From Podarcis bocagei (Eukaryota), in assembly GCA_964188305.1 (NCBI GenBank), contig OZ076899.1: a DNA stretch of 64,000 nucleotides. One strand, written 5' to 3'. Below, piece by piece: positions 1 through 64,000 of the stretch. The notes beneath the pieces are model-generated. The model was not told where the DNA came from, did not search any database, and worked only from the letters and a program-made list of their open reading frames with translations. Within the stretch, counting starts at the first letter, position 1; each line of letters begins with the position of its first letter. The position numbers were made by a program, and so were the translations under genes.

Positions 1-268
1 CTGTAATTTTGCTGCTGTTATGAATCGTAATGTAAATATCTGATATGCAGGATGTATTTTCCTTGTTACAAACTGAACATAATTAAAGCATAGTGATTAA
101 TCACAAAACAATATGTAATTATATTGTGAAATATTTATTTCTAATTACAAATAAATGAAATTTTGTCTTGAAGCATGGTGTAGCATGGGTAGCCTGGTCT
201 TAGGCAACCCCTGTGAAAGGGTTGTTCGACCCCCAAAGGGGTCGCGACCCACAGATTGAGAACCGCTG
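1..268 (+). mobile_element. SPIN/URR1-like non-autonomous hAT MITE, right part
   Basis: CTGTAATTTTGCT..TGAATCGTAATGTAAATATCTGATATGCAGG..GACCCCCAAAGGGGTCGCGACCCACAG..TTGAGAACCGCTG matches my recollection of the URR1/SPIN_NA consensus, including its terminal inverted repeat. Confidence 0.85.
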
Positions 269-294
269 CTGTATTGTGTTTTTACTATTTCTTG

Positions 295-380
295 TTGGGA
301 ACTGCCCAGAGTGTCTGGGGCAACCCAGTCAAATGGGTGGCATATAAATAAGAAATTGTTATATTATTATTATTATTATC
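295..380 (+). mobile_element. 3' tail of a non-LTR retroelement with (ATT)n end
   Basis: GCCCAGAGTGTCTGGGGCAACCCAG..ATAAAT..(ATT)n; related copy at 46255-46325. Confidence 0.5.
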
Positions 381-416
381 AGCTCACTTGCCTAATCTTT
401 GTTACTCACAAACTAG

Positions 417-3400
417 CTGCTTTTGGACCATCAAGATGCCATCGCTCCTGAGCACAATGACCCTATTCATGAGCTTCTGGATGACCTGGGGGAGGTGTCC
501 ACCATTGAATCTCTGATAGGTGAGCTTTTTTCTGATTTAGTAATGAGAAACTTAGTTCAAGTGTATCTATTGAGTGCTAAAACACTAGCCACAAACAATC
601 CAGAAGCAGGGCTAATATGTCTCTCCACCAGCCTTACTCCTGCCTGCATATTGAGGCCTCTGTAGCCAAAGCTATGCAGACACATGTCAACATTGCTGTT
701 CCTAAGGTGATTAAATAGTGTCCTCCAGGTAAGAGACACAGCTGGCACCCAGGAACACACACATTTAAAATCACTTACTTAAAAAATGAGTTTTCATAGG
801 GGAAGAGACTAAATGAGCGAAGCAAACAACCACACTCTCTTCCTGTGCTCTGCTTTTCTCCAAGGAGAGGGATCTGGCAGCGTGAATGATCCAGCCAGTA
901 AAGAGATGTTGGCCAAGACAGAAGTTTCACTCACACTGACTAACAAATTTGATGTTCCTGGGGACGAGAACGCAGAGATGGATGCCAAGACAATTCTGCT
1001 GAAGTAAGTAGGGGCCGTGACAGCTCCTGAACCTGTCTCACTTTCACATCCAAGGCACCTGGGGTTGTCCCATTTCACTGAAGCATTTGCCCAGGCTTTA
1101 AGAAAAGGTGGCTGGAGGGAGCCCAAAGCTTATCAGTGAGCTTCATGGCTTAGTGGAGATTCTGAAGCTGCATCTCTCCACTCTGAATCCTCTACACAGT
1201 TTTCTAGGTAAAACACAAAAGATGGAAACACCCAGAAATAACAGAAGTATTCAGGGAAGTGAAATGACTAAAAATGTGTCTTGCTCTCAACATGTTGGGT
1301 TCCACTATTTGATGATCATGTATCTAAGAGGAGGAAGAGGGAGGGAGGGTCCTCAAAAGGATGGCAAAGTTGTTGTCCCAAGGTTCTGATCATCCACCAC
1401 ATGTAATTAGCAGCCATTTGAGGTGTACAGAAGTCTGCATCTCTTTGTACATGTTTGCTACATGTTGATACGTAGCAACTGCTGCGATATTCAGCAGCAC
1501 ACTGGGCTTTTATTAAGGAGTAGTTTAAATTCCTGTGTCCATACAACCTGTGTCCAGAAACTAGGGGTGTAGTGAGAGATAGTGTTGCCATCATGCTCAG
1601 TGTGTGAACTCCAAGGAGGAAATTGATTGACAGCTTTCTGAATAAGGAATGCAAACTTTTGATGCAATCCAGAATAATTCATACACATACTTACTAAATA
1701 TCAGGACTGCTGGGGTACATTCCTCATTCCTGATGTGTCAGTTCAGACTTCTTGTTTTCTTAGCCCAGTTTTCCTAGGAAAGATCCCTTTCTCAAGGGAC
1801 TCTTTATCCAGGCAGACTGCTGGAGAGCTTAGAATCTTCTGAACAGACTTCTGAGGCCCGCGGCAGGACTTGCAGCTAGCTGGCAGGGCTAACCCACTTG
1901 TGATTCACCTTAATGCTGAGCAACCCTAGATTAGGCAACTCGCTTCCCTTAGCCCAGTCATAAGGAACCAGTGGGACTGTACTGGAGAAGGCACTCCTTC
2001 AAGTCACCTGGTCCCAAGCTGTTTCAGAGGTTTTGGACATCATAACCAGAACCTTAAACCCAGCCCAGGGGCTAATGGGCAGCCAGTGCAACTCCTTCAG
2101 GAGACATGAAATAAGCATTCCATGTGCCCCCCAGTTAGTGGTGTGGGCCTCCTTTTGCAGTAGCTACAGCCCCTGCACAAGCCTTGCGTAGAGTGCATTA
2201 CAGTAATCCAGCCTTCAGGCTCACAGTTCATAAATCACAGTGGCAAGGCTATGTGTAAGAACATCTCCATCTTTCTGTGCCGCTGAGATGTGAGTTGTCA
2301 AGGGTGGGTGTTTCTGTGATTTCCTTCCTCTTTTGAGTATCTCCCTGATGGTGCATATTTGGCAGAAGAGACAACAGGCACTTGCTCAGTGATGGCACGT
2401 TGATTCTTCCTTTCCTTTTGCTTTTCAGCACAAAGCGCTTAATTGTGGATGTGATCCGCTTCCAGCCAGGAGAGACACTGACTGAGATCCTGGAAACTCC
2501 AGCCAGTGCTGAACAGGTAATGGGGAGGAGGTTTAGTCATGTTGGAGCAGATGCCAAAGTCTTCCTGTCTCCAAGGGGCAAGAGTGTGTTGCAGGCCTGG
2601 GGGAACGGCAGTCTGTGACTGACTGTCCAAAGAAGAGAAGGGCTCTGGTCTCCGGTTGTGTATGTTGGGGTGGCGGGGCAGGAATGTGTGTACCAGGACA
2701 GACCAGTTGCAACAGCCTTTCTGACACCCCAATCCCCACCCAGGAAGCCGAACACCAGAGAGCCATGCAGAGGCGAGCCATTCGGGATGCCAAAACTCCT
2801 GACAAGATGAAGAAATCCAAAGCGGTCAAGGAGGACAGCAACCTGAGCCTTCAAGAAAAGAAGGAAAAGATAAAATCGGCCCTGAAGAAGCTGACTGAAC
2901 TGGGGACAGTGAACCCCAAGAACAGATACCAGGATCTGATCAACGATGTGGCCAAGGTAGGCGGCATCCAGGGAAACTGAGCTAACAGCCAGCGGGCTTG
3001 TGCTGGCAGGTGCATATGCTGTGTGACGGATAAAGGCGACTGGGGATGAGGGTGGCTACTCAATGCACATGTGCACACACACTTGGAATGTCTTGGGTGG
3101 GGATGAGTTAGAAGGTAAGCCTGTTTCCCCTTCCCCTTCTGCTCCCCCCCAAACTCTAGGACATTCGAAATCAGCGGCGCTATCGCCAAAGGAGAAAAGC
3201 AGAGCTGGTGAAGTTGCAGCAGACCCACAACGCCCTCACCTCCAAGGCGACTTTTTACGAGGAGCAGGTGGATTACTACAAGAGCTATATCAAAACGTGC
3301 CTGGATAACTTGGCCAGCAAGGGCAAGTGAGTGGCAGCCCCCGGAGGCGTGGGGTTGTGTGGGTGTACCCTGGGTCCTTGGGAAACCTCCTGACATGAAA

Positions 3401-6400
3401 ACAAAAAATGGAGAGGGGGGGGAGGGCGGATTGCCAGGTGATGAGAAGAAAAATGGTGACTTGACAAAGAGCGTAAGAGCAAGGACGGTTGGCTCTCAAA
3501 GAGCTGCCTGCAGAAAGAGCCGGAGTCAGGGGGAGTTATTTCCACCCCCAGGTGTATTGGTGGCCTTTGGGGAGGGAGAGGCAAAAACCCAGTGCCTTGG
3601 GTCAAGCCTTTGTCAGCCTCCATGCTTGTCAAGTCAGACCTCAAATCCTACAAATGGGAGAATGCCTCTCAGTGAGGTGCCCGTCCTTCTTTTCCTCAGG
3701 GTTTCCAAAAAACCACGGGAGATGAAGGGAAAGAAGAGCAAAAAGATCTCCCTGAAATACACGGCAGCCCGGCTCCATGAAAAGGGAGTCCTGTTGGAAA
3801 TTGAAGATCTGCAAGCCAGCCAGTGAGTATGTCATTTATCACAGCAGCATGCACAGAGGCAAGTCTCACCCAGTCAGCAGCATTCTGGGATAAAACTGGG
3901 AATGAACATTTTCATGGATTAGGGTGTTTGTGTGTAAATATTTGCTAGGAGTGTGCATCAGATTAAGACTAATTCTGAGGCCAAGTAGGGCTCCTAAGAA
4001 GGACTTTCGGCATGTCAGAGGCAAAGTGGGAGCTGTAGAAAACCTCTGAAGCACTTCATGGTGCTTCTGTGGACTAGACCAGTGTTTCCCAACCACTGTT
4101 CCGCGGCACACTAGTGTGCCGCGAGATGTTGCCTGGTGTGCCGCGAGATGTTGCCTGGAGGGAGGCGGGCGAGTCGGGCGGCGAGAGGCGGGGCGGCGGC
4201 GGCGAGGAAAGGCCGCCCAGCGCGGGGCTCTTGCCGTCTGCCTGCCTGGCTGCCTGCGAGCTCGGTGGGCAGCGCCTCCGTCCGCAGCGCCCGCCTCGCG
4301 GCTCTCATTCCCTGCCCCTGCCAAAGCTCACCCAGCCAAGCCGCGCTCTCCTTCCTGCCTCGCTTTGCTGCCTCCTCCCCCCCACCCCCAAAGCTTGGAG
4401 GTTCCCCGGCAAGGGGGAGGGAAAAAATTTGAAACTTACACTTTCGTGCGTCCCTCCCGGCGTGACGCTGCGCGCTGACGTCACGGGGCTGTAATGGTGG
4501 TGTGCCTCGAGATTTTTTTCATCAAACAAGTGTGCCTTTGCCCAAAAAAGGTTGGGAAACACTGGACTAGACATCAAAAACTGTGCTTGCTTGCAAGTCT
4601 TATAAAACTGAAAGTAATCTCTAAGCTCCCCAGACATGGCAATGCCATAATGGAATGATGGGGTAAGGGAGAGGAAGGAAACTGTCCGTTGTGACTGACA
4701 GGTCAAGTAAGGGACTCATTTTACCTAGAAATACAATTGCTTTCAGTTCTTCCAGTCTGAAATCCACACTGAAGCTATCTAGTGCAGTGTTTCCCAACCG
4801 GTGTTCTGCGGCACACTAGTGTGCCGCGAGACGATGCCTGGTGTGCCGTGGGAGGGAGGCGGGTGAGTCGGGCGGCGAGAGGCGGGGCGGCGGCAGCGAG
4901 GAGAGGCCGCCCAGCGCGGGGCTCTCGCCGTCTGCCTGCCTGGCTGCCTGCGTGGCGCTGACGTCACGGGGCTGTAACGTGCCCCACATAGGCACACGCG
5001 GGGCGGCGAGCGAGCTCCCTCCCACATCCCATCGCCGGCTCTGCACCAGGCGGTAGAGCTCGGCGAAGTCGCCGCGCTGGAAGGCCAGCAGCGCGCGCGC
5101 CTTGGCCAGGCTCTCGCCCGCCTGCAGCAGCCCCTCGCACACGCACGAGACCTGCTCCGCCGAGAAGCGCGGCGAGCGCGGAGGATCGGGCGCGGCGGAG
5201 GCCAGCCCCGCGCTTGGAGAGGACGCAGCAGCCGTCGCCAAACCCGATCCTCCTCCTGCTCCGCCGCCGTCCTCTGGCTCTCGGCCGGGAGGAGCCTGCG
5301 GCGACGGGGCGGGCGTCGAAGTTGGCAGAAGTTGGCGCGCCTCCTCGGCAGCGCCTTCGTCCTCCTCCTCCTGCCTCTGCTCTCCTCCGGCGGCGGGGGC
5401 GCGCCGCCCTCCCCGGCCGGGGGGCTCGGCGGGGCCCGCGGGGAAGGAGGCCATGTTTGCGGCGCGCGGGATCGCGGCCCCCCTCCGGCCCGCTCCCATC
5501 CCCCTGCGCGCTGCCCTAGCCGTGCGGGTCTCCTCCCCCTGCGCTGCCGTCCCCTTTCCACATCCTAGGAGCCGCGGTCCGCCTTCCGCCCCCGGGCCGC
5601 GGCATGGCTCCCAGCCTGGGCTGGCCTCCGCCTCCTGGGACGCGCGCCCACCCCCGCGGCCCCCCAAACTTCGGAGCAACTCTCCAGACGCTTCTCCCCC
5701 GCCTCGGTCTCCCTCCTTTACACTTCTCTTCCCCCCTTCCTTCCCTCTTTCTTTCTCTTTCTCTCCCACCCGCCTTTCCTTCTATTAACTTTCCTTTCCC
5801 CTTCCCATGTAGAACAGTCCCTGCAAATAAAAACCTAGCATATTTGGAAGAGGCATGCTAGCCTAACCATTACCTTCTATGCTGTTACTATTTTTTTATT
5901 TTTTTTTACATAAGTAAAAAGTGACCTTTCCCCATCTGGCATGGTGGTGTGCCTCGAGATTTTTTTCATGAAACAAGTGTGCCTTTGCCCAAAAAAGGTT
6001 GGGAAACACTGCTCTAGTGCAAGTACTTAATTCCTATCCAATAACCCTTTATTCTTCACTTCAACTCCCAATGGCACATTAAAACAATAAGCATATTTTT
6101 TTGTCCCCAAACTATAGATTCAAAAATGTGATATTTGAAATTAGCCCAACGGAAGAAGTCGGAGACTTTGAGGTAAAAGCAAAGTTCATGGGTGTACAGA
6201 TGGAGACGTTCATTCTACATTATCAGGTATGGATCTTGATGTTGTCTGTACAGTCCACCCTTATACTGAGTTTGCATCAGGGGATTTCGTTCAGGGTCTC
6301 CAAACTGTTACGGGGAAGGAGAGGATGATATTAGATATTTAACAATAAATCATGATGACCTATTCTCCTAGACTGCATTCCAGGTTTATCTAAATTAGAT

Positions 6401-7988
6401 TGAGGAGCACACTTCTTCAAAGGAAGCAGAAAGTGAAAGCTGGGGAACTAATTGAACAAAATGTTGGCCCATCTTCTCCAGAATGAGTCAGGCAGGGAAT
6501 GGCTGTGCTTGTGTGTCTAGACTCTGAGGGGAGGGATCCAGTGGGCCCTAGGTGATGCTTGAGTTGGATTGTATAATAATATCCAGCTGCAGACCTTAAT
6601 GAAAAGTGTATTTATCAAAGACAGATGTATTTAAATGTGCTAGCAGTTTTATATAGATGGATTTTAAAAATGACTCTCCACTCCCCCCCCCCCGGGATGG
6701 TGGTGGTGGGGAGGTTTATTGCCTGTTTGCACCAGATGATGCAGCAAAATGCCTTTTCACCCACACCCACCCCTGATGCAGGTGGACATTGCAAAACGGT
6801 TTGGGAATAGGCTTCTCCTTGATCAGGAGATGGCGTCTTCCAGACTTGTTCCTGGAGGGCACAGAGGCCTCCTTCCCACTCTCCAGGCCTGCCATGCCCA
6901 GTGCCTGAGCTATAGCATTTTTTTTTTTTAAATAGTTCATTCCTCCTCTTTTTCCCTCTTGGCCTAATTAGTGAGCAAGGAGATTTCCAGCAGTGATTCT
7001 AAGGAATAGTCCTATTATCAATTATTGATCCTAGATTGGAGTAAGAGTTTAGTTATTATTTTCATCTTTTTTGCCCAATTTGGTTCTTAGAGCTCTTTTA
7101 ATGTGCTGAAATAATCTTAGGGGAGCATATGGGGGGCGGGGAGCAAAGTGGACGGTGCAAATGCATATAACTTGCATAGGAAAAATAACTCCTAAAGCTT
7201 AATCTATTCACTGCCAACTTATTCTCTATTTAGCCTGCTATCAGAAAGTATGCAAGCATCAAGCAGCTGGGGTATAATTGCTGGGGCATAACATGGCTTG
7301 CTGTTCTCTTTCCATCTGCTGCCAAATGCAACATTCACCAGTCCTTCCTGTGTGCTCCATCCTCATTTCTTGGAAATGAGTTGAAGAGTCAGTGCGGAGG
7401 CATTTCCAGAATAATTTATTTCAGCAAAATGGCATGTGTACATTCTTACATGGGAAAACCATTTTTTTTTCTTATTTGGCAGCATTAAAGAAAAATGTGC
7501 ACTTAAATTACTGAAAACAAAATTAGAATGTCCAACAGGGATGGCATCCATGCTTTTACCAGTGAGGAAATCAGTTTTGGAGAAGTATCAATGCATGGAA
7601 TAGGGTTCCTTCCCACCCTGTGCAAAACAGAGAACCCTTCACTATAGCAGCTTGATAGCTTCCCCTTCCGCTGTGCATCACAAAAAAATGATGGCATGTG
7701 TTACTTGAGAAATGACTGCTGGGTATGATTTGCCCATCTCAGAGGTCCAAACTGGGCAAGATGTAGGAACGCTATAGGCCAAGCCTCTGTACGCTGACCA
7801 GCTGTGTCCTAGGAGCCGCAGCTGAGAATTTATTCTCTCTCTCTCTCTCCCCACCCCTCCTCTGGCTCCCACAGGATCTGTTGCAGCTCCAGTATGAAGG
7901 TGTGGCTGTCATGAAGTTGTTTGACCGAGCAAAAGTGAATGTCAATCTCCTCATTTTTCTCCTAAACAAGAAGTTCTATGGGAAGTAA
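417..7988 (+). CDS. IQGAP1: IQ motif-containing GTPase-activating protein 1, last 8 coding exons (5' part lies outside window)
   Basis: Exons 417-519, 865-1003, 2429-2516, 2744-2956, 3160-3326, 3700-3822, 6118-6226, 7875-7988 (TAA). All AG/GT bounded and phase-compatible. Peptides LLLDHQDAIAPEHNDPIHELLDDLG, VSKKPREMKGKKSKKISLKYTAARLHEKG and DLLQLQYEGVAVMKLFDRAKVNVNLLIFLLNKKFYGK* match the IQGAP1 C-terminal region. Confidence 0.96.
4080..4564 (+). mobile_element. Non-autonomous hAT (Charlie-like) element with GC-rich captured cargo
   Basis: TIRs CAGTGTTTCCCAAC...GTTGGGAAACACTG; perfect 8-bp TSD GACTAGAC (4072-4079 / 4565-4572). Confidence 0.92.
4785..6011 (+). mobile_element. Non-autonomous hAT element (same family) carrying a captured SIX5 gene fragment (Pack-TIR-like)
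   Basis: Same TIRs and subterminal sequence as 4080-4564; TSD ATCTAGTG/CTCTAGTG (7 of 8); internal SIX5-like coding sequence on the minus strand. Confidence 0.92.
5035..5454 (-). pseudogene. SIX5: Transposon-captured SIX5 exon 1 fragment (N-terminus plus internally deleted SIX domain, no homeodomain)
   Basis: MASFPAGPAEP...EEARQLL...RFSAEQVSCVCEGLLQAG/ESLAKARALLAFQRGDFAELYRLVQSR compared with recalled human SIX5 MATLPAEP...EEARQLL...RFSPEQVACVCEALLQAG...LRARALVAFQRGEYAELYRLLESR. About 20 residues are missing after LLQAG. Confidence 0.85.
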
Positions 7989-8767
7989 CTCTTGTCACTT
8001 GGAAGTCTGTGGAAAAGGAGCTATGAGTTTCTTTCTGTGAGCTGCTTCACCCACCAGTGGCTCCCAAAACGAGCAGCTCTCTTCCCACATTGCCAACCTC
8101 GGCTGGTTCCAGATCTTTGCACCCATCCTGATGTATGGCTGCACCGCCTCCTGCATATTGTTTCCCATGTACTCAACACCCAGAATTAAACCATTATTAG
8201 CCTGAGTGGTTTGTTTGTTGTCTTTGGGGGTGTTTAGTTCAAGTCTTGGACTTTCCCTTCTCTTCTACCCCCCCAATCTATTGTAGTGTAGTTTGATATT
8301 CCTGTAGCATTATGGTGGCTACTAAGGTGACCAAACCACCAAGACAGCACCTGGAGGCACTTCTGCTTTGGCCATGGGCCATCTCATGTGATCAAGTAGG
8401 TGGTTCTTGGTAGGAAGGCAAGATGGGCAATTTTGAGCCTCGTCAAGGTGGATAAACAGATCTGGCCTTTGGAGCAGCAGTCTCCGTGCCCAGTGTCCTG
8501 CTGAAATGAATGAAAGCGGCGGCAGAAATCAAGTATGTTGTTTCTTGCTTTAGCAGCCTAGTAGAAACAATCAAAAATATATCATAAAGCAGTGGAGGGG
8601 CCTGCTGAATTAATAGGAGTAAAATTAAGCATAGGGGGCTAGTTCTGCTTGAAGTTTTCTTCATAGTGCATGCCTGCAACACTGACTGGTCATTTGTAAT
8701 GTTCCTTTGGGATAAATCCTGTATTGGGTCCCTCCGCCTATACTGTGGTCTCTATGCACTTTTGTTA

Positions 8768-8773
8768 AATAAA
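8768..8773 (+). terminator. Candidate IQGAP1 poly(A) signal AATAAA
   Basis: Canonical AATAAA about 780 nt downstream of the IQGAP1 stop. Confidence 0.55.
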
Positions 8774-8789
8774 ATTCTAAGGACTGGAA

Positions 8790-8795
8790 TTTATT
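8790..8795 (-). terminator. Candidate GNPTG poly(A) signal AATAAA
   Basis: TTTATT on + strand about 475 nt downstream of the GNPTG stop. Confidence 0.55.
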
Positions 8796-9268
8796 GGATG
8801 GATCCTCTTCTGGCCCAAGACACCACACAGTACTTAAGACTGCTGCTCTCACTTGCAGCATTCTCTGTTACGAAGCAATAAGACACAAAGCTCAAAAAGG
8901 CTGCCACAGCTTCAACTTGCCTTCACTCCAAAAGAGTGTCCTGAGTTGGCAGCAGAGGCTCCTACCAGATATTGGCCTGCTGAAAAGACTGTCCTATATT
9001 TAACAGTTTCTGCTCTTCCCTGTGGGGTACAGAAGAGGGATAGGAAACTTGTGACATTCTATATGCTTCTTGTTCAATCCCAGTTCCCTTCAGGTCCAGT
9101 TAGCGTGGCCTATGCTGAAAGATGGAAGCTATACTCCAGCCTCATCTGAGGGGTCACAGGTTCCATAACCCAAGTACAACCACACAATGTGGATTAAATT
9201 CTAATTGCTGTGAAAACCCCAAATGCTGAGCGAGTTGTCCAGGGGGAGTTGTCCAGGGGGATTTTTCC

Positions 9269-14639
<5,371 letters not shown>

Positions 14640-14741
14640 CTTCGTTTCTCCGGCGAGACCCGGAAGCGCCTGCAGGGGTTGCTCTTCCGGGGCGCCAGGG
14701 AGCCGCTCTACCCGCCTCTTCTCCCCTTGGTACACGAGGAG
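14640..14741. promoter_or_regulatory. Bidirectional CpG-island promoter shared by GNPTG and TSR3
   Basis: Divergent ATGs at 14639 (-) and 14742 (+); inverted ETS/GABP sites CCGGAAG (14660-14666) and CTTCCGG (14684-14690); YY1-type GCCGCCATCTT over the GNPTG ATG. Confidence 0.85.
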
Positions 14742-17700
14742 ATGGGGCGGAAGCGGCAGCAGCAGCAGCAACGGCGGCAGCGGCAGCCCCGGCCGGGACC
14801 CCCTCTCGAGGCCTTCGCGGAGGCGGAGGATGAGGAAGGCCCCGGCGGCGACTCCGGCCCCATCTCGGGCGGGGACCCGCTCCGCGGCCACTCTTCCTCC
14901 TCCCCCGTCAAGGGCGCGGCGGCGGGGTCGTCGTCGGCCGAGCCGGAGCCGGGTAGCGGCAGCGTCCGGGGATGCGGCGAGGTCCGGGCCTCGCCTTCTC
15001 CCCCGCTGGCCATGTGGGACTTGGGCCACTGCGACCCGCGGCGCTGCACGGGGCGGCGGCTGGCGAGGAAGGGGCTGGTGCGGACGCTGCGCCTGGGGCA
15101 GCGCTTCGGAGGCGTCATCCTCAGCCCCGCCGCCACCCGCTTCGTCTCCCCCGCAGACAGGTGAGCGGGGCCGGCGGAGCTAGGAAGGTGTTAGAAGGAA
15201 AATCTGCTCCCTTTTCCCTTATGGGGTATCCAAGAGCCCGTATAGAGTCCTTATGTAGGTTCTCTATCGGTAGGAGAAAATAACAGAGAATATTGAGAAG
15301 CAAAGCAGCTAGTAAGCCGGATCTTTATTGAACTGTTGCAACAGGGTGTTCACTCAACACATTCAGGAGCGAGGAGCAACCCAGAACATTTGTGTGCAAG
15401 CAGTTATATAGACTTTTGAAATAGCCTACCCTGTAGCTCAAGACCACCCCCCAAAACATCATACATACATCACAGAAAGAGGTGGTCCCCCGCAGAAATT
15501 TGTTGTGTGTGTTGCTTCTCTCCTGTCAGCCAGGATACCTGATAATGCTTTATATGATTGCCTTTTCTGGGTAGCCTGGCCATCCCTTTGAGATGGTAAA
15601 TACTTAGTTCCTGAATCTCTTACGCATATTGATAGTGTTAAAAGAAAATATGGAACATGTATTAATATCAATAAAGGTCAAGCCCTTACTTCCTTTTTAG
15701 ATACTTGCCAGATTGTATTTACAGGCATCTAGAGGAAAGGGGTAGGCAGCAAAGACAGGAGGAGGGTTTCTGCCCGTTTGAGGGGAAAAGGCAGGACCTT
15801 TCATCATGCTATACTATACTCAGGGCCACTCAACGGTAATGTTGGGCAGACAAAAGAAAGCAGCTCTTCACACAGCTGGTAATAAACTCTGGAATTTGCT
15901 CACTGAGAGGCAGTGATAGCCATCAACTTGAATGATTTTCACTGAGGATTAGACAGATTCATGACAAGCCTATCAGTGGCTTCTAGCCATAATTGTTTTG
16001 TTCTGTCTCTATTGCTGCCTCTGAATGAGTGCTGTGTTCATGCCCTGCTTGCAGGCTTCCCTCAGGCATCTGTAAGAACAGGCTGGTCCAGCTACAGGGC
16101 TGCTTTCTTCTTAGTGCTCATGTGTAGGGCCAGTATGTGGAGCCTGTAAGACTGATACTTCAGGGTTGAGGTGCGTTCCCAGCCAGTGTTCTTTTGGGGC
16201 TGTGTTCCAGTGGATGCTTCCACAAGCTAGTGAGCTGATGAAACTTCACACCTTAGGATCGATGTAACGTTGCTGAGTCCTTGGTTATTCAGATTTGTTC
16301 AGATTTGGCCACATCCAGTGTCTTCACATGAGAAGTCTGGCTTGGCGGTCTTGAGCAACTCACATCTGCTATCCTAACTGGATCCCAAAGCAGCTCCAGT
16401 GGGGCGAGAAACCAGCAACATCCTGGTTTGAAATTGCTGTTGCTGTGTTTTTAGACAGATTGTGGCTCAGAATGGAATTGCGGTGATTGACTGCTCTTGG
16501 GCAAAGCTGGATGAGACGCCATTTGCCAAGATGAAGGGAAGCCATCTCCGCCTGCTGCCCTTTCTGGTGGCTGCAAATCCAGTGAACTACGGCCGGCCAT
16601 GCAAACTCTCCTGTGTGGAAGCATTTGCAGCTACTTTCTACATTGTGGGTGAGGCTGGAAGAAAAGCTTGTAGGTCTAATTCTTTGCTGTAAAGTGGACT
16701 GTATGAATACATGCCTGTGTGCAGCCACGCCTTAGTGTCAAACATATTTCCTTGATGACTGGGACAAGTTTGAAAATGTTCTGTGGGTCTGTGGGATCTG
16801 CTGAGGAATCTGGGGTCTGTTCTCTCCACATTCCCTCCCTTCTTTTGAGCACTGCTATAGGCTTACAGCAAGGTGTATGCGAATGTACATATTGCTCAAT
16901 TACTTTTTAATAGGGACTTCTGTCTTTATTTTGAGCTACCTGCCTCTGTCCCAACTAACTGATTAATTGAAGAATGTGGCAAGATTTCTGAGTGATGCTA
17001 TAAAATTGTCACCATAGGTCTTAACGTACCTCACAATGTCTGGTCTGGACAGTTTTATCCTAAAGTACCTCTTAATATGTTTCATTAACTGTGTTGTATT
17101 TTGATCCATGTATACAATGCACTTTTTATGCCAATGAAGTCTGATAGATAGATACTGATAGATAGATAGATAGATAGATAAAAACTTACTTATTTCACAA
17201 TGTCACCAGCAACTAGGAGGTATGGGGCTGGACAGCTTCTTTACCTGCAAAGTACCTTGTAATTTTTTTTAAAATGCAGACTTTCTTGTCTTTATTTTAG
17301 GATTCTCTGATCTTGCCATAATCCTCTTACAAAAATTTAAATGGGGAAAAGTGTTCCTTGATTTGAATAAAGACCTCCTGGAGAAATATGCAGCCTGTAA
17401 TTGTGAAGAGGAAGTACTGAAAGTTGAACAAGAGTTTCTGGCTCATGCCCAAGAAAAAGAAAAAGAAGAAATAGGTAAGAACCTACTGACTTTTACTTCT
17501 GAGGACCTTTGAGTCTTCTTAAACAATGCCTTGATATTGCCCTTGTCTACCCTGCACCTCCATGGTCAGGAAATCAAGTGGTGCTCAGTCAGAAAGCTGC
17601 TCCATTCTTCTGGGATGAACATATGGGATCAGTCAGCCACATAACTTGGGTGCCCCCTAGGAGCGTGGGGAATCCCCAGCATAGAACTATACTACATCAC

Positions 17701-19064
17701 CAACCAAGTGTCCCACATAATTCCATACATTCTAGAAGACAAGACAAAATGAGTACACCTGGAGAGAGACATAATTGAAAATACCTCCACCACAGCTTAC
17801 CCATTCCTCCCCCAAAAACTAAGGAAAATCCCCACCACACTAAACAGGTTCACACAGACCATGCTTAAAGCATGGAAGGAAGAAGCAGGTAAACTGTCCT
17901 CAACCCCATCCCCACTAATCCCCCTGGCACACCACCCCACTATTGCACCACGCAGCACAAAACCTCTAGATAAAAACCTGGCAAGCCAAAGGCTTATACC
18001 GCCTAGCAGACTTCTACAAAAATAACAAACCCATATCAACACAAGAAATACAAGACAAACTAGGGGACACTGAAATGCCCTGGGCTAACACACCACCAAG
18101 TACATGCCCTTTTAAAGAATCCAGTAGTAAAATGAGCAGCGACTGGGCCCTTGACAACCTTCAAAAACCTCCTCCTAACAACAAAGGGCTGGTATCTACA
18201 AAATACTGCTCCAAAATCCCACAAACCCCCTCAATGTAATCAGAAAACAATGGTTCAACATTTGTTGTTGGAAAAGTGAAATTCAAGTATTAAATCACCT
18301 CAACTCAACATTTAGAGCTTTGTCATGGCAACACTAACACCTTGAGTTAGGCCTAATAGCTCACTGTCAGCCAGTGATACTGGTTTCCTTGATGCAGTAA
18401 TTATTGTCAATATAGACGAAAGTCTCTGCCCATCTCCCCTGCCTTCAATGACTACACCAGCTGGACTAACAAACCAACCCCACACTCCCAAATTATCTAC
18501 CATCAACTGCCTGTGGCAATTATTATTGGCATTGTACTGGTAAATTATTGCATATTGATTTTACTTTTAAGTCATCTTGGAATGATTTGCATTCTGAAAG
18601 ATGGGATGTAACTGCATACATATTGTTCTAGAGAAGAAGAAAAAACTTGGAACAATAGCTTACCATTCTGCTTTTTTCTCTCCACAGACCCCTTTGATAT
18701 AGACTCTGGAAAAGAATTTTTTAATCCCAACAGGCCTGCCAGAATTTCAGGGTAAGAGTTTCAGGTTTGCAGTCCTAAACCCACCAGGGAACAAGTCCAT
18801 TGAATTTAGTGGGGCTTACTTCTGAGTTGACATAGCAGTAGTGTCTCATTTTCCTTTTCCTTCTTGGTTTGTATTACACTGATCTCTATTCATAGAATAA
18901 CTGCTGGTGATGAAAGTTCCGATGAAGAAACATCTGATGAGGATGATGATGAGGATGATGCTGGAAAGAGTAGCAGCTCAGAGGACCTGAATGCAACATG
19001 TGCTGCACACAGCAAGCCAGCTGTGTGGGAGAAAACTAAAAACAAACCAAGGTTCCAATCCTGA
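14742..19064 (+). CDS. TSR3: 18S rRNA aminocarboxypropyltransferase TSR3, complete, 5 coding exons
   Basis: Exons 14742-15160, 16455-16648, 17301-17474, 18688-18751, 18896-19064. Motifs [71 protein letters not shown], acidic tail. Confidence 0.95.
15254..15720 (-). mobile_element. Possible solo LTR in TSR3 intron 1 (ends uncertain)
   Basis: Minus-strand CTATATAA (15411-15404) followed by AATAAA (15329-15324) with LTR-like spacing; no convincing TSD found. Confidence 0.35.
15830..16120 (+). mobile_element. CR1-like LINE fragment
   Basis: TTCACACAG..AACTCTGGAATTTGCT..GATTAGACAGATTCATG; similar fragment at 43115-43460. Confidence 0.5.
17145..17180. repeat. (GATA)n microsatellite, interrupted
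   Basis: Directly visible. Confidence 0.9.
17600..18520 (+). mobile_element. Degenerate L1/Tx1-like LINE fragment
   Basis: Strong A/C strand skew and decayed ORF2-like composition; no intact ORF. Confidence 0.35.
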
Positions 19065-19140
19065 GCATTCTTACAAGGAAGTAAGTCCCATTGAACTCAG
19101 TGATGGGGTTTGCTTTTAAATAAAGCCTGTCTAGGATTGG
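19055..19140. mobile_element. Short palindromic MITE-like repeat overlapping the TSR3 stop codon
   Basis: Ends CCAATCCT...AGGATTGG with central AAGTAAGTCCCATTGAACTCAGT; related copies near 18770-18835, 46660-46715 and 50455-50545. Confidence 0.65.
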
Positions 19141-20278
19141 GCTTGACTGCACTCTGCTCTGGTGACCCCAGTGGGTTAAGAATATATACAAAGTTGGTTG
19201 AGAACCTTCTGTCGATAGCAGTCCCCACTTACTGCTAGCAAATGGGGCCTCACCGTCTCTCTTCTGTTGTAGTGGCCATATGCTGCAACTGTGGCACGCT
19301 TTTAAATCACCATTTCAGCTAGTTTCTACTAGTAGACTATGTTGTGATGTTGGAAGGAAATAAACTGGGAGAGGTTCACTGAAAGTAACGCCTCCACCTC
19401 TCAATTCAGTACCTCTCCTGATACCCAAGAGAGGCTGTGGCCTGGTGGCTGGGAATGCAGATGCTGAATGAGAAGCTCCAGCTGAGATGGGCAGGCACCC
19501 TGACCCTTATACTGCTGAGGGTGAAGAACACAAGGGACTACCTTGCTGGAGCAAGGCCGGACTCCACACCCACACCCACACCCCTCCAGTGTAGCTTTCA
19601 ACAGTGGCTAATGAGCTGCCTCTGGGGGATCAGATGGTAGCAAAACAAAGGTGGCTGAAATTGCAGTGTTACAAAAGCACCCCAAGCTCATTGCAGCATT
19701 TAACCTGTGTCACTTGTGCCTTGATACAAAAAAAAATTCCTCACTTTGCAGGCAAGAGGAAAGATGAAACTGCACTCTAAGCTTCCTTAGGTCACCAGTG
19801 GGGTGTGGGACAGTAGCCAATGAGAATGTCACCAGGATAATGAAGCTACTGGGTCTGAAACATGCATTTTCAACCTCTATTGTCCGGCTAAAAGGATGCT
19901 TTGATGTGAAGGAAGGAAATCCTTATATTGGCAATGTTGAAAAGCCTACCCCTGCCCCCAACATGTATATTCATGGGAGTGGAATAAACACTAATGTACC
20001 AAACTTTGGTTAGTTGTCCTTTCATCCTATTAAGCCAAGCAGCCAAATGATGCGCTATTGTATTTTGGATGCTTGAATACAGCAGTATGGTCACATGGAA
20101 CTAACTACCGGTGGCTTTTCAAGATCTCACACAGATTTTTTTTTAACTCCTGCTGCCTGGAATGACCATGGCATGATATCTCTCCCAAAGCTATTGAATG
20201 CCTGCAAGAGAGGTCACTCCAAAAGTGACAAGTATATTAAAGGAAGAAAGTGAGACAAAAAAGCTTTATAGAAACAAG

Positions 20279-20284
20279 TTTATT
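20279..20284 (-). terminator. Candidate UBE2I poly(A) signal
   Basis: TTTATT on + strand at the end of a U-rich 3' UTR about 560 nt past the stop. Confidence 0.55.
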
Positions 20285-20846
20285 TACTCTAAACAGCAAC
20301 ACAGACAAAACGCCATAAACACAAAGGAAGTGATGCAGAATCAAGATGCTGGCTGACTTTGGATCTGGAGGCTTTTAAGCAACAACAACCTAATTTATTA
20401 TTGGTAGAAATCAAAAAAGGGGGTGGAGGGCATGTTTTTTTCTTTTCTTCTTACAGCCAAGTAGAGGCAAAATATACTTCTAAACAGTTTAAAGCATGCC
20501 TGCATCAGAAAGCAAAGAAACTAGAGATACTAGTGAATTTATAGAAGTATAAAAGTTTATAGTTTTACAGCAGTTGAAATACTGACATCAATATTAAAAT
20601 AAAAGCAAGTTTTACATAACAATCAAAAATACAAAAGACTGAAGGAAGAGACCCTGTATGAAAAAACGGGGGGCAATTCAGCAAATTTAGAACTGTATAC
20701 AAGTGGCGAATATGGAAAATGGCACACATACAATCCCCTCCCCTAAGTGACTATTAATTGTACATAGTGACAATAGATTTGCAAAAGTTTTGTAAACAAG
20801 TTCTTGCCAATTAATCCCTTCCTTTAAGATGCTGGATGACAGGAGC

Positions 20847-25809
<4,963 letters not shown>

Positions 25810-25869
25810 ATTCAAGGTCCTTCTGCAAGACAAAACAGATGCCAGTCAGGGCAGCTGAAGTTTTCCGCA

Positions 25870-27150
25870 TCGCCGCCACCTAATGGGCCGCAAAAAACCG
25901 TCTTGGGGCGACTTTGCTACCGCAGCCCCGGAAACTGTCAGCTTTCCCGACGAGGCGGGAGAGGGAGGGGGAAGAGAAAGAAGGATCCCAGGACCCTGAG
26001 CCTCTCCCCCCTTCCCCGGGCGCTGCTGCTTCCCGCAGGCCGCCGCCTCCTCCCTCCCCAAGTCCAGCAACCGGGCGGGCGGGGGGAGGAGGTCGGAGAA
26101 GTACCGCGGCCTAGGAGTCCCGTGCGAGCCCTAGGAGCACCGCCGCCGCCGCAGGAAGGCCCGGCCCGGCCCCGGAGCAACCAGCCCCGCCTCGGCGGAA
26201 CCCGGCTATGGGCCCGGCCCGGCCTTCTCCTCGCCCCGGAGGCGGAGCGCGAGCAGCCAGGCCTGACCTTGAGGGACCAGCGGGAGCCCCGGGAGGAGGC
26301 CGAGAAGGCGGCCGCTCCGCGGGCTGAGAGGCCTTCGCCGCGCGTTTCCCTCTCCGCCTCAGGGCTGCCTCTAGGCCCAGTCCGCCGCCGCCGCCTCCTC
26401 CGCTTCCCGCTCCTGCCCGCGGCCTCTTCCTAGGCGTCCTCCCGCCAAAGGCCTCACCGTGTAGCGGCCGCAGCAGCAGCTCCCGCGCGTGTCCCGGATT
26501 CAGGCGACGGCGGCGGCGGCGAATGACCCGGATGTTCCCTACTCGCCTCCCCCCCTTTTGTCTCAAGCCTGGACTTTCCCTCGCAGGAAGCGGAGCGCGT
26601 CGGCGCAGCCTGTCCCTCGGCGCGACCCGTCCGCCAAACGGCGCCTGCGCGGTGCGCGCGCACTTCAGCGCCACAGCCAGGCCTGGAAGCTCAGAGCGGG
26701 CAGACTCTGCGCGGGTAGAGAAGTAGGTTCCGCCCAGGGGCGGAGCAAATTCCCCGCCAATCCACGGAGCTGGGCAACCGGCGATCCCACCTCTGGGGGT
26801 GGGGCTGGTTGCCATGATGACGGGAGTCGCTCTGAGAACCCGGATGGGGCTCGACTGCCCCTCCCCTTCCTCCCCATTGGATCTTGGCTGGGAAGCTCCG
26901 CCCCCACCGTGGGCCACACGTGGAGAACACCGGGGAAATCCTGCCAGATGGGGGAGGATAATAATAAAATATGTAATAAATGTAGTAGAAGTAATGCTGC
27001 GAGGCCAAGATGCGACCCTCCCTGCGCGAGCAGAGCCGAAGAACGGCGGGTGGGTTGGCTGGAGCAGCGAGGTTGGAAGCCGAACTCCAGCTGCGCCCTG
27101 AAGAGGCTGGGACACCGCTCCGACACCGCCCTGCAAGCGCAGCCCCAGAA
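25870..27150 (-). promoter_or_regulatory. UBE2I CpG island promoter and probable non-coding exon 1 (donor after 26458)
   Basis: Very high GC/CpG; GC boxes and GGAA motifs; minus-strand ...GCTGCGGCCGCTACACG|GTGAGG donor upstream of the ATG exon. Confidence 0.7.
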
Positions 27151-29256
27151 ACCAAGACCCACAACGGCAGCTTTGTTAGAAAGGAGACGTTTATTTCATG
27201 CACTTTACAAGGAGCGAGTGTAACGAAACTTTTCTTTAAAACATCCACACATATCAGTAATATATTTGTTCCAGAAGTGACACATCCACCTGAAAACGAA
27301 CTAGAGATGCCTCGAAAGGGACTCCTCTAAGAAATCTTTCATTTTGTTCTGCTCACAGCCAGGCCAAAAGTACAGAGGTGGGGAAGGGTGCAATGCCAGG
27401 TGTCAAACTGCTGCAAAAAGTACTCTTCAAAGATAAAGAACTGGTGCAAAAAAGAACTATTGCTAATCCACTGTCTGGAAGATAAAAATGATGTCACTGC
27501 TTCCCCCACCTTGGCAGAAAGCAAACAGGTGGGGTGTGGGGGGGAGGCACAGGGAGAGCCTAATTTCAAACCAGCCTCTCCTCATCAGTGTTTTAAAGGG
27601 TCAACCTTTCCAGAGCACAGAGGAAGGCAGTGTGATGATCTCACCTCTCCTGTTGGTTGGTCTACCTGGGAAGTTTTAATGTAGGAAGAACCCTCCTGGA
27701 TCAGACCAAAAGGCAACCAAGTGCCCTTCCTGGGAAGCCCACTCATACTGCTGTATTCAAAAGCACAGGAGTGCCTCTGCTCATGGATGCACTACACAGC
27801 CCCCCCGACTAGTAAGTAGCAATAATTCTAGGTTTGTAGTTAAGTTTTAAAAAGTAAAGCATGCATCAAGTATTCGGATTTGCTTCCTGTCCAGGTGCAC
27901 AGAAAATCTAGTCCTTTGTAAGCACAGTGAAAATGCTGCCTTTGATAAACTTGGCCCCAAGCAATGACCTGTTTTCTACCCTATGGAAGGACAGAAAACA
28001 CACTTTTCCACACATGACAATTCAGTTTTGTAAATGATGGAATGTTCACAAGCAAATGCATCTTCTTGATTAGGGCCCCACTGAAATGCAAGCAAACTTT
28101 CATTAACTTGCATTCAAGTTCTGTGGAAAGGCCAGCGCTTGACATTCCTACTACATGACAATTAAAGCCAGGTAGCCCTTTCAGCCCTTGTTTTTGGAGC
28201 AAGTTGTCACAAAGCTTGAGGCACCCATGTTTCCCTAAGTAAATGCATTACCAACATCTTAAACGGCAGCTCTAAAGCCGGATTCAGAGATGGCCAAGAT
28301 AGTGAAGGAGCACTGAATAAGCAAAGAACCACTTCCAGGCTTGTTTCAAATCCATTTTCTGTTTGCAAGCAGGTAAAGTAGCCTAGGCTGTGAAAAATAT
28401 CTCAGTTCAGCAACAGCACTAAAAATGGAATTTGAAGGAAGGTCCAAGAAGTAGACAAAGACTGAACTTGGACTACAGCCTTTCAAAGGAACTCCACTTC
28501 TCCTTGAATTGAGGTATTAACTCACATGCAGGGAACTATTGGTTTTAAGCCAGAGGGAGTCCATGCATCTCTTTCTAATGCCATACCAGTCCTACCCTCT
28601 GACGGTGACTGATTTTGGCTGTCTGCAAGGGAACCCCTACACACAAGTAGCAATTGCACAGAATGCCTGATGGTGTGGATGTCCTATGTGTGAGCATAGT
28701 TTGGCCCTAGTCCTATATTAGTGCGCAAGATCATTTGCTCCAGAGACCAGCATACTAGCAGAAAGAACCTTGCGATGAAACAGAGGCAACAGCTGCCACT
28801 CCTGGGGTAGGAGAGCATGTGAATGTTTGGCAACACTCAACTTTGTTAAGTGGCAGCTCTGACAGTGAGAAAGGAGTGTTCTCTCTCCCACCCTCTACAA
28901 GGACACAGCAGGCCTTGGGCCGATCTCTCCTCTTGCGACAAAAGCAATTTTCTCTACTCATTCTACCCACCTTTTACTAAAATATGTGAGAGTCAGGGAA
29001 TGGCAGCATCCGGGTGTCAGGCCATGGTTGTATGTGTGCCTCTAAACTTATCTTTCTTGCAGGGGAAAGTGTCTGAGATGGGACATATTTCTTCCAGACT
29101 AAATGACAGCTTATGGCAGCAAGGGATGGGACAGACAAGACAGAAGGTTGCATGGCTAAATGAGCACAGATGTAACTGAAGCATCTATTTTGTTGTCAGG
29201 CATCATTGCAGGGCCTCTTGCGCCTTGAGAGTCAATTATCTCTTGGGGGGGGGGGC

Positions 29257-29502
29257 AGAAGAAGAAGAGTTTGGATTTGATATCCCGACTTTCACTCCCC
29301 TTCAGGAGTCTCAAAGCGGCTAACAATCTCCTTTCCCTTCCTCCCCCACAACAAACACTCTGTGAGGTGAGTGGGGCTGAGAGACTTCAAAGAAGTGTGA
29401 CTGGCCCAAGGTCACCCAGCAGCTGCATGTGGAGGAGCGGAGACGCGAAGCCGGTTCCCCAGATTACGAGACTACTGCTCTTAACCACTACACCACACTG
29501 GC
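29257..29502 (-). mobile_element. tRNA-derived squamate SINE (Squam3-like), full length
   Basis: Minus strand GCCAGTGTGGTGTAGTGGTTAAGAGC (A box), B-box-like region, CORE-like GTGACCTTGGGCCAGTCAC, (CTT)n tail. Confidence 0.85.
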
Positions 29503-32500
29503 AGGCCTTCAAGCCCCTTGTTTACATGAGAAACTTCACATTTGCTCTCCCCACCCCCTTTTTAAATAAATAATTGACATTTCTTTTAAAAAACTGAGTA
29601 AAATGAAGGCAAAGCTGAGGCTAAACTACAGCTGAGCAGTGAAACAAAAGTTGTCTGTGTCCACTTTAGTATTTCAGAGTCCAGAGACAGGAGGGCCCCA
29701 CAGGCAATGGGAAAGTTTGCCTTTTTAAGCTGCTGAAATCTATCCAGTTCTCCAAGGGGGGGATGTAATTTGCATAATGCATAGAGACACTAACCCACTG
29801 AAGTGAGGAAAGTGGCAAGTGGCTGAAAGGAGCACCTGTTCTCTCCCCTTAAAGAACGTGAGCAAAGAAGCAGAAGGCACCTGGCTAGCCCTTTACCTGC
29901 TGTCCTCTACACTTCATGGTATAGGGTTTTTGGTACAATCTAAAATTTGTACCAAAGAAAGTGATCTTCTGCAGTGCCAATTTAAATACTTCCCCTAATT
30001 TTTAAAAGATACCTGGCTTCCAAGTTTCAGGAGCCTACAGACAAGTAACAAAGGGAAAAGGAGAGAATAAAAGGCCTGAGGTGGCAGTTCTGGGAGACAG
30101 AAGTAGAGCCACAAAGGATAGAAAAGCCCAGTCCGGCACCCACTTGCTTTCTGAGCTCTCCTCACACTGCCTACATTACCCATCACAAGGGCAAGAAACC
30201 TGGATTTTTTCTTAAGCCAACAATGGAAGCTGAGGTTCTCAACATGCTAAGCTTTATACCACAGACCACATTCCACAATCATGAAGAATACAAAAAGATT
30301 CCACACTTGCAAGGTTAAATCCTAGGATGCAACTTAAATTTCATACTGTTCAACATGCTAAAACTTTTTCTGCGTTCAGTAAGAAGCCAAACCAATGCAG
30401 AGAGAAAACCTTGCCTGCAGCCAAAATCATCACCCTGACAGATGCTGGCTTCAGCCCCTTCCAAAGTGTCTCCTGATGCTTTCTGGCTTTAAAGTCAGAG
30501 GGGGAACAGGAGGAACATCAAAAATCCCCTCCTCCAAGGACATAAGGGGACAGTGGCAGCAAGGTGGGAAATCCCACCCCAAAGCAGCAAACACGTTCAC
30601 TGGCCACTTGATGGACAGAGTGGCTGCTTCTGTGCTCCACCTCCTTCCACTCACCATGTTTTGCTGCTGCCCCCTCTCAAGCCTGAAATTTGTGTCAGTC
30701 AAATCCTTTGCTACTTACAGCAAAAACATTCAAAGGCAGTTTCTGGACAGGCATGTGCACCACCTTTAAGGAAAGGCTGTTTGGAGATGGAGGCCTTTCA
30801 AGTCAGTCACTCAGGCTGCCCTGGCAGAATGCGTCACAGTAACGGTGGGGCCTGAAGGAGAACAAGGCCTGTTCAGCCAATTCAAGAGCCATCTTTGCAT
30901 CTGCATATATGTGTGTGTGCAGACACACTCGCAGTAACATTTCTTTCTACGTACATGAAATGTGATCTCTTAGCACATTGGCGTTCGCTTTACGGTAATC
31001 AAACACAGATGCCTAAAAAAGTATAAAAGTAGAAACATTTCACCCTTCAGAAGAATTACATTTTAGTAAATTCATTTCAATGCTAATATCTTAAAAAAGA
31101 CAAACGGATTACTCAATGTTGAGGAGGGCCTTGCAACTTTCTGTGCAGACCAGTCTCCATGGCAAAAGACAAATGGCCCACTTGCTGATCTACTGGGCAG
31201 AAAAGGTTTGCCAAAAACCAGATCAAAAATGCAGGCAGACAAGGGATGCTTCAAGATTGTGAGGACTCCACACATCTGAATGGAAAAGGAAGGGGTGTGT
31301 ATACACACAGCTTCTGTGAGTTGCTTAATGAAAGTTAAAATATAGGTAGCATGTTAAGAGAGCCTCAGACAAGCAAGGGCTCCTCTCTGTGCTCTATGAA
31401 GCAGAGAGATCTGTATATACTCTTTTAAACCTATTTTCAAAAGACATGCTAATGGTTTCATTTAAACACAGTACACTAAAAAGCTCCAGTTGTGTTTCTT
31501 CACATTTACCACAAGCCTCTCTCAATGAAACCACAAGTGTTATTGACAGTACTTGCCAAACATCAGAAGGAACTGCATAGATAAGAGAATGTAGAAATGA
31601 CTGTAAACATCTGTTAAAGAATCACAATAATTCCTGCCTTCAGCTGCACAAACTCTGATGCTTTTGAGCACAGAGATTCTCATTCCCAGCCTTCATGATG
31701 GAGCACCCATGAAGACTCAACCCCCATGTCTACCTTCAGTGCTGTGAGTCCACGGGGGTAGCAATACTTGCAGGCATTTCTAAAAACGAAGAACGCAACT
31801 TTGGTGTGTGTGTGTTTTCGTGTGTGCACACATGTGTGCAAGGCAAGGTATTTGCCATATTATTTTTGTTTAACTGGGGCTTCAATCCTAAAGTATAGCT
31901 AAAATTGGAGGTTAACCTTTGCAGGAGCAAGTTACCTGGAGAGGAAGGCTTCCCTAGAGATGTGGGCAAAATAAGACCTTCTTCCCAAGAAGAGAATACC
32001 CTCTGGGTACTGAAGTAAGCAGGGTCAGGAGGGGGATGAAGATGCACCCCTCCCTTAGTCTGGGCTAGTGCATTCTTACAATAGATCCCCAAGGAATGTA
32101 CAGCAGCCGCCACAGTCAACTGGAGCTGCTTAAGGATGTGTGCCCACATGTGGGCTGTAATTTATTCATAGCACCAAGTATGTTGACCTTGAACTGCCTA
32201 CAATTATTAAAACCCAAATTGTTTCCCTACAAACAGCAAAGCATCGCTATATCTCTTCGGAAGGAAAGCATAGAGTGAAGTCAAATCTTCTTTCCATGGG
32301 ATTAAGATCAGCACAACCGGGCACCAGAGCCAACACAACCCCTCTTGCTGCTGAAGGCAGGCATCTGCAAGCAGCCAGCTCCAGCTGCAGCACCACCTTC
32401 AGGGTTCAAAATCCAGAACTACAGAAATGGTCTGAACAAGCGACATCCTCTTGGTGCCAAGCCTCTTCGTGTGGCAATGCAAAGGAAAACTTGTCAGCAT

Positions 32501-32517
32501 TCAATACTGGGGCACAG

Positions 32518-35500
32518 TTACATCCTTGAACCTCGCTCCTGCAAGATCTGGAAGGAAACAAACAAAAAGTGGTGAGATTCTGCATGGTAAGGTTCTCCAG
32601 CAAGACTCACACAGTGGAAAGACTCCGGCATTCTTGAAGGCAAAACCTTAAAACAGGCAAACAAGCTGATTTTGTTCTCTGACGCAAGACACCTTGGCAC
32701 ATGATGATGAACTAGGCAATCAGCTGCTACTCAAAACATAGGAAGTTAATTAAGGGAACTGCCAACAGGCCAGACTCACCCATTCCCTACAAAACTAGCT
32801 AGGCTGTACAACTAGGCCAGTGTATGTGAGTGGTCCAGCTCCCAGTTTGAAAAGAACAGTTGTGGATTAAAAAATGGGCCATTTATGCGATCAACAGCTC
32901 GCTTTGCTGATTATGTTCTCACTAAGCGTTAGTGGTAAGAAGCGTTTGAGAGTAGAATGGACTCCCTCGGAAGGTGTGGGCTCTTCTTCCTTGGAGGTTT
33001 TCAAGCAGAGGTTGGATGGCCATCTGTCAGGGATTCTTCAGCTGTGATTCCTGCATTGCAAGGAGTTGGACTAAATGACCCTTGGAGATCCATTTCCAAC
33101 TCTACAATTCTATGACTCTATAGCATTTATTAGTATGACATATGCAATCTGCAAGTAGGGGTGCAGCCACTGGAAATCCCCCTCCCCTCCTAAAGGTTAA
33201 TTCAAATGAACAACAGTTGTAGATCACAACCTGAGGCTGCAGAACCATGCCTGCCTGGGTACTTTGCTCCAGTTTTGATGCCCTCCCTTTAGTGCTTATT
33301 TTACTGTTTTTCAAGCAATGAGGATGTCTTCAGTAGCGAGTGTGCTAGATTTAAAGTTTCTAATACAGTACAGCCTGTCTGCCTTGTCCAAAGAAAGATG
33401 TACAAATACCCCACTTTCTGGTGTGTCCAGTCATCAGTCTTAGTTTGCGTATATACAATACTGAAGGATTATGCACTTTAATTGGGAGGGGGTACACTTC
33501 ACTCTCCTCTTTGAGGCAGAAATGTGTAACACATTTTTAGACAATTGTAAGGTCCCTCTATCAAATTTTCAGCAATTGGGATCTAGTTACTGAGATTTAA
33601 TAATTCCATAGTATAACTTAACATTCTGAAGGAACGATATGTAAATATCCTGGCTTCGTGGATTTTTCCAGCAATTAAGTATCTTGCCCTGTATCAGGGT
33701 TGGAGAACCCTTTTGGCTGCTTCCTCCCTGCATGGAACCTGGGTGGTGATGACATCAACTACCAGAAGAAACCACCATAAAACTCCAAGTCACTTTGGAG
33801 ACACCTTGGCCAAGAACAGGAAATAAAGGTGTTGCAGTGGCAGGCTGTGCACTCTGACACTTCACAGGTGGCCTCGGTTGCCCACAAGCTGCTGCCTTCC
33901 TCCTCGCCTGGGGATGTGCAGTACAGATCAGAGGTACTTTTCAGCCCTCAACTGAAGGACCTGGGAAGGGCACTCAAAGAGCCACATTCCAGGCCACTAT
34001 TTGTGTTGCTTGAGGAGGACAAGGACTAAGGAGAACTCAGTGCAGTGGCTCTGCCAGAGAATCAAGGAGCCTCACTCCTTGGCTTCACCAAGCAAGGATA
34101 AGATAGTTCAAATAATAACATGAATCATCATTATTTTTAAAGACCCTTATCTGCTTAATAGCACTGGCATGTTGGGAACCCAAAACATCTCAGGGCAAAA
34201 TATCCCTTGTAGCCAACACAGTGTGTCTTGATGTTTCAGCACTGCGTCACTTGGCCAGCAACACCTGCAGTTTCCACTATGCCTCTTCCTCATCCAAAGA
34301 ATTTCCAGGGACCTTCTCTGTAAAATCCTCACCTGTTTCTCCTCTTTGCATCAGCACTGATGAAAATGGATAGTGTTGGCCTTGAACAGGGACAAATCCC
34401 CACTCAGGGCAAGCAGGGAAAAACACAACATGCCTTGCTTTTACTAGATTGTCGCTAGGGAAATAAGAGTCAACAACACATCAGCTGCATTAAAAACAAC
34501 TCAGGACCTTGATTGTGGAATCCACTAGGTAGCTCAAGGCCAGTCCCTCACACAGTAATGTAGGGCTTTATATACTTGGAGGAGGGGCACACTACGGGTG
34601 TGTGAAGCACAGGGAATTTCCAGCCAATCCCAGTGCTGCTTTCAGGTACAGCCGCCATTGGAAAAGTTCACACCTCCTGACTCAGACTCCTGGCACCCTT
34701 CTCCCCACCTCTTTCTCCTTTCATCATGGCAAAACAGGGAAGGTGTACACACTTGTAGTCTGCTCACTCAGCAAAAGAACCAGACCAACTTTCTGCTACA
34801 GTTCTGGCAGCCATGGTGACAATCCTTCTGCTCTTTTTGAATCGTTAGGCCAGTCTTGAGGCTGGCCTGCAAACATGAGGCTGTTCCCTCCAGAAAGAAA
34901 AGAACCAAGATTATTTTTGAGCAGGAGACTCCTCTTGGAATGAACCTACTGGATCTAGTCCACTATCCTGTTATTACAGTGGTCAACCACTGTGAAGCTC
35001 ACAAGCAGAATATCGGTGCAACAGGTGCACCATCTGCCCACTTACACTCCCCAACAACTGACTCCAATACTGGCTATGGGCCTCATAGCTATCTACAGTC
35101 TCCTCCTCCTCCTCCTCCTCTATAATTCTGTCAAATCCTCTTTCAAAGCCATCATCTTGCAGGAGTGTGCACTGTGTTAGGAAGCACTTCCTTTTCTCTA
35201 TCCCGAATCTTCCAGCATGCAGCTTCCTTGATGACCCCTCTGAATTCTAGTATTAGGAGGGAGAAAGAAACTCTATCCACTTTCTCCACAAACACAGAGT
35301 TCTTTCCAATTTGTTTCCCCTGCTCTCATAGCAGATGAGATGCACCCAAACTCAAAGAGAAAGCAATTGTAGACATCTGATTGAAGACAATGTTTCATGG
35401 CATGCAATCCGGAATTCCTGAAGGCGTACTAGTTAAAAAAAGAAAAGAGCAAGCAACCCAAAGTCTGTGGCCATCATAGGAAGGCAACCTGGCTCAGACC

Positions 35501-38500
35501 TTTTGGCCCCTACCTTCCCCTGGTTTTCTAAAGTGAAAAGCAGATGGGTGGAGTCTTGCTTTCCTCCCTGTGAGAAGAGCCACAAAAACACATTTCCTCT
35601 GAAGAGGACCAACAGCAGCAGGAAGTAAAGGAGCCAACACACAAGTGGACCACTAGGCAGTCTAGGGGCCTACGGCTACCCGGCAACGAGGTCAAGGCAG
35701 CAACTACAAACACAAAACAAGATGCACCAGTGGGAGAGGCCAGAGGGAGGACAGGCAGGTGGGTGAAGTCCTAGTGCTCACCATGGCATTCACACTTAAT
35801 CTGAGTCATTCATATCGTAATCCGTCTCTTCGTCTTCACTCTGAGTTTCATGAAGCAAGTGCAAAGAGCAGGAAGGAAAGGAAAAGAAAAGAGTGCAAGG
35901 TGAGTAAAGTACAAACGTCCCCAGGCTGCCTGAGAGAGGATTCAAGGCTTCTGCTTGGTGATCTTTGGACAACTGGCCCATTCACTTCAACAGCTGCCCT
36001 ACACAAGGAGATCCAGGAAAGAGATCCGGAAAAGTCTGGCCTGGATTTGTCTTAGCAAGAGACTTCTGGCCAAGCCAGACCCTGAATTGTGAAGGGTGAC
36101 CCAGAAGAGTCTTCTGTGAGTTGATCCCAGAAGCAATCCAACAGCGCAGCCAGCCAGCCAGTCAATCGTTGGAAGAGCAGCTACAACGCAAGGAAAAAGC
36201 CACCACAGTGTGAAGAGGGCAAACCACCACTGAAAACAGCTGTCAAGCTGCCAAGCAGCAGCAAAACACCCATATCCAGTGTCAAGGACCCTCTGGCACA
36301 GCAAGGGACATGGCACACAGGGCTGCAATAGGTGGGTGTGTTGAAAACAGAGTGTCTCACCTTGCACTAGAGTAAGTCACTGGTTACCATCCCATAGGTT
36401 TCACATCCAGAAGAGGCAAATAGTTTACGGTCAAATCCCACCTTTTGGTGGCTAAACATTACTAGTCTGGAAACACTGGAAATTGAACTTTCGTCCACAG
36501 ACCAAAAACAGTATTTCTGATTTATGTGCTTTCATGTGAAAGCAGTTTAGTAACTTTCAGGGTGTCTGGCTCAGATGCTGTAATTCCATATTCCCTCTTC
36601 CTTTTGTCTAACTTCCCCCAACCAACTTTTTTGGTTAATCAAGATTTAATTGGGCATGGGAGCCCGAGTTGTTTTTTTGTTGATATATTTAAAAGCAAAC
36701 TCTTAAGGATGTGCATAAGAGCTACCTCTCTGTTCAAAAGAACTGTCCCTTTGCCCTGTGTCCCAGCCACCATCACCCCACCCCCATACAACCTTTCCTG
36801 ATAAACATCCAAACAGTTTCTTAGCTGGTTAGCAGCTGCTCTGCAGGGTGTGAGCTGGAGAGCACCCAATGCCTGCAAGGACACCTGGATTCCACCTCGT
36901 GTGCCAGAGGTCTTGTTGAACTATGACTGGAAGTCATAGTGAAGATGCAAGAAGCTGGGCTTCCTTGTGTCTGCGGGCTCTGCCCTGCACCTTTACTAAT
37001 TCACCCAACTCCAACATCATCTTCCTCCTTCTCAACAGGCATAAATCCTAGCATGGCCACTTCTCTCTAGCATGCAAATGCCACACAATGCAAGAGTGCC
37101 AGATGAACACAAAAGACCTTGCTTCTGTCTGTGCCCTCTTCATTAATTCAGGAGTTCATGCAAGGATCTTGAAGCTTAGATCTTTCTGAACATCACTATA
37201 GCATCTGGCACATCATTTGCACCTTCAGAAACAATCACTCTACAATCTGGCTGTCTGTTTACAAAGCCAAAGGCCAAGGGAAAGCATAAGGTAGAGAGTG
37301 AAATAGGACAGTGAGACAGAAATCACACATTTGCTTCCAAGCTGCCTGGCACACTGTTTGCCAGCTTCTTGGACAACAGCAGCAGCAGCTTCATTTAAAA
37401 AGGTGCAGATGGATGGAAGATGAAGGGCCCAGCGCAGAGAGGATATCCCAGGGAGGGAGGCTGGGGGAAGAGGGGGAAGCTCCCATGTAAGAGCTGGGAG
37501 GGTTCACCCGTTTGTGTGTGGAATAAAGGTCAATATATAATTATGATAGAGAACCTTTTATTTTCTTCTTCTTCTCCTCATCTCTTTCTACTTCTTTATT
37601 GTCTTCTTTTGTGTGCCTATTTATCTTCTTTTGCTTAGTTTGCTTTCATTGTATTTTATGTTGAAAACTCAATGAAAAATGTGCAGAGAGGGCTGGCATT
37701 AACTTATGCCCATGGCACAACTGTGTTAATTAACAATTATGCAAGGATGGTATGACACCAGAACCTTGGTTCATCTCAGTCGACTGTAGCCTGGCATAGG
37801 CCTGATGAATCTTAGGACATATGCCCCTTTGCCTTTCTTTCCCCCACCCCCCGGAATTCTGACCCTTTTGTCTCTATTGGATGCCCCATGACATGAATGC
37901 AGACATCCTGATTTTAACCGCAGCAAAGCAGCCAGACAATAACACTGGCAACCAAGGGCAGGGCCTCTAATTATAGTCCTGTCAGCAGAGTGCTTTCTCA
38001 GGCCAGAGGGAAATTTCTCGCCATGATTTATGGAAAAGCTAGGAGTAGATCAAGGGATTGTTTAACTCAGGGGGGCTAAGACAGCCAGAATTGGGCTCCA
38101 CGTTGGCCCCAGGACAGGAGATGTTAGTCACACACCGGACTCTCACCACTTTTTCGAAAGTAAGAATATCATTGACATTATTGATCAAGTTTCACTAAAA
38201 GTGTATTTCAGCAGCGAGTCTTTGAATTGTGTAGGTGGGGGGAATTCCTCAGAGCTCCACTTTGCCTCTTTCACCCTGCACTCACAAGGAAAGCTTTTGC
38301 TGGATTTAAGGCCATGAAACTTTGGGTACCTCAAGTTGGAAACTGGAGAGAAAGAGAACCCCGAAGTCATGGGATTCCCTACCTTTCCTTCTCCCAACAC
38401 AGGGCATCTTAAATTCTCCAGCTTAGAGTTATGGGTGTGTTAGAATCATAATCAAAAGCACCTGCAAGTCTATATACCGTATTGGCCCGAATATAAGCTG

Positions 38501-41500
38501 CACCCAAATATAAGCTGCACCTTTAAAATTGGAGGGGGGGGGGGAAAGAAAATATACTTGAATATATGCTGCTCCCATCCTTGCTGCTTCTGGTTGCATA
38601 CTGGGCAGGGGGGAGCTGCGCTGCATTGCCAGCGGCCTTTCCCCTTCCTCATTCTCTCCCTTCCTGGTCCTGGGGGAGAGGACGGGGAACTACGTGCAGG
38701 GCGAGCACTACTTTGCCGCATTCCTGCCGCTGTTTGCCTTGCACTCCTGGCTGCATACCGTAAGGTCGCAAATATAAGCCACACTTTTCACGGTCGGAAA
38801 TTGGGGGGAAAGTGTGGCTTATATTCAGGCCAACAAGGCATGCCTGTGTTGGCATACATAAATTAGCCTTGACACTGAAATGTGATTTATATGCCTTTAT
38901 TTTTTGGTTGCAATAAATGAAGGTTTCCGTGTTGGTGGGTGCGTCTGTGTTTTTTGGGTTGCACCCAGATGCAGGCACACCTAGAATAGCACCTGTCATT
39001 TTCCAGAAAAAGGTTTAGCTGCTCTTTGGGAGTTGGGTGTTTGAGGATTAGACATCCATAACCATCACAGATTCTTTTTGCATGGGGCAGGGTATCTTCA
39101 TACAGTTGAGTTTAACAGCAATAAAATGGACAGAAGCCTAAAATGGCTTATGAAGGCACCTCAGTGCTCTATCACACCCAAGGCTGGTTTACTGTAGCTC
39201 CTGCAGAAGAGGTGTGATGTTGGAGCCTCCTTTTTCCACAACTGCTCAGTGTGCTCATGTGTGTCTTGTGCTTGGACACCTGAGAAAGGGTGGGCAGAGG
39301 ATACCCAAGCAAGCTCCTTTCTTAGTAGCAACTGGCAAACAACCTTTGATGGCAGAGGAAGGCAGCAGCTGGGCCTTGCTCCACCCTGAAGATGACTCAC
39401 CTTTGCCTTTTCGCTGGGCTCACTGGCCGTGCCATAAGGGGTGTTGTGCAGCTCCTTGGAAACAACACAAAGGAATTCGGCCTGGTCTTCATTCCCATAG
39501 TTATAGGAAGATCCAATGCTGACTAGCTGGAGGTGGGAAAGAGAGACAACTGAGGGGGGCTGTTCTTGTGCTTCAGACAGAACTTAATAAGGGATTACAA
39601 CCAAAGCTCTGACAGTCAACATTCTGGGCTATTAAATAAAGGTGGAGCTCTCTCCTTCCTGTTCCCACAAGGGGCATCTAACATTAAGAGTGGCCCCTGT
39701 CCCTTCCTATAATTCATGCTCAGGCAGGAGAGTGTGGCATTGTGCAGATAGGAGGCGTCAGTGTTTCACAGGGAGTGTAAGCAGTCCTGACCACACAGAG
39801 CACTGACTGTGTAAACACACAGCTGTGAAACTCCTAGAATGTTGCACAGAAGGAAGACTGCAGGCCTAGAGCCATCCACAATGGATGTACAAAATACAGG
39901 CCCAGAAACAGAGTTGTGGGGATTCCACACTCTTCTTTGCTCTTGGAGAGCTAGTGCCTGTTGAGGGACAGTTCTGAGCCAAAAAGATTTTGCTTGATTC
40001 CTCCTGCTCTCCAAATCTCCATTAACTGAGAATCTTCCACCACAGAGAGCTGCGGTGCTTGTACAAACAAATACCAGTGATCTGATCAGTACTGCAATAC
40101 TGATGGCAGGATCTGAAGCACTGGCACTGACATGGCATCTTGGTGGACAAACATAACTACATGGCTACAGTTTAGAGCCCAGTTACAAGAATTTCTAATT
40201 TTTAGCTGTTTTTTGTGTGTAACAGTGTTCATATCACCACCAGTTAATCCCAGAGGACTATGTTTCCAAGAGCTCTCTACATAAAAAGTGGAGCAAATGG
40301 ATCTTTGCCTTGAAATGGCCACATGGCACAGTGCTGGAGGAATGAAGTGCTTCGTGCCTGCTGTGTGATTTCCCATGGAAATGCCAAGAAGGTGCAACAG
40401 GCTGAGAGTATAAGCTGCAAATCAAGCATCTCCTAAGGCACAAGCTCAGTGGCACATCCAAAGGCTTATTCCCAGTAGGGAAATAATGATATTGACCTTC
40501 TCTACAGAGTTACTTTAAGAAAAAACTAGAGTTAATATGTGACACACTTTGAGCAACCAGGCAAACTGCTGTAAAAGAGCAAACATTTGTCTGAGTTTCC
40601 TGACCATTCCAGGACCCAAGCCCACAACACCCACAATTATTCCAACCCTCACACTCCTCTGCTTTTTTGTTTGTTTGTATGGTCCTTGAAAGATTGAAGT
40701 GTTTGCTTCCCGTTCTCTTACCTGCTCAAATTTCCAGCCATCAGACATGGTGGAGACCATCTGAGTCAACTCCTCTTCCTGGCACTGCAGCACCCTGTAA
40801 ACGTGCTTGACTGGCACCTTTGGTGAAAAACACAGAGAGACAGCTGAAAGATGAAGCAGGCCAAGAATGGCCACTGGTTTCAACCATCATGTCTTCCAAA
40901 CGAGTCCCTTCTCCGTTACCATTGAGCTCCAGAGTGCAAAAAAGCCACTTGCCTCAGCCTCTGCTGAGATCTCTCTGCTGCCCTCCTCCCTTTTGGCATT
41001 GCCACAAGCACAAACATTTCACTCACGGAAGGAAAAAGGGCATCTGATACCACCAGAAGCCACTTCTCATAATTCCCTCAGTTTGGGCACCAAACACAGC
41101 CACACATTCTGAAATGAAGTCAAGCCAAGGCTACCTCAAAAACAAATCAATTTTTAAAAAACTAGCAGGTCCTACCTGTGAGATTTTGCTGTCTCGTTCC
41201 CTTATTTTGTCCTTTACAAGTTTGATTAAGGATGTGATGTTGTAGAATTCAGCTTCTTCAAGCACACCTGATTGGAGGGGAACACAAAGTCAAAAGAGGG
41301 CCTCATAAAACTCCAGCTACTTGTGAGAAAGTCTGTGTCACAAACAGGCCCTGAGAGGCACTGCATGGCCAAGCAGCAGAGTGTCCCTCTGAAGCACTGC
41401 CCTGGTCAGGATGAGGCAGGGCCTCTGCTCCAAGACCAAAGCAGAAAGAGAAAGCCCAGGAGTAAGGAGAGTGTTCCAGGAAGGTCACGCACCAGCCAAC

Positions 41501-44500
41501 AACCTCCCCAAAACAGTGACCTCACAGCACTTCAGGTGCTGGAACCTGGTATCTAAAGGATCATTCAGGTCTCAAGATCTGAAGGCCACTGCAAGTTGCA
41601 GAGCAATGCTACAAACTAGCCCAGCCCAAACAGGCTGCCATGCTTTGCATATGTGAAACCAATTACTGTACACCCAAAGTGATTTTTCACAGCTGTGATC
41701 AAACATTAAAGCAGTTATCCTAAACAGCAAAACATACCTTCCTCTGCGAGGTCTTTATTGATAACCAGTTTCCCGTGTCGGAGATAATTCAACACCGGTC
41801 CAAAGTAGGTTGGATCTCTGTCTATTAAGTAGGCACCTGTTTCATCCTAATTAAAATATGTGTGTTACTTATTTATATAGAAATTGTCTTATCACACTTA
41901 AGCCATCCTATTCCCAGATCAGCCAACTAAATTAAAATACCAGATTAAATTAGTGTGAGACCCCACAGAGATCCTGACATTCCAACCCTGACATACCCTC
42001 ATCCATGTCATAAACCAGAAGCTTCCACCATGGATTCAGTGCACCGCATTAATGAATAATCAGAGCTTCAGTATGAAGGTCTTAATTGTGAAACAGAGCT
42101 ACTGCTCAGCTGGTTTCTAATCTCTAATCAATTACCGCAAGGGACTGTGAAAATTAATAATTTGGCTCAAATGACAATCAGTATTAATGTGGGGTAAGAA
42201 AAGCTTAATAACGTTTATCCAAATGAGAACCATCCATTTTATTCAACCAGTAGTTATGATCTTTATACTAAATAATAAACCTAAAATTGCAACCAAAGCA
42301 ATAAAGCCCTCAAATCTCTGGGTTAGATCCAGGCTTAGAAATGTAATGAATGGTCCCTACAGTTCATAAAATGCGCTCTGACTGAGTTGAGGTATCCATT
42401 GCAGGAAGAGGGCTTTCTCCAATTCTCCCTGCAGACCCCAGCAATCTCCCCTACCCAAAGGTTCTGGTGGGTCCCTCAATCAAATGGAGCAGATTTTTGG
42501 AAGGCAAAAGGAACCGAACAGGAAATCAGCAAAAATCTCCTCCTTCTGTCAAGAAGAGTGGCTGCTTAATAAAACATCCAAGGGGCTTAAAAGGTATTTT
42601 GTTACACACCTGTACAGAAATATGATTTTGTAGAAGGTTGCCAGAGCCCTTTGAATTCACTTTATTTTTATGAGCTGAACACAAAAATTCACCATCCAAT
42701 CAAGGCTCACAGCATTTTCCTGAACGACAATTTTGTTATTGTGCTTTCCCATAGGGGTGGTTCCAATTATTAAATTTGCCCTGATATTATTTGTTTTTAT
42801 TACACTGGCTTCAATATTTGCAATTTATAATATTTAGAGGGGGAAATGAGTTGGGGGGGATATGGCAGAAGTGTATAAAATTATGCATGGTGTACAGAAA
42901 CCTCTCCCTCCCTCAAGACTCAGGGCCACACAACAGGTTGAACTTTTGAAGATTTAGAACAGACAAAACGAAGGACTTTTCATTCATTTTTCCTTGATAT
43001 AGAAATATGGATGTTGTGACAATAATAATAAATAAAAGTGAAAATGCAAAAACAACACTAAAATAAAGGAAATCACAAGAACTGAATTTCCACTAGGATT
43101 TTTTAAAAAGAAAAAAGGAAGGACTTCTTCACACAGCACATAGTTAAACTACAGAATTTACTCCTGCAAGAAGTAGTGATGACCACCAACTTGAACGGCT
43201 TTTAAAAAGGATCGGAGAAATTCATGGAAGATATGGCAACCAATGGCTACTAGCCACAATGGCTATGCTCCACCTCCGCTGTCAGAGGTGCTATGTCTCT
43301 GAAGCTCAGTTGGAGGGAAACCCAAAAGGGAGAGTGCTGCTGCTGCTGCTGTGCTCAGGTCGTGTTTGTGGCCTATTCATTTGAGCTTTGTAAACTGCTT
43401 TGATTTTTTTCCTATGAAATAGTGGTATATAAGTATTTTTAATAAATGCCCATAGGAATACAGAGAAACATCAGACAACATTTTTACATGAAAATGCCCC
43501 AAATTCACTATCAAAAGACAATGAACATTATAAAATTGTAAAACTAATACTACGTGATGCTTGTGGTGCAAAAAAACTGGGAATGAAGAAGCACTGATCT
43601 TCATACATCTTTTTTTTTTTACAAATAGAACCCTTGACCACCTTTGTCTTATCATTATAGTTCACTCCTCTGGTTACTCACTACAAAAATCAGCTTCTTG
43701 TTGCTGTACACAGCCCATTTCTGATGGCCAGATCCTGATGGATCCATTTAATGATTAAATGTAAACTCAAATCCCACTCTGGATATTCATGGCTTACCAA
43801 TTCAGTGTCTGTTCTGGTACTTCCAGGACATAACATACAATATTTGTAGCACGATGCTACAAGGTCTTTTGCATTCTTGTTGCAAACTTCAGGCCAATAA
43901 ATTTTTTGGTGCTCTCAGTCCATGCTGTGAAGATCCACACTGAAGGATCCAGGTCCTGTTGCATTGATTGGTATCTTACAATAAATATACAGCCTACTTG
44001 TGGATGGATGGGTTTTGAGGATGCAAATTATCTCTCTAAGTATGCAACATCTGCATTGCAAAACTCACAATTCTGGTGAGTCTTTGCACCACTAGCAAAA
44101 ACATGAGACCTGGAAATGGCTTTTCTTGGAACTGAATGAGTTTTACCATGGGTCTAATTTCTGGCACCATGATGAACTGTGATTTTATGGAGCAGCCCAT
44201 GGACAAAGATATAAGCATTGGTTTGATAGTGGATTTGAGGCACCTTCATGTAAAAACCATGGATCCATGAGAATCTATCCAGCTCTTTCCCCCACTTCAT
44301 TACAGGCTTGCCACAGTTCTAAAGTTAGAAAGCAGAGTTTGGCACAGAGGTGTACAATGTGAGGTCCAGCAGCACTGGATTTTGCTGACCCCATGATTAA
44401 AGAGCACAATCAAGAGCACAGCTCTATTCTTATCAGAAAACAAATCTGAGTAGACTGTAATCTTGCACTGCTGAGCTTACTCAACTGACCTAATAAATAT

Positions 44501-47361
44501 TTGCTCCATAAGGATCTGATTACTATTATGCTTGTGGTAGTGTGGCTAGAATTAGCCAAGCAATGGAAAAGACTACAGTGGGGGGGAAACTGTGGAAATA
44601 GCTTACCTGAGAAACTGACATACTAGGATCATATTGACATGAGAAATTGTTTTTTGCTTGGCAGTACTTATGCCAGTAGGAGCAACCTGAAAGGTGGTCT
44701 CTCTCCCCCTCCTACAACTGTCTCATGAGCAAATATGGCAAGACATACTGGGAGACAGCTGTTTTGACAGTCTGATTTTCTTAGTGTATGCCCACTGTTT
44801 ATGAAAGTAGCTACTCTATTTTTTCAATGAATATTTAAAAAGTTAAGTAAGAACCAGCATCGATAAACAACATGATCTAGGCAAGTTCAGACTTGCACTC
44901 TGAGGCAATACACAAGGGGCGTTATCAGGAACTAAAGGGCAAGGAGAGGCAGCTCACTTGAGTCATTAAAAGCAAGCTTAAGCTATATGCCAAGTGAATC
45001 TTTCAGGACTGGAGTGCAATCTGACCACTGCCAAGGCACACTTAACAATTAACTAAGCAGCCATGGACACTATGAAGACTGTAAGCTTTTATGGACTAGC
45101 ATCTACCTCATCAGATACATTGCATGCCATTGCTACATAGGTGTAGAGAAAGAAATACAAACAGTGAGATCATATGGAAATGAAATGCAAAAAGAGGTGT
45201 CACATTTGCATTAAAGCTTAAAATCCACGTTTCACAACCCCTTTGAAGTTTCCTTATTCAAGTCCAGGAGCAACCAACATGGTGCCTTCCAGTTGTTGCT
45301 GAAGTACAACTCCCACCTTCCCTGACCATTTGTCATGCTGGCTGGCGCTGAAGCATGTCACAGTCCAACATAAGGAGGACACCAAGTTAGCTATTCCTGA
45401 GTTAGTCTGTTGGGAGCAGACTTTCTGCATGTTGCCTTCATCTCTGAGTCCAACCAGAAGAGAGAATAACAACTTTACTCCAGAGAAAAGGAGCCAACTT
45501 CTAGGGGCCAAGGTCTTCTTCGGCCTCCCCAATAAAATATATTTTGGGGGGGCTAAAGTTGATGGGCATCGCCATTCAAATGACTGGAGCTTACCTGCCC
45601 CCCTCCCCAAATATTTGATTCAAGTTGGCATCCCTGCCCCAGAGAAGAGGAACCTGTCTGGTGAAGAGAAGTCAAGGAGAACCCAGGTATGCAGAGTCTA
45701 GAGCAGCCTTTGCTAATCTGGTGTTCTGCAGATGTCATTGGACTCCAACCCCCATTAGCTCCTGCTGCCAGCCATGGATGATGGAAGTCAGAGTCCACCA
45801 GCATTTGGAGAATCATAGGTCCCCCCTGGGTAAAACAAGAGAACCTTCAATCTACTAAAAGAAGCCCGGAGACAAAGCTGTTTTGAACAAGCCTTTTAGA
45901 GTGACTCTCAAGAAATACAGTCTCTTTCCCAAAGCTGATTTTCTACATCAACAGTAAGTTGGATCAGATAACCTTTGATGGCCCTCCTAGATTTACAAGT
46001 GAAATAATACTACCATGTCTTGTTACATCTGTTCTGCCTAAGAAATCTGTCTTTTGTCTAGGGTGTTAGAAACGTTAGGGTTACAAGTCAGGCTTTATTT
46101 TCTCAAATCATGAGGACATAATCCCAGGTGGGTCACCTGGTTCATGTAGCCCCTAGGATGGACCCGTTTGGCCTGGATCTCCAAGCTGGAACCGAGACCA
46201 ACCAGCTGGCCACAGCAACTATATTTGGGTTTGATTTTCCCTCATAATTATGGAAGCCGCCCAGAGTGGCTGGGGAGGCCCAGCCAGATGGGCGGGGTAT
46301 AAATAATAAATTATTATTATTATCATCATAAAACCTTCCTTTGTGTTAATATCTTGCTTGCTAGAGAGTTCTGATAAACTGAAAACTTCTCACATTTTCA
46401 AGACTTGTGGGCTTTGGTGGGGCCCAGCACTTCAGTACTGGAGTCTCTCACTTGCAGTATGCCTAGGGACCAGCAGCATGCCCATTGAGGCCCAGGTGGG
46501 CTTTGCACGGGCATAGGAAGGGTTCCTTTTATAGAAAGGGGGCTACGGCTGGTGCTCCACGTCAGGCAGCATGATGCTTTGAGCTGGCACTGAGATCTCC
46601 CTTCAACCCCGTTGCTCCACACCCTCTGCTCAAGACAAGTGTGGATCCCTCGTGAACTCGCAGTGTAACCCTATGCGTGTTTCCTCGGAAGCAAGTCCTA
46701 CTGTGCTCAATGCATACTAATTATACATGCTCAACACTTAAAAGTTGCCTGCCTAGATGCGGGAGAAAAGGCGGCCAACCTCCCGGGTAACCGACCAGAA
46801 AAGAGCGGGAACCTGACGGTGGGCGTCTCTTTCACAGTAACGACGGAGCCGCTGACACAGGTGGCCTGAGCGGCTTTCTCACGCAGAGGCCCGGCACTCC
46901 GGGAGGAACCGGGGCAGCAAAGCGGGGGCCCTCCAGCCTAGTGCCCGCGGTGGGGCGGCCAAGCTATGGGGTCCTCGCCCGGCCTGTCCCCGGAGCACCT
47001 GCAGAATGCGGCGGCGGCGTCCCCTCACCTTGTCGGAGTCGAGGTCCGGGTCGGCCTGGCAGAGGCGGAAAAGGAAGCTTTTGGGGTCCCTGCAGAGCGT
47101 CTGCCGGGTGGTGAGGAAGCAGGTGCCGCCCACGTTCAGCCGGACCCATTTCCCGGGCACGCCGCCCGCGACGGGAGGTGCCGGGGGAGCGAGGCAGCCC
47201 CCGCACGACGACGACGAGGAGGACGACGAAGGCGAGGAGAAGGACGACGACGACGAACTGGAGCTGCTGCTGCAGCGCCGGCAGGAGGCGGAGGGAGCCC
47301 CGGACAGGCCAAGCCCTGCCGCCGGCACCACCGGCAGCTCGCAGGAGCCCTCCGCCGCCAT
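32518..47361 (-). CDS. KCTD5: BTB/POZ domain-containing protein KCTD5, complete, 6 coding exons
   Basis: Exons (minus) 47361-47029, 41846-41738, 41267-41176, 40817-40722, 39526-39401, 32547-32518. [94 protein letters not shown]|ILQERGSRM*. Adjacent to PDPK1, supporting KCTD5 over KCTD2/17. Confidence 0.95.
32940..33121 (+). mobile_element. CR1 LINE 3' end
   Basis: TTGGAGGTTTTCAAGCAGAGGTTGGATGGCCATCTGTC...TTCCAACTCTACAATTCTATGACTCTAT. Confidence 0.8.
35782..35840 (-). CDS. KCTD5: Candidate alternative cassette exon of KCTD5 encoding [14 protein letters not shown]
   Basis: Long pyrimidine tract plus CAG acceptor, phase 0 matching exon 5, 14 mostly acidic codons then TAA, then ATG|GTGAGC donor 14 nt later. 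Confidence 0.5.
38477..38838. mobile_element. Tc2/pogo-like non-autonomous element with GC-rich interior
   Basis: TA-CCGTATTGGCCCGAATATAAGCTGC ... GGCTTATATTCAGGCCAA; same TIR family as 62594-63164. Confidence 0.75.
43115..43460 (+). mobile_element. CR1-like LINE fragment
   Basis: GACTTCTTCACACAGCACATAGTTAAACTACAGAATTTACT..GGCTTTTAAAAAGGAT..AAATTCATGGAAGAT. Confidence 0.5.
43830..43910 (-). mobile_element. Possible ancient Gypsy-type integrase remnant
   Basis: Minus-strand [23 protein letters not shown] resembles the YWP..K.V..C..C zinc-binding integrase motif; flanks are decayed. Confidence 0.25.
46255..46325 (+). mobile_element. 3' tail of the same non-LTR retroelement family
   Basis: GCCGCCCAGAGTGGCTGGGGAGGCCCAGCCAGATGGGCGGGGTATAAATAATAAATTATTATT. 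Confidence 0.55.
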
Positions 47362-47750
47362 CCTGGCTGCGCGCCGGAAGGTCCGCTCTCGAAAGGCGTC
47401 CCCTCCGGGCCGCTGTCCCGGCAGGCTCTCCGAGAGCGCATGTGCGGCGGCGATGTGGTTCCGCCCCCCTGCCGTCCGGAAGTGAGGGCGGAGCGGCCCC
47501 GCCCCTTCTGCGGGCTGCTTCTGCTTGTTGGGTGCGCCAGCGGGAAGAGGGGCGGAGGCGCTGATTAACTCTTTGCCTGCCGGCCGCTTTTATCATCCAA
47601 CCTCCGCCTCGCCTGGTCTCCTCTTCTTCCGCGCCGATGGAGGGCGGGGGGGGGGGAGCGGGAGCTCTATGTCTGCCAGGAGACCGTTCGCGCAGGAAGC
47701 GCTGTACTCTCCCGCCTCCGTGCCTGAGTTTGCGGGCGAAGCGGGGGGCA
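46880..47750 (-). promoter_or_regulatory. KCTD5 CpG island / promoter
   Basis: CpG-rich; NRF1-like GCGCATGTGC near 47436, ETS CCGGAAGT near 47476, GC boxes, upstream of ATG at 47361. Confidence 0.75.
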
Positions 47751-47973
47751 TGTCAATACCAACACTATGCCCACATTTATTTAGTTAAATTGAATTTCTG
47801 TACCGCCCTTCATTTTAGGCTTACAGGGCAGTTTATAGCAGAATAGGACGTAACATAGCAGTAAACAAAATACAATAACACCCCCCCCAACAGATTTTTA
47901 AAGACCTTGGATCAATCAGCCAAAGGCCTGGGAGAAGAGGAATGTTTTTGCCTGGCACCTAGTAATCTGTAAG

Positions 47974-48237
47974 TGTTATGTACTGAAGTTTTCACCCTGG
48001 GCCAGCAGGGGGATACTGTAGATAGTTTTCACTCAGGTCCACATATGCAAATAAGAGTTTGAAAGTGACATTCAGTGATTGGATAGTTACAGAAAGTAGT
48101 TACTGTTGTGTTGTAGTGCAGCTCTATATAAGCAGGCTGGCTGAACCCTTCAGTTCAGTTCTGTTCTGGCCTGTGAATAAACAAGAGCTGTTTGAAGAAT
48201 CGCTGTGTCGTCTGATATGTTCACCCACAACTTAACA
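47974..48237 (+). mobile_element. Solo LTR (264 bp)
   Basis: TGTTA...TAACA termini, CTATATAA about 48125, AATAAA about 48176, near-TSD GTAAG/GTAAC; interrupts a LINE fragment. Confidence 0.75.
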
Positions 48238-48329
48238 GTAACGAAGGCACAAAACATAAAGGGGGAGCCTCTACAGAAAAGGCCTCTTCTTATGTTGCCA
48301 CCCTCTGGGCCTCTCACAAAGGAGGCACA

Positions 48330-49440
48330 CAAAGGGCCTCAGTTCATATCAGAAATTCATATCCTTGAGGTCCTGAGTAGTTTTTAAGGCGTTATAGGTC
48401 AAAACCAGCACTTTGAATTGGGCCTGGAAGCTTACTGGTAGTTGGGAAAGGATCAGTGTTATGTGCTCAAAACATATTGTCCTGGTGAACAACCTGACTC
48501 CTGAATTCTGTGCCCACTGACATTTTCGAACCATCTTCAGAGGCAGCCCTGCCTATAACACATTGCAGTAATCTAACCTAGAGGTTACCAGAGCATAATC
48601 AACTGAACTTAGGCTATTCCTGTCCAGACAGGGGTGCAGCTGGGCCACCAGTCTAAGCTGATGGTTAGAGCATGGTGCTGCTAATGCCAAGGTCCTGGGT
48701 TTGATCCTCATATGGGACACCTACATATTCCAGCATTGCAGGGGGTTGGACTAGATTACCCTCAGGGTCCCTTCCAACTCTACAATTCTATAATTCTAAG
48801 GCACTCTGTGCAACTGAGACCACTTGAGCCTCAAGTGACAGCAATGGATCTAGAAGCACCCTCAAGTTGTGCATCGGCTCCTTTACAGGGAGTTAAACTC
48901 CCTCAAGAGCATGCAACCTCCCATCCATCTGGTCCAGGGAACTGCCCACTAACAGTGCCTCAGTCTTATTGGAATTAAGCTTCAGTTTGTTGGCTCTCAT
49001 CCAGGCCATTACCAAGGCATGACAACAATGCAGCACATCCACTGCCTCACCTGCAGATGTAAAGGAATACAGCTGGGTGTCCTCCACATATTGCTGATAG
49101 CATACTCCAAAACTCCAGATAACCCCTCAGCTGCTTCATGTAGCATGGGGGATAAAATCGAACCCTGAGGAACCCCGCACTGAAGGCTCCACAGAGCCGA
49201 AGAGCACTCCGCAAGCATCACCCTCTGGAAATGATCATGCAGAAAGCGGTGCCAACCACCAGTAACTTGGACAGCCACTCCTGGAGGATACCATGGCTGA
49301 TAGCATTGAAAGTCGCAGACAGGAGAAAGAGGCGGCACATTTCCTCTTCTGACACAAATCATCATACATGGCCACTAAAGCAGTTTTTGTGCCAAAGTTG
49401 GGCCTAAACCCCAAATGAAATGGATCTGGATCACATTGCC
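48330..49440 (-). mobile_element. Degenerate L2/CR1-clade LINE reverse-transcriptase remnant
   Basis: Broken peptides GFRPNFGTKTALV, GVPQGSILSPML, WMRANKLKLNSNKTEALLVG, AQFKVLVLTYNAL across frames. Confidence 0.8.
48661..48798 (+). mobile_element. Short tRNA-derived SINE with CR1 tail, nested in the LINE remnant
   Basis: TGGTTAGAGCATGGTGCTGCTAATGCCAAGG..GGTTTGATCC head; CCCTTCCAACTCTACAATTCTA tail. Confidence 0.7.
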
Positions 49441-49874
49441 TGGACTGGCTTGGGGCTTCATGGTTAGCAGAATAACACATGGCAGGTGTTTTGCTGCCAG
49501 GGTGGGTGGAAATGTCCTCTATGTGGGGGATATAGCACTGGCTGCATCCTCATGAATACACTGATCTGATGTTGGTCATTACAGCCCTCATTTCTTTGAA
49601 AGGTTAGCCTTAAACCTAAAAAGCAGCTTTAAAAATACCTTTGGTGGGGGGGGGGAGTAATGTTCGACACTGCAAGCCTTACTCTAATGCAGCATAATGG
49701 GGCCTGTGTGTTCTTTTCCCACTCAGGACCCAGCAGCCACCTCTGGGCCACAATATGACAATACATGGCCCTCACACAAAAAAGGGGCTGGGAACTGGAG
49801 ACTGTCCTCCTTCCACCTACCCAGCTCCTGAAAAATAAGTGAATGATGCAAGCCAATGTGGATCGTGGGACATG

Positions 49875-49875
<1 letters not shown>

Positions 49876-49905
<30 letters not shown>
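49876..49905. repeat. (GA)n microsatellite
   Basis: Directly visible. Confidence 0.9.
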
Positions 49906-49907
<2 letters not shown>

Positions 49908-52900
49908 TCCCAATCCATTGCCAGATTGATACAGGAAGACATGGCTTTAAAGATGGATCAACGTTTTTCTTCAGCAGTTTCCATACTGGCAATATGTAAT
50001 GCAGATAGGGGAATTCAGAAGTTTTGAACCATGGAATATGCAATGTTTACTTATCCAAACCTAAATTTGCTTTGCTATTTTGGGAACGTGAATGAAGCGC
50101 AGATATGTTTTATTTAAACATGCAATACAAATGCTCTGTGTTAGAGATGAAACTGCAAGCTGCTGCATCTTAAGTTATACAACTCTTAGGTTTTCCACTT
50201 AGAAAGAAATGAGGAAATAAAAAAGCTGAAACTTGAAACAATCACCATAATAAACAGGAGGGTTTTATTATCTGGGATTAGAAACAGTATGCAGACATAA
50301 GCATCATCATGCAGCAACAGAAGGAACTCAATTTTTAAGAGAAAAAAGCTCAGAAATAAATACCCCTATAATGTAACTATGAAGTAGCAATAAAACTGGA
50401 TATTGTTACAACTTTTACTATTGGAGAGTTCAGCTTGATCACCACTTAAAAGTATGTGCACTCCTATGTACACTTACCTGGGAGTAGGTCCCATAGACTC
50501 AGTGGGATTTGCTTCTAAGTACCATGCATACCAAAAGGTTGCAATTGCTTATAATAATTGTAGACAAGAATTAGCTATCCCAAGCTAATTTATATCACTA
50601 CCCCATGAAATAATTCATCACTGAATATACTAACCTAGGTCTCATGTTTATTTCTATAACCAGAATTAATGCCTGAAAAACCCAGAGCTTCCCATTTGGA
50701 ACTTTCACTTTGAGCTTCATGGACTTCAGAAACAAGTTTGCATAAACTGAAACAAGCTTTTCACACATTAGTTTGCTCCTTAATTGATGGGAAGCTTCCA
50801 AACAATTCTAGTTCTTTCACAATGCAGAAGATGGGTGAATCTGAGGCAAGTGAGAAGCAGAGTCAGAGGCTGGGTTTGGGGCACAAAAGGTTTGTGCCAG
50901 CATTTTACGAGTTAGCAGACCCAGCTTGTCTTCATGGACCAAATACCTGATGGTGTTGTCTATGTGGTAATTCGAACAGAACTTTTCCAAAATACTCAGC
51001 CTTATGTGTGGTTTATTTATATACACTTGATTGTAAAAACAACAACCACAACCACCCCTCAAAGCAGTTTAGAAATCCAGTCAAATGCAGCAGCAAAATG
51101 CTACCCGCCTCCCAAGGTCTAATATCTGCAGCAGTGTGAACTGTGACAAACACGGCTTTTAAGACTATTGCACTTGTCCTGAAAGTGGCTGAAGAGAGAT
51201 GATTTAGTTGAGAGCAAGAGTATGGAGAGTGCTGTTAACTAGATACCTCAACCCTAGTCCAGACTTGAATTATATTATCACCTACTCTAAAGGTGTCCAC
51301 TCAGCCACCTGAACCAGCATTTCCGCTCTCTTGCCTTTCGAAGCTTGAGACCTGCTGTTAAAGTGAGATGACTGGATCTCTTTTCCCTTCTCTGCTCCTC
51401 CTGTCTGTTCCCTCTTGGTCCAAACTGACTATTGCCCTTTAGTGCTATTGTTCCTATGGTCCTCCCACTGGCTCTTCTCAAGGCTGGGAGAGACTGCTTG
51501 ACAGGAAGAGATGGGACACCATTTTTAATGGGGCAGAGATGCTTCCTCTTAATCCAAGTAAACAGCAGGATGCAGCCAGCAAATTTAGGCAAGCCAAGCA
51601 GAAATATGTGTCCTCTGGTGCAGTCGCAGAGCAGTTCTGCCAACATAATCGTGTCGCTGGACATTTCTTACTAGAAAGACTCCTTGAATCATTAGAGAGA
51701 TGAACTGTGCAGAACAATTATCATCCATGGGAGAAGTCAAATCTGTGTGTGTCATCATTTTCCAGAGAGGAGCTTCCCAGCACCTCTCCTGAGACAATCT
51801 AACACAGTTGTGTGTGATGCTAACTTGCCACTTGCTTTCACCCAATGGGATTCAGTTTTACCAAGGGGTGGGGGGAAGGAAGAAAAATAACCAGCATGAC
51901 TGACAGCTGTTGGAAGGGGATTCTCACCGCCAAAAGCACTTCTACTTGGCTCCACTACTTCTGGTGGCTTGTTAAGAGTCATGGTTGCATTGCCTGGCTG
52001 CAGGAAAAGAATACATCCATGTTCCATGTGATGGCTATTGCAGACAGTGTGCATGTATGAACAAACACATGGGTGTGTCAAAGCTTTACAGGAAAAATGG
52101 TCCAACTTGTAGACAGAACTAGAGATAACAGCACACCAGTCTCATCTGCTCCAGAAGTGCTATTCACCTTGTGCTGGTGGAACTTTGAAAAGAGCGGATT
52201 CTCTTCTTTCCAGCAACAACCAGACACTCTCCACTTCCAAGTCTACTCCTGACTTTAAGGGCAAGAGAAACCCTCACCTTCAAAATGGAACCTAAATCTG
52301 ACACCTCTTGCTCAGCACTAGTGAAATATTCTCTCTTACGGTACAAGTGAAAAGTGAACAGAAGTGGTACCAGTACTTTTGGGGGGTGAGGAAGAGAACT
52401 GGTGTCTGGGCAAGAACCCGTTCCCCTCCTTGCAAAAATGCTTAGGCTACCCAGATATCAGAGCACACCATAGAGAAAGAATGCTTGCAGTGAGAAAGCA
52501 ATATCTTTGCTATGTTACAAGAAATGTTTGACCATAACAGTTTAATAGGAAAAGGACAAAAGAACGATATGAAACATTTGATAGATATGACTCAAGTACC
52601 ATACACTTCCCCTCCTTTGTATCAACATTTTTACATAAACACAACAATTAGTCTGATTAGTGGAGGGGCTTAAATATATTTAAATCATGTAAAATATTTT
52701 CAAAGTTGCTAAAAGGTCTGACGCTTTGCCATTGAACAAGACAGGAATATATTTGTACACCTCATTATACAAAGAGACAACAAATCAAGTCATCAGTTGT
52801 ACAACCGCGCTTCTCTCCCCAGGCACAACAGGCCAGCCCCCTGCAGTGCTCCACCCTGGAAAGAACCAGCTTGCTCCCCCTCCCCCTCTTCGGAAAAGGT

Positions 52901-53685
52901 GAAGAGTCTATTTACTACATCAATACAGCTTGGTACTAACTAGGCAACCTCTCAGTTAGTATTAGTTAAAAGCATGCTGGTAACTTTAATGCTCCTTAGT
53001 TCAACATGTAAATGCATCAAATTAAAATTCCATGTTTAAAATTGTATGAAATTTGATTTCCAGGATTAAGTGCCACATTCAAATTTTCCCTCTCTTACCA
53101 CCTGTGCCGGAGTGTATCTATCTGCAAAACATGCAATTAGAAGTACCATCCATGGAGAATCCTGCAACTGGACATGGCCTGAAGGGTTCGGCAAGGGCAT
53201 CCATCCGCTTGCAGCAGCGGTTACAAGTGCTGGATACCAACTAGAGACCAACTAGAAGGGAGGAAGTGGCAGCAGAAACAATGGTGGCCTCTCACACGGA
53301 GATGTTTCAAAGCTCCCTGACGAAACACAGTTGCATGATAAAATCGGAAAGTCACAGTAATAATCCCGCCCCACATGATCTGGGCTGTGCGCGTGGCTTG
53401 GCTTAACTCATCTACACTGAAGTCAGCAGTTTGCAGCAGAAGCCAAGGGAGTCTCTCACGGCAGCAAAGAGAGCTGTGCAAGTGTGTGTGTGTTTGGAAG
53501 CCTCAACAGAAGCACAAAAGCAAGCAAAGCGACCCTGAATTCCATTGGTTGGGCTTTTCCTTAGAGAAGGAACTAGTTTTGGCCCTGGAGATGGATGTAG
53601 GCTGGGCTGGGAAGAGTCCTCAGGCTGGGAGCATGTGGCGCTCTAGCAGCAAGGAGGGAGGCAGGGCACTGGGGGGGGGGCAGTC

Positions 53686-56600
53686 TCATTTCGCAGTGTT
53701 CTGGTGGTATATGTGTCGCCAAACCTCGTGTATCTTTTTGCACCATTTATGAGCGTTCCCACTTGGGTCCATCAGGTAGTATGTCCTGTTAGGCTACAAG
53801 TAAACAAAGGTTTAGTTCCTACTCATTCCTGCAGCAAGAACCTAATTAAGCTGACCAAGGCCAGCAGGCAATGCATGGGCTTGGGCCTCCCCTCCCTCCC
53901 CTGGGGATGAAGGCTGCACACAGCACTTTGTACATCAGAAGTCTCCCACTGTAAAAACCAGACAACGGGCAGGAGCTATTAAAAGGCAGGGGTGGCTGTG
54001 TGAGCCAACTCTGGCCTGAGAAGGTACAAGAGTCATCAGTGTGTGGAGCTGTGTTACTGGGGAGCTGCTACTTCAGGAAGTTCTAGATCCATTTTTCAAA
54101 AAAGGGGAAGGATCCCACAGCCAATTAACACCTCCAGCACCTTCCTCAACACCTCCAGCACCTCCCAGGAAGCACTGGCAGCTGAATGGGCCCTGCTAAT
54201 ACCACACCTGCAAGAGCCCACAGAACAGGACCGGTCAAGTCAGAACTTGTCAGCAGGAAGAGGTCACTTACTGTGTGAACAAAGAAGGTCTTGAAGTTCT
54301 TGGCTTCCGGCCGGAGTTCCAGCGACCAAGGGATTTCTCCTTTCAGAATTTTGTTGACAGGGTCCACATAGTACAAGTGTGGCCCTTCAGTGAGCAGCAG
54401 CTGGCGCCTGCGAGCAAAGAGCCCCTGCAGAGGAGGACACAGCACTTAGAGCGAAGCCAGCGCTGCAGGTCAGCAGCTTCAAAGAAAGGGTCAAGAAAGC
54501 TCTTGTTATAGAGCACAAAGGGATCAATCACAGCATCTTCTGAGCAGCTAGTTTCCTCTGCCTCTCTGCCATTACCATATGCAGCACAAACAGCTCACAG
54601 GACGAGGAAGGGGAAGTACCTATTATATTTTTTGCCTTTCCTGCAACAGTCTCCAAACCAAATTTTGGACAAATGATGGAAGGTCTTCAAAGCTCAAACT
54701 CTCTCCTAGGCAACACTCTCCTTCCCCAAGACCCTCATTCCCTATGACAGCAGGGGAACTGTCATCATGGGAGTGGGACCTCCCTGAAGACCCCATCCAA
54801 CACTCTCTCTACCTCTTTTGCTGTCTCCAGGTCTGGGAACCAACTTGTTCCTGGAGCTCACTGTACTCTAGATACACCCACGACTTCTGTCCAGTGGGGG
54901 GATAGTCAAATATATGGCAGGCTCTGCAAAACACTAGAAGGCCCGCCTCCCTCCCCACTGGTTTTTTAATTCCCCCCCCCCCCGTTACCTATTACCCACC
55001 ACCTGGTACACATGGAAGAGCATACAAATAAAATTATGAAATGTGGAGGTCAAGGAGAACAAACAGGGTTACACTCCCCACCACAAACTACTACATTTGG
55101 ATAATCTGCTTTTGGTTTCTCTTAGTATATGTTTCTTTCCCCTCCACTACTTTGCAGGTTTTTTTATTTCATATCCCCAAGCACTTTAGACTCACAAGTA
55201 CAGTGGTACCTCAGGTTACATACGCTTCAGGTTACAGACTCTGCTAACCCAGAAATAGTGCTTCAGGTTAAGAACTTTACTTCAGGATGAGAACAGAAAT
55301 CGTGCTCCAGCGGCGCAGCAGCAGCAGGAGGCCCCATTAGCCAAAGTGGTCTTCAGGTTAAGAACAGTTTCAGGTTAAGTACAGGCCTCCGGAACAAATT
55401 AAGTACTTAACCTGAGGTACCACTGTACAATCATTTAAAGAATGAATCCGAGGCACAGGATAAGGTGACTTACCTTCCGTTTGTCAACTGGACCCATTTT
55501 CAGTATTAGATTATTTTCTACAAACTGGTGCCTGAAAAGAAAACATCACCTTGTGTTATTTCCATAAATCCATCATTCATTGCCAAGCGATCCACTTACA
55601 GGCTTTTAGAGACACAGTGTCAGTGAGAGGAGGAAAAGTAGCCAGCAGCCAGATGGGCGCTCCCTGCTAAGGGCATTGTGCTCAGCGCGCAGAGGAAAAA
55701 GGTCTCTAGCAGCACTTTTATGGGACTGTCAGCTCTGGGTCAGATCCCATGGCAGAAATTGGCTGTATTTCTAAGCTCTGGCGAATTCAAATGGTCCTGG
55801 TTCCCCCTTTTCTAAAGCCCGAGATTCTGCCACCCTCCATTGTTAGGAACACGCAAGTGAGGTGCAAGATTGGTGAAGCTGAACTTTATTTGCGGAGCAG
55901 GACGTCACTCGAGAGGGGGGAGAGAAAGCAAGTCCAAGCACATGCGCGCACACACATTTGCATAAACCACTCTATGGAAAAAAAACCCCCACCCCCCACA
56001 GTGCTTACCAGGGATTTCCACCAGCCTGCTTTGCCAAGAGTAACCTTTTCTCCTTTTCAGAGAACTGGAGGTCCAGCTCAAAGGAATTGCTGTCAAGGTT
56101 GTGAATGTATTGCTCTATGTTGTTGCTGCTGCCTGAGGTTTGTGGGGTGGACGTCTCCGGGGAAGACAAGGACTGAGAAGAGGCGGAGCCAGACACTTGC
56201 AGGCAGCCAAACTGACTCAGGAGATTGTCATACTATCAAAACAAGAAAGATAGTTTTCAGAATAAATGGGGGGAAAGTATGTGGCATCTTACCCTTTTCT
56301 TCTGATCAATATTTCTGCCAACATAATATTCAAGTTGTCTTCAAGAGTAAATCCAGCAACATGGATCTAAATGGATCTAATGGATCTAAATTAGATGTGC
56401 CAATGAATGTGACTAACAATGGATATAACCAATGTTATTTATTATTCTGAATGCTCTCTTTAAATGCTAATAGTACTATCATGTATTTACGCTGTATAAA
56501 CACTGTAAGCCCATACTTTAGGAAAGCTACACATTTCATCTGCAAGAAAACAAATGGCTTCCAACATACAGTATCATAAAATACTGTATTTTTGTGTGTA

Positions 56601-59600
56601 TAAGACTATATTTCCCCCCCAAAAAAATTAGTTTAAAATTGGGGGGGGGGGGTTGCGTCTTATACATAGAATGTTGTGATTATTTATTTCTTAATTTAGG
56701 CTTAAAATCGTCTTATACATGGGGGCGTCTTATACACGGAAAAATACGGTAACTGTGTGGCCATCTTTTATTTTACTCAGTACATCACTTTTGCCATCAA
56801 GGCAAAATCCCATTCATTTTCTGGCCACTTGTTCTGCTGTTAGTGATATTCTCCATTTCTTTGCTTAAAAACATTCTTGCTTCAATTCACAAATGGGACT
56901 AATTCCTCGTGCTCTGTCTCACTGAGGCTTCAACACAATTTAGTAAGGACGGACAAGACCTAGAGAGGTTTCATATAGACTGTAAAATGCTTTATCTGCT
57001 TCCACTTTTTAATAATAGCATTAATAATAACCACCTCCCTTCTCCTGTTGACACTTTTTGTATTTTCCTTCCCAGTTATACTTAAGAAAATCAGTAGGGT
57101 TCCCAAGATTTTCACTGGAATGATTTTACCTATATTCTGCAGCTATTTAACTAAATTTTATGGGTGATTCGCAAGTCATAAGAGGCCAATTTAAATCAAG
57201 AGGCTCCAGTAGAGTGATTTCAATGGGTCTACTATTGAATATGACACTGAGACACTGGATATCACTCTGCATCGTAATAAAGGGTTATTTTACCTAATTT
57301 CCCCAAATCAGCTAATTTCCTCAGAGCAATCCTCACCCAATCTGGGTAAGGCACAGGAGAGTGTGATGGGCAGCATAGCCACTGCTCCATCAGTTGCACA
57401 TGTCAACCAGGACAGATGTGGGGACAAACAAACCCTTGCTCCACTCTACAGTCCACCCTGGGACTGCTGACAGCAGTGGAGCCAGTTCAGTCCTCCCTCT
57501 CCAAAACACCCCATTTGGCAGGCAGCATGAGAAATTCAGTGGTGCTGGAGGAGTGCTGCTGAGGCCACTCTGAACAGCAGGAGGAGATTTCTGCCCTATC
57601 CACCCATGCTACCCACCCCCAATATGGCAGATGAGGGGGCTCGGGTCGCAGCCTCATTTCTTGATTCACTATCTACATAATTTATTACCCATTTTACGTT
57701 AAGACACTCAAGCCAAAGGGGGGGGGGAGGTTTGTTGGATTCAAATTTCTCCTAATTTCTGAATGATCAATAGTCCTGCCTTGATTGATTAAATCTATGT
57801 ATCAGAAAAATCCCCGTCTCCAAATTTTAAAGCCTCTATCTCTTTCACAAATTTCACCAGCGATCCCATATTTTTAACCAGCTGGAAACTAGAACATTTC
57901 CTTTTACTTGCTTTGTTTCATTATCTCCTCACAGTACATCCATGTATCACTCTTTAACCCTCCACTTGCATGCAGAAATTCTGCGAGAGAGGGAGGAAGC
58001 TGGGAAGGAGCTCTGCTTTCAGCTCAGTATCTGCTCTCACCCTCTGGTCATGTGAACTTTACAAGTGAAAGTGAGGGTGACAGAGGAGCCAAGGATTAGA
58101 CCAGAGCAAGAACTACAGGCCTATTTCTCCCTTGAAGGATGCAAAGGTATTGAAAAGACCTTTATAGATCAAGATGGGCACTCCTACTGCGACTGCTGAG
58201 ATGGATGGAGAAGGATGTGAGGCACTCACAAGGGCAAACTGCCCTTCAGGATCTTCCCTGGCATCAGTATCAAAGCCTGCACTTACATTTCCATAGCAAT
58301 CCTCATCATCTTCTGACATTGCGGGCAAATATGCAGTGAGCTTGGGTGGTGTCTGAAGATGCAGATTCTCCCAGGTGATGGAGTCGAAAAAGGAGTGGGC
58401 CTTCAAGGGCTCATATCCTCCCATTTCTTCACAGCCTAACCTCTTGGTAGCATCTTGGACCTGGTTAAGTGAAGACACAGTTACATTTTCCCTGGAAAGA
58501 CTCAGGGGGCGTCTCTGGCTCCACTCCCTGTCATTTCAGATCTTGGTGACTCATGTCAGTCCACCTCTGTGGACAATCTGTTAATGTGGGACCTTTGATG
58601 TACCTAGTAAAAGCGAGACTCCAGGAAGGAGGAGGACAATTGAGATTTCTTCTCCAAGTACCCCTTCATGGTGATTCACAAGGGGCTTTTGCAATAACCC
58701 GTGAAACAAAGGCTTGTATAGGTTTAACTAGTGTAAAGCAATGGGATAGACATCCTCTCAAGGAACTGGTCATGAAGTCAACTTGCTTTCTGGAGCAAGT
58801 GGGAGGCAAGTGGCTAATTAAAAGAGAAAAGAGGTGGAAGGAGACAGGCAGGAAGGAAAGGAATGCTGGTTGCTGGCTTTGAGGCTGACATCTGTATCAT
58901 ATGGTACTTGTGGTGCTAAAATCTTGAACACCAACTGACTGAAAAGTTCCAGCTAGTTTGGGAACCAAGCTAACAGTCTAGTTCCATGAAGAGAGGGAAA
59001 GTAGGGGGGGGGGGCTTAGCTGGAAATTAATACCTCAATACAAGGTATAGAGGAGTCTATCTGTGGGTCGGGGTGAGGCTAGGAAGCGAAAGGGCAGAAA
59101 ACCCCATGGGAAGGCGGTGGGGACTAAGAAACAAGGCCCTGAAGATGCTTTGTGGAAAAGCAGGAGAGACAGGGAACAAGTCAAAGGGGCAACAGTTGGT
59201 GGGCGGGACTCTGAAGCCTAGAGGGCCAAAACACCGGCTGGGGTAGAACAGCAGCAATGAGTACCACATTTTGTGCAAGTTATCTGACTGGAGGCTTCTA
59301 GCATGGACTGGAAACTTTTGACAATACAATTCATTTACCAAAAGCTTTTCTACGAGATCTTTTGCCTTCGGAAAGAACTTCTCTGGGAATTCATACTCCA
59401 ATTTGATTATCTTCTGGAATATGAGATATTCATTTCTGCAAAAAGGATGGTGAAAAGTATAGTTACATCTATGCAAACATTTCCTATAAGTCTACTTCAA
59501 GGTTGAAACTATACCACCCTATGGGTACACGGGCAAACACTAACTTGGTGGGAAGTCTGGCATTGGTGTGCTCCAAAATCTTACCCGGCTCTGAATGGTG

Positions 59601-62600
59601 GTAATCCTGCTACAAGCTGGTATACGATGCAGCCAAGAGCCCACAGATCCGAACTTCATCATCAAGACAGGCAAAAAGATGAGAAGGCAAATCAGAAGAG
59701 TTAGCACTGTAGGCATATCCAATGTCACCATCTCCTAGTTCAGGCACCCACAACAAAAGCATACAACATATTCCCTTTCAGGCAGAGCTGCAAATTCCCC
59801 TGGAGTATCAGACTCTAATTTACTCGGAATGCCTGGTAAAGGCACCTTGAAGAAAAGGTGTTTATCCCTGGGCGTTTCCCAAGGATCTGATGCAGAAGCT
59901 GCCACTGTGCACTTCCTGAACCAGATCTATGTATTTCCTCATCCTGAGTTAGGCTCCCACAGGAAGGACGGAAACAGCAGAAGAGACTTCAGCAAGGTCC
60001 CAATAGGGCTGAGCGATATCAGCTTTTCAATAACGCAGTGTATCGCCAGCCAAACATCGCAGTTTGGTGACATACTGCGATGCTGAAGAAACAAGATGCA
60101 TTGGCCTCTCCCTGAAAAACACTGGGTGAAACTGCCCCAGCTCTCACCTCAAGTGCTGAGGCAGTTTCACCGAGACTCGTGGGTTAGGACAATGCAACTT
60201 GTTTGCACTGGGCTGGGGGCTCTTTTAACTGCTCAACTAAGGAAAGGATAGCTGCACACTCCTCAGCCAAGCAGCTGAAAGATGCATAGGGAGGAAACAG
60301 CTATATCGGCACCTCGCCAATAGAGCTTGTTTCTCACTCTCGGTTGTATAAGGGCTGTATTGGGACCTAGGCCTGGGTGATATATTGATATATTGCCCGG
60401 GACTAGTATGAGGAACAGACCGCGATGTTGGCTTCACTCAGCGGTATATCGCTGGTGAAACCGCCACTGCTCCCGAGTCCCTGTGTTAGCAGTGCCTGCT
60501 GGAGGAAGGACCAGTCCTGGGCAATATACAGCCCTTTGAAGAAGATCCCAAGCTAAATAGGTGCTTAAAAAAATAGAAATAAATTAAATGGTCCACACAG
60601 AGCTTTCTTGTTCTCTGTCTTGTTTAATGTACAAACCAAGTAAAGCGGCAAGAGATTGCAGCAAGAAAACATGATGGCTATGCTTAGAATGTCTTGTCTT
60701 ATGTTTTGCTGGTATGTTATGTTAAATCCAAGGGCTAATGAACTATTCATGTTACATAAAAATAGACAAAAGCAATCCTAAGAGCCATTGTCATGCTGTT
60801 TAAAATTTTTCACTGTTGATTATGCAGGAGGCACTGAGGCACAAGAATGGGGTACACCCTAATGGAAATAGGCCTCACCCATTTGCCTTGAAGATCTCTC
60901 TCTCTGTCATAAAACTCCTCTACAAAGGCAATGTATGTAACTCACCTTTTGCAGGCAGACTTCTCTGTTAACAGCTCTGGAGACACATACTGTGCTGTCC
61001 CAACAAAGGAGTTCGCCCGTGCTGAAGAAACCAAGATGCAAGTAAGCATTTAATCATTAAAAATGTCCTTACAAGGTCCTCATGAAGGCTTGGATGTGTT
61101 CATTTGGAAACAATGCTTTCACTTTTGTTGTGCAATTCAAATTTCATCAGCTTTTATTTAACTATATTTGTAGGCATCCAATATTACATAATGACTATTG
61201 TTTTTCAAACACTCCCCGCCCCCTCAACACTAAGCATTACTAAGCAGTATTTCACCCTATGGGCACCCCACTATCACCTGATTTCAGCTGCCCCATTTTA
61301 GTAACCCCGCAGGTTTCCTCTCTGATGTCATCTCCTGCAGTATAGCCATCTTACCTTTACTCAGTAAAGAACCGTCATAAAGCCCATTGAGACGTAGCAT
61401 TGGATACTGTGGTCAGTTTTAAGGAATTTGAAACTGCAGAAGGTTGCTTTAGTCGTTGACAGGTTGAGAAATTGCACCCACCTCGCTTGCTGTCTGCAGA
61501 CAATACTTTTGCTGTCCCAAAGTCTGTAATCTGAATGTGCATGTCTCCGCTGAGCAAAATGTTCTCTGGCTTCAGGTCCCTGCAAAAGGCACAGCTGGGA
61601 ATGAGCCATACATGCATAGAGTCATGTCCTCACCAAGAATTTGTGTCCCCTGGGGAAATCCCGAGTTGTCAATGTAATGCCCTAACCATGGAAAGCTGAT
61701 TCTCCCCCAGGCTTCTAAAGTAACAGCAGCTATCTAGGAAATTAAGCCTGTCCTTTGGCCTTTACTGTCTCTGCCTGTTCTGGTAGGTTTGAAGTAGATT
61801 CCTACCTGCTCCTCTGCCTGGTATTGGGAGCTGCTTCCCAAATGAGTAGGAGGGGACTAGGCAGCAGGGGGACATGGAGCAAATCTGAATGTTAGATGAT
61901 GCTGAGTTCTTCTCTTCTGCCTTCTGCTGCAGGCAGGCAAAGAGTATGGAAGAGGCGCTACATTTACTCTGCTAGCGACCTGGCAGAATGGGACGTCCCT
62001 CTCCTCTACAAAAACAAAAACCAAGGCAAAAGGCGACAGAGAGAGAGAGAGATTTCAACTGTCCAAAATCCCCATCTGGATACTTTGTACTCCAAGGCAG
62101 CCAATGCATTGTGCCAAATTAACTAGGCTGGTGTCGCCACAGGTGAGGAATGCAGGAAAGCCAGGAAGTCTCAACAAAGGTACGTAAGACACTGCTTGCT
62201 TGCTATGGGAACTTTTGAGTTTTGAGCCACCAGGAGAAATCTATCAGGAGGGCAACAAACGGTAACTATGACAACAGCAACAAGAACCAAGAATAGATGG
62301 ATTTGAATTCATTACATTACCTGTGAATGATTCCCTTTCCGTGCAAGTACTCTAATGCAGACACAATTTCAGCAGTATAAAACCTAGTACATGTCTCATC
62401 AAATGAGCCAATCTTCCGGATGTATTTTAGAAGCTCTCCATTTTTGGCATAGCTAAGACCAAAATCTGAATACCAAGTTAAGGATAATTTATACTAAAAC
62501 ACAAAGGCAGATAATCTGGGGCAATGTTAGAAGGGATAGGTGGCGATATGCTTGGAAAAAGAAGGCTGGACTCTGCACACAGCCAAAGATTTACAGTATT

Positions 62601-63809
62601 GGCCCGAATATAAGCCGCCCTTTCCCCCCAATTTCGGACCCTGAAAAGTTAAAATGCAGCTTATATTGGTGATTTTTTTTTTAACCTTATGCTGCTGAAA
62701 GCAGCTGGGGAGCGTATGTTTGGCGGGGGGGGGAGTGGTGCGCCTCCCAGCTAGTTGGCGGCGTGCACTCCCTAGCTGTTTGAGGGGGGGGAAGCAGCAC
62801 GCCCACTTCCCAGCTGGTTGGCGGTGAGGGTGGAGCATTCGCACCACCAACCATCAGGGAGGCGGGCACGCCGCTCCCCCGCCCCCTGCCAAGCAGCTAG
62901 GGAGCATGTGCAGCCTCCCAGCTGGTTGGCGGTGCACACACTCACTAGCTGGTTAGCCTGTGCACGCTCCCCCCCCCCCCCGCCAAGCAGCTATGGAGCA
63001 CGCATACCGCCAACCAGCTACACAAGCCGGTGCTGGCGCTCGGCTCCGAGCACGCTCCGTGCCTGCCTTCTGGCACTACTGCCCTGAACAGGGGGCGGCT
63101 GGCACCAGCACCTGCAAATAAACTTTGAATTTTAAGTGTGCAGCTTATATTTGGGCCAATACGGTACAGTGGTTAACTTAGTCTCCAACCATTTTGGGAC
63201 AAGGGGCACATTTGGAGATAAAAGAAACTTATGGACACCACAAAATACACATTCCACAGAAGAAAAACTGGTGGTATTCAGAAACAGCCCCATACACCTA
63301 AAAGGCAAAGCACAGACACCTAGAGACAAATAAAACACAGTAAAAACAACAACAAACTTCCTCCCACCACAAAACTAGGCAATCTCATCAAACAAAAAAT
63401 ATCTAAATATAAATTAAAAAATAAAAAGTGGGAGAGGGGGGCTGAGTGGGGTGCCTTAAGGCACTGTCATACCCATGGGGGGGGGCAAGACTCGTCCTCT
63501 GCCAGGTTTACAAGATTTAAGATTTTTCACATTTGTATCCTGCCTAAGAATTCTGGTACAACTATTCTGAAAACATCACTGGGTTAGCAAATGAAAAAAC
63601 ATGGTTCTTTTTCCCCCACACACATTATTCCAACAAATATCACCATGAAACATTTCCATCCAGAAGGATACAGAGCTTCTCATCATCCTGAAAGGTGAAG
63701 TAGAGATTGACAAAGAAAGGGTGATCCAGGCAAGACATGATATCTTTCTCCCTATTCACGCACGGCACCTTGCCCTCTTTTATGATGTGGCGCTTCTCCA
63801 GAATTTTAA
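53686..63809 (-). CDS. PDPK1: 3-phosphoinositide-dependent protein kinase 1, exons 4-14 (5' part outside window)
   Basis: Exons (minus) 63809-63672, 62465-62321, 61579-61482, 61021-60946, 59653-59585, 59435-59339, 58460-58287, 56232-56009, 55531-55474, 54424-54272, 53793-53686. HRDLKPEN, DFGTAK, activation loop [17 protein letters not shown] domain [24 protein letters not shown]. Confidence 0.97.
55201..55425. mobile_element. Tigger/pogo-like MITE
   Basis: TA-CAGTGGTACCTCAGGTTA...TAACCTGAGGTACCACTG-TA. Confidence 0.85.
56584..56749. mobile_element. Tc2/pogo-like MITE
   Basis: TA-CTGTATTTTTGTGTGTATAAGAC ... GTCTTATACACGGAAAAATACGG-TA. Confidence 0.75.
60004..60536. mobile_element. Possible hAT-like MITE
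   Basis: TAGGGCTG...CAGCCCT termini with CGATAT-type subterminal repeats; TSD not evident. Confidence 0.35.
62466..63671 (-). other. U12-type (minor spliceosome) GT-AG intron of PDPK1
   Basis: 5' site GTATCCTT at 63671 and branch site TCCTTAAC a short distance before the AG at 62466, with no polypyrimidine tract. Confidence 0.92.
62594..63164. mobile_element. Tc2/pogo-like non-autonomous element with internally repetitive GC-rich interior
   Basis: TA-CAGTATTGGCCCGAATATAAGCCGC ... GCAGCTTATATTTGGGCCAATACGG-TA. Confidence 0.85.
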
Positions 63810-64000
63810 CTTTTAAAAAGACAAATAAGTTACAACACACTTGGGAAATACACAGTGAAGCTGCAAACTCATCTGCTCTGCTTGACTATGAAGCTACACT
63901 TAGAGAGCAGCTTCCCACAAAAGCAGCAGCAGGCGTAACCTAGACTTCCTTTGGCTCCATTATGAGGACAGGACATCATCCATCTAAAATCCACACCCTA

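Follow-up and report, generated by a model that had tools for sequence, protein, structure and literature searches.

A hAT-type transposon carrying the 5′ end of SIX5 in an intron of a lacertid lizard

In plants, DNA transposons that capture gene fragments are of major influence, whereas among animals such capture is regarded as rare and as giving mostly single copies. Elements of the hAT superfamily are recognized by 8-bp TSDs and short TIRs beginning with (C/T)A(A/G)NG; a target with a CTAG core is characteristic of the Charlie group. Among hAT elements, Ds-like derivatives with internal deletions (Ac/Ds, abortive gap repair) keep the termini and subtermini, while the interior is made of unrelated filler pieces lying side by side.

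For animals, Tan et al. (2021, Nat Commun 12:4280; PMC8277862) reported 370 Pack-TIRs in 100 genomes, 208 of them on hAT elements. Only four were multicopy (in frog and alligator), and multicopy Pack-TIRs tended to capture GC-rich sequence. The sole lizard genome in that survey, anoCar2, had no Pack-TIR, with only 77 of its TIR elements having entered the search. Gap filling or template switching was proposed as the origin of animal Pack-TIRs (PMC8277862).

The DNA analysed here (the window) is a stretch of 64,000 nt from Podarcis bocagei. An initial annotation, made from the letters of the window, had described within it a hAT element that captured the 5′ end of SIX5; this description is now backed by a 97% DNA match to a lacertid SIX5 locus and by a probable further copy in P. 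muralis, where the same junction occurs at another site.

Two related elements in one IQGAP-family intron

Three consecutive plus-strand exons of the window match Pfam RasGAP_C in profile order (positions 1–36, 37–91 and 103–136); the host is therefore an IQGAP-family gene. The initial annotation had named IQGAP1. Its family assignment stands on the three exons, and the gene is presumably IQGAP1 itself, judging by the C-terminus. Exons lying downstream of the IQGAP-family 3′ end, at 14562–15164, 22328–22732, 46879–47361 and 58113–59476, are those of genes that we take to be TSR3-like, UBE2I, KCTD5 and PDPK1. In human, TSR3, UBE2I, KCTD5 and PDPK1 are situated on 16p13.3 and not beside IQGAP1, so that the neighbourhood would differ from that of mammals.

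The following features define the intron and the ends of the two elements, which we call A and B.

3701–3824, plus strand: upstream host exon of the IQGAP-family gene (RasGAP_C positions 103–136)
4080–4564, plus strand: sister element A, of the same hAT family; 485 bp with a TIR pair and TSD
4777–4784, no strand: left TSD of element B, ATCTAGTG, with a CTAG core like that of the TSD of element A
4785–6011: element B, a non-autonomous hAT-type transposon of 1,227 bp, with a TIR pair and TSD
4785–4799, plus strand: 5′ TIR of element B, CAGTGTTTCCCAACC, found by exact-match count
4785–4977, plus strand: 5′ backbone of element B, GC-rich, with GTGTGCC/GGCACAC subterminal motifs and a TGACGTCA site; common to element A
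5941–6011, plus strand: 3′ backbone of element B, including the 3′ TIR (5997–6011); 98.6% identical to window 4494–4564 in element A
6012–6019, no strand: right TSD of element B, CTCTAGTG, pairing with 4777–4784
6119–6228, plus strand: downstream host exon (FKNVIFEISPTEE...), read from the sequence, its splice phase fitting the previous exon

The downstream exon (6119–6228) had no Pfam hit. Elements A and B share the intron 3825–6118 and occupy 1,712 of its 2,294 bp (75%), so that the intron without them would measure only ∼570 bp. Element B ends on the right 107 bp upstream of the next splice acceptor, and the SIX5 fragment that it carries is antisense to the IQGAP-family host gene.

The sequence CAGTGTTTCCCAACC forms a perfect 15-bp TIR of element B, at 4785–4799 on the plus strand and at 5997–6011 on the minus strand. 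Exact matches to it number four in the 64-kb window (0.13 expected) and make two inverted pairs, one for each element. The 8-bp TSD of element B matches at 7 of 8 positions (ATCTAGTG versus CTCTAGTG), in agreement with the 1.23-kb element with TIRs and a 7/8 TSD of the initial annotation; the TSD of element A is perfect, with GACTAGAC on both sides (8/8). The TIR of both elements starts with CAGTG and fits the hAT motif given above. Judged by these sequence features, element B is a non-autonomous member of the hAT superfamily, Charlie-like in its TIR and CTAG-core target. No transposase domain was found by domain search in any ORF of elements A or B, and no autonomous partner with CAGTGTTTCCCAACC termini was seen within the 64-kb window. 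Presence of two independent insertions of the same family at CTAG-core targets in a single intron suggests a strong target or local preference.

The GTGTGCC/GGCACAC motif occurs 25 times in the window; 11 of the 25 occurrences fall inside elements A and B, close to their ends. Such a distribution is the pattern expected of subterminal repeats with a putative role in transposase binding. The GTGTGCC pair at 11631/11666 was considered as an extra element fragment and rejected, being unrelated sequence that adjoins a microsatellite. At 11578–11622 the window has a microsatellite in which a pentanucleotide, (GCTGA)n, is repeated about nine times.

Comparison of the two elements delimits their common backbone and their individual inserts. 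In the 5′ backbone, positions 1–179 of A align to 1–168 of B at 88% identity and differ by an 11-bp indel; a stretch of 23 bp with TGACGTCA (B 171–193, A 393–415) is 100% identical, and the last 71 bp at the 3′ end are 98.6% identical. Relative to A, element B has an insert of 963 bp (4978–5940) placed exactly between ...GGGGCTGTAA and TGGTGGTGTGCC... Element A has a GC-rich insert of its own, 213 bp in length (4259–4471), which is absent from element B and is positioned 23 bp from the place of B's cargo. A search of the window and of the 22-kb SIX5 locus of P. raffonei gave no match to this 213-bp insert. On its minus strand it contains a splice-donor-like motif, GTAAGT.

The SIX5 cargo of element B

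As parent reference DNA we used the 22-kb Podarcis raffonei SIX5 locus (L001, from CM049757.1), which is an orthologue of the SIX5 gene of the window genome; the parent reference proteins were SIX5 of P. raffonei, P. muralis and Zootoca vivipara. The insert of element B is composed as follows.

4978–5033, no strand: 56-bp filler between the backbone and the SIX5 block, with one GGCACAC motif; no SIX5-locus match
5034–5454, minus strand: captured SIX5 coding fragment, from the ATG at 5454 to the equivalent of codon 172, with small deletions; aligns to L001 6001–6517 and matches Pfam SIX1_SD
5455–5805, minus strand: captured SIX5 upstream region (GA-rich tract, CpG island, 5′ UTR and/or proximal promoter); aligns to L001 5635–6000, directly 5′ of the SIX5 ATG
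5806–5940, no strand: 135-bp AT-rich segment, which may be another filler or what is left of a longer progenitor; no match found

The 772 bp of window 5034–5805 (minus strand) align to positions 5635–6517 of the P. raffonei locus, a span from 366 bp upstream of the ATG (at 6001) to 517 bp into exon 1, codon 172. With 22 mismatches among the 772 aligned bases the captured block is 97.2% identical to the P. raffonei orthologue, and homology to SIX5 stops abruptly at both of its edges. The initial annotation had placed about 780 bp of CpG-dense, SIX5-like sequence in the interior; the block derived from SIX5 is 5034–5805 and does not make up the whole interior, since 191 bp of the insert (56 bp plus 135 bp) are not from SIX5. 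Neither the 22-kb P. raffonei SIX5 locus nor the remainder of the window contains a match to the filler 4978–5033; for the segment 5806–5940 the same locus, element A and the rest of the window likewise gave none.

The GA-rich tract (∼5455–5810), earlier called upstream or 5′UTR-like, aligns upstream of the P. raffonei SIX5 ATG and is therefore genuine SIX5 upstream sequence. The parent gene itself has no neighbouring element of this kind in P. raffonei: no CAGTGTTTCCCAACC-type terminal repeat was present beside SIX5 in the 22-kb locus.

The SIX5 start codon is the minus-strand ATG at 5454; its −3 base is A and its +4 base G, as expected from the Kozak ATG annotated initially. The encoded peptide contains EEARQLL, FSAEQVSCVCEGLLQAG and ARALLAFQRGDFAELYRL, all three exactly as had been listed. 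The HMMER check with Pfam SIX1_SD that was proposed together with these motifs gave a match at profile positions 38–69, with a score of 27.9 bits, barely over the cut-off of 27.4. Identity of the peptide to SIX5 was 94% for P. raffonei, 96% for P. muralis and 92% for Zootoca vivipara. The peptide also matches a SIX1 crystal-structure chain; its true relatives, as identified by an exhaustive HMMER search and cluster look-up, are SIX5 proteins of squamates, tuatara, turtles and marsupials.

The CpG-dense character of the interior noted in the initial annotation was evident: the interior of element B has 67% G+C and a CpG observed/expected ratio of 0.91, versus 0.20–0.23 in the flanks. The observed/expected ratios were as follows.

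Captured SIX5 block (772 bp, 93 CpG): 0.94
P. raffonei parent interval: 0.95
Whole element B: 0.91
Element A: 0.84
Flanking intron: 0.20–0.23

Copy and parent differ by 22 substitutions, of which CpG-to-TpG/CpA changes account for five on the side of the copy and for none on that of the parent; in the backbone, 6 of the 11 differences between elements A and B are of this type. Some CpG decay has therefore happened. Intact CpG content had been taken to indicate recent capture or absence of methylation; the density is indeed kept (0.94 versus 0.95), but with five CpG losses the content is not wholly intact. Loss of CpG in element B is thus detectable yet small, and would fit a young insertion as well as weak methylation in the germline.

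A probable second copy, coding potential and origin

The best match of an exhaustive protein search was the UniRef entry A0A670I980 of P. muralis (380 aa), named SIX1 SD-domain-containing protein. Its homology to SIX5 ends at the same residue (...LVQSR), with the junction ...LVQSRRWDVGG... as in element B, and past the junction the same non-SIX5 peptide follows (RWDVGGSSLAAPRVPMWGTLQPRDVSATQAARQADGESP...); the 56-bp filler is present as well, encoding ...RRWDVGGSSLAAPRVPMWGTLQ... The protein then reads through the backbone to the TIR-encoded ...TPVGKH, after which it diverges fully from the window flank. Since the junctions are the same and the flank right after the TIR is different, the chimera appears to have transposed after the capture. 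At the protein level and from one database entry, A0A670I980 is best read as a second copy of one capture event, located at a different insertion site and with a precise element boundary. Transposition would lead to such a pattern, unlike segmental duplication or capture in place. Database proteins were searched for further copies of the chimera with two queries, the 317-aa frame and the part of A0A670I980 around the junction; only A0A670I980 and true SIX5 fragments were returned.

A Ser residue is common to both copies and to Zootoca SIX5, while both Podarcis SIX5 proteins have Pro at this position. Because the Ser of both copies is shared with Zootoca, there is a weak hint that the capture may predate the Podarcis radiation.

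Along its length, A0A670I980 takes in SIX5 upstream sequence, the SIX5 fragment, transposon backbone, the TIR and finally flanking DNA. The entry looks like an annotation artefact, i.e. read-through of a Pack-hAT copy rather than a gene, and the UniProt record could be corrected in this sense; the copy behind it is possibly transcribed.

Six gaps interrupt the alignment of the window copy with P. raffonei SIX5, and each of them is a deletion on the side of the former (5, 1, 9, 15, 3 and 78 bp). The largest, missed in the initial annotation, is in frame; owing to it, the SIX domain lacks 26 codons between ...CEGLL and QAGESLAKA... Its junction is marked by a short repeat.

5114–5125, minus strand: junction of the 78-bp deletion, with the 12-bp direct repeat GCAGGCGGGCGA; two BLAST segments overlap by 12 bp at this alignment gap

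The 26 residues are retained in the A0A670I980 copy and in all true SIX5 proteins, which makes the deletion specific to the copy in the window. Out of a full SIX1_SD profile of 113 positions, the element B copy covers 38–69 and A0A670I980 covers 1–70. The reading frame of element B from the ATG at 5454 has 212 codons; SIX5 homology ends at codon 172, at most ∼60% of the SIX domain is present in the fragment and the homeodomain is absent. With the SIX domain truncated and the homeodomain absent, the fragment carried by element B is unable to encode a working SIX5.

We estimate at roughly 85% the probability that element B is a hAT element which captured the 5′ end of SIX5, was then moved in trans and later lost 78 bp. 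Most likely, an older hAT element gained the 772 bp of SIX5 5′ DNA by a template switch during double-strand-break repair or replication. Intact termini, an interior of several unrelated pieces and a cargo taken from a gene 5′ end fit template switching during hAT repair or replication; the abortive gap-repair/gap-filling and FoSTeST models of Tan et al. are matching proposals (PMC8277862). The chimera would have been mobilisable in trans by the transposase of the family because it kept both TIRs and the subterminal GTGTGCC motifs. It would have reached at least two genomic sites, one of them the IQGAP-family intron, and the element B copy afterwards lost the 78 bp of the SIX domain between the 12-bp direct repeats. 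What element B brings to its host intron would be a CpG-island-like block with possible promoter activity.

It is quite unlikely that the capture occurred in place, in a resident intron hAT which was broken, had its gap filled with SIX5 and never moved. Such an account suits the fact that most animal Pack-TIRs are single-copy and were explained by transposition-independent gap filling (Tan et al., PMC8277862), and here one further copy is documented, with two extra protein searches having given no more. Yet this copy, A0A670I980, has the same succession of SIX5, filler and backbone joined to a different flank directly after the TIR, and thus marks a second site. The same entry bears on the scarcely credible alternative of an assembly artefact, with GC-rich SIX5 reads misjoined into a hAT copy. 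CpG islands, being GC-rich, and repeated elements are prone to misassembly; however, an identical chimeric junction is found in a separate database entry and at another site, the ends and TSD of element B are intact, and 22 substitutions and 6 deletions relative to true SIX5 mean that these are not simply misplaced SIX5 reads.

Chance arrival of a SIX5 pseudogene fragment inside a hAT, by an RNA route or by segmental duplication, would leave a nested pair of unrelated insertions. The cargo consists wholly of exon 1 and upstream sequence (5′ UTR and/or proximal promoter) and includes no intron that would establish an origin from DNA, which leaves some room for this account. LINE-mediated retrocopies, however, are truncated at the 5′ end and keep the 3′ end; a retrocopy of SIX5 should have retained the 3′ end of the gene and is made unlikely by a cargo that is the 5′ end, including sequence upstream of the ATG, and by the absence of a poly(A) tail. 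There is also no duplication flanking the cargo, which sits in the interior of an element with both terminal regions intact, while element A has a different GC-rich insert 23 bp away and the chimera, as seen in A0A670I980, moved as a single unit. We regard such a nested origin as very unlikely. Capture by the hAT element followed by transposition remains the preferred reading.

A broader reading is tentative, and we hold it possible rather than probable: in lacertids, a hAT family of recent activity may time and again take up CpG-island promoters together with first exons and spread them as mobile CpG islands that largely escape CpG decay. The initial annotation had likewise proposed a lizard hAT family that transduplicates CpG islands of developmental genes. 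The basis of this reading is the presence of two elements with different GC-rich inserts in one intron, which would be ∼570 bp long without them, and of a probable second copy of the SIX5 chimera. If true, the family would be a vertebrate counterpart of plant Pack-MULEs, able to seed new promoters and antisense transcripts within genes, in the present case 107 bp from an IQGAP-family exon. If a lacertid hAT has carried the promoter-proximal CpG island and the beginning of a developmental homeobox gene to several sites, it would present a tractable vertebrate case in which to follow the uptake of cargo, the methylation state of CpG islands after transposition and the possible rise of new promoters.

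Comparison with known systems

The terminus of element B has likenesses outside lizards. Miniature hAT2_NA elements of Manduca sexta have a 14-bp TIR, CAGTGTTTCCCAAC, identical to that of element B, and an 8-bp TSD as well (PMC3845634); this likeness to an insect element (Zhang et al. 2013) covers the terminus alone, and kinship is at most a possibility. A metagenome scan with the 25-bp terminus found two JGI contigs with the identical sequence GCCCAAAAAAGGTTGGGAAACACTG, L002 (1109–1133) and L003 (278–302). The two contigs represent one locus of a eukaryote with ∼39% G+C, and the element there is otherwise unrelated beyond the 25 bp; no long ORF and no transposase were found in either contig. 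The terminus shared with these contigs and with the Manduca hAT2_NA hints at a widespread hAT lineage, possibly dispersed by horizontal transfer.

Element B resembles Ds-like derivatives in that its termini are kept and filler pieces lie adjacent to each other; unlike in these derivatives, the filler is a recognisable gene 5′ end and has been propagated. Plant Pack-MULEs differ from element B in belonging to the Mutator superfamily, with 9–11-bp TSDs, long TIRs and plant hosts. The likeness is in the cargo: in both the Pack-MULEs of rice and other plants and element B, GC-rich gene 5′ ends were captured as fragments by a non-autonomous transposon and amplified (PMC8277862).

The features of a Pack-type element are found in element B, namely TIRs and a TSD, no transposase, and an interior derived from host-gene exon sequence. 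As in the Pack-TIRs of animals, and the Pack-hATs among them, a non-autonomous TIR element of the hAT superfamily with an 8-bp TSD carries a fragment of a host gene (PMC8277862). The cargo of element B is GC-rich and comes from a gene 5′ end, and a multicopy Pack-TIR of frog likewise captured a 5′ UTR (PMC8277862). In contrast to the animal survey, which had none in anoCar2 (PMC8277862), the chimera represented by element B is apparently present at two or more lacertid sites. Pack-TIRs were thus already known in animals, and element B is apparently a multicopy Pack-hAT in a group not previously surveyed.
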